From positions 1 to 47,371 of the forward strand of contig JAAZNJ010000004.1 of the NCBI GenBank assembly GCA_012798335.1: a DNA stretch of 47,371 nt, written 5' to 3'. Positions within the stretch are counted from its first letter, which is position 1. Every line of letters starts with the position of its first letter. Positions 1 to 47,371 of this stretch are shown here, one piece after another. The translations under genes were made by a program, and so were the position numbers. The DNA comes from Candidatus Woesearchaeota archaeon. GTDB taxonomy: Archaea > Nanobdellota > Nanobdellia > Pacearchaeales > GW2011-AR1. The notes beneath the pieces were generated by a model. The model had not been told where the DNA came from. It made no database searches and was given only the letters and a program-made list of their open reading frames with translations.

Positions 1-2262
1 TTCATTTGTTATGTTTTCAAAAGTTGCTATCAATTGGGTTTGGTTTCTTTCATAAACTTCTATTGTAGAAGTATTTTCATTTGAAGACTTAGCATAAATT
101 GTTATATCCCTTGATGAAGTCAAATTAGTTTCAAATTGAAGCCTTAAATAATGATTGTTTGGTATTGTAGTCCAATTATTGTCTTTTGTTTTTATGTAAT
201 CATAAACATCTTCAATTAATGTTTTATTTTCGTATAAATGTTCTGCATCTTTTGTTTTAATTATTAATTCATAAGTTTGATTTGAGAGGTGAGGAACAAT
301 CCACTCAATGTAATCTATAAATCCATCTTTATTTTCGTCAATTGATGTGAAAGAAATTTTTACTTTTCCTAAAGAGTTTTGTAAAGTTCCATTATTAGTT
401 TCATTTGTTATCCAATACAAATTAATTTTGTTTTGGTTAGTTGAAGGTATTTTTTGATTTAATCCAGTATAAGCCAAAATATTTGTATAATTTAATTCAT
501 CTGGTGCAGAGATCACAATTTGTTTTCCTTCAGATAAATTTGTTTCTGTTGATGTTGGAGCTTCTGTATAATACTCAATTTCCAAGTTTGTTGAATTATC
601 CATTATCTCAATTTGAACAGAATCTGTTAAGTTATCTTTTGTAGTTATATTCTCTTCTGAACTATTGTCTAAAATAGATGTTTTTTCAGGGGGATTTGCT
701 GTGTTTACTGTTTCTTCAATAACATTTCCTAAAAGGCCTAACCAAGCAAAAAATTTTTGAAAAACTAAAGATTGTTTATTATTAGATTTGCTTTGATAAT
801 CTGCTGTTATGTTTCTAGTTAAACCTTTCACTTGAATATTTTTATCTTTAACTCTTTCTTTTTTGTTTTTTTCTATTTTATTCACAGTAATATTAAAAGT
901 CTCTTTTGGAAGTTCTATTGTGATATTTTCTTCTTTTGATTTGTTCACAATTTTTTTCCACCTCACAGGTTCTCCAATAATTGCTTGATATTGAATTGTT
1001 TGTATTGTTAAGTTTGTTGTTTCATTTGTTAAATTGTCTATTAAAGTTGTTTGATTTGTTAGATTTAATTCAAATGAACTTGTCTCGTTAGTTAGATTTA
1101 GTTCAAATGAACTTGTCTCGTTAGTTAGATTTAGTTCAAAAGGTAAAGTTTCATTTGGTTCTGGATTGTTATTGACAATTCCTTCTTTATTTGTTTCATT
1201 TGTTTGTAATGCAGGGGAATAATCCAAATTTATTTCTTTAGAAATTGACAAAATTTCTTGATTATCTTTCTCTAAAATAATTTTTAATTGTCCTTGTTCT
1301 GTTGTTAAATTTATCTTAGAGATATTAATTTCAATGTCTTTTGTATTGACCCCTAAAAATTCTTCACCAAACCCGCTTTCAAATTTTTTATATTCGGTGG
1401 TTATTATTATATTATTTCCATCTCTGCTCATTTCTAAAAGATTGTCGTTTAAAATGTTTTCTCCATTTCTAACACTTCCTTTAAGAATTTCAACTGTCTC
1501 ATCTTCTGCAAGGGTATATTTAAAAGGATTATTTTTTGAAACACTTCCGGTTATTTCTTTAACATTATTATTTCCAATAATTTTTCCTGTTATAGAAATT
1601 ACAGATTCCACCCCTTTTTCAGAATCAGATTCTGCATCTGAAAGATTAATTATTGATGTATTAATTATGTTTTCTTGACTTTTATTGAAAGTATTTTCTT
1701 CAATTGTTTCATTAAGAGTTTCATTAATAAGAGTATTAAAATTTTTAGTCGATAATAAAATAAAGTTAATTGTTGGGTAACTTATTTTTTCCCCAGCAAA
1801 CCCATAACCATCTCCATTCCCAGTTAATTGAACATTTTCTAGATAATAATTCCCAGAACTAAGATTTATATTTAGGATAGAACTTAAAGGAATAATTTTT
1901 TCTTGATTTCCAAGACTAACTTTTAATGTACTGTCTGCTGGAATTAATTCCCCAGTTTTTAGTTTTATTATTAAACTTCCCTTAATAATTTCTCCTAAAG
2001 AAGAAGAGGGAAGTAAGTCAACAGTTGCTTTCCCAGTCATTTTATTAGGAAAATAAAAGAAAAAGGCAAAACTTATAACCGCAAGAAAGAGTATTAAAGA
2101 GAAGAATAATCGTTTTTTATTACTCCCCAAATTTTTGCTTTTAGATATTGTAGGGCTAGGACCTAAATACCTTGTTTTAGTAACTCCATTGACTCTATAA
2201 TTCTCATAAAGATAGGGCCCAAAAATTTTTCCCCCCTTTTTTATATATTTTTTATACACCAT
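1..2262 (-). CDS. Large membrane-anchored or secreted surface protein; C-terminus runs off the window edge (754 codons visible)
   Basis: Not in the ORF track because no stop lies in the window. Manual minus-strand translation from the ATG at 2262-2260 stays open and in frame to base 1; I checked this codon by codon at several points. N-terminus has a basic stretch plus a hydrophobic helix (KRLFFSLILFLAVISFAFFFYF). The rest is Asn/Thr-rich with many N-x-S/T sequons. Confidence 0.6.
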   Translation of the reverse strand, partial: MVYKKYIKKGGKIFGPYLYENYRVNGVTKTRYLGPSPTISKSKNLGSNKKRLFFSLILFLAVISFAFFFYFPNKMTGKATVDLLPSSSLGEIIKGSLIIKLKTGELIPADSTLKVSLGNQEKIIPLSSILNINLSSGNYYLENVQLTGNGDGYGFAGEKISYPTINFILLSTKNFNTLINETLNETIEENTFNKSQENIINTSIINLSDAESDSEKGVESVISITGKIIGNNNVKEITGSVSKNNPFKYTLAEDETVEILKGSVRNGENILNDNLLEMSRDGNNIIITTEYKKFESGFGEEFLGVNTKDIEINISKINLTTEQGQLKIILEKDNQEILSISKEINLDYSPALQTNETNKEGIVNNNPEPNETLPFELNLTNETSSFELNLTNETSSFELNLTNQTTLIDNLTNETTNLTIQTIQYQAIIGEPVRWKKIVNKSKEENITIELPKETFNITVNKIEKNKKERVKDKNIQVKGLTRNITADYQSKSNNKQSLVFQKFFAWLGLLGNVIEETVNTANPPEKTSILDNSSEENITTKDNLTDSVQIEIMDNSTNLEIEYYTEAPTSTETNLSEGKQIVISAPDELNYTNILAYTGLNQKIPSTNQNKINLYWITNETNNGTLQNSLGKVKISFTSIDENKDGFIDYIEWIVPHLSNQTYELIIKTKDAEHLYENKTLIEDVYDYIKTKDNNWTTIPNNHYLRLQFETNLTSSRDITIYAKSSNENTSTIEVYERNQTQLIATFENITNE
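1070..1135 (-). repeat. Perfect 33-nt tandem duplication inside the surface-protein CDS, with a partial third unit on each flank
   Basis: tcaaatgaacttgtctcgttagttagatttagt occurs at 1070-1102 and 1103-1135. In frame it encodes FELNLTNETSS twice, followed by the diverged FELNLTNQTT. Confidence 0.85.
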
Positions 2263-2398
2263 CTTTTTTTAAAAAAATTTATGTGTGGTAATTAATAAAA
2301 AATAGAAAGAAATGTATTATTTAAATATTATGAATAAACATAAAGGAAAGGAGGTTATAAATACAGAAAAATTGAAATAAAAAAAGTTAACCCACAAA

Positions 2399-2572
2399 CG
2401 AGCCTGCGAGGAATTGAACCTCGATTAATCGGTTTCTTCATTGATTTCAGGAATTGTGAAAAACCCGCTGGTGGTTTCCATTCCCAATTTGGGTTGGTTG
2501 CAGGAATTGTGAAAAACCCGCTGGTGGTTTCCATTCCGAAGCCGATTGTGTTATCCTTTACACCACAGGCCC
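2399..2572 (-). tRNA. tRNA-Arg (anticodon TCG) with a ~102-nt intron at position 37/38
   Basis: Exons are 2572-2536 and 2433-2399. Acceptor stem GGGCCTG/CAGGCTC, D-stem GTGT/ACAC, anticodon stem ATCGG/CCGAT with loop CTTCGG|intron|A, T-arm CGAGG-TTCAATT-CCTCG, discriminator G. Confidence 0.75.
2448..2537 (-). repeat. Two identical 37-nt units, 53 nt apart, making up most of the tRNA-Arg intron
   Basis: caggaattgtgaaaaacccgctggtggtttccattcc occurs at 2448-2484 and 2501-2537 (plus-strand text). Each unit can fold as a hairpin with GGAAT...ATTCC ends. Confidence 0.9.
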
Positions 2573-3014
2573 AATTATATTAAATAAAAGGATTATTAAA
2601 ATGTTATTAAAATTGTATTAAATTTAGTTTTAGATTTAGAAAATTAGGAATAAGAAAAAACAAACAAATTTGAAAAAATTTATTCTTCAAAGTTGTTTAA
2701 TTCATCTTCCCATTTAAGTGTAGCTTCAAGTAAACTACTTAATTCTTCTTCAACTTGATTCATTTCTGTTTTTTTCATTTTTTAAAACCAAGTTAAACCT
2801 GAGTAAATTAAAAGAATTATATTCAATTTAACCCAGGAATTACTTGGATTAAATTGAGTTTGGTTTAATTAAAAAGCAAACTAAATCGTAAGTATTTATT
2901 ATATTCATCTTAGATTCAGTTGCATTTCTCATAAAAAACAAAATAAAAATCTATTTTTATACTTTTCTATAGTCCAATAAATACCTGATAAAGGTAAAAA
3001 CAGATAAAGAGGAG

Positions 3015-4064
3015 TTAAGAAAAATTCTCTAAATTTTTCAATAAATTTTCTCTAAATTTTTCAATGTCTTCTATTCTCATGCTAGCCCCAACAGCATTTT
3101 CATGACCCCCTCCTGTAGAATAAGGGAGATCTTTTAAAGATTTTAAAATAAGTTTTTTTATATTTTTTCCTCTTGCTGAGATATTGGCTTTTATTCCTGA
3201 AAAATAAACAACAATAATTATTTTATTGGGAAATATATAATTTAATTTATTGGCTAAATCAGAGCTTATACTTATATCCCCCCCATATTGAAAAAAAAGA
3301 ATTTTATTTTGATCGTTTAAAGAGATAGCTTTTTCAACCAGTTTGTTTATTTTTTTGGATATTTGATTAAATTTTAAATGCATTTCAATATTTTTAGGAG
3401 ATTCTTCTAGTATTTCATAAGGAGATTTTGCAGAAATTAAAAATTTTAACATTTTGTTTACATGAGTCGTACTGTCTTTTAAACCATAAGACATAAGATT
3501 TGAGATAGTTCCTATAGGAGAATTATAAAAAATTTTAAATGAATCTTTTGAGTTAAATGATAAATCTGGATATTTCTTCACAAATTCTCCATAAAAATCA
3601 GGGGTAAATCTGTCTGAAATACATCCGATTAAAGCAATCCATAAATCTTCTTTTTTTTCAGTTGCTTTATAGCAAAGATAAGTTGTTGGCTCATTAGTTT
3701 TTTCTTCATTTAAACAAGGATTAAAATAGTTAATATCTTCTGGAACAAAGAGATTATCCATTTTATGATGATCAATCCAAACAACAGGAAGATTTATTCT
3801 TTTTACTTCTTCAAAAAAAGATTTAGAAACTAAAGGTTTATCCAAAATAAAAATATAATCAGATTTAAATTCTTCTATCCTTCTAAAATAATCCAGATTC
3901 ATTTCAGGAAAAGACCTTATAGGTATACCTACTCCTTTATTTACGTATCTCTGCAAGATTAAAAAAGAGCATAATCCATCAGGGTCATTATCAAAGAAAA
4001 ATATAGGATTTTGTGCTTTTAATAAATGCTCTTTAATCTTTTTTAATTCTTCTTTAGACAACAT
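3015..4064 (-). CDS. DHH-family phosphoesterase (RecJ/NrnA-like, DHH + DHHA1)
   Basis: Motifs read in the translation: DNDPDG, VWIDHH, and GGGHENAVGA (the DHHA1 GGGH motif). Confidence 0.75.
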   Translation of the reverse strand: MLSKEELKKIKEHLLKAQNPIFFFDNDPDGLCSFLILQRYVNKGVGIPIRSFPEMNLDYFRRIEEFKSDYIFILDKPLVSKSFFEEVKRINLPVVWIDHHKMDNLFVPEDINYFNPCLNEEKTNEPTTYLCYKATEKKEDLWIALIGCISDRFTPDFYGEFVKKYPDLSFNSKDSFKIFYNSPIGTISNLMSYGLKDSTTHVNKMLKFLISAKSPYEILEESPKNIEMHLKFNQISKKINKLVEKAISLNDQNKILFFQYGGDISISSDLANKLNYIFPNKIIIVVYFSGIKANISARGKNIKKLILKSLKDLPYSTGGGHENAVGASMRIEDIEKFRENLLKNLENFS

Positions 4065-4086
4065 ATAAAAAAGAAAGTGTTTTAAT

Positions 4087-5142
4087 TTAAAAATCCTCTT
4101 TTATTTCAGTTTTTAATTTTTTATATCCAAAAAAGTCAGTAGCATAATTATAGGCTCCTGCATTTAAAAAAGTGATTTTATCGCCAATTTTTATATTTTT
4201 TTTCAGCTTAACTCTATATCTAAAAATATCATCTCGAGTAGGAGAATTTCCTTTAATTAAAAAAAATTTTCCATCTTCCTCTTCTTTTAATTCTTGTTCA
4301 ACAAGCATTTTTGTTCCTGTCAATAAGTTGTCTAAAGCACAGTTATATAAACTAGTGTTTATAATGATATTGTTATCCTGTATCTGAATTATTCTTGTTT
4401 CAAGTTTTATACAAGGAGCAGATATAAATCTACCAGGTTCAATAATTGTTTCTATTCCTTTTTTATCAAGCCAGTCTTTTACTTCTTTAAGTTTTGAAAA
4501 AATATACCCAAATACCTCTTTATTCATACTTATATATCTAGAGGGTAAACCGCCACCAAGATTAACCATTTTTATCTCTTCTAAGATTTCTTCTGGCAAT
4601 GAATCTTTTATCTCTTCTAAGATTTCCCATTCTGTAAGATTTTGAGATTTTCTATGAATATGAATTCCTAATTTTTCTATATATTTATTCTTACTTATTT
4701 TTTTAATAATCTCTAAGATTTTATTAGAAGGAAGCCCATACACAAAATATTTTCCTGTTCCAATTCTATGCTCTTCAAATTTCATCCTTAATAAAAGCTC
4801 AATTTTAGATTTTTTATTTTTTATAACTTCTAACAAATTAGATAAATCAATTTCATTATCAATTACATATTTTTTTATTCCTTTTTTTAGAAGTTGTTCT
4901 ATCTTATTCTTTGATTGAGCCTGAAGAAAAAACCAGATTCTACTTTTGTTTTTAATATCTTTAATTTCTTGTTCTGCATGAATAGAAAAATCAATATTAT
5001 CCAATTCTTTAAAACTTTGTATGACTCTTCCCACAGTTTTATTTGTTTTATAAGAATAAGAAATTTTAAATTTTAAATTTTCTAATGTTTTTATTTGCTC
5101 TTTTAAAACTTTTTTTGATAAAATAAATTTTGCTTGTGCCAT
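4087..5142 (-). CDS. PLP-dependent decarboxylase, Orn/Arg/DAP decarboxylase fold (type III PLP enzyme)
   Basis: YSYKTN (PLP-lysine context) and the NLGGGLP glycine loop. Length is ~350 aa. It lies next to the deoxyhypusine synthase gene. Confidence 0.65.
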   Translation of the reverse strand: MAQAKFILSKKVLKEQIKTLENLKFKISYSYKTNKTVGRVIQSFKELDNIDFSIHAEQEIKDIKNKSRIWFFLQAQSKNKIEQLLKKGIKKYVIDNEIDLSNLLEVIKNKKSKIELLLRMKFEEHRIGTGKYFVYGLPSNKILEIIKKISKNKYIEKLGIHIHRKSQNLTEWEILEEIKDSLPEEILEEIKMVNLGGGLPSRYISMNKEVFGYIFSKLKEVKDWLDKKGIETIIEPGRFISAPCIKLETRIIQIQDNNIIINTSLYNCALDNLLTGTKMLVEQELKEEEDGKFFLIKGNSPTRDDIFRYRVKLKKNIKIGDKITFLNAGAYNYATDFFGYKKLKTEIKEDF

Positions 5143-5153
5143 TTGGATTAGTA

Positions 5154-6089
5154 TTATAAAAGATTTTCTTTTTCCATTTTTTCTAAAACACTCGTCATCA
5201 TTAATGGAAAAGTTATAGAAACATCTCCTATTACTGTAGCAGCTTGAGAATCGTCTTTAAGTTTTCCCCAAGATTTTGCTTCTTGAGTAGTTGCTCCTGA
5301 CATAGAACCAGAAGAAGCATGAGAAGTTGTCATATATACAGCATAATCAAAACCCCCAGATAATAATGCTGCAAAAATCGCATAATGTTTTGAAATGCTC
5401 CCTCCTAAAGAGATAAGTCCTTTTTTTTCATCAAAACTCAAATCAGTAGTAATTCTCTCCATGTCTTTTATTGTATCAACAAGAAAATCTTTGTTTTTTT
5501 GTTGGAACATATACAATTGAAATCCAAAAGAAGAATCAGCAATTCCAGGACAATAAATAGGGATATTATTTTTTGCTGCTTGATATAATACTGAGTTATC
5601 ATCTTTTAACATTAAACCAATTTCATAAATTAATTCAGAAGAAGACAATCTTTGCTTTTTTTTATAAATTTCAGATAATATTTTAATTATCTCATCTTCA
5701 AATTTCATATATTCAGTTGTATGAATGATTAAGTTACCAATTCTATTTTCTCCTTTTTCATGTAACATATTATCATCAACATTAAAATTAGAAATCTCAA
5801 ATTCACCTCCAAATGATTTTATTATATCCTCTTCTATTGAACCAGAAGTTGTTACTAAAATATTTGGAATTTTTAGTTTACATAATTGTGCAAAAAAGCC
5901 CCTTAATCCTGAACTAACCATGTTTGATGTAAATGTTAAAAATATTTTAGCATTATTTTTTTTCATACTAAGAATAATTTTTGCTGCTTCTGCAAGTTCA
6001 ACTGCTTGAAAGCCTAGAGAGTTAAAACTATCTACGAGTTCTTCAACACTCAAATTTTTATGCCATAAAAAATCTTTGACTTTTTTCAT
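5154..6089 (-). CDS. dys: Deoxyhypusine synthase
   Basis: Full-length resemblance to DHS. Motifs include SLGGSISKH and the active-site lysine context QEAKSWGK. The 311-aa length is typical for archaeal DHS. Confidence 0.8.
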   Translation of the reverse strand: MKKVKDFLWHKNLSVEELVDSFNSLGFQAVELAEAAKIILSMKKNNAKIFLTFTSNMVSSGLRGFFAQLCKLKIPNILVTTSGSIEEDIIKSFGGEFEISNFNVDDNMLHEKGENRIGNLIIHTTEYMKFEDEIIKILSEIYKKKQRLSSSELIYEIGLMLKDDNSVLYQAAKNNIPIYCPGIADSSFGFQLYMFQQKNKDFLVDTIKDMERITTDLSFDEKKGLISLGGSISKHYAIFAALLSGGFDYAVYMTTSHASSGSMSGATTQEAKSWGKLKDDSQAATVIGDVSITFPLMMTSVLEKMEKENLL

Positions 6090-6243
6090 TTTAAAATCAT
6101 TTTAAAAGAATTATGTGAAATAAAGTTAAGACTACAATTATTGAACAGGAATTGCTAATGTTAAGAGAGTATAGTCGTTTTTCACATCTTTATTTATTTA
6201 CCTTTATTTTTAAAGTTTTTGATGTTTAAACTTAAGAATTAAT

Positions 6244-6900
6244 TTATTTAAAAAGAGAGATTAATACTCCTTCAATTATTCCTGCTATGATAATTAAAAA
6301 AAGAATAATAAAAAGATAGGCTTTAATAGAATTAATAAATATTTTTTTGATATTTTTATCTTTTTTTAAAAAAGATATCCCTAATCTCAAACCCAAACCT
6401 AAAGAAATAAAAATCGCAGGTATCTCAAAAATTCCGTGAGGAAAAATTTTCCACAAACTGAATAAGCCTTCTTTGTTTATAGACAAAGAAGAAACAAACC
6501 CTAAGATTACTCCATTCAAAACAGCACTAATAATAGGGAGAATTCCAAATAAAATTCCAAATAAAATTCCAAAAAGGGTACTTTTAAGATTATTAAAGAT
6601 AATAAAAAAGATTAATTCTATAGTTGAAAGCCCTTTTGTTTGTTCGGCTATTTTTTTTATAAAATTTATTAATTGTTCTTGTATACCTAAAGGAAATTTT
6701 ATTAAAAGGCCTATTAAAAAAGAAATAAAAAAGATTAAAGAAATAATGTAAATAAATTTTTTTGATTCTTTAATAAAATTTAGAGAATTACTTAATCCAT
6801 TAATAAATCCAGGTTTAGATAAATTTAATTTATTAAAAAATTTAAAATTCTTTTTTTTCTTTAATCTTTTCTTTTTTTGTTTGTTAAGGTTTTTAAACAT
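6244..6900 (-). CDS. SpoIIM-like (DUF95) integral membrane protein
   Basis: Multiple hydrophobic helices. FPHGIFEIPAIFIS is characteristic of the stage II sporulation protein M family. Confidence 0.6.
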   Translation of the reverse strand: MFKNLNKQKKKRLKKKKNFKFFNKLNLSKPGFINGLSNSLNFIKESKKFIYIISLIFFISFLIGLLIKFPLGIQEQLINFIKKIAEQTKGLSTIELIFFIIFNNLKSTLFGILFGILFGILPIISAVLNGVILGFVSSLSINKEGLFSLWKIFPHGIFEIPAIFISLGLGLRLGISFLKKDKNIKKIFINSIKAYLFIILFLIIIAGIIEGVLISLFK

Positions 6901-6949
6901 TTTTTATTTTTATCGTTTTATTTATTCTGTTCTTATCTTTTAAGGAAAT

Positions 6950-7594
6950 TTATCTAAAATAATTTTTTATAAATAAGGATTTTTTCTTGAATTTTTTTGT
7001 TAAATATAAACCATAAATCAAGCCATATAAAAGACCCCCGAGGTGTGCAGCATTTCCTATAGGGATATTCCCCAAAAGAGAAATAGCCCATAATATTATA
7101 AGCATTAATGGGGCAGCATATTTCATTTTTATAGGAACAGGCACAAACATAATATAAACAGGAAGATTAGGGGTTAAGAATATTAAAACGCCAATCAACC
7201 CAAAAATTGCTCCAGAAGCTCCAACAGCATACACATTAAATTCACTTGGAAAAATAAGGCTAATCAATGTAAAAAAGATTCCAGAAAAAATACCTGAAAG
7301 TAAATAAAGAGACACAAATCTTTTTTCACCTAAAATTTTGATTAAGATATTTCCTATAAAGAATAAAGAGAGCATGTTTACAAAAAGGTGAAAAATACCG
7401 CTATGCATAAACATACTAGTGATTAAGGTCCAAAAATAATATTTGTGAAAAATATTAGAAGGGTTAAGAGCTAAATAATTAATTGTTTCTGATTTTATAA
7501 AAATCAAAATAGAAGAAACAATAAAAAATATTATATTTAAAATTATTAAAGTATATAAAGAATTTAATCTAAAAAATTTTTTAATATTGAACAT
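6950..7594 (-). CDS. Rhomboid-family intramembrane serine protease
   Basis: HLFVNM (HxxxN), GASGAIFG (GxSG catalytic Ser) and AHLGG (catalytic His), in a six-helix-like hydrophobic profile. Confidence 0.85.
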   Translation of the reverse strand: MFNIKKFFRLNSLYTLIILNIIFFIVSSILIFIKSETINYLALNPSNIFHKYYFWTLITSMFMHSGIFHLFVNMLSLFFIGNILIKILGEKRFVSLYLLSGIFSGIFFTLISLIFPSEFNVYAVGASGAIFGLIGVLIFLTPNLPVYIMFVPVPIKMKYAAPLMLIILWAISLLGNIPIGNAAHLGGLLYGLIYGLYLTKKFKKKSLFIKNYFR

Positions 7595-7597
7595 GAT

Positions 7598-8353
7598 TTA
7601 TTTTTTAGATTTTTTCACTTTAATTTTTTTAATGATTTTTTTATTTTTCTTTAATGGTTTAATCTTTTTTTTAACACTAAATTTTTTATTCTTTGAAAGT
7701 TTATTGTCCTTAATAGTATTTTTAGAAATTTTTTTGTTTTGTTTTTTTTCATTTTTCAATTTTTTCTTTAAAAGCTCTTTTTTATTCTTTTCTTTTATTA
7801 ATTCTTTTAACTTTTGTTTTTCAATTTTTTCTTTTTCAATTTTTAATTGTTCTTCAATAAATGAAAGTTCATTTTTGACTTTTGTAAGCTCCCTATTGTA
7901 CTCTTTAATATCATTAGAAGTATCTTTTAAAGATAAAACATTTTCACATTCATTACAAGTAAAATTATTAATTAATGCTTTTTCTTCATTGAATTCTATT
8001 TTGCAATTTGGGCATATATAAAACACTTTTGTTTCTCTACTTTTTATTTGATGATTTAATTGATCTATTTTATTCAAGAGGTTATTTCTTAAAAATTCTA
8101 AAGATTTTAATTTTTCAATTTTCCAAAAATAAGTATACCATCCTTTTCTTTTATCTTTTTTTCTTATAGAAGACACTAAACCATAATCCGAAATTTTATA
8201 AAGAAGATTTCTAGTTTGATTTACTGTGATATCTAATTTTTTTGCAATTAAAAATTCATTTATATATTTTTTTTCATTTAACAGATCCACTAATTTTTCA
8301 GAAGATTTTCCTGCAATTGATATGAATGCCTCTTTTAAAAAATCATTAACCAT
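7598..8353 (-). CDS. tfe: Transcription factor E (TFE alpha / TFIIE-alpha homologue) with a long Lys-rich C-terminal tail
   Basis: N-terminal winged-helix region (ITVNQTRNLLYKISDYGLV...GWYTYFW). Zinc ribbon CPNC...CNEC. The last ~85 aa are almost pure K/E/N low complexity. Confidence 0.75.
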   Translation of the reverse strand: MVNDFLKEAFISIAGKSSEKLVDLLNEKKYINEFLIAKKLDITVNQTRNLLYKISDYGLVSSIRKKDKRKGWYTYFWKIEKLKSLEFLRNNLLNKIDQLNHQIKSRETKVFYICPNCKIEFNEEKALINNFTCNECENVLSLKDTSNDIKEYNRELTKVKNELSFIEEQLKIEKEKIEKQKLKELIKEKNKKELLKKKLKNEKKQNKKISKNTIKDNKLSKNKKFSVKKKIKPLKKNKKIIKKIKVKKSKK

Positions 8354-8474
8354 AAAAAGATTAAAAAAATATGAGAATAAATACCTTTCGGTTTATAGTA
8401 AAAAAGAAAAAGTTAAAAAAAAGATTTTTAAACTAATATCCCTTTTAATATATACATTAAAAGACAATAATAAA

Positions 8475-9122
8475 ATGGGATTATTTAAAAAAAAAGAGGT
8501 TAAAGAGGCGATACCAAGTTTACCTGAACTGCCAGAACTGCCAGAGATTCCTGAAGAAGAAAAAGAGGTTAAAGAAGCAATACCAAGTTTGCCGGAGTTA
8601 CCTCCTAGGCCTGATAGACCAGAACAAAACCCTGAAGAAAACAATGAAGAAAATGAAAAAATTTCAGAGTTACCAAGTTTTCCAAAAGGGAGAACAGGAG
8701 AAAAATTTTCACAATATAGTTTAAAAAATGCTATTTCTGGGGAAAAAGAGGGTGAAGATGGAGAAGAAACAGATGAAGTAGATGAAGATCAAAGAAGGCC
8801 TAGTCCGTTTGAAATTTCTTCAGAGGATAAAAAAAGATTTACTAAAGAAATTCCGTCTAGAGAAAGAATGAAAGCGAGTTCTCTAATGATTGAGAAAGAA
8901 GAGAAAAAAGAGCCATTATTTATAAGAATTGACAAGTTTGAAGAGAGTGCACAAAATTTTGAAAACATAAAAAAGCAAATATTAGAAATAGAAAAAATGA
9001 CTTTAGATTTAAAAGAGATTAAAGAGCAAGAAGATGAAGAAGTTCAAAATTTTGAACAAGAGATTAAAGAGATTAAAGAGAGGTTAGATTTAATAGATAA
9101 AGACATGTTTTCTGGAGTTTAA
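8475..9122 (+). CDS. Hypothetical acidic coiled-coil protein with a Pro-rich N-terminal repeat
   Basis: The ORF track starts at a GTG at 8226, inside the convergent tfe gene. The first ATG at 8475 (MGLFKKKEVKEAIPSLPELPE...) avoids that overlap. KEVKEAIPSLPELP occurs twice. The C-terminus has PLFIRIDKF followed by heptad-like K/E repeats. Confidence 0.5.
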   Translation: MGLFKKKEVKEAIPSLPELPELPEIPEEEKEVKEAIPSLPELPPRPDRPEQNPEENNEENEKISELPSFPKGRTGEKFSQYSLKNAISGEKEGEDGEETDEVDEDQRRPSPFEISSEDKKRFTKEIPSRERMKASSLMIEKEEKKEPLFIRIDKFEESAQNFENIKKQILEIEKMTLDLKEIKEQEDEEVQNFEQEIKEIKERLDLIDKDMFSGV

Positions 9123-9123
9123 G

Positions 9124-9507
9124 ATGGGAAAAGAAGATCCCTTATATCTTAAAATTGATTATAAAAATGCATTGATTTCTAAAAAAGAGATTTTAACTTT
9201 AGAATTGCTATTCTTAAAAATGAATCAGATAAGGAAAAAATATCATGTTTTAAGATTGAAGGATTTTGAAATAAAAGAAAAATTACAAAAGAGTATAAAT
9301 CAAATCAAAAAAGATTTAGAAAAAATTTCAGATTATCTCCCAGAATTTAAAATACCAAAAGATATACAAAGAAAAAGGAAAATAAGAGTAGAAGAACAAA
9401 TTAAAGAAGAAAAGATTTCTTATAATAAAGGATTAGATATACAATTGATGGAAATTCAGAATAAGTTAAATAATTTAGAAGAAAAATTAAATATGTTAAG
9501 AGATTAA
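9124..9507 (+). CDS. Hypothetical coiled-coil protein, paralogous in motif to the upstream gene
   Basis: Starts 1 nt after the preceding stop. PLYLKIDYK followed by coiled-coil-like sequence mirrors PLFIRIDKF in the neighbour. Confidence 0.45.
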   Translation: MGKEDPLYLKIDYKNALISKKEILTLELLFLKMNQIRKKYHVLRLKDFEIKEKLQKSINQIKKDLEKISDYLPEFKIPKDIQRKRKIRVEEQIKEEKISYNKGLDIQLMEIQNKLNNLEEKLNMLRD

Positions 9508-9545
9508 AGATAAATATTTTTAAAATATCTTATTCTTATTATTTT

Positions 9546-11246
9546 ATGAGAAGAAAAGAATTAATAAAAAGATATATACAATTTTTTATTTCAAAGGGGC
9601 ATAAAGAAATAAAAAATTCTAGCCTAATTCCTGAAAATGACCCAACAGTATTGTTTACTACAGCAGGTATGCATCCATTAGTTCCTTATCTTCTTGGCCA
9701 ACCTCATGCTCTTGGAAAAAGGCTTTGTAATGTTCAAAGATGTATAAGAACAGGCGATATTGAAGAAGTAGGTGACCCTTTCCATCATACTTTCTTTGAA
9801 ATGCTTGGAAATTGGAGTTTAGGAGATTATTTCAAAAAAGAATCTATAAATTTTAGTTTTGAGTTTTTAACAAAAGAATTAAAGATACCAAAAGAAAAAA
9901 TTTCTGTAACTTGTTTTAAAGGGGATAAAGATTGCCCTAAAGACGAGGAATCTGCAAAAATATGGGAAAGTTTAAACATAAAAAATATAAAATTTTTGCC
10001 AAAAGAGGATAATTGGTGGGGCCCTGCAGGAAAAACAGGCCCATGTGGTCCAGACACAGAGATTTTTATTGATGGAATAGAGATTTGGAATAATGTTTTC
10101 ATGCAGTATAATAAAAATGAGAATGGAAATTATATACCTTTAACTCAAAAAAATGTAGATACTGGAATGGGAGTGGAAAGGGTTATCTCCATTATTAATA
10201 ATACAGGAGATAATTATCTAACAGATTGTTTCAAACCAATTATCTTATTAATAGAAAAAAAATCTGAAAAAAATTATGGGAAAAATGAAAAAGATACAAG
10301 AACTATGAGGATTATAGCAGATCATATTAAAGCAGCTTCATTTATAATTGCTGATGGGATAACTCCTGGAAATAAAGAACAAGGTTACATTTTAAGAAGA
10401 TTAATAAGAAGAGCAGTGAAATATTCAAGAGAGTTAGGTAATAATTTTTCCTTATCTGAATTAGTCGAAGGGGTTTATCAAATTTATCCAGAATATGAGA
10501 TTATTTCTAAGAATAAAGAAAAAATAATTTATGAAATAAAAGAAGAAGAAGAAAAATTTTTAAAAACTTTAGAAAAAGGGATGAATCTATTTAAAAAATT
10601 AACAGAAAACAAAAAAGAGATAGAATGTAAAGATTCTTTCTTATTATATCAGAGTTATGGTTTTCCTGTAGAATTAATAGAAGAAGAATGCAAAAAAAGA
10701 GGAATAATTTTTTCTAAAGAAAAATTTGAAGAAGAATGTAATATTCATAAGGAACTCTCAAGAACTGCAACACAAGGAAAATTTAAATCAGGATTAGCAG
10801 ATAATTCTGAAAAAACAACTCAATTGCACACTTGTTCTCACCTTTTATTAGAAGCTTTAAGAAAAGTTTTAAAAGACAATTCTATAATACAAAAAGGAAG
10901 CAATATAACTCCCGATAGATTAAGACTTGATTTCAATTTTGATAGAAAATTAACAGATGAAGAATTAAAAGAGGTTGAATTATTAGTAAATACCCAAATA
11001 GAAAAAAATTTAGAAGTAACAAGAAAAGAAATGAGTTTAAATGATGCAAAAAAAGAAGGTGCAAGAGGTAATTTTGAAGATAGGTATGGTGAAAGAGTTT
11101 CTGTTTATACAATAGGAAATTTTTCTAAAGAGATTTGTGCTGGCCCTCATGTTAAAAGATTAGGGGAGATTAAAGGTAAATTTAAAATTATTAAAGAAGA
11201 GTCTTCTTCAGCAGGTGTAAGAAGAATTAAAGCAATAATAACTTAG
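9546..11246 (+). CDS. alaS: Alanine--tRNA ligase, bacterial-type, short form (566 aa)
   Basis: N-terminus has FFISKGH..SSLIP.NDPTVLFTTAGM, QRCIRTGD and HHTFFEMLGNWSLGDYFK. Editing-domain metal ligands are HTCSHLL (HxxxH) and CAGPHV (CxxxH). No C-terminal C-Ala/DHHA1 region. Confidence 0.85.
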   Translation: MRRKELIKRYIQFFISKGHKEIKNSSLIPENDPTVLFTTAGMHPLVPYLLGQPHALGKRLCNVQRCIRTGDIEEVGDPFHHTFFEMLGNWSLGDYFKKESINFSFEFLTKELKIPKEKISVTCFKGDKDCPKDEESAKIWESLNIKNIKFLPKEDNWWGPAGKTGPCGPDTEIFIDGIEIWNNVFMQYNKNENGNYIPLTQKNVDTGMGVERVISIINNTGDNYLTDCFKPIILLIEKKSEKNYGKNEKDTRTMRIIADHIKAASFIIADGITPGNKEQGYILRRLIRRAVKYSRELGNNFSLSELVEGVYQIYPEYEIISKNKEKIIYEIKEEEEKFLKTLEKGMNLFKKLTENKKEIECKDSFLLYQSYGFPVELIEEECKKRGIIFSKEKFEEECNIHKELSRTATQGKFKSGLADNSEKTTQLHTCSHLLLEALRKVLKDNSIIQKGSNITPDRLRLDFNFDRKLTDEELKEVELLVNTQIEKNLEVTRKEMSLNDAKKEGARGNFEDRYGERVSVYTIGNFSKEICAGPHVKRLGEIKGKFKIIKEESSSAGVRRIKAIIT

Positions 11247-11261
11247 AGATAATTATTTAAG

Positions 11262-12293
11262 TTAGATAGAAAAATAAATATTTGATATTCCGTACTTCTT
11301 AATAAGATTTTTCAACCTTAAAGAATCAAAAATATTAAGTGAAGAAGATTTTTTTAATTCCTCTCTTAATTTTATGAATAATCTAGCATCTTTAAATTCA
11401 TACAAATTTTTATTAAAAGAGATTCCTTCAGAAATCAGGGTAATTTGAGGATTTGAAGAAAGTTTCACACCTAAAAGATAATCATTTTCGCTATCTGTGA
11501 TTATTGAAGGTCCTGTTGTTTCAATAAAACAAAAATCTGTATCGTAAAAGCTCATATCTTTTGTACATTTTATGCCGACTGCTTCATGATTCTCTTTTGA
11601 AAAATAAAACATTGAAGAACCAAACCCCAATTCTTTTAGTAAAAAAACTAATAACAAAGATTTTTCCCCACAAACCCCTTGATTTTCATAAAGAACCTCA
11701 TAAGGAGTTCTTCTATACCCCATTAAAGAACCTGCAACAAAAATAGATCTATTAGATTCTTTATAAGGGATGTTTTGAACTAAACTGATTGCTATTCTTG
11801 CTTGGTCATATTTATTCGAAGTAATATTTTGAATCTTGATTATTAAAGGAAGTAAAGCTTCTCTTTGTATTGAATTATTTATTATTTGTAATTTAAAATT
11901 TGAAGAATCAAAACCAGATTCAATAGGATATTTATAATTTAAAGATAAGTTAAGAATTTCAGGATAAACCTCAAATGAAATATTTCCTTTTTTTCCTCTC
12001 AAAATATAATTCAAAGATATAATTTTAGGATTAGAAGAAGAAAATACACATTTATCCTCTTTTATGTTATAATTTATCCCATAATTATTTTTTAAACACC
12101 CACAAACAGAAGCTTTTTCAATTAGTTTCCCATTCTCGCAAAAATAAGGTTGGATTTTTGAACACCGGTTGTTTAAAGCCCCATCATTACATTTGTTATT
12201 TGTTAAAAAAAAGCTTATAAACAAAACAAAGATAAATACAAATAAAAGAAGACAAGACGTTATTAAGAAATATTTTGCTTGTTTTTCATCCAT
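11262..12293 (-). CDS. Membrane-anchored transglutaminase-like (papain-fold) protein
   Basis: N-terminal TM helix, then a Cys-rich segment. Transglutaminase-core-like GVCGEKSLLL...ENHEAVGIKC...FIETT, giving a Cys/His/acidic triad order. Confidence 0.55.
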   Translation of the reverse strand: MDEKQAKYFLITSCLLLFVFIFVLFISFFLTNNKCNDGALNNRCSKIQPYFCENGKLIEKASVCGCLKNNYGINYNIKEDKCVFSSSNPKIISLNYILRGKKGNISFEVYPEILNLSLNYKYPIESGFDSSNFKLQIINNSIQREALLPLIIKIQNITSNKYDQARIAISLVQNIPYKESNRSIFVAGSLMGYRRTPYEVLYENQGVCGEKSLLLVFLLKELGFGSSMFYFSKENHEAVGIKCTKDMSFYDTDFCFIETTGPSIITDSENDYLLGVKLSSNPQITLISEGISFNKNLYEFKDARLFIKLREELKKSSSLNIFDSLRLKNLIKKYGISNIYFSI

Positions 12294-12364
12294 TATAAAA
12301 AAAGGAAAAAGGATTATAAAAAACTAACTATTAAGTTTAAATATTCTTATTAATTAAAATAGTT

Positions 12365-12883
12365 ATGAAAAAAATAAAAGTTTATTTAGAAGGAGATATT
12401 TTAATAACAAATCAGTCAGAAGCTTATTCCTTGTTAGAAAAAAGCAATTTTGGAGAGGAAATAGAAAAAAAAATAAGATATTCTTCTTTTGAAACAATCT
12501 ATTTAATGGATAATGATAAAATAGAAGTATATTCTAAAAAGTTAAAATTAAACAAAGAGGAATTGATTAAAAAGTTCTTAAAAATTGATAAAAGATTCAA
12601 CTTAAAATATTCTGTTTTTAAAGATTTGAGAAATAAAGGATATATCTTAAAAACAGGATTAAAGTTTGGGGCTGACTTTAGAGTTTATGAAAAAGGATTT
12701 AAAATAAATGAAGCTCATGCAAAATGGCTTGTATTTGTGAATCATGAAACAGATAATCTAAGACTAATTGAATTAACAGCCAAAAGCAGAGTAGCACATT
12801 CAATAAAGAAAAATCTTCTTCTTGCAATCATAGATGAAGAAGGGGATATAAGTTATTATGAAATAAGGTGGATTAAACCTTAA
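12365..12883 (+). CDS. endA: tRNA-splicing endonuclease (tRNA-intron lyase), short single-unit form
   Basis: YSVFKDLRNKGYILKTGLKFGADFRVYEKG...HAKWLV matches the catalytic C-terminal domain of archaeal EndA. Length is 172 aa. Confidence 0.85.
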   Translation: MKKIKVYLEGDILITNQSEAYSLLEKSNFGEEIEKKIRYSSFETIYLMDNDKIEVYSKKLKLNKEELIKKFLKIDKRFNLKYSVFKDLRNKGYILKTGLKFGADFRVYEKGFKINEAHAKWLVFVNHETDNLRLIELTAKSRVAHSIKKNLLLAIIDEEGDISYYEIRWIKP

Positions 12884-12921
12884 ACAAAAAATTTTATTAA
12901 GAGGGGTAAGCTTTGAGATAA

Positions 12922-13845
12922 ATGGATGATGCTTTAAAAATAAAAGAGAAAATTGTTTCAATAATCAAAGAAAGAGGACCACTTTTACCTGTAAAAATTT
13001 CTAATGAAATACATTTAAGTTTGTTATTTACTTCTGCTTTTTTATCTGAATTATTATCAGAAAAAGAAATAAAAATGAGTAACATGAGAATAGGCAGTTC
13101 TCCATTATACTTTGTCAATGGACAAGAACCCTTATTAGAAAATTTTTCTTCATATTTGAAAGGCAAAGAGAAAGAAGCTTTTCTTAGATTAAAAGAGAAT
13201 AAATTTTTAATTGATTCAGAACAAGAACCTGCAATAAGAGTTGCATTAAGACAAATAAAAGATTTTGCTTATCCTTTTCAACATGGTGAATTGATTGTTT
13301 GGAGATATTTCCTAATAGGGGAGTCTGAATTTAATCAGAAAGAAGAAAAAATAAAAGATGAAATAATTGGAGAGATAAAAGAAAAACAATCAGAAGAAGA
13401 TAATACAATAAAGGAAGAAAAAATAGAGGATAAAGATTCTTTAATATTAGAAAAAAATGAAGAAAAAGAAGGAAAGAAAAAAACAAAACAAAAGAAAGTA
13501 GGGAGTACAAAAAAAGATGATAAAAATAATAAAAAAGATGAGAATTTTTTTAACAAGATAAAAGAATTTTTAAAAAAAGAAGGGGTTGAACTTTTAGATA
13601 TAATAAATTTCAAAAGTGATGAAGCTTTTTTAAAAGTTAAAAAGAATGATAAAGAGTTTATAGTTATTTTTTTAAATTCAAAAAAGATTAGTGAAAAAGA
13701 AATAATTGAGATTAATAAAAAAGCAGGAAAAATGGGAATAAAAGAAGGAAATTATGAAATCTATTTTTTTGGAGAGCTATCAAAAAAAACACAAGAGTTA
13801 ATTAATTCAATAAAAAGATTAGAAAAAATAGGAAAGATAGAATAA
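12922..13845 (+). CDS. Hypothetical protein; N-terminal helical, possibly winged-helix region, K/E-rich linker, and a small C-terminal domain
   Basis: Long clean ORF with coding-like composition. I could not assign a family. Confidence 0.45.
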   Translation: MDDALKIKEKIVSIIKERGPLLPVKISNEIHLSLLFTSAFLSELLSEKEIKMSNMRIGSSPLYFVNGQEPLLENFSSYLKGKEKEAFLRLKENKFLIDSEQEPAIRVALRQIKDFAYPFQHGELIVWRYFLIGESEFNQKEEKIKDEIIGEIKEKQSEEDNTIKEEKIEDKDSLILEKNEEKEGKKKTKQKKVGSTKKDDKNNKKDENFFNKIKEFLKKEGVELLDIINFKSDEAFLKVKKNDKEFIVIFLNSKKISEKEIIEINKKAGKMGIKEGNYEIYFFGELSKKTQELINSIKRLEKIGKIE

Positions 13846-13882
13846 AAGAAACCTTTAAATAAGGAAAATACAAAAAAGAGAT

Positions 13883-14083
13883 ATGGGAAAAACAAAATCA
13901 AAATCATTAAGAAGAATTTCTCAAGAGTTGAAAAAAAATAAAGTTGAGTTGAATGTGGAATTTGAAAAGAATAAGAGAATATTAGAAGGACTAAATTTGA
14001 CAAAAAAATTGAGGAATCAACTTGCAGGTCTTATGACAAGAACAAAAAAACAAGATTTAAAAAATCAAGAAAGAAACAATTAA
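13883..14083 (+). CDS. rps17e: 30S ribosomal protein S17e (eS17)
   Basis: MGKTKSK..R....L........F..NK......L....KKLRNQLAGLMTR matches the eS17 pattern. Length is 66 aa. Confidence 0.75.
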   Translation: MGKTKSKSLRRISQELKKNKVELNVEFEKNKRILEGLNLTKKLRNQLAGLMTRTKKQDLKNQERNN

Positions 14084-14134
14084 GATTTCTAAGATAAAAA
14101 AGATTTTAAACTAAAGGTTTTTACAAATATAAAT

Positions 14135-14224
14135 GGCTCTGTAGCTCAGTGTTAGAGCGCTGCTCTCATGAATAATTAGTGTTGAGAAAGGCAGAGGTCG
14201 GGAGTTAAATCCTCCTCAGAGCCA
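14135..14224 (+). tRNA. tRNA with CAT anticodon (elongator Met or Ile2) and an 18-nt intron at 14171-14188
   Basis: Acceptor stem GGCTCTG/CAGAGCC plus A73, D-arm GCTC/GAGC, anticodon stem CTGCT/GGCAG, loop CTCATG|intron|A, T-arm GGGAG-TTAAATC-CTCCT. Loop CTCA pairs with intron TGAG in a BHB-like central helix. Confidence 0.8.
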
Positions 14225-14290
14225 TACTATTTTTACTTATTGGTAGTAACAAAAAGATAAGTTTATAAATAACCCTTTTTTTAATATTTT

Positions 14291-15169
14291 ATGAAAAAGC
14301 CAAGAAATTTAATAGCTTTTGCAATGTTAGGATTTGCCTTATCTAATTCTGCTAGTCTAGACTTTATAAATAAAAATAATCCAGAAAATTTAGATTATAT
14401 AAAAGGATTAGAAAAAGTTGTGAGTTATCAAGATGATTTTAAAACTAAAAAATTAATTGAAAAAGTAAGATTAATAGGAGATTATGATGAAGAGGAAAAA
14501 GAGGATATAGAATATGTTTTAGGCAAATATGAAAATTATATCGGAGATATTTCAAGGTTTAATTTAGAAATTGAAAAAGTTGAAAACGAAAAAGATTCTG
14601 AAAAAATTTTAAACTTAAAAAGTGAATATTCGCCTATAGAGCAATTAAATTATAGTTTTAATGCAATAACTGATTTAAAAAATGGAAAAATAACAATTAT
14701 CCCAAAAAGAATAATTGATAAAAATTATGAATGGGAAAAAATGAATAACAAAATTTCAAAGGGAGAAGAAGGAAAAACTCATGATTTCAAATGGGTATTA
14801 GCACATGAAATTGCTCATGCTCTCTCAATAAAATTAGGTTATATAAACGATTTAAAAAATGGATACTCTTATGATAATAATTCTTTTGTTTCATATTTTT
14901 CAAGTTTAATAAACGAGATTAAAGAACATTGTACCCCATTAGATTATAAAAACCACAAATGGGAGGAAAGAAGACCAGAAGGATTTCCTTCTCAAAGGGC
15001 ATATTTTGGGAATTCAGGAGAACTTTCAAATAATTCTGAAGCATATGCAGAATATTGTGCTTATACTGTCTTAGACAAAGATTATGCAAGAGAAGATGTT
15101 TATTTAAATAAGGTTTGCAAACTAATAAAAAAAGATTTTGAAAATATAAAAAGAACTAATAAAAAGTAA
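14291..15169 (+). CDS. Secreted hypothetical protein with a zinc-metalloprotease HExxH motif
   Basis: Signal-peptide-like N-terminus MKKPRNLIAFAMLGFALSNSAS. VLAHEIAHAL contains HEIAH. Confidence 0.5.
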   Translation: MKKPRNLIAFAMLGFALSNSASLDFINKNNPENLDYIKGLEKVVSYQDDFKTKKLIEKVRLIGDYDEEEKEDIEYVLGKYENYIGDISRFNLEIEKVENEKDSEKILNLKSEYSPIEQLNYSFNAITDLKNGKITIIPKRIIDKNYEWEKMNNKISKGEEGKTHDFKWVLAHEIAHALSIKLGYINDLKNGYSYDNNSFVSYFSSLINEIKEHCTPLDYKNHKWEERRPEGFPSQRAYFGNSGELSNNSEAYAEYCAYTVLDKDYAREDVYLNKVCKLIKKDFENIKRTNKK

Positions 15170-15187
15170 ATAAGAAAACATTTTAGT

Positions 15188-16843
15188 TTAATTGATTAAT
15201 TTTCCTGCTTTTTCAAATTCAATTTCTTGATTAATAAGTTTTTTTAATATATTCTTTAAATCATTAATTTTTACTCTAATCTGCTTAGTAGTATCTCTCT
15301 CTCTTATTGTAACATCTTTATTTTTTATAGAATCTCCGTCAATAGTAATACAATAGGGTGTTCCAATTTCATCATTTCTTGAATATCTTCTACCAATACT
15401 CCCAGAAACATCATAACTAATAAACCATTCTTTTTTTAAATCTTCAAAAATCTCTCTACTCAATTTTTCAAATTCATCTTTTTTAACAATCGGAAAAATA
15501 GCTGCTTTTATAGGAGATAAAAAAGGTGGAATTTTTAAGATAATATTTTCTCTTTTTTTATCATAAGTATACGCTTTAGTCAAAACTGCAAGAAAAATTC
15601 TTTCCATTCCAAAAGTAGGTTCTATAACCTTAGGAATTACTTTATTTTTATATTTTTCATCAAAGACTTCCAAATTTTGTTTGCTTTCTTTTTGATGATT
15701 TGTTAAATCATATTGCCCCCTGTTTGCTATCCCCCCTAATTCTTTTGACCCAAAAGGATATTCATAATCTATATCAAAGGTTGCAGAGCTATAATGACTT
15801 AATTCTTCTTTTGTATGTTCTCTTATTTTTATTTCATCAAGACCTAAAGATTTTAACCAAAATATTTGTTCAGCTAACCAATAAGCATGCCATTCCTCTA
15901 ATTTATTCTTTTCTAAAAGATTTTTTATTTTAATTTTTTTTAAATCTGTTTTTCCTTCTCTTTGAGTTTCTTCATCAAGAAAATTAAATTCTAAATTTAA
16001 ATGAGTATTATCTAATAATTCACATTTTTTTTCTTCAGGATTTATAAAAAATTCAAATTCCCCTATATGAAATTCTCTACTTCTAAATAAAAAGTCCCTT
16101 GGAGCGATTTCATTCCTAAAACAAGTCCCTATTTGAGCTATTCCAAAAGGTAATTGCATTCTTGAAGTTTGTTGTATAAGTTTAAAATCTAAAAACATTC
16201 CTTGAGCAGTTTCTCCTCTAAGATAAGCTTCTTCTGCGTTTAAAGCTCCTATTTTTGTTTTAAACATTAAATTAAATTCGCCTAAAATTTCGTATTCCCC
16301 ACCACATGAACATTTAATTTTTCCAATTTCAGATTTGTCTATTTTAGCTGATTTTTTACATTTTTTGCATATAACTGCTATATCATTAAAATTAGTCAAA
16401 TGACCAGAAGCTTTCCAAGTTTGAGGATGGGAGATAATACTTGCATCCAAACCCACAATATTTTCTTTTTGTTTTACAAAAAAATTCCACCAATTTTGTT
16501 TTATATTATTAAATAATTCTACTCCTAATGGTCCAAAGTCCCAAAAACCAGAAATTCCTCCATAGATTTCAGAGCTTTTAAAAACAAAACCCTTGGATTT
16601 ACAAAAATTTGATAATTCTTCAATAGATATTTTTTTATCTGAATTCATATTTTTATGATTATCTTCTTTGTTTTTTAATTCTTCCATTTTTTGTAAAAAG
16701 TTTTTAGCTTTTAATTCTGCTTGCTCTTTATCTTTCCCAAGATAAGAGAGATATTTTGTTTTAATTTTATTTCCTATTCTCTCACTTCTATTTAGATAAT
16801 AGTATTTTTTACCATTTATTGTCTTTGTTATAATAAATGCCAT
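15188..16843 (-). CDS. glyS: Glycine--tRNA ligase (archaeal/eukaryotic alpha2 type) with a ~65-aa basic N-terminal extension
   Basis: SSEIYGGISGFWDFGPLG, class II motif 2 CFRNEIAPRDFLFRSREF, and a C-terminal anticodon-binding region. The track ORF (to 17020) runs through tRNA-Cys, so the start was moved to the ATG at 16843. An alternative ATG lies at 16648. Confidence 0.8.
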   Translation of the reverse strand: MAFIITKTINGKKYYYLNRSERIGNKIKTKYLSYLGKDKEQAELKAKNFLQKMEELKNKEDNHKNMNSDKKISIEELSNFCKSKGFVFKSSEIYGGISGFWDFGPLGVELFNNIKQNWWNFFVKQKENIVGLDASIISHPQTWKASGHLTNFNDIAVICKKCKKSAKIDKSEIGKIKCSCGGEYEILGEFNLMFKTKIGALNAEEAYLRGETAQGMFLDFKLIQQTSRMQLPFGIAQIGTCFRNEIAPRDFLFRSREFHIGEFEFFINPEEKKCELLDNTHLNLEFNFLDEETQREGKTDLKKIKIKNLLEKNKLEEWHAYWLAEQIFWLKSLGLDEIKIREHTKEELSHYSSATFDIDYEYPFGSKELGGIANRGQYDLTNHQKESKQNLEVFDEKYKNKVIPKVIEPTFGMERIFLAVLTKAYTYDKKRENIILKIPPFLSPIKAAIFPIVKKDEFEKLSREIFEDLKKEWFISYDVSGSIGRRYSRNDEIGTPYCITIDGDSIKNKDVTIRERDTTKQIRVKINDLKNILKKLINQEIEFEKAGKLIN

Positions 16844-16851
16844 AACATCAA

Positions 16852-16923
16852 AGCGGAGGGTGGGAGTCGAACCCACACAAATTCGCTCTGCAGGCGAACG
16901 CAGTGCCGTTGTGCCACCTCCGC
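16852..16923 (-). tRNA. tRNA-Cys (GCA)
   Basis: Reverse complement is GCGGAGGTGGCACAACGGCACTGCGTTCGCCTGCAGAGCGAATTTGTGTGGGTTCGACTCCCACCCTCCGCT. Acceptor stem GCGGAGG/CCTCCGC, anticodon stem TTCGC/GCGAA with loop CTGCAGA, discriminator T. Confidence 0.85.
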
Positions 16924-17039
16924 ATAAAGAAATTAAACTAAGAGTATATATAAAATTATTGATAAAAAAGAAAATAAAAAAAGAAAAATTAAACAAAGAA
17001 ATAAGATTCAGAATATACAAGATATAAAAAAATAAAGAA

Positions 17040-17921
17040 TTAAAAACTATAAATATTTATAGGATAATTTGATTTAAAGGATAAACCTTCTGCTTTTTTA
17101 AATATCCCTTTTCTATTTTCAGGGATTCTTTCTTTATTTGCTTTTCTTATATATTTTAAAACTTTTATTTTTCTGAGAGATATTGGGATTTTAGAATTAA
17201 TAAATTGACTCCCAATACACCCGCCTTTACAAAAAGTTATATCTAAAAATTTTATTTTAGGATTAGGATTTTTGAGAAATTTAATAACTTTTTTTATTCC
17301 ATCAATTTCTTTTATTTCATTTTTTTGTAAAAGTTTTTTTACTTTTAATGTTTTAGATAATCCTCCGGAGATGGGATATATCTTAGTATAATCATTATAA
17401 AATTTATCAAATAAGATTTCTTTTTTATAAGATTTTTTATTTTTATTTTTTGTGTATTCAAAAGAGTGTTTAAAAATAAGATCTTTTAATTCTTTATAAT
17501 CAATAACATAATCAATAAAGCCAGTTCTTTTAGCTTCTAATCTTTTAAAGTTGCAAGGTGAGATGAAAACTCTTTTATGGTGAGGGTATATTTTTTTACA
17601 AATTTTAGCAGTTGCTACCATAGGGCTATCAACGAGCAAAAGATTATTTTTATATTCGGGAAAAGAATTTTTTATAGTTTCAACAACACCAGGACAAACA
17701 CTTGAAATCATTAATTTTTTTGAATTTTTAATCTCCTCATAATACTCTTTATTAACAATTTTTGCCCCAAATGTTAATTCAACAGCTTTATCAAACCCGA
17801 GTTCTTTTAATTGAGATAAGATTTTAGGATAAGGAAAATCAACAACAAAACTAGGAGCAACAAGTGCAATGTATTTTCCTTTTAAAGGAAATTTCAAATT
17901 ATTATCTCTTTTTTTATCCAT
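17040..17921 (-). CDS. [FeFe]-hydrogenase H-domain-like (HydA/Nar1-like) protein, minimal 293-aa form
   Basis: H-cluster motif equivalents: SSVCPGV (compare TSCCPxW), SPCNFKRLE (MPCxxKxxE) and FCKGGCIGS (CxxGCxxG). No N-terminal ferredoxin-like domain. Confidence 0.6.
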   Translation of the reverse strand: MDKKRDNNLKFPLKGKYIALVAPSFVVDFPYPKILSQLKELGFDKAVELTFGAKIVNKEYYEEIKNSKKLMISSVCPGVVETIKNSFPEYKNNLLLVDSPMVATAKICKKIYPHHKRVFISPCNFKRLEAKRTGFIDYVIDYKELKDLIFKHSFEYTKNKNKKSYKKEILFDKFYNDYTKIYPISGGLSKTLKVKKLLQKNEIKEIDGIKKVIKFLKNPNPKIKFLDITFCKGGCIGSQFINSKIPISLRKIKVLKYIRKANKERIPENRKGIFKKAEGLSFKSNYPINIYSF

Positions 17922-17928
17922 AACAAAG

Positions 17929-18003
17929 CGCCCCGGACAGGATTTGAACCTGCGACCCTTAGCTTAGAAGGCTAATGCTCTATCCAGGCTGAGCTACCGA
18001 GGC
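17929..18003 (-). tRNA. tRNA-Arg (TCT)
   Basis: Reverse complement is GCCTCGGTAGCTCAGCCTGGATAGAGCATTAGCCTTCTAAGCTAAGGGTCGCAGGTTCAAATCCTGTCCGGGGCG. Anticodon stem TTAGC/GCTAA with loop CTTCTAA. Confidence 0.85.
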
Positions 18004-18110
18004 ATATAAAAACAAAAGGAAATTATCTTTAAAATCTTTCTATTATTAATTTTATTTATTTTTTATTTCTTTAATTTTTCTTTAAGTAATTTTAGCAAAA
18101 ATTTAAAGTT

Positions 18111-19004
18111 TTATTTTAATAAAATTTCATCAAAATCTTTAGCTAAAAAAGTTTCTTTAAAATTTTTTTTAGCATAATCTTCTAAAATGTCAAAATCTTT
18201 TTCATATCTCTGGCTTATATGTGTTAAATATAATCTTTTTGAGTTTGATTTCTTTGCAATATTTAAAGCATCATCTATAGTTAAATGTAAATATTCTTTT
18301 GCTTTCTCTTTTAGAGAATTATCAAAAGTAGACTCACAAATTAAAATATCGCTATTTTTAACAAAAGAAATGATTTTCTTATTAAAAGAAGTGTCTAAAA
18401 CAAAAGAAATTTTTTTCCCTTTTTCTAAAGAAGTATAATCTTTATAAGAATAGGTTTTATTTTTAAATTTAATATTTTTTCCTTCTTTAAAATTTTTTAA
18501 AAGTTCTTCTTTAAATGGAAGATTTTTTATTTTTGTTTTATCAATTTTAAATTTATCTTTTTCTTGTATAAAATAAGAGTTACATGGAGCAGAATGAATC
18601 ATTGCCTTTGCACTTAAAAAATATTCTTCATTTTCAAAAAATTTACCTCCAATTTCTTCTATCTTTAAGTTAAATTCAGATTTAAAATAAAAAGTTTTCA
18701 AAAAAGAGAAAATAAAATTTTTTATTCCTTTTGGCCCATAAATTGTTAAATCTTTTTTTCTTTCATTAAAATTTAATGTTTCTAATAACCCCACTAATCC
18801 TAAAGTATGATCTCCATGCCAATGAGTTATAAGTATCTTAGAGATTCTATTCACATTGAAATTTATTTTTTTTAATTGTCTTTGTGTTCCTTCTCCGCAA
18901 TCAACTAAAAAAGAATCCTGGTTTGTTTCTACAAGTATAGAGGTATGATTTCTACTCTTTGTTGGAATCTGACTAGAAGTCCCAAGAAAAACTATCTTTA
19001 TCAT
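18111..19004 (-). CDS. rnz: Ribonuclease Z (tRNA 3' endonuclease, metallo-beta-lactamase fold)
   Basis: MIKIVFLGTSS start, HWHGDH (HxHxDH) motif, ~300 aa, and a C-terminal LTHIS motif. Confidence 0.8.
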   Translation of the reverse strand: MIKIVFLGTSSQIPTKSRNHTSILVETNQDSFLVDCGEGTQRQLKKINFNVNRISKILITHWHGDHTLGLVGLLETLNFNERKKDLTIYGPKGIKNFIFSFLKTFYFKSEFNLKIEEIGGKFFENEEYFLSAKAMIHSAPCNSYFIQEKDKFKIDKTKIKNLPFKEELLKNFKEGKNIKFKNKTYSYKDYTSLEKGKKISFVLDTSFNKKIISFVKNSDILICESTFDNSLKEKAKEYLHLTIDDALNIAKKSNSKRLYLTHISQRYEKDFDILEDYAKKNFKETFLAKDFDEILLK

Positions 19005-19115
19005 TTATTTTAAAATAAAAAATAATTTATATAACTTCTCATTTAAAGCTATTTATAAAAATAGATTTACAAATATAAAGAATATTATTTATTTTTAACA
19101 AGAAGGATTAATTTA

Positions 19116-19361
19116 TCATTTAAGAGCAGTTGATGCTGGAGAAATGCAAATTATAGTATCCCCTCTTAAAAAAGTTAAACCAAGACTTCTCTTGATTTCA
19201 CCGTTCTGTATCTCTTTGACATTATCAACAACCAAGTTGATATGTATATCAAAGGCTAAAAGGGTACCAACAAATTGCTTATCTCCCTTAAGATAAACCA
19301 AAACTTCTTGGCCTTTTGAAAGATTCAATAAGTCCAAAGGTCTGTCAATACTACTAACCAT
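19116..19361 (-). CDS. Sm-like archaeal protein (LSm/SmAP)
   Basis: 81 aa. The Sm1/Sm2 pattern is ...VLVYLKGDKQFVGTLLAFDIHINLVVDNV...LGLTFLRGDTIICI. Confidence 0.8.
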   Translation of the reverse strand: MVSSIDRPLDLLNLSKGQEVLVYLKGDKQFVGTLLAFDIHINLVVDNVKEIQNGEIKRSLGLTFLRGDTIICISPASTALK

Positions 19362-19382
19362 GTTTTAAGTTAATTATTTCCA

Positions 19383-19390
19383 TTTATAAA
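19383..19390 (-). promoter_or_regulatory. Candidate TATA box for the Sm-like gene (leaderless-type spacing)
   Basis: TTTATAAA lies 22-29 nt upstream of the ATG at 19361. Archaeal TATA boxes sit about 25-30 nt upstream of the transcription start. Confidence 0.35.
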
Positions 19391-19495
19391 AGTTTCGCAA
19401 TTTTAGTCTTAAAAAAATAAGGAAATAGAGTTCTATTAACTTATTGTTGGTAAAATCTGCTTTGAATGTCAATTTTTAAAAAGTTTAAATCAGGT

Positions 19496-19684
19496 TCATA
19501 AGTTTTTTGATATCCTTATCGCTACATGTGTATAAATTTGTGTCTTTTTCAAGTTCTTATGCCCCAATAATTGTTGTATATATTTTATATCTGAACCAAT
19601 TTTTAATAAGTGTGTTACAAAACTATGTCTTAATGTGTGAGGTGTCATGTTCTTCTTAATTTTGAACGAAATTCCTTGTTGCAT
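19496..19684 (-). pseudogene. Tyrosine recombinase (Xer/IntI-type integrase) C-terminal remnant, 62 codons
   Basis: [42 protein letters not shown] carries the HxxR, second His and catalytic Tyr boxes. A stop codon lies 2 codons upstream of the first Met, so the ~200+ N-terminal residues are absent. Confidence 0.75.
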
Positions 19685-19779
19685 ATTTTATAAAAAAAGA
19701 AAGTGCTTAATTAACAAGAATAAGCCAATTGATTGCAAACTTTTTCCTATTAAAGTTAAATTTTTGGGGGCGGGTTGCA

Positions 19780-19856
19780 CTCTCGCTTTGCTCGGGGCAA
19801 TTAACGAGAATTTAACAGTTCATGATTCGGCTCACCCTCACCCAAATTTTTCTGAT
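19780..19856 (+). repeat. Direct repeat A, left copy (77 nt; 4 mismatches to 25720-25796)
   Basis: ctctcgctttgctcggggcaattaacgagaatttaacagttcatgattcggctcaccctcacccaaatttttctgat aligns without gaps to the right copy. Confidence 0.9.
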
Positions 19857-19952
19857 TACTAATGAGGGGTTTCACAAATAAAAAATGTAAAGAAATATAA
19901 ACAAATACGATCTTTTTAATATAAGTAAATAATAACTATTTAAGGTATAAAT

Positions 19953-21029
19953 ATGCTTGATAAATTTATGAATAAAATTGTAAGAGGAGATTGTATTCAA
20001 GTCTTAAAAGAAATACCGGATAATTCAGTAGATTTGATTTTCGCAGACCCTCCTTACAATTTACAACTTCGTGGCGAACTTTGGCGACCAAACCAAACTA
20101 AAGTAGATGCTGTGAATGATGAATGGGATAAATTTAATAGTTTTGAAGATTATGATAAGTTTAGTCAAGAATGGCTTAAAGAATGTCTACGTGTTTTAAA
20201 AGAAAATGGAACTATTTGGGTTATCGGTTCTTATCACAATATTTTTAGAATTGGGAAAGTTATGCAAGATATAGGTTTTTGGATTTTAAATGACGTTTTG
20301 TGGATTAAAACTAACCCTATGCCTAATTTTAAGGGGACAAGATTTAATAATGCCCACGAAACTTTAATTTGGGCATCTAAAAATAAAGATTCAAGATATA
20401 CATTCCATTATAAAACTATGAAAGCATTTAATGATGATTTGCAATTAAGAAGTGATTGGTATATTCCCATTTGTAATGGTGGAGAAAGAATAAGAATAAA
20501 CGGAGAAAAAGCACACTCCACCCAAAAACCAGAAGCATTACTTTACAGAATTATAATTTCTACTTCAAATCCTAATGATATTGTGCTTGACCCTTTTATG
20601 GGAAGTGGAACAACAGGAGCAGTTGCTAAGAAATTAGGAAGAAACTTTATCGGAATTGAAAAAGAAGAATATTATATAAAGATAGCAAATGAAAGAATAG
20701 CTAATGTTAAACCTTATGCTCATCAAACTTTAGCTTATCCTCTTGAAGCTAAAAAACCTAAAGTCTCATTTGGAAATTTAATAGAAGCAGGTTTAATAAA
20801 ACCTGGAGAAAAGTTGTTCTCAAAAGACAAAAGACATAAAGCAGAAGTTTTGACAAATGCAACAATAGTTTTAAATAATATTTCTGGCTCAATTCATAGT
20901 GTTAGCGCACAGGCATTAGGCAAAACTTCTAATAATGGCTGGACATTTTGGTTCGTTGAGAGAGATAATAATTTAAAAAGTATAGACGATTTAAGAAAAG
21001 AATATATGGAAAAGTATATTACTTTATGA
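19953..21029 (+). CDS. N6-adenine DNA methyltransferase, beta class, CcrM/M.HinfI family (probable GANTC specificity)
   Basis: 358 aa, near-colinear with CcrM. Shared segments: DLIFADPPYNLQL, VDAV.D.WD.F.SF..YD.F, IWVIGSYHNIFR.G, GFWILND..W.K.NPMPNFKGTRF.NAHETLIWASK, H.TQKPEALLYRII, LDPF.GSGTTGA.AK.LGR.FIGIE, SGSIH. Confidence 0.9.
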   Translation: MLDKFMNKIVRGDCIQVLKEIPDNSVDLIFADPPYNLQLRGELWRPNQTKVDAVNDEWDKFNSFEDYDKFSQEWLKECLRVLKENGTIWVIGSYHNIFRIGKVMQDIGFWILNDVLWIKTNPMPNFKGTRFNNAHETLIWASKNKDSRYTFHYKTMKAFNDDLQLRSDWYIPICNGGERIRINGEKAHSTQKPEALLYRIIISTSNPNDIVLDPFMGSGTTGAVAKKLGRNFIGIEKEEYYIKIANERIANVKPYAHQTLAYPLEAKKPKVSFGNLIEAGLIKPGEKLFSKDKRHKAEVLTNATIVLNNISGSIHSVSAQALGKTSNNGWTFWFVERDNNLKSIDDLRKEYMEKYITL

Positions 21030-21033
21030 GGTG
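21028..21033 (+). promoter_or_regulatory. Shine-Dalgarno-like GAGGTG for the endonuclease gene, overlapping the methylase stop
   Basis: tGAGGTGttaatATG places the motif 5 nt upstream of the ATG at 21039. This suggests translational coupling of the M and R genes. Confidence 0.4.
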
Positions 21034-21038
21034 TTAAT

Positions 21039-21902
21039 ATGATAATGGACTTTGAACAATTCAAAAGCATTCTTAATAAAAAGATTTTTGAAGAATCAAA
21101 AGCTAAACTTATTGAAAATATAGCAAAATCTCCAAGTAGGTATATTGGGCTTTTCAGACCCACAAAACCCAAAGCCAAAATTTTACAAAATCTCTTACAA
21201 TCTCACGAAATTCGTTTTGGTGATGCTTTTGAAATTCTGATAGAAGAATATCTAAAGAAGTTTAGTTTCACCATACTTGAGAAAAAGTTCTCAACAACCA
21301 ATGAAGAGGAGTTAAACATAGACCAATGTTTTAAGAAAAATGGTAAGATATATTTTGTTGAGCAAAAAGTAAGAGATGATCACGATTCAACAAAGAAAAG
21401 AGGGCAAATACAAAATTTTGAAAAGAAACTTAATGAGATGATAAATAAACATGGTGAAAACAATCTTATAGGAATTTTTTACTTTATAGATTCTGAACTG
21501 AAAAAGAACAAGAACTATTATGATACCGAACTTAAAAGAATGTCAAAAGCGTATGGAGTTACTTTACATTTATTTTATGGTGAAGAACTTTTTACATTCT
21601 TGGGACATTCTGAAATTTGGAAAGAAATTTTGAAATATTTAGCTGATTGGAAAAAAGAAATTCCAGAATTGCCAGAAACCAACTTTGATTTAAATACACA
21701 AAACAGTTTTGAAGAAATTAAAGATTTAAACCCTGCTTGGTTTAGAAGTATATTTGATAATGATGAGGTTTTTAATGACATTATCTTAACAATCTTCCCA
21801 GAAAAGAAAACTTTAAAGTTGCTTTTTGAATACTTTAAAACAAAATCTTCTGAAAAGACAATCTATAAAACTCTAACTGAATCATTAAAAAACAGGATTT
21901 AA
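21039..21902 (+). CDS. Putative type II restriction endonuclease partner of the CcrM/HinfI-like methylase
   Basis: Starts 9 nt after the methylase stop. It has a PD-(D/E)xK-like signature NID-x12-VEQK. No other family was recognised. Confidence 0.55.
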   Translation: MIMDFEQFKSILNKKIFEESKAKLIENIAKSPSRYIGLFRPTKPKAKILQNLLQSHEIRFGDAFEILIEEYLKKFSFTILEKKFSTTNEEELNIDQCFKKNGKIYFVEQKVRDDHDSTKKRGQIQNFEKKLNEMINKHGENNLIGIFYFIDSELKKNKNYYDTELKRMSKAYGVTLHLFYGEELFTFLGHSEIWKEILKYLADWKKEIPELPETNFDLNTQNSFEEIKDLNPAWFRSIFDNDEVFNDIILTIFPEKKTLKLLFEYFKTKSSEKTIYKTLTESLKNRI

Positions 21903-21908
21903 GTAAAA

Positions 21909-22006
21909 CTCCCCTAAAAAAAGTAAAAAAAGATTGTCCCCCTCGATTCTTGTTCTTGATGTGTCGCATTCGCTCATTTGATAGAACGCCACTAAAAATT
22001 ACTTTG
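21909..22006 (+). repeat. Direct repeat B, left copy (98 nt, identical to 24620-24717)
   Basis: ctcccctaaaaaaagtaaaaaaagattgtccccctcgattcttgttcttgatgtgtcgcattcgctcatttgatagaacgccactaaaaattactttg is identical at both sites by eye. Confidence 0.9.
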
Positions 22007-22359
22007 CTGACGCAAGTTTCCAGAACTCCGCTTTGCTCGTAACTGGAAACGAACTTAACAGGAATTTAACTGTTCGCAGGGTCGCTTCGCCTAAAACACC
22101 AAGCGTTTTCCCCTGCTCTCCCAAATTCAAAATTTGTGGAATGCCCCAAAATTCCTCCGCTCTGAAAAATAAACTTCATTTAATCGCACATGTTCAACGA
22201 AATTCAGGGGGCTAACGAAGGGGGCAATTTTATTATTTAAAGGCGAGAAAACTATTTCCGAAAATCTTCCGGAAAAATCATCACAAAGTTTATATACTTT
22301 AATGTTTTATTAAGTAATATTCGTAAATTAACTAAAAAACTTTGAGGGCGCAAAACAAA

Positions 22360-22692
22360 ATGGCAAGTCAAGCATTAGAGCAAATCTTAGAATTTGCACC
22401 AATTTTTGGGCAGACACGAATGTATCGAACAATAGATAGATACACAAGCGGAACAACAAAATTGTATAGCTTCGATCCACCTGGATTAATGAATCAACAA
22501 CCATTTCAATTCGGATATGATTTACCAGGAACAAACACACAGTTTCATTTTCATGGACCTGATGCTGATCACTTAACTTATGGTAAACTGGTAGATTACG
22601 ATAGAAACACCTTGTTTGAAGAAAAAAATAGTTTCAACTTAGCAATGAATGACTTAAGATTTGATCAAGGCGGATTTAAAAAGTTCCCTTAA
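22360..22692 (+). CDS. Hypothetical protein (110 aa)
   Basis: The track ORF starts at a TTG at 22342; the first ATG is at 22360 (MASQALEQ...). No motif recognised. First gene of the block bracketed by repeat B. Confidence 0.4.
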   Translation: MASQALEQILEFAPIFGQTRMYRTIDRYTSGTTKLYSFDPPGLMNQQPFQFGYDLPGTNTQFHFHGPDADHLTYGKLVDYDRNTLFEEKNSFNLAMNDLRFDQGGFKKFP

Positions 22693-22729
22693 TTTTTTTA
22701 TTTCTTTTAAGATTATTTGAGGTAATAAA

Positions 22730-23011
22730 ATGAAAGAATTGGAAATAACGATGGTTAAAGATCTCATCAATGTTTATCAATCTTATTTTGAAAAAGGTCT
22801 TACAGACGAAGTAAAAAAAAACGCTAAAGAGATTGAAAGTAAATATCTTAATTCTTCTCCAATTGTCAGATCAGATTTAACAAACGCGAAAGGAAAATTA
22901 ACCTATTTTTACGCAGATATTCCACCAGGACCTATAAGCAAAATTGAAGCAAAAAAAATTGTCTTGAATCTTGAAAAATTAAAACATAAATTGGAAAATG
23001 ATAACTCTTGA
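22730..23011 (+). CDS. Hypothetical protein (93 aa)
   Basis: GAGGT lies 7 nt upstream of the ATG. Its 3' end overlaps the next ORF by 14 nt, which suggests an operon. Confidence 0.45.
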   Translation: MKELEITMVKDLINVYQSYFEKGLTDEVKKNAKEIESKYLNSSPIVRSDLTNAKGKLTYFYADIPPGPISKIEAKKIVLNLEKLKHKLENDNS

Positions 23012-24068
23012 TTCTATTTTGCTTGATGCTTCTTCTTTTGTTAGTTCTGAGTTTGGTTTTGATGTTGAGCAATCAAAATTAAAGCCTTATTCTCCGGAGA
23101 ATTGGCAAGAGTTTTGTCAAACTAATAATTTTGATATAAATAGTTCTGGAATTTATGTTCCTGCTTCTTATTCTGCATATGTTAGAACAGATAGTCTTTT
23201 TTTAACTTCTAATATTTTTCATGAATTTTATGGTCATGGTTTGTTTGTTGAACATTCTCAAATTGGGAAAAGATTAACTGAAATAATCCAAAATAATGGT
23301 GATGAAAAAAGTTTTATGTTTGATGAGATCAGTCCTCAAGAACAAACTTTTGGTATTGCAAAACACAATATTCACAATTATGAGGGTTTTGCTGTTTGGC
23401 TTGAAGCTTTGCTTTGCAATGAAACAGGTAATTCTAAAGTTTGGCAATTAAAAAGAGATAGATTGCCTGATGATTTTGTTTCATTGTTCGAATATTTTCA
23501 GGATGTTGAACAAAGATTTTCTCGTTTTGGCTTAATTTCTCAGATGGGTTTTCCTAAACACTATGATGATGATAAAGTTTTAGGTGTTGTAAGAAAATTA
23601 TATGGTTCTAATTTTAATAATGTTGATTTTGTTGTTATTTATGGTTCTCAGAAACCAGAAAGCGATATTGATTTATGCGTTGTTTCAAGTAATCCTTCAA
23701 CTCAATATTTTAACGGTTGGCTTGATATTGCAGAATTAAATAGAGAAGATTTTCAAAATCGAATAAATAATTTAGATATTGCTCTTACTGATGCAATGTT
23801 TTCAGGAAGATTAATATTTGGAGATGGAATTACTTTTCATCAATATAAACAAACTATTTTAGAAAAACCAATTTCACAAGAGATGATTGAATATAATAAA
23901 CGAAAATCGAAATTACAAAAAGAATATTTATCTAGTTATCGAGATAATGATAGAACGAAAAAATTGTGTTTATCTTATATTAATAGTTTTTCTCAAAATG
24001 CTGAACAACTAATTTTAGGAAATAAACCTCTAACTTTAAAAACTCTTCAACAACTTTATAAATGTTAA
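22998..24068 (+). CDS. Fusion protein: N-terminal unknown domain with an HEFYGH motif plus a C-terminal minimal nucleotidyltransferase (Pol-beta fold) domain
   Basis: VVIYGSQKPESDIDLCVV fits the GS-x(n)-DxD motif of NTP_transf_2-type nucleotidyltransferases. The N-terminal half has FHEFYGHGLF...YEGFAVWLE, which looks like metal-hydrolase motifs (HExxxH, not the classical HExxH). Confidence 0.55.
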   Translation: MITLDSILLDASSFVSSEFGFDVEQSKLKPYSPENWQEFCQTNNFDINSSGIYVPASYSAYVRTDSLFLTSNIFHEFYGHGLFVEHSQIGKRLTEIIQNNGDEKSFMFDEISPQEQTFGIAKHNIHNYEGFAVWLEALLCNETGNSKVWQLKRDRLPDDFVSLFEYFQDVEQRFSRFGLISQMGFPKHYDDDKVLGVVRKLYGSNFNNVDFVVIYGSQKPESDIDLCVVSSNPSTQYFNGWLDIAELNREDFQNRINNLDIALTDAMFSGRLIFGDGITFHQYKQTILEKPISQEMIEYNKRKSKLQKEYLSSYRDNDRTKKLCLSYINSFSQNAEQLILGNKPLTLKTLQQLYKC

Positions 24069-24083
24069 AGTGTTTACAAAAAT

Positions 24084-24545
24084 ATGGATAATAATAACTG
24101 TATATTTTGCAAAATCGTAAAAGGAGAAAGTCCTTGTCATAAAATTTGGGAAGATGAAAAACATCTTGCTTTTTTATCAATCTTTCCTAATACTGAAGGT
24201 TTTTCTGTGGTCATACCAAAAAAACATTTTTCTAGTTATGCTTTTGATCTGCCTGATGAAGTATTAAAAGATTTAGTAATTGCATCAAAAAAGGTCGCAA
24301 AATTAATAGATTCTAAACTAGAAGATGTTGGAAGAACAGGAATGATTTTTGAAGGTTTTGGTGTAGATCATGTCCATGCAAAACTTTTTCCAATGCACGG
24401 TACTTCTGATATGAAGAAATGGAAAGAAATTAAATCAAATGTCAACAAATTTTTTGAAAAATATGAGGGATACATTTCTTCACATGATTATAAAAGAGAA
24501 GATGATGAAAAGTTGAAGAAACTTGCAGAAAAAATAAGAAACTAA
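24084..24545 (+). CDS. HIT-family (histidine triad) nucleotide hydrolase/transferase
   Basis: CIFCKIVKGESPCHKIWEDEKHLAFLSIFPNTEGFSVVIPKKH is the typical HIT N-terminal half. The triad region reads VDHVHAKLFP, with the third His replaced by Lys as read. Confidence 0.75.
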   Translation: MDNNNCIFCKIVKGESPCHKIWEDEKHLAFLSIFPNTEGFSVVIPKKHFSSYAFDLPDEVLKDLVIASKKVAKLIDSKLEDVGRTGMIFEGFGVDHVHAKLFPMHGTSDMKKWKEIKSNVNKFFEKYEGYISSHDYKREDDEKLKKLAEKIRN

Positions 24546-24619
24546 TTCTTTTAGAAAAAGAACCAAAATAAAAGCCCCCTCTAAAATCTTCTTTTTAAAA
24601 AAAAGAAACAAAAAAGCCC

Positions 24620-24717
24620 CTCCCCTAAAAAAAGTAAAAAAAGATTGTCCCCCTCGATTCTTGTTCTTGATGTGTCGCATTCGCTCATTTGATAGAACGC
24701 CACTAAAAATTACTTTG
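24620..24717 (+). repeat. Direct repeat B, right copy
   Basis: Identical 98 nt to 21909-22006. Confidence 0.9.
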
Positions 24718-24774
24718 ATTTCTTCCAGTGGAACATTGCATTAAAAATTAATTCCTCCAAGGATTCGTGGGCAA

Positions 24775-24860
24775 CTAACAGCGATTAAGAAGAAAATCCT
24801 TGCAGGATTTTGCCCAAATTTTCACTTCGTGGAAACTTCTCTTGATTGCATATGTTAGGC
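24775..24860 (+). other. attC-like imperfect palindrome ending in a GTTAGGC core
   Basis: Layout: CTAAC-a-GCGATTAAGAAG-[AAAATCCT tgc AGGATTTT + 24 nt]-CTTCTCTTGATTGC-atat-GTTAGGC. The outer CTAAC/GTTAG arms and the inner 12-14 nt arms pair, with 1-2 unpaired bases. Confidence 0.4.
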
Positions 24861-24923
24861 GTAATTTTCGGGAGCGCAACTTTTTAAGAACTTTTATAAA
24901 CATTTAGAACAATTACTATAAAT

Positions 24924-25670
24924 ATGGGGGTATACAATAAACCACTTTACTATGAAATTGCATTTAGCTTTGTTGATGCAAAAAAACAAGTAGACTTGTT
25001 TGAGAAATTTATTGAAAAATATAGCAAGATAAAAGTAAAAAGAGTTTTGGATATCGCTTGTGGACCAAGTTTGCAGTTAAGGGAACTCGCAAAAAGAGAT
25101 TATGAAGTTATTGGTTTAGATTTGAGTCTACCAATGTTAAAATACCTGCAAGAAAAAGCAAAAGAGGAAGGTGTTAGAATAGATACTGTTAAAGCAAACA
25201 TGACAAATTTTAAACTAAAAAAGAAAGTTGATTTTGCTTTTATAATGATGGGGTCATTTAGATTCAAAAATAATGAAGATCTTTTAAAACATCTTGATTG
25301 TGTTTCAAATTCGCTCAAGAATGGAAGTTTGTATCTTATTGAAAATATGGAATTAGATTGGCTAAGTTTCAAACCTCAAAGCTGGATCATGAAAAGAGAT
25401 GGAATTGAAATCAAGACAACTTACAAACTAAAACAAAAAGATCCAATTTTTCAAACATCCGAAGAAATTATTAGTTTAGAAGTGAATGATAATGGCAAAA
25501 AATTAAAATTCGTTGAAAAAAGAATTATGAAACATATTTATCTTCAAGAATTTCTGGCTCTTGTTAAATTAAATAATAAATTTGAATTTCTTGGTCAGTT
25601 TGAACGCTTCAAATTCAAAAAATTAAAGAAAGGATGTATGGATAATATTATTCTTTTGCGTAAAAAGTAA
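24924..25670 (+). CDS. Class I SAM-dependent methyltransferase
   Basis: Motif I is VLDIACGPS. An acidic residue after beta-2 appears in VIGLDLS. Length is 248 aa. Substrate unknown. Confidence 0.75.
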   Translation: MGVYNKPLYYEIAFSFVDAKKQVDLFEKFIEKYSKIKVKRVLDIACGPSLQLRELAKRDYEVIGLDLSLPMLKYLQEKAKEEGVRIDTVKANMTNFKLKKKVDFAFIMMGSFRFKNNEDLLKHLDCVSNSLKNGSLYLIENMELDWLSFKPQSWIMKRDGIEIKTTYKLKQKDPIFQTSEEIISLEVNDNGKKLKFVEKRIMKHIYLQEFLALVKLNNKFEFLGQFERFKFKKLKKGCMDNIILLRKK

Positions 25671-25719
25671 TTGTGATGCGCTCCCGAAAACTTCTCCGCT
25701 ACGCTACGACAACTCTGAG

Positions 25720-25796
25720 CTCTCGCTTCGCTCGGGGCAACTAACAAGAATTTAACAGTTCATGATTCGGCTCATCCTCACCCAAATTTTTCTGAT
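25720..25796 (+). repeat. Direct repeat A, right copy
   Basis: 77 nt with 4 mismatches to 19780-19856. Confidence 0.9.
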
Positions 25797-25837
25797 ATAA
25801 TAATGGAGATGATGGCTAACAAAACCTGAAATAGAAA

Positions 25838-25847
25838 GATATTTAAA
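25838..25847 (+). promoter_or_regulatory. Candidate TATA box for rps8e
   Basis: atatttaaac lies 22-31 nt upstream of the ATG at 25869. Confidence 0.3.
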
Positions 25848-25868
25848 CAAAAAATCAAAACTCATATT

Positions 25869-26231
25869 ATGAAGAAAGGAAGAAAAATTACAGGTGGAAA
25901 ATACATAAAGGCTAGAAAGAAAAAACTAAGAGAAAAAGTCGGACAAAAACGAAAAGTAAAATTAGGTGAAGAAAAAAGAAAAGTAAAAAAAGTAAGTGGT
26001 GGAAATCTAAAAGTAATGATGTATTCTGGGAAATATGTTAATGTTCAAGAAAAAGGAAAATCAAAAAAGGTTGAAATAAAAAATGTAATAGAAACACCCT
26101 CTGATAAATTCTTAGCAAGGCAGAATATTATTACAAAAGGGACAATTCTTTTAACAGAGTTAGGAAAAGTAAAAGTAACAAACAGGCCTTCTCAAACAGG
26201 AATAATTAACGGAATACTCATAAAAGAATAA
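25869..26231 (+). CDS. rps8e: 30S ribosomal protein S8e (eS8)
   Basis: GRKITGGKY..ARKKK, GGN.KV, and NIITKGTILLTELGKVKVTNRPSQTGIINGILI fit the eS8 pattern. Confidence 0.8.
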   Translation: MKKGRKITGGKYIKARKKKLREKVGQKRKVKLGEEKRKVKKVSGGNLKVMMYSGKYVNVQEKGKSKKVEIKNVIETPSDKFLARQNIITKGTILLTELGKVKVTNRPSQTGIINGILIKE

Positions 26232-26346
26232 AAAACTTTAATTGAAGGTAAATTTTATTCTAAATTTTTACTTCTTATACATAGCCACAAAAACAGAAAG
26301 GTTTAAAAAAGGAAAAGGTTTATAAATCTTACTGAAGGAGTAAAAA

Positions 26347-27261
26347 ATGGATTTTGTTAAAAGATGCCCTGAATGCGGAAGTGTTAATTTAACTTATGAT
26401 GCTCATTTAGGAGAGATTATCTGTAATGATTGTGGTCTTGTTATAGAAGAAAAGATGACTGATGAAGGAACAGACCTTCAGGGAAAATTTGATAAAGATG
26501 AAAAAAAGGGGAGAGGTGGAGCTCCTATAAGCATGCAAAAATTTGATAAAGGTTTAACAACAAATGTTGGAGAGATTTCTGATATTTACAAATTAGATCC
26601 TGGACAAACAAGAAAATTTTTAAGATTAAAAAAATGGCAAGAAAGAGTTTCAACTTCTATTGAAAGAAATTTAAGATTAGCTATGGCAGAATTAAGAGTT
26701 ATAGCTTCTTATTTGAATCTTCCTAATGTTGTGAGAGATGAAGCTGCAAGAATTTATAACTTTGTTTTACAAAGAGGTATGGTTAGAGGGAGAAGTATGG
26801 AATCTGTAATAGCAGCTTGTTTGTATGCAGCATGTAGAAGTTATAATATTCCAAGAACATTAGATGAAATGGCAACAGCCTCTGATGTAGAAAGAAAAGA
26901 GATAGGAAGAACATATAGATTCATAATAAGAAAATTACAAATAAAAGTAAAGCAAAGTTCTCCAAAAGATTATATTTCAAGATTCTCTTCTGTATTAAAG
27001 TTATCACCTAAAACTCAAAATGATGCTTTGAATGTTTTAAAAAATGCAGAAAAGATAGAATTAACTTCAGGAAGAGGGCCAGCAGGAATTGCTGCTGCTG
27101 CTTTATATGTTGCTGCTTTAATGAACGACGAAAAGAAAACACAAAGAGAAGTTGCAGATATAGCAGGAATAACAGAGGTCACAATTAGAAATAGATACAA
27201 AGAATTAATTGAAAGATTAAATTTACAAGATAAGCTTAAAGATAAAGAACCAAAAGAATAA
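26347..27261 (+). CDS. tfb: Transcription initiation factor IIB (TFB)
   Basis: N-terminal zinc ribbon CPECGS...CNDCG, B-reader/linker, and two cyclin-fold repeats (RGRSMESVIAACLYAACR; GRGPAGIAAAALYVAA...QREVADIAGITEVTIRNRYKEL). Confidence 0.9.
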   Translation: MDFVKRCPECGSVNLTYDAHLGEIICNDCGLVIEEKMTDEGTDLQGKFDKDEKKGRGGAPISMQKFDKGLTTNVGEISDIYKLDPGQTRKFLRLKKWQERVSTSIERNLRLAMAELRVIASYLNLPNVVRDEAARIYNFVLQRGMVRGRSMESVIAACLYAACRSYNIPRTLDEMATASDVERKEIGRTYRFIIRKLQIKVKQSSPKDYISRFSSVLKLSPKTQNDALNVLKNAEKIELTSGRGPAGIAAAALYVAALMNDEKKTQREVADIAGITEVTIRNRYKELIERLNLQDKLKDKEPKE

Positions 27262-27296
27262 ATATTAAAATATTTCTTAATATAAATATAAATTAT

Positions 27297-27380
27297 GCGG
27301 GTGTGCCAGAGCGGTCAAATGGGCGAGATTAAGGCTCTCGTGGCTTAGTGCCTGCAAAGGTTCAAATCCTTTCACCCGCA
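27297..27380 (+). tRNA. tRNA-Leu (type II, long variable arm); anticodon read as AAG
   Basis: Acceptor stem GCGGGTG/CACCCGC plus A73. Anticodon stem CGAGA/TCTCG with loop TTAAGGC. Variable arm TGGCTTAGTGCCTGC. T-arm AAAGG-TTCAAAT-CCTTT. Confidence 0.8.
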
Positions 27381-27404
27381 TTGAAATAAGATTTAAGAAA
27401 AAAA

Positions 27405-28427
27405 TTACATAGAAGAAATAGAATATTTTTGTTTAGGCATCCAAATCATATAAACAGGATGTTTAAGATCAGAAAGATTTTCTTCATAATATCTATAATT
27501 TTTATTTGGGCCATTCCAATCAAAAAGTTTTGCAATTCTCCCCTTTTTATCAACCCACTCTATAAATATTGCATTATGACCTGTATTTTTATCCCAAATA
27601 TAAGAAATTATATCCCCTGTTTGTAACAAATTTAATTTTTCTATTTCATTTAATCCATATTTCAAACAAGAATCTTTATCAGAAGCTACAAGAAAAGGAA
27701 GGTTTAAAGAAGTTTTAGTTGAACTAACAGTATATTTTTTTCCAAGAAGATCAGAATAAACACAAGAAAAAACAACATTTGATTTTTTATAAATAGCATT
27801 AACTGCTTGCCAACAATCATCGCCAACAGATTTAGAATTAACACATAAAGCTAATGTATTAAAAACATTTTTTCTTGCTTCATCATTCAAAGAATTTATT
27901 GAAATTTTTATTCCTTTAAAATTAGCTGTTGAAGAACATTCTAAATTTTTGTCCCCTAAACATTTAGTTGATTCTAAAGTTTGTGGAATAGAATTATTAT
28001 TTAAAGAATAAACTCTGTTTACCTTTGCATTATTATTATAACAAACTTCTTGTCTTTTATACTCGTCTTGGTTATTTTCTATGATTACATCATTACAAGT
28101 GATAGATTCACATTTTTCTATGCTTAATGGATTATTTTTGTTTATACTTGATAAAAAATTACAGGTGATATCTTTTAAAAGAATTTTTTTATTCCCCACT
28201 TCATATTTTAGATTAAATGTAGAATGACAATAATTATCTGTTTGTAAAGAATAACAATAATTTTGACAAGAAGTTGTTACATCCCCTATATTTTCAAGGT
28301 TGCTTAAAAAAGTACCATTTGTTTCAGAATATCTATAAGCAATAACTCCTCCAGCAATTAGAGCTAGAATCAAAGACATTAAAAGGAAATTAAAATCTCC
28401 TCTTTTATTTTTAAAAGACATTATCAT
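27405..28427 (-). CDS. Membrane-anchored or secreted Cys-rich protein with a C-terminal Cys/His papain-fold-like (NlpC/P60- or CHAP-like) module
   Basis: N-terminal TM helix (FNFLLMSLILALIAGGVIAY). The C-terminus GDDCWQAVNAIYKK...GDIISYIWDKNTGHNAIFIEWVDKKGRIAKLFDWNG...HPVYMIWMP is shared with the giant protein upstream. Confidence 0.55.
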   Translation of the reverse strand: MIMSFKNKRGDFNFLLMSLILALIAGGVIAYRYSETNGTFLSNLENIGDVTTSCQNYCYSLQTDNYCHSTFNLKYEVGNKKILLKDITCNFLSSINKNNPLSIEKCESITCNDVIIENNQDEYKRQEVCYNNNAKVNRVYSLNNNSIPQTLESTKCLGDKNLECSSTANFKGIKISINSLNDEARKNVFNTLALCVNSKSVGDDCWQAVNAIYKKSNVVFSCVYSDLLGKKYTVSSTKTSLNLPFLVASDKDSCLKYGLNEIEKLNLLQTGDIISYIWDKNTGHNAIFIEWVDKKGRIAKLFDWNGPNKNYRYYEENLSDLKHPVYMIWMPKQKYSISSM

Positions 28428-28473
28428 AATAAAAATATATAAAAAGAGTTTAAAAGATTATTTATAATTATTA

Positions 28474-31400
28474 TTATGCATTTTGAGAAGAAGGTTTTTT
28501 AACAGGTTTCCAAATCATATAAACCGGATGAGAATCGTCTTTTAATGTAACGAGTTTATAATATCTATAATAATGAACCTTATTTTTGATATCATTCCAA
28601 TCAAATAATTTAGCTATTCTATTCTCTTTATCAAACCAATCTATAAAAATAGCATTATGACCTATATGCTCATTGTATACATAAGATATTATATCTCCAG
28701 GGTTTAAGAGATTTAACTTTTGTTCTTCATTATAATTTTCGTAAAGACATCTGTTTGGATTTACTTGAAGAATCCCATCTTTTGCTCCTGTAACAAGTTT
28801 AGTAACTTTTTCGTATTTTTTCCCTATAGGATCTGAATAAATACATTGAGAATTAAATCCTGCAGATTTATATGCTTGTTGTACAGCATCCCAACAATTT
28901 ATTGCATTTACCTGATTACCCACTTTATTAGATAAAGCATTTATTAAAGAAGATCTATCAGAAGATAAAGAACCAACATTAGTATGGGATACTCCAAAAG
29001 AGGTTATAGTTTCTTCTCCTTTACTTTTTATTGGCATATTAAAGATCCAATTTTTAAAATAATCTCTTAAAGAATTAACAGAGGGTAAGTTTGGAAGATT
29101 GTTTTTTGATATTGGTTTTATTATCATATAAACAGGATGAGAATTATCCGAAAGATTAACTTCAGTTTCTTGGTATTTATTTCCTGAAAAAATATTTCCT
29201 TTATCCCAAGATAATACTTTCGCAATGTGATTTTCAAGATTAGTCCATTCTATAAAAATAACACTATTTGAAGATGAACCATCTTTAACATAAGAAATTA
29301 TATCCCCTTCACTTATTAAATCTAGTTTATTATTTTCTTGTGAAAGAGCATCAAAATCTTCTGGATTTAAAAGACAATTTTCTTTATCAACATAAAAAAG
29401 AGCAGTTTTAGCACTTGAAGTGTATACTGAAAAAGATTTTTGAAATTCATTATTAATATTTTTATAATTTTTCTTATCTTGGTCAGTATAATAACAATAA
29501 GGCGAAACTTCTGCAGACTCATAAATTTTTAAAACAGCCTCTTTTGCATTATTAACAGAAGAAGCTGGTTCTCCATTTAAAGAGATTAAAGAAGAATGGA
29601 CTCTTGTCTCAGCAAAAACAATTAAAGAATTTAAAAAACCAAGAGGAGACCTCTGATCTTCAGAAGAATCTTCTGGTGTAATTATAGAAGAAGTATCTGA
29701 ATTTTGAGAAGTTGAACTATCTGTTGTTTTTAAATTAATCTTACCAATATTCTGATTAGAGTTTATAAATGAGATTAAGAGCCCATTATAAAGCTCTCCT
29801 CTCAACAAAATAAGATTTGCTTTATATTTACTATCATAAACTTTGTCTAAAACATTTGTGATTACATTAATCTTTGAAGGAATATTTCCTTCTTGGTTTA
29901 ATTTGCTAATTAAATCATTTAATTGATCTTCAGTTAATTCTCCTGTTGTATCAAGAAGAGATTTATAAGAATCTTCTAAAGATTTAACAGTTGATTCTTC
30001 AACACTCTTAGATACAATAGCATTTTTAACACTATTTGTATCAAGCCAGCATTTCATATTACCATTTCCACAACCCCCCACTTGTTTCCATCTAGCATTT
30101 TCAGTGTTATAATAAGCATCAATTCCTTCTCCTGGACTTTTAGAAGCACATATTCTTACTATTCCTTGATTTATCCCTGCTGCACATTCTGCTTCTGTTT
30201 TTATATCCTCTTTAGTAGAGATAGATTTAACATACTCATCAGAAAGAAGATTAACTGCAACAGAAGTAGAAGCTTCTTTAAAACCACATACTTCTTGATT
30301 ATTAACAGAAATACATAACTCAGTATATCCCGAATTTCCAATTATATCCTTAGTTTTAGAGAGATAATCTCCATTAGTTACATAACCGCTATCCACGACT
30401 AATGCTGTTGAAGTATCTTGATAATAAGTTTCTTTATTCCTTAAATAGATTTTATAATTTGCTCCACTATCTGTTCCTGCATAAATATGATAATAAACTT
30501 TATACTGAGAGGTTGGATGTTGTGTAACTGTTGTTAAAGGTATTTCATCAAATCTTCCTGTGAATTGTGCAGGTGAATCTGACTTTAATAAACTTTTAAC
30601 AACACTAGAAAAATCTTGGGTAGTAAAAGAAGTATAAAGTTTACAAACTTCGCCTCCAATATTTTCAGAACTTCTTAAAAGAAAAGCTTTTTTAGAATTT
30701 TGTCCATAAGAATTAACAAAATAATCTGCAGCAGATTTTGTGAGTTCCCATGAAGCTTGAACATTAACATATTCTCCACCACCTCTTCCTTTATTTAATA
30801 AAGATTCAACTATTGTAGGAATTCCTAAATCTAAAAGAGGAGAAACTTGTCTCCAAAAAAAATCACAAATATAAAAACTATTAATTTCATCGCAAACACC
30901 AACTGTTTGTCCATTTTGTAAACTTATATTTAAACAATCAGTATAAGATTTTAATACAGAATTTAATGAATCAACTCCTGCTTTAATTCCTGTTAAACAA
31001 ACAGGTAAAATAATTCCTTCTTTAGCATTAGGCAAACATAACATTATACTTCCTAAAATTCCAGATTGCACAACATTATCTACTTTGTATTTTCCTCCAA
31101 AATCACATCTACTTGAAGGACATATTACAGGATCACAAAGATTAAAGATTGTTAAGCAATCTTGATGAGACATAAAGTCTTCACATCTAAATGAACTAGT
31201 ATCTAATTGTGATTTTCCTACTTTAAAGACTTGGTCTAATATCTTAACACTAGAACCTTCTGCTTGATTAGATGCTTTTTGTGCCTGTTGTATTGCACTA
31301 ATTGCTTTTGTAGTTAATCTTACTGATTCTGTTTCTGATAAACCCATAACATACTTATAACTTTCAGAGATGCTTAAGTCTATAAGCTGACAAAGATCAT

Positions 31401-34400
31401 CAACTGACTGAGAATTTCTAAGAGAGAATTCTTCTTTTCCATCTGTCCCAACATTACATAAATAAAAAACATTAATTCTTCCAGAATCTAAAATAGCATT
31501 TTTATTCCCATAAACAAGAGGTTCTATTCCAGCATACCACCCATTTGTTGTGTCAATAGGAACAATTGAAGGTAATTTGTCAGAATCACTAGAATCATAA
31601 TATTTTAATTCAGGATTTTGGTATTTATTAGATAAACTTGCACTTACAAAATAAATGTTATTAAAAGAGAAAGGCAATTTATCAGGATTACCTAAATCAA
31701 GAATTTGAAAGACTCCATTCTCTTTAGTGATTTTATAAATTAAATCTTGATTATTATTTTTTTTAATGAAGTAATTATTCCCTTTCTTCTCTAATACTAT
31801 AACATAAAAGGAGGTATCACTCTTTTCCTTATCAAGATACTCAAATAAATAAACAGGATAATTTTTTCCTTCAAACTGGTTATTCAAGTTTTTTAAGTCT
31901 TCTGAAATTAAACCCAAATAAAGGGTCTTTCCATTAGAATCAGAACTTAAAATTCCAATTTTTTTAGAATCAATTCCAAGGTAATCAGACAAACTTAAAA
32001 TTTGCTCATTAGACACAGAGGTTAAAGAAACTTCATTAATCAAAGATTCTAATTTTGTATTTGCTACTTCTTTTAGATTATCTGAGATGCCTGTTTCACT
32101 CAACATCATTAAATATAAATTTAAATCTCTTGCCTGTTCAAAATTCATTGATTGCTTTAAACCTTCTTGATTTTCTAATAATTTTTTAAGATTTTCTTTT
32201 GTTTTGCTACTTATTCCTGATCCTTCTTTATCAATAATTTTATTTAGTTTGTCTTTGTTTAATAAGAACTCTGTTTTTAATTTTTCTTTATTTATGGTAG
32301 TTGTTTGAGTTCCTAATAAAGAGGTGGTTTCTGATTGATAATCTGGATTGGATTGTTCTTCTTTTATTTCTTTATTAATTTCGTCAATGAATTCAGAAGT
32401 ATCTTGTACATCTTTCTCAATATCTGAAGAATGAGAAGAAAGACAGTTATCCAATGAACTAAATTGAGAAGGATTTTCTTTCATCTCTTTTTGACATTCA
32501 GCATACCAACCAGAACTTCCTTGAACTCCTTTCATAACAAGAAGTCTAGCCATACCTTGACTTGTTGAACCTAAGATGAAATTTTTTATTAAAAGAGTTG
32601 CAGTAGAAACATAACACGCTCCTTTTAAAGGCTCAATAACTGCTTCTAAACCATTAGAAATATTTGACAATAAAGAAATTTTTTCATTTATATTTTTTAT
32701 TAAAGATTTAGTTTGTTCAGGTGTTAATTTAATAGCTCTTTTTTCAATTCCTATCTTAAAACTGAAATTTGCTTGCGACGAAGAAGAGCTTATTGAAGGG
32801 GTTAATGAAACAAAAGCTTCTTTTTTTAAATTAACATTAGAAACAACAATAAAATAATTTCCTATTTTTAATTGATCATTTTTATAAATTTTATAAGTTG
32901 GTTGACTAATCTGTTTTTTAATATTTTCATCTGAAGAGCTAACTTGAACATTAACATAATTTCCTTTTGAATCACTATCTATTGAATTTAGTTGTATTGA
33001 CAAAGGAATATTATATGAATTTAAATCATAAACTCCATTTTTGTTTAATGAAAAAAAAGCTTTATTAGAACCATCATTCACAAAAAAAGTTGCACCATAT
33101 TCTTCAAAAGAAGGTTCAGAGATATAATTTAAAGATATTTTATACAAGTTTTTATTTATTGAAACAAACGCACTATTTGTAGAAGAAGATAATTTTAATT
33201 CATTACAATATTTTTCTTTTAATTCTGAAATGTATAAAGAATTAGGATAATCAGAAAAAAACTGATTGCATAATTTAGAGGTAGTAAATTTTTGATTTGT
33301 ATTATAAGACAAAATAATTTCTTTATACAAGGCTTTTTCTCCTGTATAAACATTTTCATTAGAATTAATAAGAGATTCAGAAGCAAATTCTTTTATTACA
33401 GATTCATAATCCTCTTTTGCTAATTCATAATTATTTTTAATTTCTCCAAACAATTCTTCATCTTTAGGTATATCAAATCCATTAAATACAACAAGTTTCT
33501 CCTGAATTTTATAACCCTCTTTACCTTGTTTTAAAAATTCAATTTCTTGTCCAGAACCGATTTTATAAAAAAAGCTTTGATATAAAAAAGCACCAAAACT
33601 TGTAGCTAAGCTATCTAAAGAAAAAAGTTTTTCATTTTTAAGGTTATTAGCTGAAATTATTTGATTGATTAATGAAGAAAAACCAGCGATTTGATAGCTA
33701 TTTAAACTTTGTGCAGAATTAGAAATTTCTTTGGGTATTTCTCCTAACCAAATAATACTTTCTGGTTTATTATTTGCACTATCTAAAATAACAGAACTAA
33801 CCCCAACAAGATAAACATCTTTATGCTCATCTGAAAAAAGAAAATCTCCAATACCCTTAATGTATTCTGTTCCATCAATAGAAAGGTTTACTTTATAAGA
33901 ATTAAAAAGAAAGTAATCTTTTATACCATTGTCCTCATTGCATCTTATTTTAACAACTTCAGAGTATTTATCAATAGAAGTTATAGAACATTTATTATCA
34001 AGAAATTTATCATTCTGTTTTAAATCTACAATATTAGAATTAATAGAAATTTGGGCTTTAGTTTCAGGGTTTTCTAAATCTTGTAATTTAACTTGTAAAC
34101 CAGTACACCCAAAATCATTAGAATAAATTATTTTAGAATTTTCTCCTTTGGATAAGGTTAAAGAAGATATTTTTCTGTCTTTTGAATCATAAACCCAAAG
34201 AGTTGCTTTATTGTTTTCTAAATTTGCTAGTCTTATATATCCTTTATTATTCCAAAAGCTATATTTATTTTTTAGATTATCCCATTCATAATCATTTGGT
34301 ATTTCTTTTAAATTGATAGAATAATCATTAATTCCAACTTCATCTTTTATGTTGTAAGAAATTCTTGCACTAAGATTTCCTTCTACAAAATCAGGAATCT

Positions 34401-34842
34401 TAGATGTATTTGGTTCTTTTTTTAATAGAATTTTTATATAACCCGGATTTTTTAAATCAGATTGAACTCCTGTTAAAGCAGAATATGCAGGATAATAAGA
34501 AACACTACTTATCTCTTTAGAATGATTTCCTGAAAAAGATACACTTTTTATTCCAGAAACATCAACTAAAGGATTAATCTGATAAAGATTAATCTTACAA
34601 TAGACAGGCACATCATTTTCTTCAAGTAAATCGTCTCTTACAATTTCTGGAGAGCACTGTAAAGGAGAAACAAATGCTATAAAATCTTCTCCTTGATTGC
34701 ATTGATAAATTGGAGAACTCTCTGTGTTAGAGTTATCATTCTTTTGAGTTGTAAAAAAATCTGAAATTGTTGCTGAAAATACTAAATTAGAAAATAAAAT
34801 AATAAAAAATACCAAAAATAAATAGTTTATTTTTTTTATCAT
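28474..34842 (-). CDS. Giant secreted surface protein (2122 aa) with a central Cys-rich region and two C-terminal Cys/His-module copies, the first degenerate
   Basis: Signal-peptide-like start MIKKINYLFLVFFIILFSNLVFSA. An uninterrupted 6.4-kb ORF in an AT-rich genome. Module copies lie at ~29110-29553 (no Cys/His) and ~28501-28899 (NCWDAV...GHNAIFIDW...LFDWN). Confidence 0.8.
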   Translation of the reverse strand: MIKKINYLFLVFFIILFSNLVFSATISDFFTTQKNDNSNTESSPIYQCNQGEDFIAFVSPLQCSPEIVRDDLLEENDVPVYCKINLYQINPLVDVSGIKSVSFSGNHSKEISSVSYYPAYSALTGVQSDLKNPGYIKILLKKEPNTSKIPDFVEGNLSARISYNIKDEVGINDYSINLKEIPNDYEWDNLKNKYSFWNNKGYIRLANLENNKATLWVYDSKDRKISSLTLSKGENSKIIYSNDFGCTGLQVKLQDLENPETKAQISINSNIVDLKQNDKFLDNKCSITSIDKYSEVVKIRCNEDNGIKDYFLFNSYKVNLSIDGTEYIKGIGDFLFSDEHKDVYLVGVSSVILDSANNKPESIIWLGEIPKEISNSAQSLNSYQIAGFSSLINQIISANNLKNEKLFSLDSLATSFGAFLYQSFFYKIGSGQEIEFLKQGKEGYKIQEKLVVFNGFDIPKDEELFGEIKNNYELAKEDYESVIKEFASESLINSNENVYTGEKALYKEIILSYNTNQKFTTSKLCNQFFSDYPNSLYISELKEKYCNELKLSSSTNSAFVSINKNLYKISLNYISEPSFEEYGATFFVNDGSNKAFFSLNKNGVYDLNSYNIPLSIQLNSIDSDSKGNYVNVQVSSSDENIKKQISQPTYKIYKNDQLKIGNYFIVVSNVNLKKEAFVSLTPSISSSSSQANFSFKIGIEKRAIKLTPEQTKSLIKNINEKISLLSNISNGLEAVIEPLKGACYVSTATLLIKNFILGSTSQGMARLLVMKGVQGSSGWYAECQKEMKENPSQFSSLDNCLSSHSSDIEKDVQDTSEFIDEINKEIKEEQSNPDYQSETTSLLGTQTTTINKEKLKTEFLLNKDKLNKIIDKEGSGISSKTKENLKKLLENQEGLKQSMNFEQARDLNLYLMMLSETGISDNLKEVANTKLESLINEVSLTSVSNEQILSLSDYLGIDSKKIGILSSDSNGKTLYLGLISEDLKNLNNQFEGKNYPVYLFEYLDKEKSDTSFYVIVLEKKGNNYFIKKNNNQDLIYKITKENGVFQILDLGNPDKLPFSFNNIYFVSASLSNKYQNPELKYYDSSDSDKLPSIVPIDTTNGWYAGIEPLVYGNKNAILDSGRINVFYLCNVGTDGKEEFSLRNSQSVDDLCQLIDLSISESYKYVMGLSETESVRLTTKAISAIQQAQKASNQAEGSSVKILDQVFKVGKSQLDTSSFRCEDFMSHQDCLTIFNLCDPVICPSSRCDFGGKYKVDNVVQSGILGSIMLCLPNAKEGIILPVCLTGIKAGVDSLNSVLKSYTDCLNISLQNGQTVGVCDEINSFYICDFFWRQVSPLLDLGIPTIVESLLNKGRGGGEYVNVQASWELTKSAADYFVNSYGQNSKKAFLLRSSENIGGEVCKLYTSFTTQDFSSVVKSLLKSDSPAQFTGRFDEIPLTTVTQHPTSQYKVYYHIYAGTDSGANYKIYLRNKETYYQDTSTALVVDSGYVTNGDYLSKTKDIIGNSGYTELCISVNNQEVCGFKEASTSVAVNLLSDEYVKSISTKEDIKTEAECAAGINQGIVRICASKSPGEGIDAYYNTENARWKQVGGCGNGNMKCWLDTNSVKNAIVSKSVEESTVKSLEDSYKSLLDTTGELTEDQLNDLISKLNQEGNIPSKINVITNVLDKVYDSKYKANLILLRGELYNGLLISFINSNQNIGKINLKTTDSSTSQNSDTSSIITPEDSSEDQRSPLGFLNSLIVFAETRVHSSLISLNGEPASSVNNAKEAVLKIYESAEVSPYCYYTDQDKKNYKNINNEFQKSFSVYTSSAKTALFYVDKENCLLNPEDFDALSQENNKLDLISEGDIISYVKDGSSSNSVIFIEWTNLENHIAKVLSWDKGNIFSGNKYQETEVNLSDNSHPVYMIIKPISKNNLPNLPSVNSLRDYFKNWIFNMPIKSKGEETITSFGVSHTNVGSLSSDRSSLINALSNKVGNQVNAINCWDAVQQAYKSAGFNSQCIYSDPIGKKYEKVTKLVTGAKDGILQVNPNRCLYENYNEEQKLNLLNPGDIISYVYNEHIGHNAIFIDWFDKENRIAKLFDWNDIKNKVHYYRYYKLVTLKDDSHPVYMIWKPVKKPSSQNA

Positions 34843-36722
34843 ATTAGGTTTACCCCTATTTCATTTTCATCTATTAATAAAACATTTTTTTGTACACTTA
34901 AAAAGTCAGTTGGAGTTTTTAAAGATTGAACATTTAATTGTATAATCTTTGAATTTCTCAATTGTGTTTCTGAGATTTCATAATCTTTAATTATCCCCCC
35001 ACCAATAGGGACATTGGACATAAGTTGATTGGGGATTTTAATTTTTGAACAACTATTTTCAGAAATGCCAAATAAGCCTTTTATTCCTGATTTTATAGGA
35101 ACACATATTTCTGTCTCTGTTTCTGGAATTGTTAAAGAAGAATTTTTATAAACTTTTACTGAAATATTATAAATTCCTTCAGAAAGATTTATTGTTTTTT
35201 CTTTAGGATAAAAGAGAGTTTTTGAATAATCATTAAAATCAAAAGAAATTAAAGCCTCTTCATTAGAAGGCCTGTTGTCTAAACTCATTTGAATATTAAG
35301 GGGATAAGTCTTTGTTAAATAGATATTTATTTCTGATTCTTGGAGAGTATTGTCTAATACAGTTCTTGATTCAAGGAAATTATTTGAATTTATTTTTACA
35401 ACACCATTCACACATTCTGGGAATAAAAAAGTAGAATTGCCTGTAGAAGAATTTCCAATATAACAATTTTCATTTATACATTCAAAATTAACACTAAAAG
35501 GAATTGGATTATTTGAATTATCATAAACATTTAAAGTCACAGGAGTAACTTTGTTAGAACAAACGTCAATAGATGAAGAACTCGTGTTTTTTGTTAAAGC
35601 AAATTTTGGTTTGTTCTTGTCTACATAAACAACAAGAGGGAACTGGAATGTTTCATCGTTCTTAGAAATTTGAACAAGAACAGGATAATTTAAAGAATAA
35701 ACAAAATGATATGGAATAAAACAAAATCCTAAAATACTTAATTCAGGAGTGTTTCCAACAGGATTAGCTATAAGTAAATCCCCTTGAGAAGGATTAACTT
35801 CTAAAAACATTGGCCAATCCATAAAAGTTAAAAATTTAACACTTCCTTTTGTTTTAAAATCTCTATAAAAATATTTATCATTTTCAGATTTAGGATTTTT
35901 GTTTTCTGAGGTTATTGATTGTATATTTGGTTCAAGAGCGTTTTTTAAATCATAATAAATTTTATTGGCATCCCAAACTTTTGGAGAACATGATATTTCA
36001 AAACCATCAACAGGAGCATAGAGTCTTAGAACATCAATTGTATAATTCTCTAATAAAAGAGTTTCTTCCTCTTGGTTGTAAACCTTCAAAGCATCATTGT
36101 ATAATAACCCTAGATTAGAAACTAAATCTGTTTTATAATGATTAATCAAAAAAGATTGATTGTTTAAACTAATATTCATATTGAATGAAGAATCAATTAT
36201 TATTTTATTATCTAAGATTTTAGGGGAAACACTAAAATCTTTAAGTGTAATCTCAAATCCTTGAGCATAATTTATAGAAAAATCACAATTTTTTACATTA
36301 GATTCTATAAATTTTTTTAATTGATCTTCCATATCTCCTTGAGAAGGAATCTGTTTTTTTTCTAATGAGGTAGAAGAAAAATAATCCCAAAAAGGAATAT
36401 TATTCCCCATAAAATTTAAGTAAGATGAAGAAGGAAAATTATAAGAACCTTTTTGATATTCAGGAAGGTAGATATAACCCCCTTGAGATTCTAAAAGATA
36501 TATACCTTTTTTTCCAAGATCTTGAATACAAGAATCAAAAGTAGTATAAACAGGTTGGATTGTTAAAGGTATACTCTCTTTTACAATATTGTTTCTAAAT
36601 AAGAAGAAGATAACAACTCCTGAAACGATTAATAAAGCAACTATAATAAAAATCGTTAATTGGCCTTTTTTAAAAAATTTTTTATCTGAATAAAAATGAA
36701 TTTTTCCCTCTTTAACTATCAT
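34839..36722 (-). CDS. Membrane-anchored extracellular hypothetical protein (627 aa), first gene of the giant-protein operon
   Basis: N-terminal TM helix LTIFIIVALLIVSGVVIFFLF. Its stop overlaps the giant ORF start (ATGA overlap at 34839-34842). Confidence 0.6.
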   Translation of the reverse strand: MIVKEGKIHFYSDKKFFKKGQLTIFIIVALLIVSGVVIFFLFRNNIVKESIPLTIQPVYTTFDSCIQDLGKKGIYLLESQGGYIYLPEYQKGSYNFPSSSYLNFMGNNIPFWDYFSSTSLEKKQIPSQGDMEDQLKKFIESNVKNCDFSINYAQGFEITLKDFSVSPKILDNKIIIDSSFNMNISLNNQSFLINHYKTDLVSNLGLLYNDALKVYNQEEETLLLENYTIDVLRLYAPVDGFEISCSPKVWDANKIYYDLKNALEPNIQSITSENKNPKSENDKYFYRDFKTKGSVKFLTFMDWPMFLEVNPSQGDLLIANPVGNTPELSILGFCFIPYHFVYSLNYPVLVQISKNDETFQFPLVVYVDKNKPKFALTKNTSSSSIDVCSNKVTPVTLNVYDNSNNPIPFSVNFECINENCYIGNSSTGNSTFLFPECVNGVVKINSNNFLESRTVLDNTLQESEINIYLTKTYPLNIQMSLDNRPSNEEALISFDFNDYSKTLFYPKEKTINLSEGIYNISVKVYKNSSLTIPETETEICVPIKSGIKGLFGISENSCSKIKIPNQLMSNVPIGGGIIKDYEISETQLRNSKIIQLNVQSLKTPTDFLSVQKNVLLIDENEIGVNLI

Positions 36723-36831
36723 TAAAAAATAAAAGAAAAGAGATATATAAATCTTATTAGAATTTAATAAGCTTTAAGAAAAAATAAGAAAATTTAAATA
36801 AAATACTTATGTGAAAAAGAAATAGATATAG

Positions 36832-36902
36832 GGCCTCATAAGCTAATGGTAGACTATGTCCTTGACGTGGACAATGCCCAAGTTCAATCCTTGGTGAGGC
36901 CA
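36832..36902 (+). tRNA. tRNA-Val (GAC)
   Basis: Acceptor stem GGCCTCA/TGAGGCC plus A73. Anticodon stem TGTCC/GGACA with loop TTGACGT. T-arm CCAAG-TTCAATC-CTTGG. The D-stem has one mismatch as I fold it. Confidence 0.75.
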
Positions 36903-36961
36903 TTAAAAAATTAAAATAATAATTTAGATTAATTTATAAAGAAAAAGAGGCAATAAAAATT

Positions 36962-37279
36962 ATGAAAAAGGTGGATAAACATACTAAATACTGCCCAAGA
37001 TGTGGCACTCCAAACGATATAAAAAATAGGTATTGTATAAAATGTGGTTATGACTTTTATGAAAACAAAAAGAAAAAATTAAAATTAAAACAGGTATTAT
37101 TAATTATTTTATCCCTTTTATTAATGTGGATTATAACAAGGATATTAGTAAACAAACCGATAATTCCTGAAATTTTACAAAGTTTGTTTCCAAAATTAAA
37201 TTCTCCAAATCTCACAGTTTTTCAAAATTTAACCAAAAATAAAAGCTTAAATATGAAATTTTTGAATTTAAGCAGATAG
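36962..37279 (+). CDS. Zinc-ribbon domain membrane protein
   Basis: CPRCGTPN...CIKCGYDF zinc ribbon followed by one TM helix (VLLIILSLLLMWIITRILV). Confidence 0.5.
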   Translation: MKKVDKHTKYCPRCGTPNDIKNRYCIKCGYDFYENKKKKLKLKQVLLIILSLLLMWIITRILVNKPIIPEILQSLFPKLNSPNLTVFQNLTKNKSLNMKFLNLSR

Positions 37280-37315
37280 AGTAATATTTAAAAAGCTTTT
37301 TCTTTTTTCATCTTT

Positions 37316-37627
37316 ATGAAAATACCCAAAACAACAAAGAGATATTGCCCTTATTGTAAAAAGAAAACTGAACAAAAGATTAAAATAGTATCAACAGGAT
37401 CAAAAAGAGGAACTCTCACTAGGGGTAGTATTAGTAGAGCTAAATTAAGAGGGTTAGGTAGGGGTATAGGAAACAAAGGGAAATGGGGTTCAAAACCTGC
37501 TGTTTCAAAATTCAAAAGAAAAACAAAAACAAATAAAAAAAGAAATATTATGTACACTTGTACTGTCTGTGGAAAATCAAAATATCAAAAAAAAGGACAC
37601 AGAACAAGTAAAGTAATTCAAGAATAA
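37316..37627 (+). CDS. rpl44e: 50S ribosomal protein L44e (eL42)
   Basis: MKIPKTTKRYCPYCKKKTEQK...YTCTVCGKS is the four-Cys ribbon pattern of L44e, and the composition is basic. Confidence 0.8.
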   Translation: MKIPKTTKRYCPYCKKKTEQKIKIVSTGSKRGTLTRGSISRAKLRGLGRGIGNKGKWGSKPAVSKFKRKTKTNKKRNIMYTCTVCGKSKYQKKGHRTSKVIQE

Positions 37628-37628
37628 A

Positions 37629-38165
37629 ATGGCACAAGAAAAAAAGAAACAAAAATTTTTTGAGGTTGAAATTCCAATAATCAACAAAAAAACAGAATTG
37701 TATGCTTATGATCAAAAAGAATTAGAAAATAAGTATATAAAATATGATTTAACAAGAATGATGAGAGGAAAAGGATTATTATTAACCTTAAAAGTTAAGT
37801 TAAAAGATGGAAAACTTGTTTCTTATCCAAAAAAAATGGTTATACTTCCTTATTTTATAAGAAGGGTTGTTAAAAAAGGAACAAACTATGTTGAAGATTC
37901 ATTTATAGCAAAAACAAAAGATAATGAAGTTATTCTTAAACCATTTTTAGTTACAAGAAGAAAAGTTTCAAGAAATATAAGAAAAAGTTTAAGAAACAAA
38001 TGTAAAGAAGAATTGTTAGATTATGTTAAAGATAAAAATTCTGAAGCTTTATTTGAGGATTTATTAAAAGGACAACTTCAAAGAAATTTGAGTCAAAAAT
38101 TAAAAAAGATTTATCCATTATCTTTCTGTGATATAAGAATCTTAGAAATGAAAAATAAAGATTAA
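37629..38165 (+). CDS. rps3ae: 30S ribosomal protein S3Ae (eS1), divergent
   Basis: Starts 1 nt after rpl44e. Length is ~178 aa. It ends in the KKIYPL...IRILE pattern and has the mid-region ..TKDN..L.PFLVT.RK typical of eS1. Confidence 0.6.
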   Translation: MAQEKKKQKFFEVEIPIINKKTELYAYDQKELENKYIKYDLTRMMRGKGLLLTLKVKLKDGKLVSYPKKMVILPYFIRRVVKKGTNYVEDSFIAKTKDNEVILKPFLVTRRKVSRNIRKSLRNKCKEELLDYVKDKNSEALFEDLLKGQLQRNLSQKLKKIYPLSFCDIRILEMKNKD

Positions 38166-38200
38166 ATTTTTAAAGAATTAACTTTTCTAAAGAATATTAT

Positions 38201-38272
38201 GCCTGTATAGCTCAGTGGCAGAGCATCTGCCTTGTAAGCAGAGGGTCGGGGGTTCAAATCCCTCTACAGGCT
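38201..38272 (+). tRNA. tRNA-Thr (TGT)
   Basis: Acceptor stem GCCTGTA/TACAGGC plus T73, D-arm GCTC/GAGC, anticodon stem TCTGC/GCAGA with loop CTTGTAA, T-arm GGGGG-TTCAAAT-CCCTC. Confidence 0.85.
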
Positions 38273-38333
38273 TTACTCTTCAATTTTGTTATTATACCCA
38301 AACTATTTTAAAGTCTTTTTGTATATATTTCAT

Positions 38334-39191
38334 ATGGGTTTTAAAGATTTAATTAAAAATGTTGGAGATAATTTATCAAAGAGTATTCAATCAAAAAAGA
38401 TTAATGATGAAATGATTAAGAAAGCTGTGAATATTAAAAAGAAAGTCTTAATCAATCTATCTTTAACTGAACTCAAAGAGGTAGCTTATTTATTAGGAAT
38501 GGGAAATTTGGAAGTTGTTGAAGATTATGACTTAGAAAAAGGATTTGTAAAAAAAAGGATTAAGTTAGATAAATCAGATTATATTGAAAAAATAGCAAAT
38601 AAACCCGCAGATGAGGTTTGTTTAAAATTAAGATATATAAAAAAGACTAATTTAGCAGATGAGATTGAAAGGGAAGTCGATTTTATTAAAAAAGATGCTG
38701 ATAAAAAAATAAAGGCTTTATATCAAAAGAATAATAAAGAAGAAACTGAACAAGAAGATATGATTTTCTCAAATATTTTGGAAGGAATAATAAACGAGAT
38801 TATTTCAGTAAGACCAGAAATTCACAAAAATGAAAAGGGTTATCAGACTGAATTATTGGGAACATTAAAGGGAGCTTTGCCAAAGATATTCAAAAAACAA
38901 AAAATTAGTTTAGTTACAGAGTATAAACTAAAAACTAATAAAAGATTAGATATCTTAATTCAAGTCGATAGTTATAAGATTGCAATAGAAACTAAATATA
39001 ATCTTAGTCCTTCTGGAAGCTTCCAAAGAGCTGTTGGTCAAATTTTAGAATATTCTAATTTTGTAGATGCAGTGATATTAGTCCAATATGAATCCTTAGA
39101 CAATGAGACTGGTCTTGAAAATATTAAAGAATTAAAAAATTTGATTAAAAAACCGTTAAAGGTTATTGCGAATGGGGTTATTCTTACTTAA
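38334..39191 (+). CDS. Hypothetical protein with a C-terminal PD-(D/E)xK nuclease-like motif
   Basis: The track start (TTG at 38286) lies 14 nt after tRNA-Thr, so the first ATG at 38334 is preferred. The C-terminus KRLDILIQVDSYKIAIETKYN gives D-x12-E-x-K in a beta-strand-like context. Confidence 0.45.
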   Translation: MGFKDLIKNVGDNLSKSIQSKKINDEMIKKAVNIKKKVLINLSLTELKEVAYLLGMGNLEVVEDYDLEKGFVKKRIKLDKSDYIEKIANKPADEVCLKLRYIKKTNLADEIEREVDFIKKDADKKIKALYQKNNKEETEQEDMIFSNILEGIINEIISVRPEIHKNEKGYQTELLGTLKGALPKIFKKQKISLVTEYKLKTNKRLDILIQVDSYKIAIETKYNLSPSGSFQRAVGQILEYSNFVDAVILVQYESLDNETGLENIKELKNLIKKPLKVIANGVILT

Positions 39192-39251
39192 ATTATAGTT
39201 CTAGTTTAACAATATTTTTTAAATTTTTAAAAAGATTAAATCTGAAAAAAT

Positions 39252-39800
39252 TTACTCTTCAATTTCTTCTGCTTTATTATCTTCTATAAGAATTTTAGCA
39301 ATCTCTTTTGGAAGATTAGCTATTTGTCCTTTTTCATAAGGCCCCATTTTCTCACCTTCAAGCCCAATAAATTCACCAACATTATCTTTAAAGAGAATTA
39401 GTTTATTTTTTGGGTCAGAAGAAGTCCCATTTAATAAATCATTAATATACTTATCAGATTCTTCTAAGGATTTCATTAATTCATCAAATAAATTTTTTTC
39501 AAAGTTTAACATATTTTCAAAATCTTGTTTAGAAATTCCTGTTTCAGAAGCTATTAAAACGAGATTCAAAATTTTTTTCTTTCTTCTCAAAAGTAATTCT
39601 TTAAATAAGGTTACAGCATTCTCTAATTGTTTTTTTGTTTTAATAGAACTTTCTGAAAGAGATTCTTCTCTTTCCAAATAATCCTCCTTTTCTTTTAAAT
39701 AAAAAGCTACTTCATTAACAAAATTTTTTGGAAGAGGTTGCAATTGTTCAGAATATCTTTCCTTTTTTGAAGCTTCATAAATATCATTATAAGTAATCAT
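39252..39800 (-). CDS. GINS complex subunit (Gins51/Gins15-type)
   Basis: N-terminal A-domain pattern YNDIYEASKKERYSEQLQPLPKNFVNEVAFYL...LRRKKKILNLVLIAS, plus a small C-terminal B-domain. Confidence 0.65.
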   Translation of the reverse strand: MITYNDIYEASKKERYSEQLQPLPKNFVNEVAFYLKEKEDYLEREESLSESSIKTKKQLENAVTLFKELLLRRKKKILNLVLIASETGISKQDFENMLNFEKNLFDELMKSLEESDKYINDLLNGTSSDPKNKLILFKDNVGEFIGLEGEKMGPYEKGQIANLPKEIAKILIEDNKAEEIEE

Positions 39801-39851
39801 AAAATAAAGATGGATTAGTAATTTTTAATAGTTACTATTCTTAGATTTTTA

Positions 39852-41117
39852 CTATTTTAAAAAATTAGTTTTTTGAAATAATTCTTTTCCTGTTTCTATT
39901 CTTCCTAATTCTCCTTTTTTAGAATCTTTTTCATTGAATCTTTTTTCTTTTATTTCAGAATAATCCCCTTTGTAAAACAAGACAGGAACAGGATCAGCAG
40001 AATGTGCTTTATTTTTACAAGGAGTAGAATGATCACAAGTAATTAAAACTTTAATATGATTTGGAAATACTATCTTATTTATATAAGAAAAAAGCATCTT
40101 ATCAATAAATTCTATCATTTGAATTTTTTCAAATGGCTTATTATCATGCCCAGGAATATCTGTTTCTTTAATATGGATATAGAGAAAATCTGCTTTTTTC
40201 AGATTTTTTTTCAATATCCAATTAGAAAATTTACATGCTTTTCTTAAACCTTCATAAAGATTAGCATAAACATCAATGTTTTTTAATTCAGGATAATTAA
40301 AATTATAAGTTTTCATTCCTGAAACTTTTGAAAAACCTATTTCAAGAGGCATATATGCTGCTGAAACCCATTTTCTATAAAATTTTAATTTTGGAGGTTC
40401 TATTCCTGGACCTCTTACAAGAATGAAATTAGCAGGTAAAAGTCCTTTCCTTATTCTTTCAAGATTAATAGGGTGATTTTTTAAAACATTATAGGCCTTT
40501 TCTAAAAATTCATTAACAACATTTGCAGAATATTGAGAATTTTCTTCATCATCAAGAGGTTTGCATCTTGATATTTTATCTGATGAAACAGTTCTACCTT
40601 GAGAATAAATACTTGTATCATTTCCTGAGATGTTATCAGAAAAACCTCCTTTAAAAATCAGACTAGCCCTATGACCAACACTTATCTTAAATATAAAATT
40701 ACAAGGAAGTTTAACTTGTTTGTTTATTGCTTTTTCTAAAATCTCTGCTTCAGAAGTTGATAAAGTTCTTCCTGCTCTTCTATCCATAATATTCCCTGAT
40801 TCAAGAGAATCAATTGTTGCAAAATTAGCTCTTAACACCAAATCTCCTCTCATTGGCTTAAAACCTAAACCTCTAGCTTCTAATTGGCCCCTAGTACTTG
40901 AAATTAAATCATTCCCAAATATAGAAACAATAGCTTCATCAGATTCAGGTATAAATCCTGGCCTTACAGAATACATATACCCTAATTCGCTTCTTGAAGC
41001 AAGAAAGTCTAAATTAGGAGTTTTAGCTGCTTCTAATGGAGTTTTATTATCTAATCTCTCATTAGCTAAATCTGCAGCACCATCCAAGATTATAAGTATG
41101 CCTTTCATAAAAATCAA
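39852..41117 (-). CDS. apgM: 2,3-bisphosphoglycerate-independent phosphoglycerate mutase, archaeal type
   Basis: GILIILDGAADL...TPLEAAKTPNLDFLA, DIPGHDN and CDHSTP metal/phosphoserine-region motifs. An alternative start is at 41108 (MKGIL). Confidence 0.8.
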   Translation of the reverse strand: MIFMKGILIILDGAADLANERLDNKTPLEAAKTPNLDFLASRSELGYMYSVRPGFIPESDEAIVSIFGNDLISSTRGQLEARGLGFKPMRGDLVLRANFATIDSLESGNIMDRRAGRTLSTSEAEILEKAINKQVKLPCNFIFKISVGHRASLIFKGGFSDNISGNDTSIYSQGRTVSSDKISRCKPLDDEENSQYSANVVNEFLEKAYNVLKNHPINLERIRKGLLPANFILVRGPGIEPPKLKFYRKWVSAAYMPLEIGFSKVSGMKTYNFNYPELKNIDVYANLYEGLRKACKFSNWILKKNLKKADFLYIHIKETDIPGHDNKPFEKIQMIEFIDKMLFSYINKIVFPNHIKVLITCDHSTPCKNKAHSADPVPVLFYKGDYSEIKEKRFNEKDSKKGELGRIETGKELFQKTNFLK

Positions 41118-41209
41118 AGAACTTAATTCTTTATAAAAATTTATATTCCCTCAAGAACTATAAAAATATTAGAAAAGAATAAAAGATTAAGAGATTATAG
41201 ATAATTGAA

Positions 41210-42358
41210 ATGTTCAAATTTTTAAAAGAAAAATTAGGGAATTGGGCAAAAAATTTTGCAAAAGAGAAAGAGGAATCTGAAGAAATTCAAGAAGAAGATA
41301 AAATAGTTAAGAAAGAAAGAAAAGATAAAAAAGAGAAGGTTAAGAAAAAGAAAGAAAAGATAAAAAACAAAGAAAAAACATTAGGAAAAACAGAAAAACA
41401 AGAAGAACAAAAACAAAAGGAAATTGAAAAAAGAATTGAAGAAAATATTCAAGAAGAAGTTAAAGAAGAAAATTTTAAGAAAAAGAGTTTTTTTGAAAAG
41501 ATAGGATTAGTTAATAGAAAAGTAAAAATCTCTGAAAAAGAGTTTGAAAAATATAAAGAAGAATTAGAATTTATTCTTTTAGAGAATAATGTGGCTTTAG
41601 AAGTTGTAGATAAAATACTCAAAGAACTTGAGGAGGATATATCTAATAAAGAAATAGCAATAAAAGAAATTGAAAATGAAATTAGAAACTCTTTAAAAAA
41701 GATAATAGAAGAGATTTTGATTCAAGGACAAGATCTCTTAAAAGAAATAAAAAATAAAGATAAAAAACCCTATGTTGTTTTATTCTGCGGGATAAATGGG
41801 AGTGGAAAAACAACAACAATTGCAAAAATCGCTAATTATCTAAAAGAAAATAAAATTTCTTGCGTTATAGCTGCAGGAGATACATTTAGAGCAGCTTCAA
41901 TTGAACAATTAGAAAAACATGCTGAAAAACTAAATCTAAAAGTTATAAAACATGAATATGGCGCAGATCCTGCTGCAGTAGGTTTTGATACAATAAAATA
42001 TGCTGAAAGAAATAATATTGATTGTGCATTAATAGATACAGCAGGGAGAATGCACACTCAAAAAAATCTGTTAAGGGAAATGGAAAAAATAGTAAAAGTT
42101 TGTAAACCAGATAAGAAAATATTTGTTGGTGAGAGTATAACTGGAAATGATTCTGTTGAACAAATAAAAAGTTTTGATGAAATTATAAGGATTGATGGGA
42201 TTATATTAACAAAGGCAGACATTGATGAAAAAGGTGGGACAGCCCTTTCTCTTGGGTATATAACAAAAAAACCAATTTTCTATTTAGGAACAGGCCAAGA
42301 GTATAAAGATATAGAGCCATTTGATAAAAAAAAGTTTATTGAAAAATTAGGTTTATAA
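41210..42358 (+). CDS. ftsY: Signal recognition particle receptor FtsY
   Basis: K/E-rich N-terminal A-domain, then the NG domain: GINGSGKTTTIAKIA, DTAGR, LTKADID, GTGQ. Confidence 0.9.
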   Translation: MFKFLKEKLGNWAKNFAKEKEESEEIQEEDKIVKKERKDKKEKVKKKKEKIKNKEKTLGKTEKQEEQKQKEIEKRIEENIQEEVKEENFKKKSFFEKIGLVNRKVKISEKEFEKYKEELEFILLENNVALEVVDKILKELEEDISNKEIAIKEIENEIRNSLKKIIEEILIQGQDLLKEIKNKDKKPYVVLFCGINGSGKTTTIAKIANYLKENKISCVIAAGDTFRAASIEQLEKHAEKLNLKVIKHEYGADPAAVGFDTIKYAERNNIDCALIDTAGRMHTQKNLLREMEKIVKVCKPDKKIFVGESITGNDSVEQIKSFDEIIRIDGIILTKADIDEKGGTALSLGYITKKPIFYLGTGQEYKDIEPFDKKKFIEKLGL

Positions 42359-42415
42359 AAGAATAAATTAAGATGAATTCTCAAATTTTAAATACCCTCA
42401 ATTAATTCTATTTTT

Positions 42416-43543
42416 ATGACTTTTAAAATAATTTATGAAGATAAGAAAACAAAAGCACGTATTGGAAAACTAAAAACTAAAAGTGGAACAGCTGAAACCC
42501 CTTTTTTTATGCCTGTTGCAACAAGAGCAGCAACAAAAGGTATAACAGTAGAAGAACTCTATAAAATGGGTGTTCAAACAACAATTTCCAATGCTCTTAT
42601 CTTGTACTTAAGGCAAGGTTCTGAAATAATAAAAAAAGCAGGAGGCATAAAAAAATTCATGAATTGGAAAGGTTTGAATTTTACTGATTGTGGGGGTTTT
42701 CAAATGTATTCTAAAAATATTTATTTGTCTTCTTCAGACAAAGGGGTTTTATTTAAAAATCCTATAAATGGTGAAAAACTTTTTATAACTCCTGAAAAAG
42801 ACATGGAAATTCAATTAGATATTGGGAGTGATGTTGCAATGTCTTTAGATTCTATGCCTCTATATAATCATACAAAAAAACAGATTATGGAAGCAGGAGA
42901 AAAAACAAAGGCTTGGGCAAAAAGATGTAAAATACATCATGATAATTTACAAAAAGAAATTCCAAAAAACAAAAAACAATTATTATTTGGGATAATACAA
43001 GGGGGTATCTATGAAGATTTAAGAGAAGACCAAACAAAAAGTTTAATGCAATTGGATTTTGATGGTTATTCAATCGGGGGTTTTGGTTTAGGTGAAACAA
43101 TTGAAGAAGAGTTTAATGCAGTAAAAGTTGTAAAAAATATTTTACCAAAAGAAAAACCAGTTTATCTTATGGGCATAGGTACGCCAATAGAGATTCTAAA
43201 AGGGATAGAGTTAGGAGTAGATGTATTTGATTCAAGGATGCCAACACAAAGTGCAAGAAGAGGAACATTATTTACTTGGAAAGGAAAAATTAAAATTTTA
43301 AATGAAAAATATAAATTTGATTATACTAGCTTAGATGAAGAATGTGATTGTTTTGTTTGTAAAAATTATACTAAAGCTTTTTTAAGGTATCAACTTATAA
43401 ATAATGAACCATTAGGCCAAAGACTGGCTATGTATCATAATGTTTATTTCTTAACCAAATTAATAGAAAAAGCAAAAGAACAGATAAAAAAGAATAAATT
43501 TAAAGAATTTAAAGAAAAATTTGAAAAAGATTACAAAAACTAA
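42416..43543 (+). CDS. tgtA: tRNA-guanine transglycosylase, catalytic domain only (archaeosine TGT-like, 375 aa)
   Basis: TPFFMPVAT, DCGGFQ, GGFGLGE, YLMGIG, and the zinc site CDCFVCKNY...H. No C-terminal C1/C2/PUA extension. Confidence 0.8.
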   Translation: MTFKIIYEDKKTKARIGKLKTKSGTAETPFFMPVATRAATKGITVEELYKMGVQTTISNALILYLRQGSEIIKKAGGIKKFMNWKGLNFTDCGGFQMYSKNIYLSSSDKGVLFKNPINGEKLFITPEKDMEIQLDIGSDVAMSLDSMPLYNHTKKQIMEAGEKTKAWAKRCKIHHDNLQKEIPKNKKQLLFGIIQGGIYEDLREDQTKSLMQLDFDGYSIGGFGLGETIEEEFNAVKVVKNILPKEKPVYLMGIGTPIEILKGIELGVDVFDSRMPTQSARRGTLFTWKGKIKILNEKYKFDYTSLDEECDCFVCKNYTKAFLRYQLINNEPLGQRLAMYHNVYFLTKLIEKAKEQIKKNKFKEFKEKFEKDYKN

Positions 43544-43584
43544 AATACCCAAAATTTAATAACCTTTAAAATACTTTTAAGAAG

Positions 43585-44955
43585 ATGCTAGAAAAATTAG
43601 GAAACGCTATAAAAAAAGCAACAGATAAAATTGCTAATGCAATATTTTTAAACAAAGAAGAATTAGATGAAATTGTAAGAGAATTACAAAGAGCATTAAT
43701 AGAAGCTGATGTAAACATTTTCTTAGTTAAAGAATTAAGTGAAAAAATAAGAAAAGAAGGATTAGATGAGAGAATTAAAGGAATTGAAAAAAAAGAACAT
43801 CTTATTAAATTATTGCATGATGAATTAACTTCTATTTTAGGGGAATATTCTCCATTAAAATTAAATTCAAGAAGGAATGTAATAATTCTCTTAGGTTTAT
43901 ATGGAAGTGGTAAAACAACAACAATTGCAAAATTAGGAAATTATTATGCAAAAAGAGGTTTTAAAGTTGCTTTAGTAGGTTTAGATGTTTATAGGCCTGC
44001 TGCTTCAGAGCAATTAAAACAATTAGCTGAAAAAAATAAATTAAATTATTTTATTGATATAAAAGAAAAAAATCCTGTAAAAATATTAAGAGAATATGAA
44101 AAAAAATTAGAAGATTATAACTTAATTTTAATAGATACAGCAGGAAGACACACATTAGATGAAGATTTAATAAAAGAAATAAAAAATATAGAAAAAGAAG
44201 CAAAGCCAACAGAATCAATTCTTGTAATTCCTGCAGATATTGGCCAATCTGCAAAAAATCAATCAAAACAATTCAAAGAAGCTGTTAATATTTCTGGAGT
44301 TATAGTAACAAGAATGGATTCTACAGCAAAAGCAGGAGGAGCTTTAACAGCTTGCGCAGAAACAAAATCTCCAATCTACTTTATAACTAATGGTGAAAAA
44401 ATAAACGATATAGAAGAGTTTAATCCTTCTTCTTTTCTTTCAAGACTTTTAGGATTAGGGGATTTAGATTCTTTAATTCAAAAAATAAATTTGATAACAG
44501 ATGAACAAAAGCAGAAAAAAATTCAAAAAAACATTGAAGAAGGAAAATTAAGATTAGAAGATGTTATAGAACAAGTAAAGTCTATGAACGAGATAGGCGG
44601 ATTATCTAAGATTAAATCTTTAATTCCAGGATTTTCAGATATAGACAAAAAAATATCTAATGATTTAATTGAAAACCAGCAAGAAAAAATAAAGAGATGG
44701 GAACATATAATTAAATCTATGACAGAAGAAGAAAAAGAAAATCCAGAAATAATAGAAAAACAAAATTCAAGATTACAAAGAATAGCAAAGGGTTCAGGTA
44801 CAACAACAAGCGAAGTTAGAGCTTTATTAAAGCAATACAAACTTTTAAATGAAGTTATTAAATCAGGAGTTAATTCTAATAATTTTTCTGGAATGATGAG
44901 TCAAAAACAGATGATGAAATTTGCAAAAAAGTTTGGAAAAAAATTAAAATTCTAA
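43585..44955 (+). CDS. srp54: Signal recognition particle protein SRP54
   Basis: NG domain GLYGSGKTTTIAKLG, DTAGR, VTRMDSTAKAGGAL, plus a Met-rich M-domain tail. Confidence 0.9.
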   Translation: MLEKLGNAIKKATDKIANAIFLNKEELDEIVRELQRALIEADVNIFLVKELSEKIRKEGLDERIKGIEKKEHLIKLLHDELTSILGEYSPLKLNSRRNVIILLGLYGSGKTTTIAKLGNYYAKRGFKVALVGLDVYRPAASEQLKQLAEKNKLNYFIDIKEKNPVKILREYEKKLEDYNLILIDTAGRHTLDEDLIKEIKNIEKEAKPTESILVIPADIGQSAKNQSKQFKEAVNISGVIVTRMDSTAKAGGALTACAETKSPIYFITNGEKINDIEEFNPSSFLSRLLGLGDLDSLIQKINLITDEQKQKKIQKNIEEGKLRLEDVIEQVKSMNEIGGLSKIKSLIPGFSDIDKKISNDLIENQQEKIKRWEHIIKSMTEEEKENPEIIEKQNSRLQRIAKGSGTTTSEVRALLKQYKLLNEVIKSGVNSNNFSGMMSQKQMMKFAKKFGKKLKF

Positions 44956-44956
44956 A

Positions 44957-45583
44957 ATGTCAAAACAAGAATTAATACAACGAGGAGCAGAAGCAAAAAT
45001 ATTTTTAGATAAAGAAAAAAATTTGATTATTAAGGAAAGAATAAAAAAAGGTTATAGAATAAACGAGATAGATCATAAGATTAGAAAACAAAGAACTAAA
45101 GCAGAAAAGAAAATATTGAAAAAAGCTTCTGAAATAATCAATAGCCCAAAACCAAAAGAAGAAGATGAAGATTACAAGATTATAATTCCGTATATAAAAG
45201 GAAAAAAGATTTCTGAAAGTTTAGAAGAGTTTGAGATAGAAAAACAAAAAAAGATTATGAGAGAGATAGGGAATAAAATTGCAAAACTTCACAATAATAA
45301 TATAATTCATGGAGATTTAACAACAAGCAATTTTATTTTTAATGAAGAAGAAAATAAAACTTATACAATAGATTTTGGTTTAGGTTTTATAAGTCAAAAA
45401 ATAGAGGACAAAGCAGTTGATTTGCATTTACTTAAACAAGCTTTAGAAACAAAACATTCTTCTAATTACCAAGTATTTTTTGAGGAATTTCTTGAAGGTT
45501 ATAAAAAAGAAAGCAAGGACTTTGATAAAATTCTTCAAAGACTTAAGGCCTTAGAAAAGCGTGGAAGATATAAAGGGGGATAA
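44957..45583 (+). CDS. bud32: Bud32/PRPK-type atypical kinase (KEOPS component)
   Basis: GAEAKIF, catalytic loop IIHGDLTTSNFIF, IDFGLG. Length is ~208 aa. Confidence 0.8.
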   Translation: MSKQELIQRGAEAKIFLDKEKNLIIKERIKKGYRINEIDHKIRKQRTKAEKKILKKASEIINSPKPKEEDEDYKIIIPYIKGKKISESLEEFEIEKQKKIMREIGNKIAKLHNNNIIHGDLTTSNFIFNEEENKTYTIDFGLGFISQKIEDKAVDLHLLKQALETKHSSNYQVFFEEFLEGYKKESKDFDKILQRLKALEKRGRYKGG

Positions 45584-45635
45584 AAGCTCCACCAGCTATA
45601 TCATCCTCCTGGCATTTCCGTATGAGATAAATATC

Positions 45636-46796
45636 TTACTCTAAAAAGAACTTATACCCATTAGCTATAATTTTATTCTTTAACTTTATTTTATTAAAAA
45701 CTTCTAACTGTTTTTCGTTAAGCTCTTGGTTATATTTTGTTTCAATTAAACTGTCTTTTGTGATGAAATCTATTTCTATTGAATTTTCTAAATAATAATT
45801 AGGATTTTTATTTTTAATCTTTAAGAATACGAGATTTTCATAACTTGCTCCCAAATCCTTAAATCCAGTTATAACATTTTTTATTCCTACATCTCCAATA
45901 TAGATTTTTTTAGGAGATGTTACTTTCTCATTAGTAGACTTAGAATATCTGTCAACAACATAAAATAAATATGCCTTTTCAAAGTAACCTACGTATCTTT
46001 TAACACTATCTACTGAAATTTTTAATAGTTCTGCAAGTTTATTATAACTCATAGGTTTTCCAACCCCTTGGCATAGTAATACAAATAATTCTTTTACTGC
46101 TTTTTCTCCAGATATTTTATAATAAGCTATTATATCCTTATAGACAATGCTCTCAACTAATTCATTTAAATAAGCTCTATCTTCAGTTAAGACAAAGTAA
46201 GGTATTCCTCCAATTCTCAAGTAATCTTTGAAATAACTTTCTAGTTTTGCTTTGTCCGCTTTTCCTATATCTGCTCCTTTAAATTTTAAAAATTCCTGGA
46301 AATTTAACGGCATTATTTCTATAGTTTTAGTTCTACCTGTAAGAAGAGCCTTTTTGTCCCTCATTAAAGTAGCAATGGAAGAAGAACAAATAATTTTTAA
46401 GTTTTCATTATCATATAAACTCTTTAATTCTTGCTCGAAATTATCTCTAGAAGTAACCTCATCTAAAAATAAATAGAAAAAGTCTGTTGCAGACTTCTTG
46501 TGAATCTTTCTATATTCTTCAATTAACTGATGAACCGAAAATCCTAAAAGATTAAAGGAGTCAAGTTGAATAAATAATATGTCTTCGGGTTTTGTTTGGT
46601 TAGTTAATAACTGGTTTATTGTCTGCATTAATAAAGTGGTTTTCCCAATTCTTCTAAGCCCTGTTAAAAATATTATTTCTTTATTTTTTATATTCTCAAA
46701 TATTTCATTTAGATAAATTTCCCGAGGTATACTCTTTTCTTTAAATTTTCCTTCCCACCAGGGATTCTGTTTATAAAGTTCTGATTCTATATCCAT
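45636..46796 (-). CDS. AAA-family ATPase with a DUF4143-like C-terminal domain
   Basis: NPWW start region, Walker A GLRRIGKTTL, Walker B FLFLDEV, and a C-terminal helix-turn-helix-like plus nuclease-like region typical of the AAA_14/DUF4143 architecture. Confidence 0.7.
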   Translation of the reverse strand: MDIESELYKQNPWWEGKFKEKSIPREIYLNEIFENIKNKEIIFLTGLRRIGKTTLLMQTINQLLTNQTKPEDILFIQLDSFNLLGFSVHQLIEEYRKIHKKSATDFFYLFLDEVTSRDNFEQELKSLYDNENLKIICSSSIATLMRDKKALLTGRTKTIEIMPLNFQEFLKFKGADIGKADKAKLESYFKDYLRIGGIPYFVLTEDRAYLNELVESIVYKDIIAYYKISGEKAVKELFVLLCQGVGKPMSYNKLAELLKISVDSVKRYVGYFEKAYLFYVVDRYSKSTNEKVTSPKKIYIGDVGIKNVITGFKDLGASYENLVFLKIKNKNPNYYLENSIEIDFITKDSLIETKYNQELNEKQLEVFNKIKLKNKIIANGYKFFLE

Positions 46797-47371
46797 AAAT
46801 ATTTTACCCTCCTCTAATTTATAAACTTTACTATCCCATCGTATAATTTAGCATATTTCTTTACGATGACATAAGATAGTTACTTTGCCCTAAGATTAAA
46901 AGTAAAAATAAGTAAAAGGATAATAATCTTATAAACAAAAATATCCCAATAAAAATCCCCCAGTATAGATAGCCCCACCAGCTCTTGAACTTAAAGTTAG
47001 ATAACCCTTATTTTGTGTGTTTTCGTATATTAAACACACAATTAAGATTATGATTCTATCATTTTTATAGTTTTCTCTTTCCTAAGAACTTAGTTCCGCA
47101 GAGAGTTTTTAATGATTAAAGTATTGCAATTAATAACCAAAATTAATAACTATTTTGAGAATGCACGATATGTTTTCGGAATCTGCGGAAATATACCCAA
47201 AATAATGAAAAGAAGATTTGCCTTATAGCGGAAAGCATTAATACAAATTCAAAAAAAATTCAAAAAAAACATTCTCAAAGAATAAAAAGATGAGTTAGGT
47301 CAATACCTCAAAAGTTATTAATTTTCGTTAACAACTGAAAATGGGAAAACAAAAATTAAAACTTATTAAAA

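Follow-up and report, generated by a model that had tools for sequence, protein, structure and literature searches.

How did a tRNA gene come to hold an intron in which a 37-nt unit is exactly duplicated, and could such a gene still yield a working tRNA? These questions are raised by a locus in the window, by which we mean the whole 47,371-nucleotide stretch of DNA from a Candidatus Woesearchaeota archaeon that was analysed here. In it, a 174-nt tRNA-Arg(UCG) gene, intron included, lies on the minus strand at 2399-2572, as identified by ARAGORN in its intron mode (-i), by the spliced product and by orthologues with and without an intron. Read from 2572 to 2399, the gene consists of exon 1 (GGGCCTGTGGTGTAAAGGATAACACAATCGGCTTCGG; nucleotides 1-37, at 2536-2572), a 102-nt intron running from AATGG to GAAGAA at the canonical 37/38 site (2434-2535; delimited from the sequence, ARAGORN, orthologues and the fold), and exon 2 (ACCGATTAATCGAGGTTCAATTCCTCGCAGGCTCG; nucleotides 38-73, at 2399-2433). 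Within exon 1, whose boundaries follow from the sequence and a constrained fold, C32-C35 (CUUC) occupy 2541-2538 and G36 G37 occupy 2537-2536. The intron ends in a short tail, AATGAAGAA (2434-2442, minus strand; sequence and fold), with GAAG at 2439-2436 and the terminal AA at 2435-2434.

The exons 2572-2536 and 2433-2399, when joined, give 72 nt that ARAGORN calls tRNA-Arg(tcg) and that form a standard cloverleaf, in agreement with the coordinates and the identity originally predicted. Run on the intact locus with introns allowed, ARAGORN also accepts the gene (c[2398,2573], with a 102-nt intron), but it places the intron at 35/36 and returns the label 'tRNA-SeC(tca) i(37,102)', a mislabel that arises from this placement. 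The same gene was missed by the Rfam tRNA model at its gathering threshold and by ARAGORN without the intron option. Both the predicted 37/38 position and the UCG anticodon follow from the intronless orthologues, several of which carry the anticodon loop CTTCGGA (CUUCGGA in the RNA; GGCTTCGGACCGG). Introns are also found at the tRNA-Arg(UCG) site in relatives, where lengths of 0, 16, 24, 46, 51, 59, 70, 102, 136 and 149 nt occur. In the source genome, CGN codons are used at 1.3 per 1000, versus 26 per 1000 for AGA, and the arginine tRNAs found by ARAGORN in the source assembly are CCU, UCU and UCG only, tRNA-Arg(UCG) being the sole CGN decoder found in these 610 kb. We note separately that a gene which our own reading of the sequence makes tRNA-Gln(UUG) is labelled 'Stop(tta)' by ARAGORN.

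We then asked how the precursor would be spliced. As modelled, C32-C35 pair with the GAAG of the intron tail in a 4-bp central helix, flanked by a 5' bulge G36 G37|A and a 3' bulge AA|A38, and the full hBHBh' arrangement is found; CUUC/GAAG with AA|A is thus a predicted bulge-helix-bulge (BHB) site of standard type, with canonical 37/38 geometry. A fold constrained to contain the cloverleaf and both 3-nt bulges has a free energy of -49.1 kcal/mol, compared with -49.9 kcal/mol for the free optimum, so the arrangement put forward in the original prediction costs 0.8 kcal/mol. In the free optimum the CUUC/GAAG helix, the 3' bulge and the cloverleaf all persist, and G36 G37 pair with the CC of a unit. 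Some features speak against this reading. In the free optimum the 5' site is predicted to be unbulged, the outer helix h' comprises only about 2 bp (A-U and U-A), at the weak end of the canonical motif, and an endonuclease of the alpha4 kind is expected to be strict; in addition, runs of T5 on the sense strand could hinder transcription. The proposal that the second GG|AAUGG, recreated inside the intron, might act as an alternative 5' splice site did not hold up, because it is preceded by AUUG, which cannot form the 4-bp helix with GAAG.

The enzymes that this pathway would call for are encoded in the genome. The tRNA splicing endonuclease EndA, predicted earlier at 12365-12883 on the plus strand, is confirmed there by Pfam as a 172-aa protein with one N-terminal domain (PF02778, 38 bits) and one catalytic domain (PF01974, 98 bits), and it is the single match in a whole-genome search of the assembly. 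This architecture is that of homotetrameric alpha4 enzymes (PMC4090602), and since only one copy was found, with one N-terminal and one catalytic domain, the sequence points to an EndA that is probably of the alpha4 homotetramer type. One RtcB gene (531 bits) lies on contig C63. A tRNA(CAU) gene at 14135-14224 (plus strand), on whose 18-nt intron at 37/38 (CUCA/UGAG, AA|A) both Rfam (tRNA, 54.5 bits) and ARAGORN (i(38,18)) agree with the first reading, encodes what is presumably a second substrate of the same predicted EndA.

Turning to the intron itself, we found that the 37-mer GGAATGGAAACCACCAGCGGGTTTTTCACAATTCCTG occurs in two exact copies on the minus strand, at 2537-2501 and 2484-2448 (0 expected, 100 shuffles), and that the similarity between the units, which repeat with a period of 53, continues over 47 nt (94% identity). 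To this extent the original prediction of an exact pair of hairpin-forming units agrees with both the counts and the fold. Its further suggestion that the duplication is private to this intron does not, as each unit is a member of a dispersed repeat family. The core of copy 1, AATGGAAACCACCAGCGGGTTTTTCACAATTCCTGCAACC (2496-2535, minus strand), was recognised by pattern match and by nhmmer with a core HMM built from 58 copies (E = 1.8e-13), and is followed by a tail hairpin, AACCCAAATTGGG (2483-2495, minus strand; CCCAA/TTGGG), identified from the sequence and from covarying tails in other copies. Copy 2 (2443-2482, minus strand; nhmmer E = 6e-11) has the same core up to CCTG. The flanks of the two repeats differ, TTCGG versus TTGGG on one side and CAACC versus AAATC at the 3' end. 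What had been taken for a 16-nt spacer between the units is in fact the end of the core (CAACC) followed by the element's own tail hairpin (CCCAA-A-TTGGG). A coding reading, whether in an antisense frame (GCWNCEKPAGGF) or a sense frame (METTSGFF), was rejected, as the 53-nt period breaks any frame.

The extent of the family became apparent when the locus was compared by BLAST with 100 relatives, which returned both the orthologous tRNA and the unit alone at many unrelated sites. The core pattern AACCNCCAGCGGGTTTTTCACAANTCCNGCAACC, searched with at most 3 mismatches, gave 24 matches in 12 of 101 genomes, all of them in the window's own family (f1), and the reversed pattern gave 0 matches over the same 101 genomes. 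Scanning 185,579 species genomes with an exact degenerate pattern yielded 48 further loci, every one in a metagenome-assembled genome (MAG) titled Candidatus Woesearchaeota, Pacearchaeota or Nanoarchaeota/Nanoarchaeia. In all, we looked at about 60 distinct copies. With a length of about 52 nt, the element has the consensus (A/T)TGRRAACC-NCCAGCG-GGTTYTTCA-CANNTCCNGCAACC plus a variable tail: a hairpin with the loop NCCAGCG is followed by UCACA-NUCC-NGCAACC and then by a small tail that is usually itself a hairpin. The first hairpin has 8 bp (pairs 3:26 to 10:18) and shows compensatory change at 6:22, where 21 distinct copies have A-U and 20 have G-C, as well as at 3:26. The stems of the tails covary too (CGAC/GTCG, CAAC/GTTG, CTGCGA/TCGCAG, CAGC/GCTG, CGGC/GCCG), and the orthologous tail stem in the array near pheT reads AGCC/GGCT in the source genome (G000) and AACC/GGTT in its relative G004. 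On the sense strand, some tail hairpins are closed by cUUCGg tetraloops. Rfam returned tRNAs only and left the element unmatched, both for the window (at the gathering threshold) and for 18 loci (at E <= 5), and we found no description in the literature of such an element in DPANN archaea.

The copies occur in several kinds of setting. Sense copies in tRNA introns begin at intron nucleotide 1-2 in four isoacceptors, namely Arg(UCG) (source genome, G004 and the metagenome contig Ga0074198), Thr(GGU) (G007), Gly(GCC) (three MAGs) and Arg(GCG) (one MAG); one antisense copy lies within the intron of tRNA-Ile(UAU), and all the element-bearing tRNA introns are at 37/38. Other copies flank tRNA genes: on contig C51 of the source genome, 3 tandem units start from the discriminator base of tRNA-Gly(CCC), and one copy lies 3 nt away from tRNA-His. 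Furthermore, antisense copies directly abut, at an offset of 0 or -1, the start codons of 11 different genes, mostly housekeeping ones, including those for RNase HII, PheRS-beta, ArgRS, aIF2-beta, SMC, GatB/E and a glycosyltransferase. In the mRNA sense these leaders read ...CUGGAGGUUYUCA(U)AUG, with GGAGG 6-8 nt ahead of the start. At PheRS-beta, a copy is present in at least 4 genomes of three genera, including the source genome (C55), which suggests that this leader copy is old and conserved.

Copies also lie in frame within five ORFs, which encode an IleRS-like aminoacyl-tRNA synthetase, a radical SAM protein, a methyltransferase and two small proteins of unassigned function, and the C-terminal tail of GatA carries the element in two species. 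The in-frame copies always use one frame, read as N-(L/H)-Q-R-V-L-(H/P)-(N/S)-S-S-N, and the source genome's orthologue of one element-bearing ORF is without exactly 17 aa at the site. Since by our own reading the six frames of the core look open, such agreement is unlikely by chance, at about (1/6)^4, and the use of one frame by five independent insertions argues that the ORF copies are probably translated rather than spliced. For the copies in ORFs and leaders, splicing at a BHB was accordingly considered and rejected, as we could find neither an exon-exon helix nor a productive joined frame, and the one-frame rule speaks against it.

From this distribution, and from presence or absence of the element at orthologous sites, we infer that it is probably mobile. 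No terminal inverted repeats were seen. Most copies are without flanking duplications, and a minority, near the 5' ends of genes, are bounded by direct repeats of the target of 16-31 nt (19 nt at L045, 16 nt at L024, about 30 nt at L006 and 31 nt at L088); a classical target-site duplication of fixed length is therefore rejected. In three of the direct-repeat copies, 8-9 nt of the 5' flank recur in inverted form within the tail. We also observed tails complementary to the 5' flank at L088, L092 and L045. A partner transposase was not found: among the 17 genomes of the genus, Y1_Tnp (the IS200-type TnpA) is present in 2 (G007 and G009) and TnpB is clear only in G015; neither is found in the genomes rich in the element, and no match to the core HMM lies near them. 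An IS200/IS605 (TnpA/TnpB) partner, confined to few genomes, none of them element-rich, and with no element nearby, was thus set aside.

Arrays of 2-5 units recur at several loci in several MAGs, and decayed distal units are a recurrent feature of them. In the tRNA-Arg(UCG) intron, G004 has three units, of which two are identical and one is decayed, and the contig Ga0074198_1000009, found among JGI metagenome contigs with a looser exon-plus-unit pattern, has one intact and one decayed unit. The leader of pheT holds 1+3 units in the source genome (C55), 1+4 in G004 and 2+1 in G022, and its distal units are closer to one another within one genome than to their counterparts in the sister genome, a pattern of apparent concerted evolution; the same appears to hold for the array beside tRNA-Gly(CCC). 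The source genome and G004 are sisters (RtcB 91% identical, support 100/100), and their tRNA-Arg exons are 95% identical. Because the tail of unit 2 in the source genome (GAAATCAATGAAGAA) is orthologous to that of the decayed third unit of G004, the dimer would predate the split between the two. The view that the duplication is very recent therefore holds for the identity of the units but not for the dimer, as a tandem pair already exists in both G004 and Ga0074198_1000009, and the letter-perfect 37 nt are best read as the probable result of recent gene conversion or unequal crossover rather than of a new duplication.

Taken together, we favour, with a probability of roughly 70%, the reading that this tRNA-Arg(UCG) is spliced in the ordinary way and that its intron carries two tandem units, evolving in concert, of a lineage-specific repeat resembling the RPEs of Rickettsia. 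Such RPE-like selfish DNA would occupy sites at which it is least damaging, namely the introns and flanks of tRNA genes, gene leaders and a single protein reading frame, and in leaders its reverse complement would provide GGAGG as a ribosome-binding site lying 6-8 nt ahead of the ATG. Wherever it has landed, the element would tend to form short tandem arrays, kept uniform by unequal crossover or gene conversion while distal units decay, which would explain why the two units are perfectly identical in a dimer older than the sister split. At the tRNA itself, an alpha4-type EndA would cut the BHB made up of the anticodon stem, C32-C35:GAAG, GG|A and AA|A, and RtcB would join the exons; the first bases of the element (AU) may supply the short outer helix beside the 5' splice site, the element being otherwise mainly a passenger.

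Several known systems invite comparison. With canonical archaeal BHB introns of the Methanocaldococcus jannaschii type (PMC4090602), the locus shares the 37/38 site, the 4-bp helix, the two 3-nt bulges, a single EndA with an N-terminal and a catalytic domain, and an encoded RtcB; it differs in its 102-nt intron of repeated element, its h' of about 2 bp and a site at which length ranges from 0 to 149 nt. In Thermoproteales (Fujishima 2010, via PMC4090602; preprint 10.64898/2026.10.13.758758), related introns occur across isoacceptors at non-canonical positions and the EndA is of the (alpha-beta)2 type; their 'transposition' has no known mechanism (PMC4090602). Our introns are like these in showing related sequences across isoacceptors (the element in 4-5, and the module common to Ser(GCU) and Gly(GCC) described below), and are unlike them in that all sites are at 37/38, the single 172-aa EndA is seemingly of alpha4 type, and copies also occur in leaders and ORFs.

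A further parallel is with the RPEs, which are repeats of about 100-150 nt in Rickettsia, a bacterium (Ogata et al. 2000, as summarised in PMC10969869). Both are short hairpin repeats in tiny genomes that occur between genes, in RNA genes and, in one frame, within unrelated genes, several of them housekeeping, and both are without a linked transposase (PMC10969869). The present element stands apart in its DPANN archaeal host, its length of about 52 nt, its tandem arrays and its association with tRNA introns and with positions exactly before start codons. The likeness is one of analogy only, no sequence relation being known and none being expected across domains. REP/BIME/REPIN sequences and MITEs (PMC10969869) are similarly short, structured, multicopy, non-coding and often clustered, and some have been co-opted for expression signals; unlike them, our element has no terminal inverted repeats, no target duplication of fixed length and no co-occurring RAYT/Y1 transposase, and a MITE or an IS200-IS605-derived PATE was rejected on these grounds, in the absence of terminal inverted repeats, a matching IS and a fixed duplication. 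A CRISPR array was likewise dismissed, since the intervals are 13-16 nt long, identical within an array and themselves hairpins, versus unique spacers of about 26-72 nt.

Of the alternatives, the one that survives best overlaps with our preferred reading and holds that the element is the agent of intron gain, so that the intron would owe its existence to the element, which would not be a later coloniser of it. According to this proposal, the element would insert between nucleotides 37 and 38, its 5' end would become the 5' splice junction, and a tail complementary to nucleotides 32-35 would complete the BHB. The start of the element at intron nucleotide 1-2 in Arg(UCG), Arg(GCG), Thr(GGU) and Gly(GCC) fits well with it, as does the case of tRNA-Thr(GGU), which is intronless in 14 of the 17 genomes of the genus; among the three introns, that of G007 (70 nt) has the intact element, and its tail, TACCAA, exactly complements the final 6 nucleotides of the exon, that of G006 (35 nt) starts ATGAAAA, and that of G002 (33 nt) starts TTGAATT. 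The source genome offers further support. It has nine credible intron-bearing tRNAs (ARAGORN -i), most of its long introns start in an element-like manner with (A)TGR, a hairpin, TCACA and YTCC, and its Ser(GCU) and Gly(GCC) introns have in common a 48-nt module (about 88% identity, z = 20.6) that is absent elsewhere in this genome; a weaker module is common to the Gly(GCC) and Leu(UAA) introns (z = 7.2).

Other observations weigh against intron gain. Arg(UCG) introns in G003 (16 nt), G012 and G053 are without the element and keep a tail of the GAAGAA type, which means that the intron may predate the element, and the copy in the tRNA-Ile intron is antisense. Selection for spliceability would in any case yield tail complementarity. 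Finally, a single-protein tree of RtcB resolves the pair of the source genome and G004 only, and leaves intron gain versus loss undecided. We therefore consider intron gain a possibility to be kept in mind, at less than even odds, and we put forward still more tentatively the broader notion that the ~52-nt element might be the vehicle that creates the tRNA introns of Woese- and Pacearchaeota and that is kept elsewhere as a ribosome-binding leader or an in-frame insert.

A second alternative is that the units are functional RNA, serving either as a folding or processing module of the pre-tRNA or, once excised, as a protein-binding hairpin RNA that is stable in linear or circular form. Conservation of unit 1 equals that of the exons across the source genome, G004 and Ga0074198 (38/40 for unit 1 and 66/72 for the exons between the source genome and Ga0074198), and this does not fit a purely neutral passenger. 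The compensatory changes in the hairpin stems, the cUUCGg tetraloops of some sense-strand tails and the presence of RtcB point the same way, RtcB being an enzyme that circularises archaeal introns. Against this, the element lies along the direction of transcription at some sites and against it at others and is apparently translated inside ORFs, which does not fit a single RNA function, second and third units decay freely, Rfam offers no family match, and close relatives manage with introns of 0-24 nt. C/D and H/ACA boxes are missing as well: an H/ACA guide RNA was discarded as its boxes are absent, and a box C/D guide of the tRNA-Trp type was discarded as AUGGAAA is not a box C, CUGA is present in unit 2 only, and no guide complementarity was seen by eye. 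On balance, a functional RNA seems rather improbable to us.

It is very improbable that the gene is a pseudogene, or that splicing at 35/36 yields a UCA anticodon (an opal suppressor or SeC-like tRNA): the ARAGORN label and the low need for tRNA-Arg(UCG) that the very rare CGN codons imply would allow it, yet cuts at 35/36 would both fall inside the CUUC/GAAG helix and outside the bulges, so that the BHB geometry as well as the intronless orthologues with their CTTCGGA loop tell against UCA, and the full cloverleaf, the exon identity with G004 and the lack of another CGN decoder among the tRNAs found tell against a pseudogene. Just as little credence can be given to an assembly artefact, in which short-read assembly of the MAG would have collapsed or expanded a repeat, even though the source assembly is a MAG of 68 contigs, a G004 contig ends within the homologous array beside tRNA-Gly(CCC) and the exact 42-mer across the inter-unit junction is absent from the JGI metagenome contigs, because at least 2 tandem units are present in the tRNA-Arg(UCG) intron of each of three independent assemblies, with units in differing states, arrays of 2-5 units exist at other loci in several MAGs, and the flanks of the two repeats differ, as those of real tandem copies would.

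In these small DPANN genomes, one sharply defined family links the tRNA introns of several isoacceptors with tRNA flanks, leaders and in-frame inserts; its copy number differs between sister species, and it is possibly an archaeal counterpart of the RPEs of Rickettsia. At a practical level, default tRNA finders miss or mislabel genes of this kind, which distorts the tRNA inventories of DPANN MAGs, and introns with 1, 2 or 3 units provide natural substrates for probing what an alpha4 EndA will tolerate. The element family also offers a traceable marker for intron turnover; if the element were indeed the agent of intron gain, it would represent a concrete, sequence-defined route by which tRNA introns are gained in archaea that have a strict alpha4 endonuclease.

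Outside the tRNA-Arg(UCG) intron, whose 102 nt are filled by two tandem copies of the dispersed two-hairpin element (~52 nt), the element also forms tandem arrays in the same genome (G000). One of these, comprising one canonical and three diverged units with a period of 52 (G000:C55:8053-8282, plus strand), abuts the start codon of PheRS-beta, a gene carried on the opposite strand. The PheRS-beta start site is also occupied by the element in the sister genome G004 (1+4 units), in the relative G022 and in one further MAG, and the distal units of these arrays are homogenised genome by genome. The second array (G000:C51:1775-1916, minus strand) starts at the tRNA-Gly(CCC) discriminator base and holds three tandem units, again with a period of 52, the third of which is decayed; the contig carrying the homologous array in G004 stops within it.

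In the MAG CAYXNP01 (repeat-element loci L047, L050, L054, L059 and L070), the element is nested within a longer intergenic repeat of ~250-300 nt, which has flanking palindromes of its own (ATGTTAAG...CTTAACAT) and two copies of which are located at contig ends. At two other loci, L088 (CAZJIV010000005.1) and L092 (JAHJUA010000090.1), one and the same gene carries the element at codon 10, with a 31-nt duplication of gene-start sequence bordering the insert on both sides. Both copies of the duplication in L092 still encode MITYNDIYEA, with differences between them at synonymous sites. Within the tail of the insert, 8 nt repeat the flank in inverted orientation, and this inverted copy covaries with the flank from one genome to the other (TGAAGCTG/CAGCTTCA vs CGAAGCCG/CGGCTTCG). 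The duplication and inverted tail copy could be the trace of an insertion mechanism, or could form a regulatory hairpin at the start codon.

ARAGORN labels a further intron-bearing tRNA gene of G000 (G000:C23:4933-5049, minus strand; intron 41 nt) as 'tRNA-Stop(tta)'. Setting the intron at position 37/38 (loop CUUUGG|...GAAGAA|A) identifies the gene as tRNA-Gln(UUG). The tail of its intron, TTCACTCTTCAAATAAACGAAGAA, is similar to that of the tRNA-Arg(UCG) intron (z = 3.2). The intron possibly represents the repeat element in decayed form. The 125-nt introns of tRNA-Gly(GCC) (G000:C41:11841-12038) and tRNA-Ser(GCU) (G000:C65:5275-5482) contain two hairpin modules apiece and have in common a 48-nt module of ~88% identity, of which no further copy was found in the G000 genome.

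Separately, the gene for the RNA ligase RtcB is interrupted in two relatives (G007:C32:2721-5567 and G010:C2:32975-35872) by an insert lying between query residues ~96 and ~93; its size is as for an intein, and the frame that holds it is open over ~960-985 aa.

The G+C content of the G000 genome is 26%, and in its long ORFs CGN arginine codons are almost absent (1.3 per 1000 vs 31 per 1000 for AGR). The whole CGN box appears to be served by the single tRNA-Arg(UCG).

Follow-up and report, generated by a model that had tools for sequence, protein, structure and literature searches.

The window, which is the whole 47,371-nt stretch of Woesearchaeota DNA that we analyzed, carries a strain-specific island of about 6.4 kb (a 6,398-bp insertion, 19430-25827) between an LSm gene and rps8e. 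Profile matches and reading frames agreed with the gene layout that an earlier note on this DNA had described between these two genes. Block 1 (19953..21902, plus strand) is a cassette-like type II restriction-modification pair of the GANTC class, consisting of a CcrM-like methylase with a RAMA domain (19953-21029) and a HpyAIV-family restriction enzyme (21039-21902). The profile search then identified two ORFs of unknown function and a Pol-beta nucleotidyltransferase (22342-24068, plus strand), which make up a portable three-gene cassette (22217..24068; 108/116-aa ORF, 93-aa ORF, and 356-aa nucleotidyltransferase). A HIT-family hydrolase gene (24084..24545, plus strand) is fused behind this cassette, with no site between them, and block 3 (24924..25670, plus strand) is a cassette-like class I SAM-dependent methyltransferase, also found by profile search. 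GAGG-type ribosome-binding sites had been claimed for some genes, and we found them 5' of three. The island had also been called G+C-rich. Its GC content was 0.300, compared with 0.260 in the rest of the window, and it exceeded the maximum of the other 6.4-kb windows (mean 0.258, sd 0.009, maximum 0.282). The excess was mostly in the spacers (0.30-0.39); the island genes were at 0.275-0.305, with one gene at 0.353.

The island is an insertion, because sister contigs from four samples, whose Sm and S8e proteins are identical to those of the window, have an empty Sm|rps8e junction of 101 nt, as the earlier note had proposed to look for. The left flank aligns with sister contig L001 through 19429 (L001 position 9967), and the right flank aligns from 25828 onward (L001 position 9960). 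These alignments place an 8-bp direct repeat without strand, GAAATAGA, on the left (19422..19429) and right (25828..25835) of the island, and there is a single GAAACAGA at the empty site. The 22 nt at the island terminus (19430..19451, minus strand) read ACCAACAATAAGTTAATAGAAC on the minus strand, and a similar motif, ACAAACAATAAGTTGCAGAAC, occurs in the closest relative, L093, in a similar place after the recombinase stop codon. The motif is common only to the window and L093, and the stretch between stop codon and motif is not conserved. The terminal segment is a candidate end site of the platform.

A decapitated tyrosine recombinase of about 60 codons had been reported on the opposite strand, to the left of the island. 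The stump (19496..19684, minus strand; PF00589 match, 1e-16) consists of the last 62 codons with the HxLRH ... LLGH ... Y box, and it actually lies inside the island, 66 nt from its left end. Some 205 N-terminal codons are lost, as is the upstream junction site, and no recombinase-like reading frame was found upstream of the stump. It is 81% identical to residues 212-258 of the L093 recombinase (269 aa), with a nucleotide identity of 78%. The window's recombinase is dead.

The short modules reported for the spacers were located as described and were absent from the remainder of the 47 kb. CGCTTYGCTCG occurs 3 times in 47 kb versus 0.06 expected, a count that 0 of 100 shuffles matched; GGGCAAYTAAC and AATTTAACWGTTC each have three exact occurrences in the 47 kb, and CCCAAATT is present in 4 of 4 spacers. 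The CCGAAAA...CTTC module is present, although its copies are only approximate, and a 14-nt exact inverted match joins 24865-24878 and 25677-25690. The 77-nt direct repeat was recovered at 19780-19856 and 25720-25796 (95% identical, E 9e-32); it had been assigned to the outer spacers, and the flank alignments show that its copies are internal half-sites and not the island ends. A 98-nt direct repeat had been overlooked. Its plus-strand copies, D1a (21909..22006) and D1b (24620..24717), are 100% identical (E 1e-53). In at least 13 other contigs, the conserved module to which D1 belongs occupies the interval from the last cassette gene to the folded site, and a search for a consensus structure of this module found none.

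The spacer modules are pieces of an element of about 90 nt with the order nnnTAAC–stem–hairpin–CCCAAAT–hairpin–ACTTC–stem–GATGTTAnnn. The only complete folded site in the window is S3 (24773..24860, plus strand), which scored 49.5 bits (E 1.3e-9) with our element model R2. It has an R'' box AACTAAC, a 5' arm, hairpin 1, CCCAAAT (24813), hairpin 2, ACTTC, a 3' arm, and an R' box GTTAGGC, and its stem arms are partly mismatched. The two copies of the 77-nt repeat are the plus-strand half-sites S1 (repeat D2a, 19780..19856) and S4 (repeat D2b, 25720..25796), with 12.3 and 15.3 bits, respectively. In S1, a GC-rich lead-in is followed by an R''-like AATTAAC (19799-19805), the 5' stem arm, hairpin 1, and the CCCAAAT core (19841-19847); the half-site breaks off inside hairpin 2 and lacks the 3' arm. 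S4 has the same anatomy (core at 25781-25787) and the same truncation point, which the integron-like model developed below does not account for; nor does that model account for the perfect D1 repeat. S2 (22053..22198, plus strand) is composite and was not detected as a single unit by model R2. It combines an R''-like ACTTAAC (22053-22059) and its 5' arm with a CCCAAAT core at 22120, an extra insert of about 50 nt, ACTTC at 22173, a 3' arm that belongs to another class, and a degenerate R' box ATGTTC (22190-22195). Segment 22055-22130 matches L054 2351-2427 at 95% identity, and segment 22133-22184 matches L021 at 90%. Beyond S3 and the weak half-hits S1 and S4, model R2 found no further elements in the window or the sister loci.

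The element was present in more than 120 metagenome contigs among the matches listed, giving 181 unique elements with a TAAC-to-GTTA span of 74-110 nt. Arrays contain up to 8 elements, which are strictly co-oriented even around a gene that lies on the opposite strand; units start from 246 bp, and the median cassette is 750 bp. Element orientation follows the array and not the enclosed gene, for example at a NUDIX gene in L010 and an 85-aa ORF in L016, and 13 of 38 cassette ORFs (about one third) are reversed. The 10-bp stem is perfect in 122 of 177 elements across 49 stem types, and its Watson-Crick pairing averaged 9.3 of 10 versus 6.2 with shuffled partners. RNAalifold predicted 24 pairs, 15 of them with compensatory changes. 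The predicted structure contains a three-way junction in which CCCAAAT and ACTT are invariant and unpaired, and the L'-R' arm carries a 2-nt GA bulge. The triplet 5' of TAAC is the exact reverse complement of the one that follows GTTA in the previous element in 39 of 63 adjacent pairs; shuffles averaged 7.7 and never exceeded 17. The same match within one element is at chance (25 of 181 versus 18 expected). Stem mismatches on the top strand are more often A:C (48) than G:T (14). This hints at folding of the bottom strand, although a single stem position accounts for most of the bias, which may come from a few lineages. About 10% of the family members are hybrids with mismatched stem arms.

Cargo of the window recurs in these arrays. 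Restriction-modification pairs are also cassettes in L016. The nucleotidyltransferase cassette, for which 115 homologues were found, has 93% DNA identity over 22217-24053 to cassettes in other arrays with different neighbours, and it stands behind three different stem types. HIT genes are the first cassette adjoining the recombinase in L093 and L024. The window breaks the triplet pairing, both between S2 R' (GTTCAAC) and S3 R'' (AACTAAC) and between S3 R' (GTTAGGC) and S4 R'' (AACTAAC), and because of this, the cassette status of the three blocks is an argument from analogy. Direct homology supports it only for block 2 with the HIT gene; the other blocks are cassettes by likeness and should be called putative.

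In 10 independent recombinase-bearing contigs as well as the window, the array and the recombinase gene diverge, with the array on the 5' side, and there is one recombinase per array, always in the same position. The recombinases beside the arrays are XerA-like, about 270-297 aa long (269 aa in L093), and lack the IntI additional domain. In 7 of 9 contigs (P about 2e-7), the interval from the recombinase to the first element contains a GTTA with a matching triplet, at 88-95 nt from the start codon in four of these contigs, and this junction site resembles a lone 3' arm.

We consider it likely that the island is a decayed cassette array of an integron-like gene-capture system of Woesearchaeota-type DPANN archaea. 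The system appears to be undescribed, and the window holds a frozen relic of it. Intact versions are widespread in environmental archaeal DNA; the platform works like a bacterial integron, with another type of recombinase and another folded site. The comparisons strongly support the view that the putative sites are remnants of widespread folded recombination sites separating mobile cassettes in an integron-like layout. This layout was proposed in the earlier note, and it agrees with co-oriented arrays divergent from a tyrosine recombinase and with a predicted crossover in a GTTA box like the integron R'. As far as sequences can tell, the triplet rule between adjacent elements is the cassette logic of integrons.

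Intact relatives have a XerA/IntI-like tyrosine recombinase at one edge, a simple junction site ending in GTTA about 90 nt upstream of the recombinase start, and beyond it co-oriented cassettes, each ending in an imperfect hairpin site of about 90 nt. Such a site runs from nnnTAAC through a 10-bp covarying stem, two small hairpins parted by CCCAAAT, ACTTC, and the return stem to the 2-nt GA bulge and GATGTTAnnn. Strand exchange would most likely occur within GTTA, at a cleavage position that we place there by inference, and a circularised cassette would therefore rebuild a fully paired outer box. The reactions would work on the same principle as the attC x attI and attC x attC reactions of integrons, probably on a folded single strand, with the bottom strand favoured by the mismatch pattern. 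A crossover only in GTTA fails to explain the hybrid members. The three blocks are frozen in place because the recombinase is cut to 62 codons, the junction is lost, the sites are broken, and the pairing rule fails. The earlier suggestion of a decaying array is consistent with this, since one intact site, one composite, two half-sites, and the stump are left. The platform was probably integrated whole, by a tyrosine recombinase acting over the 8-bp overlap GAAATAGA; the repeat is AT-rich and could also be microhomology left by illegitimate recombination. As in integrative genomic islands with a terminal tyrosine integrase, the recombinase gene is at the island edge, the flanking direct repeats are short, and close relatives have an empty site, whereas the target is an intergenic AT-rich 8-mer instead of a tRNA gene and the cargo is a cassette array.

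The earlier note had spoken of an integron-like or CALIN-like array. One rival reading is a canonical integron or CALIN, with an IntI-type integrase and ordinary attC sites. Integrons have been reported for archaeal MAGs, including GTDB Nanoarchaeota (Ghaly et al. 2022, PMC9668308), and the likeness is considerable: a recombinase gene divergent from co-oriented cassettes of about 750 bp, a simple junction site beside it, imperfect hairpins with outer boxes nnnTAAC / GTTAnnn that in many copies agree with RYYYAAC / GTTRRRY, and a span within the attC size range. As in integrons, the crossover would fall inside GTT(A), which would assign each site's outer triplet to the neighbouring cassette; the mismatches hint at the bottom strand, and the site sequence is kept within a lineage, as in sedentary chromosomal integrons (VCR-like). 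However, we now regard this explanation as very improbable and largely refuted. A surrogate attC covariance model, which we built from published attCs and which is other than that of IntegronFinder, ranked 4 of 4 attCs of a class 1 integron top, and with filters off it gave no significant match in the island or six related arrays. Nine array-linked recombinases scored 168-213 with TIGR02249 (cut-off 265), in two-piece matches that skip the additional-domain region, and in the alignment to VchIntIA, nothing corresponds to IntI4 residues 188-241. The full-length recombinases beside related arrays score as archaeal XerA. In a canonical attC, the central spacer is unpaired and the extrahelical bases are on the R''-L'' arm, whereas here the R-L box stretch is mostly paired, the bulge is on the opposite arm, and CCCAAAT, ACTTC, and the three-way junction are conserved. 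The junction site resembling a lone 3' arm also differs from integrons. A CALIN is a cluster of attC sites that has no integron integrase; the window is like one in being an array remnant without a working recombinase, but its sites are not canonical attCs, and only one is complete. Because the stump still adjoins, it is a decayed complete platform and not an orphan cluster.

The elements could instead be sites of a housekeeping XerA, with the blocks as Xer-dependent modules comparable to Acinetobacter pdif modules or IMEX (e.g., CTX-phi and TLC-phi). Four of the nine recombinases exceeded the NF040815 cut-off, the best solved-structure match is P. abyssi XerA, small modules lie between recombination sites in both cases, and GATGTTAAAT resembles the XerD arm of bacterial dif. 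Those modules use 28-bp duplex dif-like sites, which alternate in orientation for pdif, and the XerC/D of the host. Here, no 11-6-11 dif-like duplex was found, the hairpins of about 90 nt are all co-oriented, a dedicated recombinase gene moves along with the island, being part of the window but not of the empty site in the sisters, and about 90 nt separate the start of this gene from a dedicated junction site. Both the covariation and the triplet rule across cassettes point to selection on the pairing of hairpins. Duplex Xer sites have no need of such pairing, and we believe that this explanation is unlikely. Serial integration of small independent elements into one att, with the spacers as successive attL/attR scars, was the alternative offered earlier. 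It would fit the repeated site-like sequence between blocks, the 77-nt and 98-nt repeats, and the hybrid arm combinations in S2 and in a tenth of the family. We do not favour it and give it little chance, since no block has its own recombinase or replication gene, units are as small as 246 bp, each array has its single fixed recombinase, other arrays carry the nucleotidyltransferase module as a cassette as well, and the whole island has its own ends with the 8-bp repeat. Structured RNAs (terminators, processing signals, or small RNA genes) or miniature transposons in an ordinary acquired cluster would be GC-rich, structured, intergenic, usually co-oriented with downstream genes, and strongly covarying in the stem, as these elements are. 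This too is hardly probable: the elements follow the array even where cassette ORFs are reversed, the mismatch pattern points to the antisense strand as the one that folds, and no RNA or transposon model predicts a triplet rule that joins neighbours across a cassette. Moreover, neither the window nor one intact array had a match in Rfam, the 47 kb and the sister loci hold no copies elsewhere, and the individual elements lack target-site duplications. Returning to the integron-like system, its cassettes differ from those of integrons in their reversed ORFs and, as read from sequence, appear to carry TATA-like promoters of their own.

Flank alignment to sister contigs, which were chosen by identical LSm and/or S8e proteins and came from four samples other than that of the window, showed that the inserted DNA of the island is 19430-25827 (6,398 bp). 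The empty Sm/rps8e junction that the earlier note had proposed to look for in relatives was found in these contigs, with a length of 101 nt. The island is bracketed by an 8-bp direct repeat, GAAATAGA (19422-19429 and 25828-25835), and the empty site in the sister contigs holds a single copy, GAAACAGA. Because the insertion ends at 19430 and 25827, the island includes the tyrosine recombinase stump, which starts 66 nt in from the left end, and the two copies of a 77-nt repeat, which are internal, were ruled out as its att sites. The 22 nt at the left end of the island (19430-19451) share a conserved motif with L093, the contig with the closest full-length relative of the stump, where the motif is similarly placed past the stop codon. 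The L093 recombinase gene likewise adjoins core genes; directly past it, at 3520-3830, lie a 5S rRNA-like sequence and an apparent intron-containing tRNA, for which ARAGORN made no call, followed by split rpoB genes. The whole platform probably integrated through the 8-bp overlap. The island accounts for a strain-specific difference of 6.4 kb, including a restriction-modification system.

The contig is archaeal, with approximately 26% G+C, and carries LSm, S8e, TFB, split tRNA genes, and GlyRS. A 90-nt tRNA detected by Rfam at 14135-14224 (+) (54.5 bits) and not reported by ARAGORN is probably an intron-containing archaeal tRNA. The island lies between the LSm gene (19116-19361, minus strand) on its left and rps8e (25869-26231) on its right. 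Its leftmost gene is the 62-codon C-terminal stump of the recombinase (19496-19684, minus strand), so that the recombinase is dead, as the earlier note had claimed. The stump is followed by a CcrM-like N6-adenine methylase with a RAMA domain (19953-21029), a type II restriction enzyme of the HpyAIV family (21039-21902; NF045832, 255 bits, cut-off 160), two small unknown ORFs (22342-22692 and 22730-23011), a Pol-beta nucleotidyltransferase of 356 aa (22998-24068), a HIT hydrolase (24084-24545), and a SAM methyltransferase (24924-25670). The island proteins are labelled "Candidatus Woesearchaeota" in public records, and the exact-sequence look-up of three of them returned no record.

The short modules previously noticed in the four spacers, which hold the sites S1 to S4, were all recovered in place and are absent from the rest of the 47 kb; for example, CGCTTYGCTCG occurs 3 times in the 47-kb window versus 0.06 expected. 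The 77-nt repeat shared by S1 and S4 was confirmed (D2, 19780-19856 and 25720-25796, 95% identity), and a perfect 98-nt repeat (D1, 21909-22006 and 24620-24717) had been overlooked. The G+C content of the island was indeed higher, at 0.300 compared with 0.260 elsewhere and a maximum of 0.282 in other 6.4-kb windows, and most of the excess lies in the spacers. Six-frame translations of the spacers gave no convincing coding remnants. By-eye readings of D1 as a K-turn or C/D box and of CYGAUG as a hammerhead were dropped, because the defining boxes are missing. Single-sequence folding of the spacers was uninformative (z-scores -0.1 to -3); their structure is visible only via comparison.

Contigs that share a three-gene nucleotidyltransferase unit with the window (see below) have intergenic sequences that align with the window spacers, and these define a family of structured elements of approximately 90 nt. 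The plan common to the elements is nnnTAAC, A(A/G), a 10-nt arm, hairpin 1, CCCAAAT, hairpin 2, ACTT, the complementary 10-nt arm, (C/T)GA, and TGTTAnnn. A specific pattern scan of metagenome contigs gave more than 120 stretches among the matches listed, and with a looser pattern, 181 unique elements were collected. In viral contigs, the 77-nt module pair, the 98-nt repeat, and the family pattern were all without a match, and in species-representative genomes, the window-specific module pair gave one chance match, in a spirochaete. The island spacers and one intact array had no match in Rfam 15 at the gathering threshold or at E <= 1. The 10-bp stem is perfect in 122 of 177 elements, among which the 5' arm occurs in 49 versions and the 3' arm in 42, and the mean Watson-Crick pairing of the stems is 9.3 of 10 positions versus 6.2 with shuffled partners. 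For 40 diverse copies, RNAalifold gave 24 pairs, 15 of them with compensatory double changes; the consensus is one long stem with a 2-nt bulge plus two small hairpins, that is, a three-way junction. These results indicate that the structure of the element is under selection. Among the non-Watson-Crick stem positions on the gene-sense strand, A:C (48) is more frequent than G:T (14), which is expected for bottom-strand folding, as in integron attC, and is the opposite of what a sense RNA would show. This is suggestive only, because the signal is concentrated at one stem position. The site probably acts as a folded single strand.

The elements follow a rule that links neighbours. In 39 of 63 non-redundant pairs of neighbours, the triplet before TAAC is the exact reverse complement of the triplet that follows GTTA in the element ahead of it. 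Shuffling, in 2000 trials, gave 7.7 such pairs on average and never more than 17. Within a single element, the same comparison is at chance (25 of 181 versus 18). Therefore, the outer box is complementary across the cassette and not within the site, which is the signature of strand exchange inside GTT(A) and of circularisable cassette units; cleavage would fall in GTTA. Cross-cassette pairing with a GTT crossover is the defining logic of integron cassettes, whose outer core sites are RYYYAAC and GTTRRRY with the distal R' part belonging to the next cassette, and the pairing that follows from it is found here at the level of the element family. Units that obey the rule are 246-3616 bp long, with a median of 750 bp. 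One cassette was found behind three different arm types, and two contigs, L010 and L011, have a common cassette and site up to GTTA and diverge beyond it. All elements of an array point the same way, as many as 8 of them in 10-11 kb (L016 and L043), even where the enclosed gene is reversed; among 38 cassette ORFs, 25 are co-oriented and 13 reversed. One mark of an integron is a set of two or more sites in the same orientation, spaced by less than 4 kb, with short ORFs between them that are for the most part co-oriented, and this arrangement is present in the arrays.

The nucleotidyltransferase, with 115 homologues, forms a three-gene unit with the two small ORFs, and the unit of the window (22217-24053) has 93% DNA identity to contigs with quite different neighbours. 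Judged from these sequences, the three-gene unit can be said to behave as a mobile cassette. In the window (22217-24068) and in L009-L020, L135, and L022, it consists of ORFs of approximately 110 aa and 93-105 aa and a Pol-beta nucleotidyltransferase of 354-357 aa, which has a large unknown N-terminal domain and is 37-87% identical to its 115 homologues. Comparison with Pfam, NCBIfam, and PADLOC gave the unit no assignment beyond the nucleotidyltransferase fold. Two restriction-modification units bounded by folded sites lie at 38-5581 of L016, one with a HinfI-family enzyme and an N6/N4 methylase and the other with a second methylase and a 378-aa partner. The platforms therefore seem to carry restriction-modification systems of the GANTC type repeatedly.

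Approximately 10% of the elements are hybrids, with the 5' arm of one class and the 3' arm of another, in which the long stem cannot form (L048, L059, L060, L081, L083, L098, L115, L116, L118, L129, L140, and S2 of the window). A crossover in GTTA only cannot yield such hybrids, so a second exchange point or homologous recombination between sites is implied. The second exchange point is perhaps the conserved CCCAAAT.

A profile built from the relatives of the stump and run over the fetched contigs matched nine full-length tyrosine recombinases (270-297 aa) and one independent fragment. In all of these and in the window, the array is on the 5' side of the recombinase gene and divergent from it. 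Between the recombinase gene and the first element, a GTTA plus a triplet matching the TAAC box of the first element is present in 7 of 9 independent contigs (P ~2e-7). This junction lies 88-95 nt from the recombinase start codon in four contigs and resembles a lone 3' arm in two. It lies where an attI would and may play that role, and its sequence does not resemble that of attI1; the window has a deletion here. We believed that the array-linked recombinase is probably the enzyme acting on the elements. The NCBIfam best match of these recombinases is archaeal XerA (NF040815, 201-239 bits, cut-off 220), and the L115 recombinase is colinear with P. abyssi XerA (4A8E). The L115 recombinase (4954-5775, +) has no IntI additional domain, but its tail VRSPLDN aligns with the C-terminal tail of VchIntIA, and the window stump and the L093 recombinase end in a tail of the …DIKKLANLL type, unlike L115. 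These differing tails indicate that at least two recombinase subtypes are linked to arrays. When the 62-aa stump was used to search for homologues, all proteins obtained were 54-107 aa long. They are C-termini of tyrosine recombinases, 55-85% identical to the stump, from many DPANN and other archaeal contigs, some of them very long. The short lengths are probably an effect of the length in the candidate filter; the less probable alternative is that these lineages often have truncated recombinase genes.

The definition of an integron calls for IntI, including its additional domain, and for attC. The additional domain, around patch III, is absent from the nine array-linked recombinases, and the window stump lacks the relevant region. 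With TIGR02249, the nine scored 168-213 bits against a cut-off of 265, in matches split into two stretches that skip profile positions ~178-237, and alignment of the L115 recombinase with VchIntIA (2A3V; IntI4) leaves residues 188-241 of the latter unmatched. For the sites, a surrogate attC covariance model (R1) was built from seven attCs, aadA7 and six archaeal ones, that Ghaly et al. had published. As positive control, R1 was run on a class 1 integron with four cassettes, and its top four matches were the four attCs on the right strand (60.5, 20.8, 19.2, and 10.5 bits). On the island, where the earlier note had asked for an attC-model search, R1 gave no significant match, and six DPANN arrays searched with filters off likewise gave noise. 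An attC has extrahelical bases in an R''-spacer-L'' ... L'-spacer-R' layout, whereas the element has most of the R-to-L stretch paired, carries its bulge on the L'-R' arm, and keeps CCCAAAT and ACTT unpaired and invariant. The platform is not a canonical integron, because its recombinases fail as IntI and its sites fail as attC. Of the integron-like layout proposed for the island, the co-oriented arrays and the divergent recombinase hold in the relatives, which also follow the triplet rule, and the identity with IntI and attC does not. Membership in the CALIN class, which requires at least two canonical attCs and the absence of IntI within 4 kb, was not borne out: R1 detected no canonical attC, and the covariance model of the element family itself (R2) was significant at only one site of the window.

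Other known classes of mobile DNA explain these data less well. The reading of the island as a transposon was rejected because no terminal inverted repeats were found at its ends and no transposase among its genes. Miniature inverted-repeat transposons are scattered, nearly identical copies that have terminal inverted repeats and target-site duplications. As an account of the elements, such a transposon disagrees with the lack of copies outside the island in the window or the sister loci, with stems that vary between copies yet stay complementary, and with ordered arrays that adjoin a recombinase. The pdif or IMEX modules are moved by the housekeeping Xer recombinase at a 28-bp duplex site made of two 11-bp arms and a 6-bp centre; here, the elements are hairpins of ~90 nt with covarying stems in one orientation, and the recombinase gene belongs to an insertion missing from the sister genomes. 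An SSV-type element carries attP inside int, so that integration splits the gene and puts its N- and C-terminal parts at the two ends of the element, with the breaks facing the chromosome. In contrast, the broken end of the stump points towards the interior of the island, no N-terminal fragment is present at the other end or anywhere else in the island, and neither a tRNA target nor an RNA gene was found there by ARAGORN or Rfam.

The copy in the window has decayed. R2 found one significant site in the whole window, S3 (24773-24860, 49.5 bits, E 1.3e-9). The matches at S4 (15.3 bits) and at S1 (12.3 bits) are weak and partial, and the sister loci gave none. Only the 5' half is left of S1 and of S4, which form the 77-nt repeat, and both break off at the identical point inside hairpin 2. 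The S2 site is a composite of a 5' half 95% identical to one in L054, an extra insert, and a 3' arm that belongs to another class and ends in GTTC. The triplet rule fails at both testable junctions, S2/S3 and S3/S4. The HIT gene, which is the first cassette in L093 and L024, is fused in the window behind the nucleotidyltransferase unit with no site in between. The recombinase keeps equivalents of residues 212-258 of 269. The decay of the sites, the failure of the triplet rule, and the loss of the recombinase and junction indicate that the array of the window is frozen.

On balance, with a confidence only slightly above even, we believe that Woesearchaeota-type DPANN archaea have integron-like platforms of a class not described before, with a XerA-like recombinase that lacks the IntI additional domain, a junction site of their own, and ~90-nt three-way-junction hairpins in the role of attC. 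Such platforms would shuffle small cassettes of restriction-modification systems, nucleotidyltransferase modules, HIT/NUDIX/HD hydrolases, and methyltransferases, and the island would be an example of one after its death. The additional domain is thought to enable a tyrosine recombinase to handle folded single-stranded sites. If our reading is true, the same recombination logic works without this domain and with a differently built hairpin, which challenges that view and provides a second, independent test case for structure-specific recombination. The platforms would be invisible to searches of the IntegronFinder type, and a large accessory gene pool of archaea, in DPANN lineages with tiny genomes, would sit in arrays missed by current integron finders. 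Cassette recombination at folded sites could have been invented independently in these platforms, or they could be an early branch that shows the rise of integrons from Xer recombinases, and this origin would become directly testable. Archaeal integrons are already known (PMC9668308), so an integron in an archaeon is not new as such. The novelty appears to be the variant, namely the XerA-like recombinase without the additional domain and the distinct three-way-junction site. No description of such a system was found in full-text searches, whose journal coverage is partial, or in a 2021 review of archaeal tyrosine recombinases, and none of the attC sequences in the supplement of Ghaly et al. 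(PMC9668308) contains GATGTTA or CCCAAAT.

Two further intergenic modules recur between contigs. The D1 repeat belongs to a sequence-conserved module (…GATTCTTGTTCTTGATGTGTCGCATTCGCTCATTTGATAGAACGCC…) present in at least 13 contigs, where it follows the last cassette gene and precedes the folded site, with relatives at L044 1185-1270, L025 687-748, and L015 10894-10943; RNAalifold gave it no consensus structure. The ~70 nt past the stop codon of the HIT gene (window 24546-24615, AAAAGCCCCC…AAAAGCCCCTCCCC) have relatives with 81-93% identity in at least nine other contigs, including L074, L105, L081, L122, L057, and L052.

Follow-up and report, generated by a model that had tools for sequence, protein, structure and literature searches.

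A perfect 98-bp repeat at the cassette ends of a decayed integron-like array in a small DPANN archaeon

Background

An integron array is defined by the presence of at least two attC sites close together (CALIN), each with an R'' box (RYYYAAC), an R' box (GTTRRRY) and a bottom strand which can fold. In Bacteria the IntI enzymes need an IntI-specific domain in order to recognise the attC hairpins. An attI site adjoins the integrase gene, and the first cassette is attached to it at GTTRRRY. Archaeal integrons were first reported in 2022, and nearly all of their arrays have no integrase.

Sedentary chromosomal integrons, whose attCs may be homogeneous like the VCRs of Vibrio (PMC4889954, PMC11023631), have co-oriented cassettes, each of them closed by an imperfect palindrome. 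In the array of Vibrio cholerae homologous recombination between IS3 copies, with inversion, has been observed experimentally, and integrase loss is a common outcome (PMC11023631). In other Vibrio assays cassette shuffling was integrase-dependent and RecA-dependent recombination between VCR sites was ruled out (PMC12614218). We considered the latter work as a precedent for homologous recombination between attC regions and discarded it, since its authors conclude the contrary for the assays they ran. In Archaea, attC arrays are present in MAGs which include Nanoarchaeota/DPANN, and the IntIs were called only by the IntI-specific domain, according to the available text of Ghaly et al. (2022, Sci Adv, PMC9668308). 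That text mentions neither "homologous recombination" nor "identical attC".

Here we study a window of 47,371 nt, a contig of a Candidatus Woesearchaeota archaeon, in which a first-pass annotation had pointed out a perfect direct repeat around four genes. The locus and its relatives share with Vibrio-type arrays the co-oriented cassettes closed by imperfect palindromes, and with their attC sites the R'' (RYYYAAC) and R' (GTTRRRY) boxes, the L''/L' stems, the unpaired spacer and a variable terminal structure. Their cargo is also that of integron arrays: restriction-modification (R-M), toxin-antitoxin (MazEF in genome G047) and methyltransferases. Sites within a lineage are alike, as in chromosomal integrons, and the recombinase of the intact relatives is divergent from the array, with an attI-like site, as in integrons generally. 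Some features differ from the Vibrio type: the DPANN cassettes add a conserved module of ~100-330 nt outside the attC hairpin, upstream of R''; they seem, by eye only, to have TATA-like promoters of their own; the recombinase has no IntI-specific domain; and the array in the window is down to one intact attC. With respect to the archaeal integrons and CALINs of PMC9668308, the arrays studied here adjoin a XerA-like clade without the IntI-specific domain, and the available text of that report describes no upstream module and no perfect repeats within an array.

An island with a decayed cassette array

The repeat lies in an inserted island (19430-25827, plus strand), a decayed integron-like cassette array. 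It is found between an Sm gene (19116-19361, minus strand) and an S8e gene (25869-26231, plus strand), which are adjacent in most genomes of the same genus. The closest relative (G004, 92-94% identity) has no island and its Sm and S8e flanks abut. The whole island is an insertion. It is flanked by two copies of the 8-bp sequence GAAATAGA (19422-19429 and 25828-25835), and the empty site of the relative has a single GAAACAGA. The island starts with a conserved element end, GTTCTATTAACTTATTGTTGG (19430-19450, plus strand), whose first letters are an R'-like GTTCTAT. The same end, (G)TTCTRTTAACTTATTGTWGG, is present in genomes G038 and G047, ~55-65 bp beyond the integrase stop, and similarity ends exactly there.

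Of the integrase itself, a tyrosine recombinase, the window has no more than a C-terminal remnant of 62 aa (19496-19684, minus strand; PF00589, 61.6 bits). It belongs to an array-associated XerA-like clade and shares 81% identity with residues 212-258 in the intact enzymes of G038 and of contig C46 from the same genome as the window; the N-terminal part is gone and attI has been deleted.

Four attC-derived sites are found within 6 kb, three of them decayed: one is intact, one is a hybrid and two are 5' halves. The halves correspond to an outer 77-nt repeat which had been noticed earlier and which is real (19780-19856 and 25720-25796, 95% identical). The first half, R77a (19780-19864, plus strand), has the box CTCTCGCTTTGCTCGGGG, R'' AATTAAC and L'' GAGAATTTAAC, CCCAAATTTTTC; the second, R77b (25720-25805, plus strand), is 93-95% identical to it. 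Both are devoid of L' and R', and our attC covariance model does not detect R77a. The last cassette of the island carries a SAM-dependent methyltransferase (24924-25670, plus strand). It has 86% nucleotide identity with a cassette in G038, a genome of another family, where it directly adjoins the intact integrase and the attI-like site. To judge from this identity, cassettes clearly move between families.

The two cassettes closed by the repeat

The two copies of the 98-mer, a (21909-22006) and b (24620-24717), both on the plus strand, are 100% identical over exactly 98 nt, as had been claimed by eye. Their starts are 2711 bp apart. Identity drops sharply at both edges, to 41-52% in the flanking 30 nt and 45-53% in the flanking 60 nt. 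A search of the whole genome (G000, 68 contigs, 609,790 bp) finds only these two copies, both in the window.

The first cassette, which is closed by copy a, is a GANTC-type R-M pair. It comprises a type II N6/N4 DNA methyltransferase with a RAMA domain (19953-21029, plus strand; PF01555, 240 bits; PF18755; MTase_II, 584 bits) and a type II restriction endonuclease of the HpyAIV family (21039-21902, plus strand; NF045832, 255 bits with a cut-off of 160; REase_II, 326 bits). Copy a does begin 7 nt past the endonuclease stop (21900-21902). It is followed by a spacer hairpin, GTTTCCAG / CTGGAAAC (22016-22050, plus strand), with a box-like loop AACTCCGCTTTGCTCGTAA just upstream of R''. The stems of this hairpin covary among relatives (GTCGCCAG/CTGGCGAC, GTTTTCGG/CCGAAAAC and TTTTCCCA/TGGGAAAA). 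Next comes the hybrid site, the alpha attC (22051-22198, plus strand), with R'' ACTTAAC (22053-22059), L'' AGGAATTTAAC and R' GTTCAAC (22192-22198). Its 3' half, CTTCATTTAATCGCACAT-GTTCAAC, belongs to a different attC type; in G080, where an alpha-type site is complete, L' reads GTTAAATTCC and R' reads GTTCTAT. The alpha site pairs poorly (z -0.7), its L arms cannot pair and the covariance model gives no match there, so that it is probably defective. We also considered an outer stem, GATTGTCCCCCTCG with a CGAAGGGGGCAATT motif after R', as a general feature. It was rejected, being high only in copy a and in G080, and its pairing score is within the shuffled range (null maximum 12.5).

The second cassette contains four genes in its cargo (22360-24545, plus strand). 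They code for proteins of 110 aa (22360-22692) and 93 aa (22730-23011), for a fusion protein of 356 aa that includes a Pol-beta-type nucleotidyltransferase domain (22998-24068) and for a HIT protein (24084-24545), all on the plus strand. Upstream of the first gene there is a TATA-like candidate, TTTATATA; cassettes seem to carry their own TATA-like promoters, although these are candidates judged by eye only. Three of the four genes have paralogs on contig C35 of this genome, where they make up a cassette with an attC on either side. The unit has no match among known defence systems and no close relative (best protein identity 35%), and the bracketed block contains neither a recombinase nor a transposase. 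A/T hairpins made of oligo-T/oligo-A "terminator-like" units (24546-24619, plus strand) precede copy b, which begins 75 nt past the HIT stop (24543-24545), as stated in the first-pass annotation. The beta tail (24718-24771, plus strand) follows, with a mini-hairpin TTCCAgTGGAA and then ...ATTGCATTAAAAATTAATTCCTCC...; it has a homolog in G036. The cassette ends with the beta attC (24772-24860, plus strand; R'' AACTAAC at 24773-24779, R' GTTAGGC at 24854-24860), the only intact attC of the island. Its R and L arms pair, and it scores 87.6 bits on the family model, whose training set included this site. Measured from R' to R' the true cassette runs from 22193 to 24854 and has 2662 bp; the crossover points (R') are found ~190 and ~140 bp downstream of copies a and b.

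Could the repeat be an artefact of assembly, either a collapsed or mis-threaded repeat, a strain chimera or a free cassette circle wrongly joined to an empty site? The MAG is fragmented (68 contigs), cassette arrays are rich in repeats and often break assemblies, and several copies of the module in other MAGs lie at contig ends. However, exact 141-bp overlaps are present in 32 pairs of contig ends, a signature which indicates a de Bruijn assembly with k=141. Since the repeat (98 bp) is shorter than k, each copy with both its flanks must be spanned by read-derived k-mers. The k=141 assembly thus supports, indirectly, the order of R-M, 98-mer and alpha site on one side and of HIT, 98-mer and beta site on the other. 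A circle and an empty site would yield the opposite pairing of flanks, and the contexts of both copies are biologically coherent, with relatives elsewhere. We consider an artefact highly improbable.

A family of cassette-end modules

The 98-mer is the central part of a conserved non-coding module found at the 3' end of integron-type cassettes in DPANN archaea. This module lies between the last cassette gene and attC. Its layout is constant in the loci inspected: gene stop, A/T hairpins, GCCCCTCCCC, an A-run, the core, the spacer hairpin, the box and then the attC from R'' to R'. It is carried by Woesearchaeota, Pacearchaeota and Nanobdellota MAGs and by metagenome contigs, behind unrelated genes. 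The closest group, which we call gamma-type, has 91-98% identity across unrelated samples. Near-full-length copies are found in G330, of another genus, on two contigs (95-96%), and two contigs of one sample (Ga0307928) have modules which are 97% alike. In six genomes (G333, G080, G161, G289, G393 and G047) the core runs on into the alpha tail, with 71-79% identity; further carriers are six MAG loci and ten metagenome contigs. The proposed link between the 98-mer and cassette boundaries is thus borne out in the loci inspected, and what spreads over many genomes is a family linked with cassette 3' ends, not a dispersed repeat unrelated to them. A MITE or other dispersed repeat was also rejected on the basis of just two copies in this genome, without terminal inverted repeats or a significant fold, and of positions which in all loci inspected come after a gene stop and before an attC.

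The elements downstream of the module are true attC-type hairpins. In their folded bottom strands R'' pairs with R' and L'' with L', while the spacer stays unpaired (z -3.6 to -5.3 in six of eight sites), and the family consensus has 28 pairs, 11 of them with compensatory changes. Independent sites score 38-62 bits on the family covariance model. Built from 10 sequences with an effective number of 1.5, this model is narrow and misses sites with a long loop, such as that of C46, so that attC counts are lower bounds.

The 98-mer has no significant fold on either strand (z +0.4 and +0.8 of the single sequence against shuffles), RNAalifold on 25 copies of the module gives ~-1 kcal/mol, which means no conserved fold, and Rfam has no relevant match at E<=1, with one chance match elsewhere in the island. 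A structured non-coding RNA or a DNA hairpin was rejected on these results. The module has no conserved ORF; a small ORF on the reverse strand was discarded, since its frame, as judged by eye, differs among copies and has 28 codons in the window but 10 in G047. As a promoter for the next cassette the 98-mer was also rejected, by eye only, for want of a convincing archaeal TATA/BRE in it and in view of the TATA-like boxes which the cassettes seem to have themselves.

Origin of the perfect repeat

The two copies are 100% identical, against 91% and 66% for same-genome pairs of modules elsewhere and 98% for the nearest external copy. A recent event, which the first-pass annotation had proposed, agrees with these values. 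The identity would most likely record a homology-driven copying inside the array and not the footprint of an insertion. Copies a and b close two neighbouring cassettes, the R-M pair and the four-gene unit, and the copying may have followed either of two routes. In the first, to which we give some preference, gene conversion from b would have overwritten a pre-existing divergent module at a. In the second, somewhat less probable, a single homologous crossover in the module would have inserted a circle formed by the alpha attC, the four genes, the hairpins and the module. By either route the identity tract would stop where shared sequence stops, with CTCCC as its left limit and ACTTTG as its right. 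We infer both the mechanism and its direction from sequence comparisons.

The edges of the tract are indeed these two short motifs, which both contexts would carry anyway. The first ~5 nt of copy a (CTCCC) are also native to the tail of the R-M cassette: G257 and G212 have homologous R-M cassettes (78-86% protein identity), and the similarity to them reaches ~21913, CTCCC included. In those genomes the tail ...AAAACTCCC is followed by A/T hairpins, and neither an alpha nor a beta tail is present behind it. ACTTTG is native to alpha-type tails (G080, G333) and to the beta-type tail of G036. Copy a is the odd one, a gamma-type module without its A/T hairpins, placed between the short tail ...AAAACTCCC and an alpha-type tail which elsewhere is contiguous with much more divergent cores. 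Copy b has a context typical of the family: its left flank fits over at least 75 nt, near-identical A/T-hairpin sequence precedes the module in G330 and in loci L046-L063, and its right tail is akin to common tails. Against copying inside the array, a gamma-type module joined to an alpha tail or to a beta tail was not seen in any other genome, the four-gene unit has no relative close enough to show its native 3' end, and the Vibrio assays of PMC12614218 ruled out RecA-dependent recombination between VCR sites.

The chimeric nature of copy a also bears on an explanation without any event inside the array, in which both cassettes would have been captured independently by attC recombination from a donor pool with a near-invariant module. 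The gamma-type group is indeed very similar across unrelated samples, up to the 98% of the nearest external copy, the two contigs of Ga0307928 are almost as close, and the SAM-methyltransferase cassette indicates that cassettes cross families. On the other hand, same-genome pairs elsewhere are far less alike, both copies in the window have ACTTTG where all other gamma-type copies have ACTCT[GC], and in copy a the gamma-type core sits on an alpha tail, with an identity which ends abruptly at the edges. Independent capture is thus unlikely in our opinion.

The first-pass annotation had also suggested that a ~2.7 kb element was inserted and duplicated its site. Direct repeats around a block of genes and their perfect identity are what a target-site or att duplication by a self-contained mobile element would produce. 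A target-site duplication usually has 2-15 bp, with element ends and a transposase inside; 98 bp is far above any such length. The module exists singly behind unrelated genes in many genomes (at least 20 other loci), the block codes for no recombinase or transposase, and its 2711-bp period is out of register with the 2662-bp cassette delimited by the R' sites of the attCs. An attL/attR pair of an integrative element, whose repeat would be the core common to attP and attB, with an integrase inside and one copy in the empty site, was rejected in the same way: there is no integrase in the block, and elsewhere the 98-mer is a cassette 3' end and not an empty target. The 8-bp repeat around the whole island is a separate feature. 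We give almost no credence to this origin. Another suggestion, cassette acquisition reusing the same recombination site, comes close, but the R' sites GTTCAAC and GTTAGGC lie downstream of the 98-mer and not inside it. Overall, the earlier interpretation is kept in part: the recent event, the link with cassette boundaries and, by deduction, the deletion substrate stand, while the 2.7 kb insertion with site duplication does not.

The pair of repeats is a plausible substrate for deletion, as far as can be deduced from its arrangement. A RadA-type deletion of 2711 bp would leave the R-M pair, one 98-mer and the beta attC. No other easy way of excision would exist, since the alpha attC is unable to fold and the cis integrase is dead. 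A search of JGI metagenome contigs with the exact right end specific of the window, which could reveal deletion or circle junctions and sister populations, gave no match. As in the IS3 case of V. cholerae (PMC11023631), repeats in the array would act as substrates of general recombination which rearrange cassettes; the differences are that the present copies are non-coding modules of 98 bp, directly oriented, and that recombination is deduced.

The XerA-like recombinase

In the intact related elements a XerA-like integrase is found beside an attI-like site, AAAATCTCGCTT...TTTATCTCGCTTAATAGT|GTTAGGC (or GTTGTTC, GTTATAT, GTTAGTC). Each of the four recombinases with more than 80% identity has this site ~90 bp upstream, while none of 24 ordinary XerA loci has it alongside. 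The enzymes of G038 and C46 are 85% identical to each other. Their alignment with VchIntIA (2A3V) covers chain residues 47-178 and 238-309, and no more than ~15 residues separate the two blocks, so that ~45 residues of the IntI-specific domain are missing; this domain, around patch III, is absent from the array-associated XerA-like recombinases. The intact relatives score 192 bits with TIGR02249, below the cut-off of 265. Compared with the archaeal XerA/dif recombinases (PDB 4A8E, 5HXY), the array enzyme aligns end to end with XerA, and its best family match is NF040815 (217 bits, cut-off 220). Nevertheless the array enzymes form a separate clade, with 60-86% identity within it and 35-45% when compared with the ordinary XerA genes which these genomes also have. 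They are patchy across families and adjoin attI-like and attC sites, with no dif site. We found no published description of an attI-like site with a XerA-like integrase devoid of the IntI-specific domain.

Might the 98-mer, or its core, be a site of recombination or an accessory binding site for such an enzyme, into which the four-gene unit was inserted? The sequence of the core is conserved without a conserved fold, as expected of a protein-binding site. Its centre TCGCATTCGCTCA resembles both the box TCGCTTCGCTCA found before every R'' and a sequence, ATCTCGCTT, which is repeated in the attI-like site, and the order of R-M, 98-mer and alpha site, then HIT, 98-mer and beta site, is the expected product of a crossover within the module. 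Yet the motif resemblance was judged only by eye, and the 98-mer has no inverted core-type arms around a short spacer. A site-specific crossover neither needs nor creates 98 bp of identity, and canonical crossover-type sites (GTTRRRY) are found downstream, at the cassette boundaries. Insertion at such a site is very unlikely. A broader proposal is less remote, though still doubtful: the 98-mer may belong to an accessory arm, bound by protein, of the site of recombination in an undescribed XerA-derived integron system of DPANN archaea. The core (TCGCATTCGCTCA) would then help to recruit or orient the enzyme, and the repeat would record an exchange through the module and not through R'.

Significance

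By itself the 98-bp repeat is a modest feature, largely explained. Its interest lies in the family to which it leads: DPANN cassettes have a long conserved non-coding module before attC, common to Woesearchaeota-, Pacearchaeota- and Nanobdellota-type genomes. Such modules may be copied or exchanged within an array and give rise to perfect repeats. These repeats would offer a recombinase-independent route for the gain and loss of multi-gene cassettes, even once the integrase has decayed. If the XerA-like enzyme truly recombines attC, it would also bear on how integron integrases arose from Xer-type recombinases and on the strict need for the extra domain.

The repeat pair

The 98 nt at 21909-22006 (copy a) and at 24620-24717 (copy b) are identical, with a spacing of 2711 bp from start to start. 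The first-pass annotation had read this by eye and had placed both copies correctly: copy a starts 7 nt 3' of the restriction-enzyme stop, copy b 75 nt 3' of the HIT stop. Outside the repeat the flanks fall at once to background similarity (41–52% over 30 nt, 45–53% over 60 nt). A search of the whole genome (G000: 609,790 bp, 68 contigs, 87.6% complete; G, L and C labels denote genomes, loci and contigs) found two copies, both of them in the window. A perfect repeat of this length cannot be due to chance at 26% G+C.

That the pair is an assembly artefact is highly improbable. In G000 there are 32 pairs of contig ends with an overlap of exactly 141 bp, as is characteristic of a de Bruijn assembly with a final k=141; since 98 bp is shorter than k, read-derived k-mers must span each copy together with the sequence on either side. 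The flank pairing expected from a free cassette circle plus an empty site is also opposite to the one observed. We have therefore treated the assembly as sound at both copies, on this indirect evidence. Given the same end overlaps, the assembly graph could be re-threaded in part. A stretch of 234 bp near the window's right end is common to contigs C23 and C52, the latter being the window itself.

The island and its cassettes

The gene content of the window is archaeal (TFIIB, Sm protein, ribosomal protein S8e; ~26% G+C), and relatives that share the non-coding module described below are labelled Woesearchaeota, Pacearchaeota or Nanobdellota: the genome is therefore DPANN-type. A tRNA is found by Rfam at 14135-14224 (54.5 bits) and is absent from the ARAGORN output; with 90 nt, it probably has an intron inside. 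The Sm and S8e genes abut in the closest relative, G004 (92–94% identity), and are neighbours in most genomes of the genus, so that 19430-25827 is an insertion. The 8-bp sequence GAAATAGA is found on both sides of it and occurs once, as GAAACAGA, in the empty site of G004. We examined the ends of the island at 19422-19450 and 25806-25835: the left end, GTTCTATTAACTTATTGTTGG, starts with an R'-like GTTCTAT and recurs in conserved form in the G038 and G047 elements, at their integrase-distal end. From the flanking repeat and this conserved end, the integron-like element itself seems to have been inserted as one unit.

From the left, the island contains the C-terminal remnant (62 aa) of a tyrosine recombinase (19496-19684, minus strand), R77a as the first copy of the outer 77-nt repeat, a restriction-modification (R-M) pair made up of a type II N6/N4 methyltransferase with RAMA domain and a HpyAIV-family restriction enzyme, and copy a. 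Four tightly packed genes follow. The first two code for proteins of 110 aa and 93 aa, the third for a fusion protein of 356 aa that includes a nucleotidyltransferase domain of Pol-beta type, and the last for a HIT protein. To their right lie copy b, a SAM-dependent methyltransferase and the second 77-nt repeat (R77b).

In G038, whose genome belongs to another family, a cassette 86% identical to the SAM-methyltransferase of the window lies directly beside an intact recombinase of 276 aa in divergent orientation. The cassette begins at GTTAGGC and is followed by a 138-nt element which runs from GCCTAAC to GTTAGGC. These motifs fit the integron core-site consensus (R'' = RYYYAAC, R' = GTTRRRY). 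When bottom strands were folded, six of eight candidate sites gave the textbook attC shape (z -3.6 to -5.3), in which a stem of R'' with R' leads through a short unpaired spacer to a bulged L''/L' stem and then to a variable terminal structure. Ten aligned short sites have a consensus structure of 28 pairs, 11 of them with compensatory double changes. A covariance model built on this alignment has independent matches in the genome of the window itself, on contig C35 (38 bits), and beside recombinase genes in four other genomes (51–61 bits).

Of the window's sites, the beta site (24772-24860, 3' of copy b; R' GTTAGGC at 24854-24860) is the one intact attC. The alpha site (22051-22198, 3' of copy a) is a hybrid. 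Its 5' half is of the alpha type (R'' ACTTAAC, L'' AGGAATTTAAC). Where a complete site of that type in G080 goes on to L' GTTAAATTCC and R' GTTCTAT, the window has a 3' half from another attC type (CTTCATTTAATCGCACAT-GTTCAAC), and the L arms of the alpha site are unable to pair. R77a and R77b correspond to the 5' half of an attC and lack L' and R'. We read the island as a decayed integron-like cassette array. Its cassette 2 extends from R' 22192-22198 to R' 24854-24860, about 2662 bp, so that the 2711-bp repeat unit is out of register with it.

The SAM-methyltransferase cassette (24853-25700; G038:C3:3646-4494) keeps its 86% at the nucleotide level between genomes of different families whose housekeeping genes are ~68% identical, a comparison which indicates a recent horizontal transfer. 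G038 has this cassette in first position at attI. Within the cassette a perfect 14-bp inverted repeat (TTTTCGGGAGCGCA / TGCGCTCCCGAAAA, at 24865-24878 and 25677-25690) frames the gene; the G038 copy has a comparable, imperfect pair. The sequence after R' at 22199-22235 (..TTCAGGGGGCTAACGAAGGGGGCAATTTT) is also found 3' of alpha-type or truncated attCs in G080 (L043) and in L051, followed there by different genes, and a different conserved motif, CCCCCGACCACCCGCCCC, opens other cassettes. Cassette 5' ends therefore also bear common non-coding modules.

A family of cassette-end modules

We searched for the module in 400 genomes of the order, with exact-pattern scans in addition. Near-full-length matches of 95–96% are found in two contigs of G330, from another genus, with the same left edge. 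In G333, G080, G161, G289, G393 and G047 the core (roughly positions 25–95), together with the alpha tail that follows it up to R''/L'', is 71–79% identical; further genomes have briefer core matches. There is no match to the 98-mer in 14 genomes of the same genus. The exact-pattern scans added 6 MAG loci and 10 metagenome contigs.

Every copy with sufficient flanks is built alike. The stop of a gene is followed by A/T hairpins (one or two) that carry oligo-T/oligo-A runs, then by GCCCCTCCCC, an A-run and GATTGTCCCCCTCGATTCTTGTTCTTGATGTATCGCATTCGCTCATTTGATAGAACGCCACTAAAAATTACTCTG; after these come the spacer hairpin, the CTTTCGCTTCGCTC box and R''...R'. The genes 5' of the module are unrelated to one another. 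Among about 14 distinct close copies, a complete attC follows 9, a truncated attC 4, and 2 run to a contig end. An alignment of 22 sequences reveals a conserved core of roughly 45 nt, even where copies are 60–70% identical overall; in it we found no conserved fold, no Rfam match and no conserved reading frame. By eye, the core has a centre, TCGCATTCGCTCA, that looks like the box preceding R'' and like the ATCTCGCTT repeated in the attI-like site, a likeness which suggests a candidate protein-binding motif. The hairpin just 5' of R'' (22016-22050; homologous in G047, G080, G161, G289 and G333) has stems that covary from genome to genome and keeps a box-like ..CGCTTTGCTCG.. in its loop; it falls outside the canonical attC.

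The module is optional: it is absent from a complete cassette on C35 with paralogs of three of the four genes. This cassette (G000:C35:1-2661) lies between two attCs and codes for a 377-aa nucleotidyltransferase fusion and proteins of 103 aa and 92 aa, in a changed order; the HIT gene is missing. The fusion protein has homologs in 34 of the 401 genomes searched (G000 included), at 26–35% identity. The conserved triad of the fusion and the two other proteins has no match in PADLOC.

Origin of the perfect repeat

The 98-bp pair represents a conserved cassette-end module that is present twice in a decayed integron-like array of an archaeon. The first-pass annotation had seen in it a recent event, possibly an insertion with site duplication. 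The second idea does not hold: a target-site or att duplication is scarcely credible for a repeat of this length, whose sequence exists elsewhere as a family and which brackets a block without any recombinase.

The two copies have different surroundings. The context of copy b is typical of the family: at least 75 nt to its left (A/T hairpins, AAGCCC) match other genomes, and its beta tail is related to one common tail (...GGAACATTGCAT vs ...GGGGACGTTGCACT), with a homolog in G036. Copy a has no hairpins on its left side. The R-M cassettes of G257 and G212 (78–86% protein identity) stay homologous past the stop via ...AAAACTCCC, about 5 nt into the 98-mer, so that the left edge of copy a falls in a CTCCC common to R-M tail and module. 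On the right, copy a runs into the alpha tail, which elsewhere follows much more divergent cores; where measured over the whole span, these are 59–71% identical to the window 98-mer, and local BLAST matches give 71–89%. The identity tract ends in ACTTTG, which is native to alpha-type (G080, G333) and beta-type (G036) tails; all close copies of the gamma-type, the common and closely conserved module group, have ACTCT[GC] instead.

The annotation was right about a recent event. The pair is 100% identical, copy a joins a module of the gamma type to an alpha tail, and the identity stops exactly where the shared sequence stops. These features fit a recent homology-driven copying between two cassette-end modules. 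The somewhat likelier route would be gene conversion, with copy b as donor and, as recipient, a divergent module that was already present after the R-M pair; this route requires no prior chimeras. The other route, not far behind, would be a single homologous crossover in the module, by which a circle [alpha attC - four genes - hairpins - module] entered an R-M-module-beta array. A site-specific crossover within the module has a small chance of being the answer. Independent capture of two cassettes whose modules were already identical is helped by the high conservation of the family, and we still consider it unlikely; same-genome pairs elsewhere are 91% (G330) and 66% (JBDRJY) identical, and the closest external copy of the 98-mer reaches 98%.

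Possible excision of the four genes

With an alpha attC that is unable to fold and no working integrase in cis, the repeat pair is now, we infer, the sole easy excision route for the four genes. A related intact enzyme is available in trans on C46. Homologous deletion would take out 2711 bp and leave R-M-98-beta attC, with the junction ...GGATTTAAGTAAAA-98-ATTTCTTCCAG; a circle or tandem would join HIT-hairpins-98-CTGACGCAAG. In a Vibrio chromosomal integron both integrase loss and homologous recombination between array repeats have been observed (PMC11023631); RecA-dependent recombination between the Vibrio attC sites (VCR) was ruled out in the assays of PMC12614218.

A XerA-like recombinase

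The remnant in the window is 81% identical to residues 212–258 of two intact enzymes, those of G038 and of C46, which are 85% identical to each other, with genomes from different families. Apart from the C46 enzyme (G000:C46:5540-6349), no intact tyrosine recombinase was found in the genome to which the window belongs. An alignment with structures of archaeal XerA (4A8E, 5HXY) covers the intact enzymes over their full length, whereas the integron integrase VchIntIA (2A3V) aligns over chain residues 47–178 and 238–309 only; about 15 residues lie between the two blocks, so that the IntI-specific additional domain is absent. Their profile scores are 192 bits for TIGR02249 (cut-off 265) and 217 for NF040815 (cut-off 220).

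Among 60 relatives there are two groups. One is a distinct clade at 60–86% identity, from 6 genomes of five families. The other consists of ordinary XerA-like genes (35–45% identity to the clade), present in most genomes and as second copies in at least four of the six clade genomes. For all four enzymes of more than 80% identity, the opposite strand carries the same attI-like segment, AAAATCTCGCTT...TTTATCTCGCTTAATAGT|GTTRRRY, some 90 bp upstream of the gene; none of 24 ordinary XerA loci has it. Matches to the attC model are found at most 1.5 kb from four clade members and near one ordinary XerA locus only. The clade enzymes that lie, in divergent orientation, next to an attI-like site and attC arrays are G000:C46:5540-6349 (L017), L016:4561-5391 (G038:C3), L075 (G042:C17) and L078 (G047:C9).

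Integron cassette arrays are already known in Archaea. In the literature examined we found no description of a long conserved module 5' of attC and of its intra-array duplication, nor of attC arrays with a XerA-like integrase without the IntI domain; the limited literature that could be searched gave no link of XerA-type enzymes to attC arrays. Ghaly et al. (PMC9668308) relied on the IntI-specific domain alone to detect archaeal IntIs, so that arrays such as these would score there as CALINs, cassette arrays without an integrase.

Follow-up and report, generated by a model that had tools for sequence, protein, structure and literature searches.

An archaeal palindrome that probably serves an attC-like role in gene-cassette arrays beside a XerA-like recombinase

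The window analysed here, a low-GC (about 26%) archaeal contig of 47,371 nucleotides that encodes ribosomal protein S8e, TFIIB and an Lsm protein, carries an imperfect palindrome at positions 24775-24860, which a first-pass annotation had likened to an integron attC site. Based on comparison with related genomes, we consider it likely, with a probability of roughly 0.75, that this palindrome is a recombination site that takes the part of integron attC in a gene-cassette system of DPANN and some other archaea, and that it is served by a dedicated XerA-like recombinase. In the layout that we propose, a XerA-like recombinase gene is followed by an attI-like site and then by co-oriented cassettes, each of which closes with an element of 85-210 nt. 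The element would fold as single-stranded DNA into a three-way structure made of an invariant outer R stem (TAACA/TGTTA), a covarying L stem of 11-12 bp and two hairpins around an unpaired CCCAAAT, and the folding strand would most likely be the complement of most cassette genes. The recombinase would exchange strands at GTT, with circular cassettes entering via the attI-like site and leaving by recombination of one element with another.

The element family, its covariation, the array architecture and orientation, the junctions at GTT and a rule of complementarity between neighbouring elements are all findings of sequence comparison. The broader proposition, for which we see about even odds, is that these arrays are a widespread archaeal counterpart of the integron, built on a dedicated XerA-like paralogue and large folded single-stranded DNA sites that recombine at GTT, that this counterpart explains at least some of the integrase-less arrays known from archaea and that it is either an independent invention of the integron or a surviving relative of the Xer-type ancestor from which integron integrases came. 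Integrons are the textbook gene-capture platform, and a plain-Xer system built on the same principles would illustrate how platforms of this kind can come about. If true, it would also offer a possible reason why most archaeal cassette arrays appear integrase-less and provide a testable enzyme and site pair for single-stranded DNA recombination in archaea.

The palindrome and its structured family

The coordinates and letters reported for the palindrome all proved correct when checked against the sequence. Its outer arms, CTAAC (24775-24779) and GTTAG (24854-24858), are present, the inner arms GCGATTAAGAAG and CTTCTCTTGATTGC (L'' and L' in Table 1) form a stem that includes two G:T pairs and leaves one or two bases unpaired, the inner hairpin AAAATCCT-tgc-AGGATTTT (hairpin 1) is perfect, and the right end reads GTTAGGC, which fits GTTRRRY. 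As a single sequence, the palindrome is barely above chance, since its top strand folded as DNA reaches -12.5 kcal/mol with z = -2.0 (6 of 200 shuffles were equally good) and its bottom strand, whose folding had been proposed as a check, reaches -8.4 kcal/mol with z = -0.25. The significance of the palindrome derives from homology and not from single-sequence folding.

A DNA search of relatives recovered sequences with 72-91% identity to the flagged element across other genera, families and orders. From six copies, five taken from relatives plus the flagged copy, we built a covariance model (R1), and because R1 missed a copy in the second spacer of the window, a broader model (R2) was built from 53 matches, which represent 51 distinct sequences. 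Of 101 relatives, 38 contain members of the family, as do 67 of 150 genomes sampled from the class (about 45%), and these come from many families. Homology of elements across families reaches E-values of about 1e-15 to 1e-21. The statistics reported here overstate, as the sequences are related and not independent. All members follow one plan over 85-210 nt, namely TAACA, a covarying stem, a hairpin, an invariant CCCAAAT, a further hairpin, the stem again and ATGTTA. In aligned copies, the left part runs from yTAACA through a 12-nt arm (consensus GCGATTAAGAGG) and a variable hairpin to CCCAAAT, and the right part from a second variable hairpin through ACTTC, the complementary arm and a spacer of 2-4 nt to GTTA.

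The pairing itself is supported by compensatory change. Six aligned copies contain compensatory changes in the outer stem and in both hairpins, and RNAalifold returns a three-way fold for them in which double changes preserve 9 of 29 pairs. Across 49 model-aligned matches, 90.3% of cells pair, compared to 70% after shuffling and 37-47% when the partners are slid, and compensatory double changes occur at 21 of the 29 pairs, counts that lean towards the model's structure because the alignment was fitted to it. The outer TAACA/TGTTA R box shows zero variation in these matches, and the L stem carries double compensatory changes at 9 of its 12 pairs, indicating that structure is conserved there rather than sequence. 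Covariation within an inverted repeat could alternatively reflect a dimeric protein that binds duplex DNA without any folding.

Folded as DNA, the minus strand is the better one in 45 of the 51 distinct elements (mean -20.4 versus -18.4 kcal/mol; p = 8e-8), and it remains better in 47 of 51 with RNA parameters. Among the plus-strand loops of these elements, GCTTCGC occurs 16 times, CTTCGG 14 times and TTGCA 24 times, which means that the minus strand bears GAA and GCA triloops, including GCGAAGC. GNA triloops are a hairpin motif known from single-stranded DNA rather than RNA, and GCGAAGC forms a single-stranded DNA hairpin of unusual stability, an apex that is also present on the bottom strand of the aadA7 attC. 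Together, these features suggest that the substrate is the strand opposite most cassette genes. In this family, R and L are set apart by 0-1 nt on one side and by 2-4 nt on the other, without a symmetric unpaired spacer. On the minus strand, which folds better, it is the 5' arm that carries both the TT/AA bulge and the spacer.

The flagged copy itself is the third weakest of the 51 elements by minus-strand fold and folds better on the plus strand. Three of its substitutions convert stem pairs to G:T, which on the minus strand become A:C mismatches. We regard the copy as probably inactive; at best, it would be a poor substrate for the intact recombinase on another contig of the same genome (C46, described below). 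Rfam searches at gathering and permissive thresholds returned no family at the flagged element, and a scan for tRNA and tmRNA found none there, making a tRNA-derived attachment site unlikely. We also considered small ORFs in the spacer that holds the element, none of which was convincing.

Table 1. Coordinates of the flagged element, its parts and other features of the window
Feature	Position	Strand	Remarks
Flagged element	24771..24862	+	R1 85.7 bits (E 7e-19), R2 73.9 bits (E 1.6e-15); consensus structure and covariation
R'' CTAACA	24775-24780	+	Part of flagged element
L'' arm	24781-24792	+	Part of flagged element
Hairpin 1	24793-24811	+	Part of flagged element
Invariant linker CCCAAAT	24813-24819	+	Part of flagged element
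Hairpin 2	24819-24835	+	Part of flagged element
L' arm	24836-24849	+	Part of flagged element
Spacer ATAT	24850-24853	+	Part of flagged element
R' GTTA	24854-24857	+	Part of flagged element
SAM-methyltransferase cassette module, TGTTAGGCG to CTAACA	24853..25746	+	83% identity over 935 nt to G038:C3
Island, recombinase stump and all cassettes	19430..25827	.	6,398 nt; flanked by direct repeat
Tyrosine recombinase stump, 62 aa, C-terminal	19496..19684	-	PF00589, E 1e-16
Left half-element GGGGCAATTAAC ... CCCAAATTTTT, without right arm	19780..19856	+	Direct repeat of 25720-25796
Left half-element 3' of methyltransferase gene, without right arm	25720..25796	+	R2 14.7 bits, E 0.69
Decayed long-type copy, second spacer	22051..22200	+	R2 27.2 bits, E 6e-4
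98-nt box, identical to 21909-22006	24620..24717	+	Conserved 5' extension preceding long-type elements elsewhere

Cassette arrays and the crossover point

Arrays of same-strand elements, with one to several ORFs between neighbours, occur in seven genomes (G018, G042, G047, G093, G023, G022 and G031), where they begin 0.2-1 kb from the 5' end of a divergent tyrosine recombinase gene. We collected 80 loci through the recombinase protein and scanned 78 of them for elements, and all 34 element matches lie upstream of the recombinase gene and on the opposite strand. This orientation is kept in G031 even where the cassette genes point the other way, and individual elements have no target duplications. 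Going by the labels of the metagenome assemblies, the loci come from Woesearchaeota, Pacearchaeota, Aenigmatarchaeota, Iainarchaeum, Bilamarchaeaceae, the DHVE2 group and Thermoplasmata.

Most array-clade recombinase homologues (loci L088-L141) have their 5' side only 50-700 nt from a contig end, an expected effect of hypervariable arrays on assemblies, which suggests that metagenome assemblies are routinely interrupted at cassette arrays and that the arrays are under-counted. Five loci labelled DHVE2 group (L115-L119) have a variant attI-like site, GATTATGCG-N5-CGCATAATC followed by TAAA and then GTT, whose arms are different and self-complementary, and L115 has an element upstream at 49.9 bits. 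By these assembly labels, which call for the usual caution with metagenomes, the system also appears to occur outside DPANN archaea.

We examined the junctions in these loci for the position of the crossover. The attI-like site (...TCTCGCTTAATAGTTGTT) is common to 28 loci and lies about 94 nt from the start of the recombinase gene. Its consensus, ...TATTAAGCGAAyATTTATCTCGCTTAATAGTTGTT, forms a dif-like palindrome in which a 9-nt spacer separates two 11-nt arms, with the junction 2-3 nt outside the palindrome, and in the G093 and DHVE2 loci the arms are different yet still self-complementary. Directly past GTT, divergence among the 28 loci is complete except for a weak AnnnnnAAT pattern.

A cassette shared between the window and another family gives the same boundary. 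The methyltransferase cassette of the window starts at the flagged element's GTTAGGCG, and its counterpart in G038 (contig entry G038:C3) is the first cassette beside the recombinase gene. The two become homologous precisely at TGTTAGGCG, where the flagged element has its right end, so that GTT|AGGCG is a real cassette boundary. The G038 cassette ends in a full element, in place of which the window copy has the second left half-element of Table 1. By homology, then, the flagged palindrome is a real, weakened copy of the array site that marks the start of the methyltransferase cassette. A second shared cassette, between G018 and G093 (78% over 955 nt), was uninformative about the boundary because its flanks have diverged. 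We also observed an inverted repeat (24858-24878 and 25677-25697, with a 14-nt perfect core) that brackets the methyltransferase gene and its promoter; the G038 cassette keeps a similar bracketing pair, with some differences.

Where cassettes circularise, the 6 nt past the GTT of one element are expected to be the reverse complement of the 6 nt preceding the next TAAC. Over 37 adjacent pairs of elements, the mean number of matches was 3.03, compared to 2.12 when both ends came from one element and 1.89 when pairs were drawn at random (p = 4e-6 and 1.4e-3). Judged by eye, the step between the attI-like site and the first element follows the rule 6/6 in each of G018, G038 and G093, and a small contig of the window's own genome (C35) has two good elements that obey it. 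The window breaks the rule, with 1 match between the second and third spacers and about 3/6, by eye, between the third and fourth. Collectively, the divergence past the attI-like GTT, the start of the shared cassette and the complementarity rule place the crossover within TGTT, as in integrons.

The recombinase and competing explanations

To place the recombinase, we built a tree of 35 Xer-type proteins. The array-linked enzymes of G093, G038 and G042 and the C46 copy of the window's genome form a clade of four with 100/100 support, the G018 enzyme is its sister branch, and a separate clade of 19 members, presumed to be housekeeping XerA, has no elements nearby. Genomes G038, G042, G023 and G022 possess both kinds of Xer-type gene. 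By phylogeny, the array enzyme is a XerA-like paralogue distinct from the presumed housekeeping XerA. The C46 contig of the window's genome (G000:C46:5443-5540; L065 2444-2541) carries, besides its intact array-clade recombinase, a complete attI-like palindrome, CTATTAAGCGA-N9-TCGCTTAATAG, followed by TT and then GTT; beyond it we found no significant element, only a remnant, AAACTTCTCTTAACCG, about 150 nt on.

The resemblance of this enzyme to ordinary XerA invites the explanation that mobile elements have merely piled up at a dif-like site by way of the ordinary XerA, with no dedicated cassette platform, for which the dif-integrated elements of Vibrio and the pdif modules of Acinetobacter are models. 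The best profile of the array-linked recombinase is archaeal XerA NF040815 (206-234 bits, cut-off 220), the protein is collinear with XerA structures 4a8e and 5hxy, the attI-like site has the palindromic form of dif with its two 11-nt arms, and the one Xer-type gene detected in G018 adjoins the array. We nevertheless judge a pile-up of this kind unlikely, because in G038, G042, G023 and G022 the array-linked enzyme sits in a separate 100/100 clade while the other clade is element-free, and because the attI-like site is held at its fixed distance from the recombinase gene throughout the 28 loci. It is less likely still, and about as improbable as the RNA reading that follows, if not slightly more so, that the palindrome is a canonical integron attC recombined by a classical IntI, whether archaeal or class 1. 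Its AAC...GTT ends, its GTTAGGC terminus, its imperfect inverted repeats with a variable centre and its length are all in keeping with attC, and integrase-less archaeal attC arrays have been published for the same phylum (PMC9668308). Nonetheless, TIGR02249, the integron-integrase profile, exceeded its cut-off neither here nor in any of 61 relatives; the array-linked recombinase scores 180-216 bits against the required 265, its hits skip model positions of about 182-236, and it has 14 residues where IntI4 (2a3v) has 59, so that the IntI-specific insert is missing. The attC covariance scoring that the first-pass annotation had called for was carried out with a proxy for the IntegronFinder model, built from nine experimentally recombined attCs (Ghaly 2022, Data S10), and it gave no match at E<=10 with filters off on the flagged element or on 15 elements of three loci (L056, L058 and L066), from which we conclude that the element is not a classical attC. 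The CCCAAAT core, moreover, is absent from nine attC sequences taken from PMC9668308. The integron-attC proposal is thus supported as far as a structured, recombination-type site with a cassette boundary is concerned and unsupported as regards a canonical attC. Likewise, the length is in the attC range as had been stated, while the bulged bases are on the opposite arm.

A structured RNA, such as a 3'-UTR stabiliser, a terminator or a small RNA co-transcribed with the cassette genes, would account for the strong covariation in the three-way fold as RNA folding, and it draws further support from the G:T pairs of the window copy, which favour the coding (plus) strand, and from the position of the element between same-strand genes. 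We hold this to be quite improbable given that Rfam returns no match, that the antisense strand folds better in the great majority of elements even with RNA parameters, that the minus strand bears GNA triloops and that RNA would leave unexplained both the fixed orientation to the recombinase gene, including that in G031, and the logic of the GTT junctions. The least probable account by far is a miniature inverted-repeat transposable element or a chance palindrome in an AT-rich spacer. The terminal inverted repeats, the weak fold statistics of the single sequence and the 8-nt duplication around the whole island would suit it, but the copies occur solely in co-oriented arrays next to a single gene family, they have no per-element target duplications and their homology spans families at the E-values given above; we rejected a miniature transposon on the distribution and fixed orientation of the elements. 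Against the cassette-system reading that we prefer stand the failure of the complementarity rule in the window, the plus-strand preference of the flagged copy, the 3' element of the methyltransferase cassette, which is unlike that of G038, and the 8-nt duplication around the island, since integron-type recombination produces none.

Read as a cassette system, the arrays share with integrons a recombinase gene divergent from a co-oriented array, a neighbouring insertion site, crossover at GTT, cassettes that end in a foldable imperfect palindrome of the form AAC...GTT, covarying stems, the complementarity rule and an apex of the GCGAAGC type opposite most genes, comparable to that of the aadA7 attC. 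The inverse core RYYYAAC...GTTRRRY with crossover at G|TT is present in the TAACA/TGTTA boxes and TGTT junctions, and co-oriented arrays that obey the complementarity rule are found in relatives and on C35, not in the window. They differ from integrons in an array enzyme that groups with archaeal XerA and is without the IntI-specific insert, in an attI-like site that is itself a dif-like palindrome, and in elements that leave the proxy attC model silent, carry an invariant unpaired CCCAAAT and a second hairpin, and have neither the symmetric central spacer of about 5 nt per side between R and L nor extrahelical bases on the bottom-strand 3' arm, their bulges being on the other arm. Long, sequence-conserved attCs are known from sedentary chromosomal integrons, for example the Vibrio cholerae repeats, and the integron integrase is thought to have descended from Xer-type recombinases.

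The CTX phage of Vibrio integrates at dif by Xer recombination on folded single-stranded DNA. It shares with the archaeal arrays a Xer-family enzyme that acts on an imperfect-inverted-repeat hairpin in single-stranded DNA, and differs in that it is one phage genome that uses the housekeeping XerCD and the chromosomal dif, with no dedicated paralogue, adjacent attI-like site or multi-cassette arrays. According to a review (PMC8371274), XerA also binds stem-loop structures, and dif is a single-copy site of 28 bp with 11-nt arms, a 6-nt spacer and cleavage at the spacer edges. The arrays have in common with archaeal XerA/dif the protein family and its length and palindromic sites with 11-nt arms; they differ in multi-copy elements of 85-210 nt, in a junction 2-3 nt beyond the palindrome and in the use of a separate paralogue, and their dif-like arms are found in the attI-like site only, with its 9-nt spacer as opposed to the 6 nt of dif. 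Archaeal integrons with six true IntIs, together with many integrase-less arrays, some of them in Pacearchaeales, were described by Ghaly et al. 2022 (PMC9668308); the attCs tested there are canonical and GC-rich, and the motifs of our element family were not found in those supplementary files of that paper that were searched. A search of the literature for a Xer-linked archaeal cassette system turned up only this study and general reviews, and we found no published description of such a system.

A broken array fragment in the window

The flagged element lies within an island that is bounded by an 8-nt direct repeat, GAAATAGA, at 19422-19429 and 25828-25835. In sibling assemblies with identical Lsm and S8e proteins, the island is absent and the two genes are 101 nt apart, and Lsm and S8e are contiguous in most of 16 same-genus genomes. 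The empty site reads GAAACAGA. No transposase gene was found within the island, and the 8-nt duplication points to insertion of the island by transposition or through microhomology rather than by integron-type recombination. Array fragments would thus also travel in a second way, in which 8 nt of the target are duplicated.

The recombinase gene has lost its attI-like site and about 200 N-terminal residues; the stump that is left retains HxxR, H and Y and shares 81-83% identity with the array-linked clade. We considered a split integrase of the SSV type and rejected it, as there is no N-terminal half and no junction tRNA and the stump belongs to the array-linked clade. At the break point of the stump (19664-19683), the plus strand reads GAAATTCCTTGTT|GCATAT, which resembles a long-type right arm plus GTT, and, speculatively, the recombinase gene may have been cut by recombination at a long-type-like site. 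The island further contains a restriction-modification pair, a four-gene block with a HIT gene last and the methyltransferase cassette; the HIT gene is a single-gene cassette in another array.

The other sites of the island are similarly disordered. The spacer with the flagged element had been described as the only one with both arms, a description that we amend, since the copy in the second spacer also has both, in decayed form. This copy has many non-standard pairs and is chimeric, its left arm (of GGAATTTAAC type) being mismatched to its right arm (CTTCATTTAATCGC), and it aligns with long-type copies in G093, G047 and locus L133. In the remaining two spacers we found just the two left half-elements, which are 95% identical over 77 nt, and the one nearer the stump has no significant match with R1 or R2. 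By comparison with intact arrays, the window locus is a dead, transplanted array fragment, with a truncated recombinase, scrambled sites and a weak copy of the element.

The 98-nt box that occurs twice in the island is not cassette-specific. Its core, GTCCCCyTyGATTCTTGTTCTyGATGTrTCGC...TTGATAGAACGCC, also precedes the long-type elements of G093, G047 and L133, with 72-81% conservation. Just before the TAAC box, a covarying hairpin is present in the G093, G047, L133 and 21909-22006 copies and absent at 24620-24717. Elsewhere in the window, Rfam reports a 90-nt tRNA at 14135-14224 (54.5 bits), on which ARAGORN is silent and which probably carries an intron.

Follow-up and report, generated by a model that had tools for sequence, protein, structure and literature searches.

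A conserved giant-surface-protein pair with a swappable head carrying divergent NlpC/P60-type modules in a Candidatus Woesearchaeota archaeon

The window analyzed here is a 47,371-nucleotide stretch of DNA from a Candidatus Woesearchaeota archaeon (GCA_012798335.1, JAAZNJ010000004.1:1-47371), and all positions are counted from its first letter. It contains three back-to-back minus-strand open reading frames of 340, 2122 and 627 aa lying between two tRNA genes. When ORFs and coordinates were checked, the three minus-strand genes, the ATGA overlap and the 46-nt gap reported in a preliminary description of this DNA were reproduced exactly. The features of the locus, with the basis of each in brackets, are as follows.

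27296..27381, plus strand: tRNA-Leu(AAG), lower boundary of the locus
27405..28427, minus strand: P0001, the 340-aa protein (ORF)
28428..28473, minus strand: 46-nt AT-rich spacer between the giant gene and the 340-aa gene (sequence)
28474..34842, minus strand: P0002, the 2,122-aa secreted giant (ORF)
28477..28980, minus strand: giant aa 1955-2122, head module 2, catalytic residues intact (BLASTP, alignment)
29098..29640, minus strand: giant aa 1735-1915, head module 1, catalytically dead (BLASTP, alignment)
29641..29772, minus strand: giant aa 1691-1734, Ser/Thr-rich linker from core to head (sequence)
29773..34773, minus strand: giant aa 24-1690, conserved core (~50 homologues aligned)
30838..31200, minus strand: giant aa 1215-1335, most conserved block (column identity)
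34774..34842, minus strand: giant aa 1-23, predicted Sec-type signal peptide (sole hydrophobic segment)
34839..36722, minus strand: P0003, the 627-aa partner (ORF)
36597..36671, minus strand: predicted class III (prepilin-like) signal of the partner (68 homologues)
36723..36831, minus strand: 109-nt region upstream of the partner (sequence and ORF list)
36832..36902, plus strand: tRNA-Val(GAC), upper boundary of the locus

The partner and giant genes overlap by 4 nt (34839-34842), which read ATGA on the minus strand. The spacer at 28428..28473 holds a TATA-like TTTTTATATAT ~10-20 nt 5' of the ATG of the 340-aa gene, which we read as a promoter only tentatively because the genome is ~26% G+C. 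Another TATA-like stretch, TTTATATA, lies ~25-33 nt 5' of the partner ATG within 36723..36831, a 109-nt region for which the ORF list contains no small regulator ORF. The G+C content of the locus equals that of its surroundings, and the locus makes up 1.5% of a 0.61-Mb genome that is 88% complete. Compared with the closest relative (locus L001), dN/dS is 0.07-0.42 in all gene parts but the 44-codon linker, and the genes are therefore real and under selection. The proposal that all three proteins open with a signal peptide or TM anchor is borne out by the single N-terminal hydrophobic segment, with no second, found in each of P0001, P0002 and P0003.

The signal peptide of the giant is predicted to be cleaved between MIKKINYLFLVFFIILFSNLVFS and AT. 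The family to which the protein belongs includes at least 49 giant homologues of 1,600-2,860 aa, and in an alignment of ~50 homologues 174 core positions are at least 90% conserved, with conservation falling past ~aa 1690. The dense Cys cluster noticed earlier consists of 10 cysteines at aa 1220-1326, every one of them at least 90% conserved in this alignment. They are set among hydrophobic stretches (CDPVICPSSRCD...VVQSGILGS...PVCLTGIKAG) in the block of aa 1215-1335, which has 77% mean column identity and 43 invariant columns. This block is a low-confidence part of an AlphaFold2 model of aa 1085-1615 (pLDDT 68), a model that matched only generic Ig-like beta-sandwiches in Foldseek; a sequence search of the core against the PDB gave no match. 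The core evolves at a dN/dS of 0.07-0.16, as against 0.36-0.42 for the head and 1.6 for the linker (all versus L001), and the linker is therefore unconstrained.

We fetched 80 relative loci, all 80 labeled as Pacearchaeota, Woesearchaeota, Nanoarchaeota/Nanoarchaeia, Candidatus Parvarchaeum or unclassified archaeon. The 71 that included upstream DNA were informative, and in every one a P0003 homologue sits directly upstream of the giant, mostly with the 4-nt (ATGA) overlap. A housekeeping neighborhood of TFIIB, S8e and S3Ae recurs at ~45 of the 80 loci. Of 27 genomes sampled from the same GTDB family, 25 have the pair, nearly always as a single copy, and the giant core block was found in 354 species genomes. 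The 627-aa and 2,122-aa genes are a vertically inherited, translationally coupled pair. As for the three-gene operon of the preliminary description, its two-gene part is conserved at all 71 loci, but the third gene is lineage-specific and not ancestral; the only full-length relatives of P0001 are P0004-P0006 and that of locus L001.

The partner family has no Pfam, NCBIfam or PDB match, even with a 68-sequence profile, and the window copy has a dN/dS of 0.11 versus L001. Its N-terminus reads K18-K19-G20, then Q21, then LTIFIIVALLIV, and stays hydrophobic to aa 42. Q21 does not vary among the 68 homologues, and conservation reaches at least 90% at F25, I27 and A29; the pattern [KR].?G[QE] followed by hydrophobic residues occurs in 51 of the 68, with [KR]A-Q instead in the other members listed. 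P0001 begins in a similar manner, with K-R-G and then DFNFLLMSLILAL (D-F-N-F-L-L...). Judged by these patterns, P0003 and P0001 carry prepilin-like class III signals, and neither matched a pilin or class III model in Pfam or NCBIfam. The partner had been called an anchor protein; the N-terminal hydrophobic segment is there, but it has the form of a class III signal rather than of a plain anchor.

Elsewhere in the genome the class III pattern recurs in six small proteins of a pilus-type locus on contig C22. A Peptidase_A24 prepilin peptidase (51 bits) is encoded on contig C23 and two T2SSE ATPases on C63 and C22, the C22 ATPase being adjoined by a protein with 9 predicted TM segments. In P0001 itself, aa 1-175 form a Cys-rich N-domain, to which an intact Cys-His module (aa 176-340) is fused, and a paralogue of this N-domain adjoins a pilus-type locus elsewhere in the genome. 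Class III signals are also found on the Sulfolobus sugar-binding 'bindosome' proteins, which are not filament subunits. The window proteins likewise place a [KR][GA] site and a hydrophobic helix on large extracellular proteins; P0001 differs in being a carrier fused to a hydrolase, and class III processing here is a prediction from the sequence.

The Cys-His module of P0001 (aa 185-336) aligned by BLASTP with giant aa 1963-2118 (44% identity, E 7e-36) and with giant aa 1737-1913 (36% identity, E 7e-18). Two copies in the giant and one in the 340-aa protein had been described, each of ~140 aa; the three copies stand, but their length is ~165 aa. The motifs GDIISY, IFI[ED]W and HPVYMI were located where they had been placed. 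The intact copies have their Cys and His at Cys1983 (28894-28896) and His2062 (28657-28659) in giant module 2, and at Cys205 (27813-27815) and His284 (27576-27578) in P0001. From the matches of a module profile search in a library of 1.84 billion proteins we took 129 copies, and all 129 retain the Cys, the His and the Gly of a PGD motif. Clustering at 50% identity divides the family into ~255 groups, most of them located on giant proteins of DPANN archaea.

Direct searches did not place the module in a named family. PF00877 (NlpC/P60) matched neither P0001 nor P0002 at E up to 1, and its best E among 20 module copies was 0.08, in 3 members. NCBIfam gave no direct match to the P0001 and P0002 modules, a PDB profile search gave nothing significant, and CHAP PF05257 matched neither in the module scans nor anywhere in the genome. 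Profile-to-profile comparison with hhalign, in contrast, matched the module to 23 independently chosen Pfam-positive NlpC/P60 domains with 84.4% probability (E 7e-6) over 80 columns, a match that spans only the Cys-to-His part and aligns the Cys, PGD and His of the module with those of NlpC/P60 (DCS, HVGIY). One profile match (P0133, E 3e-16) itself scores 29.8 bits on PF00877 across the Cys-to-His span, the cut-off being 23 bits. Among 51 remote matches 5 carry NLPC_P60 and 3 Amidase_6, and remote homologues co-occur with PG_binding_1, PG_binding_3, SLT and Glucosaminidase domains. The module Cys and His also align with those of PDB 4fdy, at a non-significant E of 0.34.

In the AlphaFold2 model of the P0001 module (pLDDT mostly >90, with a low-confidence loop near aa 231-250) Cys205 is predicted to start a helix (205-215) and His284 to lie in a strand (283-293). 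CHAP, NlpC/P60 and C39 proteins headed the Foldseek matches (the CHAP lysins PlyPy, Ly7917 and PlyC, the amidase Tse1, and peptidases of C39 type), with best E values of 1e-2 (PDB) and 1.3e-3 (BFVD), none reaching 1e-3, and TM-scores of at most 0.42. On these profile comparisons the module is homologous to NlpC/P60, as a very divergent and previously unnamed branch. The suggestion that these secreted or anchored proteins bear a Cys/His hydrolase with a papain fold (NlpC/P60, CHAP or transglutaminase type) is thereby supported. It came through both checks that had been named for it, since the Cys and His are kept in all 129 copies and the profile and model matches point to NlpC/P60 and CHAP enzymes and not to a non-enzymatic fold. 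NlpC/P60 enzymes (PF00877, MEROPS C40; E. coli MepS/Spr, B. subtilis LytF and CwlT) and CHAP enzymes (PlyC, LysK, PlyPy) have the same Cys-PGD-His order, and the predicted position of the Cys at a helix start and the His in a strand would likewise be that of NlpC/P60. The module departs from them in two places: ~45-60 aa, including two additional conserved Cys, are inserted after the catalytic helix and before the PGD strand, and the C-terminus is extended and ends in HPVY(M/V)IW.P. Candidates for a third catalytic residue are a conserved Asp at His+9 (72%) and the F-D-W-N Asp at His+19 (61%), neither of them invariant.

Module 1 of the giant lacks both residues, as had been noticed, with Ala1766 in place of the Cys and Asn1859 in place of the His. 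This loss is common to the three closest relatives (P0007, P0008 and P0009), and in a tree the module 1 copies form their own clade on a long stem. With a dN/dS of 0.36 versus L001, module 1 is by this measure retained under purifying selection. Such a value is compatible with the putative binding-only pseudo-enzyme proposed for it; the dead module would probably be a wall-binding domain. M. tuberculosis RipD has a non-catalytic NlpC/P60 domain that binds peptidoglycan. Module 1 is likewise an NlpC/P60-type domain, here a duplicated one, kept under selection without Cys and His; it differs in standing in tandem with a live copy on a giant protein, and in that its binding is only putative.

Past ~aa 1690 the sequences of 69 relatives group into 32 clusters. 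Head domains recognized in 70 relatives are SLT (7), Amidase_3 (2), Glucosaminidase, DUF1615 and NLPC_P60. Amidase_2 with Peptidase_M15_4 and Hydrolase_2 occur in this position as well, and a canonical NLPC_P60 also lies inside giant ORFs of the sampled genomes G269 and G265. The head is thus a swappable slot, in which the Cys-His module here replaces the SLT, amidase, glucosaminidase, M15 peptidase or NlpC/P60 of relatives. About 44 of the 70 relatives have no recognizable head domain, and 'wall hydrolase' is therefore not universal for the giant family. A Pfam scan found no SLT domain in P0002; in the same genome SLT occurs on two separate small proteins elsewhere. In P0026 and P0040 the Cys-His module immediately follows an SLT domain. 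CwlT and conjugation hydrolases pair with SLT in one polypeptide as well.

The giant family has been published as large extracellular murein-hydrolase proteins of Pacearchaeota and Woesearchaeota, fam00969 (PMC8204110; Vigneron et al. 2022, PMC9723730). By comparison with that description and with SLT-bearing homologues we infer that the window giant belongs to it: it comes from the same lineage, falls within the size range (up to ~3,000 aa) and is likewise predicted to be extracellular. Five SLT-bearing (PF01464) proteins, P0025, P0026, P0031, P0040 and P0049, align with it at 29-36% identity over 57-82% of the query (E down to 1e-291), and the ~1,690-aa core is common to the giant and to SLT-bearing members, with 34-36% identity across 77-82% of the giant's length. 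NCBI lists one such SLT-bearing member as 'transglycosylase SLT domain-containing protein [Candidatus Pacearchaeota archaeon]'. The window giant differs in having no SLT and a head made of a dead and a live NlpC/P60-like module in tandem. The fam00969 publications describe the SLT domain only, and no core, 600-650-aa partner gene, head swapping or pilin-fusion paralogue; none of the papers searched describes the divergent NlpC/P60-type head on this family.

We propose that the locus of this tiny, symbiotic archaeon of Pacearchaeota type encodes the giant-surface-protein system of Pacearchaeota and Woesearchaeota, and that its divergent NlpC/P60-type heads most likely cut bacterial murein, a reading that we consider probable. 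The partner with its class III signal would be produced together with the Sec-secreted, disulfide-rich giant and would hold it at the cell surface. In the giant, a flexible Ser/Thr linker would join the conserved scaffold of ~1,690 aa to an enzymatic head that varies between species, here the dead and live cysteine hydrolase modules in tandem, and a third, live module would ride on the pilin-like carrier encoded 46 nt downstream. When the archaeon touches a bacterium, the live modules would most likely break peptide or amide bonds of the bacterial murein, and its glycan strands would be cut by two SLT lytic transglycosylases, which the genome encodes elsewhere as stand-alone proteins. Enzymatic activity, murein substrate, anchoring by the partner and signal cleavage are all put forward here as predictions, as is a purpose in attachment, breaching or feeding. 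Bacterial murein is the likely target because the same slot in relatives holds murein-cutting domains, and a bacterial-wall target has been proposed for this protein family (PMC8204110, PMC9723730, PMC11537232).

Alternatively, the module could be an active cysteine hydrolase acting on something other than murein, namely pseudomurein or S-layer proteins of an archaeal host, or host lipids as in the LRAT/PLAAT branch of the NlpC/P60 superfamily. The known hosts of cultured DPANN archaea are archaea, and the distance of the module from canonical NlpC/P60, with no direct Pfam match and only candidates for its third catalytic residue, would allow a shift in specificity. We nevertheless regard this as unlikely, as the slot holds SLT, MurNAc-L-Ala amidases, glucosaminidase and M15 peptidase, all murein-specific, SLT directly precedes the module in P0026 and P0040, and remote homologues bear PG_binding_1 and PG_binding_3. 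The LRAT type is permuted, whereas the Cys-before-His order of the module is that of wall hydrolases, and Pfam scans at E up to 10 gave no match to the Pei peptidase family.

It also seems quite improbable to us that the archaeon uses the system on its own envelope, by processing, remodeling or cross-linking surface proteins or by opening the wall for pilus assembly. A single-copy pair in a housekeeping neighborhood is what one might expect of a basic envelope component, many relatives have no recognizable hydrolase head, and bacterial pilus and secretion machines come with specialized wall hydrolases. Neither a Mur ligase nor a PBP transpeptidase for murein synthesis was found in the 88%-complete genome, however, which leaves no evident murein of its own to cut, and the enzyme types present in the heads are specific to murein and bacterial in origin. 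The fast turnover of heads (32 clusters in 69 relatives, and the higher dN/dS of head than of core) fits a changing outside target better.

That all three modules are non-catalytic binders, the giant a pure adhesin and the conserved Cys a residue for disulfides or metal, is very improbable. One copy is conserved without either residue, and in Cys-rich extracellular proteins a conserved Cys is by itself weak evidence. However, the Cys, the His and the PGD Gly persist in all 129 copies collected, the first two align with the catalytic pair of NlpC/P60, the Cys is predicted to cap a helix as in papain-like enzymes, and loss of Cys and His is confined to the duplicated first copy. We give next to no credence to a virus or mobile-element remnant (a tail lysin with a tape-measure-like giant), for although tRNA-Leu and tRNA-Val flank the locus, phage tails have large proteins with C-terminal lysin domains, and phage lysins and a minor tail protein are among the Foldseek matches, this is contradicted by the synteny of a single-copy pair in a constant housekeeping neighborhood across hundreds of species, PHROG families gave no significant match, the G+C content is that of the surroundings, and the locus showed neither an integrase nor repeat borders.

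A bolder version of the murein-cutting reading, which we hold to be decidedly unlikely, makes partner, giant, pilin-hydrolase fusion and pilus-type locus one contact organelle, with no known homologue, for breaking into bacterial cells. Once the heads had opened the murein, the Cys-rich, hydrophobic core block of aa 1215-1335 would enter the target membrane or fuse with it, and the resulting channel would take up lipids and metabolites. If true, this would be a machine for cross-domain parasitism or predation of an archaeon on a bacterium. Giant proteins of predatory Omnitrophota have been implicated in cell-wall degradation (West-Roberts et al. 2023, 10.1101/2023.11.21.568195). They too are very large and secreted, belong to an ultrasmall, probably host-dependent microbe and are linked to the degradation of another cell's wall; they differ in belonging to another domain of life and in being ten times larger, and no homology was detected.

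In the murein-cutting system proposed here, the enzyme at the tip is a previously unnamed NlpC/P60 branch, accompanied by a dead copy that has been retained and by a further copy fused to a pilin-like protein. The module adds a sizeable unannotated family (~255 clusters) to the NlpC/P60 superfamily, and the 165-aa module and the two-protein complex offer concrete reagents. A catalogue of head types, set against the wall chemotypes of co-occurring bacteria, could predict hosts. Pacearchaeota and Woesearchaeota are abundant, uncultured archaea with tiny genomes. Because the locus takes up 1.5% of this genome and almost all sampled relatives of the same family have retained it, it is probably central to the way of life of these cells. 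A slot for many murein-cutting enzymes gives a sharper form to the published conjecture of an engagement of these archaea with bacteria.

The locus consists of three minus-strand open reading frames (ORFs), which lie where a preliminary description, made from the sequence alone, had placed a surface operon with a papain-fold-like Cys/His module:

27405-28427, minus strand, P0001, ORF of 340 aa
28474-34842, minus strand, P0002 (the giant), ORF of 2,122 aa
34839-36722, minus strand, P0003 (the partner), ORF of 627 aa

The ATGA at 34839-34842, in which the stop codon of P0003 overlaps the start of the giant, and the 46-nt spacing between the giant and the 340-aa gene are present as described, and each protein carries a single, N-terminal hydrophobic segment, in agreement with the signal peptide or membrane anchor ascribed to it. 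The Cys cluster of the giant was borne out as well, with ten Cys at aa 1220-1326. A tRNA-Val gene lies 109 nt upstream of P0003, with no small RHH-type regulator ORF in this upstream stretch. The neighbouring genes serve archaeal housekeeping functions (TFIIB, ribosomal proteins S8e and S3Ae), and the G+C content of the locus is unremarkable. The assembly as a whole measures 0.61 Mb in 68 contigs and is 87.6% complete. Elsewhere in the window, a tRNA at 14135-14224 that was missed by ARAGORN matched Rfam at 54.5 bits; it probably contains an intron.

All three copies of the ~165-aa Cys-His module were confirmed by BLASTP. P0001 aa 185-336 aligns with giant aa 1963-2118 (module 2) at 44% identity (E 7e-36) and with giant aa 1737-1913 (module 1) at 36% identity (E 7e-18), and within this 87.6% complete genome the module occurs only at these three sites. 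A profile built from 16 active copies and run against 1.84 billion representative proteins retrieved 255 clusters at E up to 1e-3, mostly with the module at the C-terminus of 2,000-3,000-aa proteins and some in small proteins. The Cys and the His, on whose conservation the earlier reading depended, are present in 129 of 129 full copies, as are the PGD glycine and the Phe and Trp that follow the His.

Direct scans of P0001, P0002 and P0003 against Pfam and NCBIfam models returned nothing significant, and neither did PDB sequence searches with a single module or a 20-sequence module profile. An AlphaFold2 model of P0001 (20-row alignment) exceeded pLDDT 90 over the greater part of aa 165-335; a loop at about aa 231-250 is of low confidence. 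In this model helix 205-215 begins with Cys205 and strand 283-293 contains His284, a predicted arrangement that is papain-like. The best-ranked Foldseek hits in the PDB were three CHAP lysins (PlyPy, Ly7917 and PlyC) together with the amidase Tse1 and the PCAT1 C39 peptidase, and against viral models CHAP-domain phage proteins ranked first. As none of these matches was better than E 1e-3 and TM-scores were low, the predicted fold is by itself only suggestive of NlpC/P60-CHAP kinship.

Firmer evidence came from intermediate sequences and profile-profile comparison. Among 51 remote homologues, five match Pfam NLPC_P60 above cut-off and three match Amidase_6; PG_binding_1, PG_binding_3, SLT or Glucosaminidase domains also occur in some of them. 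P0133, a remote small-protein homologue found with the module profile (E 3e-16), scores 29.8 bits against NLPC_P60, in a match that spans exactly the stretch from Cys to His, and together with P0136 it bridges the module to NLPC_P60. Both are small secreted proteins with two to three tandem compact modules (HCWDY...GDWLYY...EHSGIFV), and the Cys is lost in some copies. In an independent comparison, hhalign aligned the module alignment with 23 Pfam-positive NlpC/P60 domains from Nanoarchaeota genomes at 84.4% probability (E 7e-6), pairing the module Cys with DCS, PGD with PGD, and the His with HVGIY. Because of these intermediates and this match we place the module, from sequence comparison, in the NlpC/P60 superfamily as a very divergent branch. 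It differs from NlpC/P60 domains in an insert with two extra conserved Cys and in a C-terminal extension, HPVY(M/V)IW.P. The papain-type assignment proposed at the outset is supported by hhalign and the intermediate homologues, and the original finding is real and its interpretation supported.

The first giant copy, module 1, has Ala1766 in place of the Cys and Asn1859 in place of the His, as had been noted from the sequence. This loss is common to the three closest giants, while more distant giants have a single, intact module at the same position. In a phylogenetic tree, each of the three copy types (module 1, module 2 and the module of the small protein) is monophyletic with support, relations among the three types are unsupported, and the module 1 clade sits on a long stem. 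We calculated dN/dS by gene part between the window and the locus of the closest genome (L001).

dN/dS of locus parts, window versus closest genome
Dead copy (module 1): 0.36
Live copy (module 2): 0.42
Core of the giant: 0.07-0.16
Partner (P0003): 0.11
Ser/Thr linker: 1.6

The value of 0.36 indicates that the dead copy is maintained, which fits the binding-only role suggested for it. We take RipD of M. tuberculosis to be a parallel to such a maintained dead module. In the same comparison, the P0001 module (window 27408-27902 versus L001:13308-13811) has a dS of 0.15, against 0.37-0.49 in every other part of the locus, and this piece may have undergone recent gene conversion or transfer.

Homologues of the giant are many, 1,600-2,860 aa long and labeled Pacearchaeota, Nanoarchaeota or "archaeon". 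In a multiple alignment, a conserved core runs from aa 1 to about aa 1690, in which 174 positions, among them nearly all Cys, show conservation of 90% or more; conservation collapses beyond it. The most conserved block, aa 1215-1335 (mean column identity 77%), is present in 354 GTDB species genomes. In a sample of 401 genomes of the phylum it was found in 152, and the family to which the window belongs accounts for 25 of these, out of 27 sampled; it is almost always single-copy. With this block as query we fetched 80 related loci. Upstream DNA is included in 71 of these loci, and in every one of the 71 the gene immediately upstream of the giant encodes a P0003 homologue, in most cases overlapping the giant's gene by 4 nt as in the window. 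About 45 of the 80 share a wider neighbourhood, with TFIIB and S8e to one side and S3Ae plus a Zn-ribbon protein to the other. Given this linkage, recurring neighbourhood and near-constant single copy, the partner-giant pair is an old, vertically inherited core unit and not a mobile one. Origin from a mobile element is contradicted by the conserved synteny, and a viral origin is without support since no PHROGs family was significantly matched.

PDB sequence searches with core and partner profiles gave nothing significant; an alpha-haemolysin hit at E 0.04 was a short chance match. A Pfam tally of 68 partner homologues revealed no family in common. An AlphaFold2 model of core aa 1085-1615 (pLDDT 68) left the most conserved, Cys-rich part unresolved and matched only generic Ig-like sandwiches in Foldseek. 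A second well-conserved island lies at giant aa 650-810 (window ~32413-32895; GIEKR...L.P, Cys743, Cys783, Cys800), followed directly by a poorly conserved, Lys/Glu-rich and probably helical stretch, aa 810-1050; no similarity to known proteins was found for either. About 60 sampled genomes of the same class gave weak partial matches (E 1e-4 to 1e-10) to the second half of the Cys-rich block only, in open frames of 1,000-2,600 aa (e.g. G346:C8:5267-5467 and G132:C19:8789-8947), which points to further, more remote branches of the giant family beyond the Pacearchaeota-type families.

Apart from the closest genome and two metagenomic sequences, no source of full-length relatives of P0001 was found; the 340-aa gene is thus a recent, lineage-specific addition. 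P0001 begins with K-N-K-R-G followed by D-F-N-F-L-L, and the strongly conserved partner N-terminus reads [KR]-[GA], Q, then VTIFIIIAI, with Q21 invariant in 68 sequences. Both fit the pattern of archaeal class III (prepilin-like) signals, as judged from sequence; the giant's own signal is ordinary Sec. The genome has genes for a Peptidase_A24 and two T2SSE ATPases, and a type-IV-pilus-like locus lies on contig C22 (L090:808-9739) and continues on C4 (L087/L089).

Genes of the pilus-type locus, in order
T2SSE ATPase, 780 aa
724-aa protein with nine predicted transmembrane segments
Six small proteins with a K-K-[GA] signal and a hydrophobic helix
342-aa prepilin-signal protein with an SLT domain
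Paralogue of the P0001 N-domain, 34% identity, cut by the contig end

C4 is nearly identical to the end of C22, and the two may be an assembly duplicate or strain variants. From the signal pattern and the N-domain paralogue at this locus, P0001 is best read as a putative pilin-like carrier fused to a predicted hydrolase. The invariant linkage and translational coupling of the partner suggest that it would tether the giant.

Among 69 relatives, the sequence that follows the core, the head, forms 32 clusters. Pfam domains counted in 70 tails were SLT (7), Amidase_3 (2), Glucosaminidase (1), DUF1615 (1) and NLPC_P60 (1). Further homologues carry Amidase_2 plus Peptidase_M15_4 (P0038) or Hydrolase_2, and in two sampled genomes (G269, G265) canonical NLPC_P60 domains lie inside giant ORFs. 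The Cys-His module occupies this position in 15 of 80 loci. In two homologues an SLT domain is directly followed by the module (P0026, 2104-2202 then 2277-2437; P0040, 2090-2205 then 2271-2449), the classic glycosidase-plus-peptidase layout of bifunctional murein hydrolases. These domain assignments indicate that the head is a slot in which wall hydrolases are swapped. P0007, a giant of 1,976 aa from a public NCBI record that is 97% identical, stops about 20 residues into the second, live module; this is probably contig-end or annotation truncation, and it could come from a strain without a live head.

Castelle et al. (PMC8204110) described the giant family as confined to Pacearchaeota and Woesearchaeota and proposed that it binds or degrades the walls of bacteria, an idea repeated by Vigneron et al. 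2022 (PMC9723730) and in PMC11537232. Since SLT-bearing members, one of which NCBI names as such, are homologues of the window's giant, the family is known in outline. In the literature searched we found no account of an NlpC/P60-type head, head swapping, the fixed partner gene, the dead/live tandem or the pilin fusion, and no paper that brings together DPANN, NlpC and peptidoglycan.

Neither a Mur ligase nor a PBP transpeptidase was found in the organism's own genome (87.6% complete), so there is no sign of its own murein synthesis, and a role in remodelling self-murein was dropped. Foreign bacterial murein would be the most likely substrate because own-murein genes were not found, two SLT proteins are encoded elsewhere in the genome, and murein-specific domains fill the slot in relatives; pseudomurein, protein or lipid is a possible substrate instead. 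With bacterial murein as the favoured target, we consider it reasonably probable that the locus provides a surface scaffold carrying a murein-directed cysteine hydrolase.
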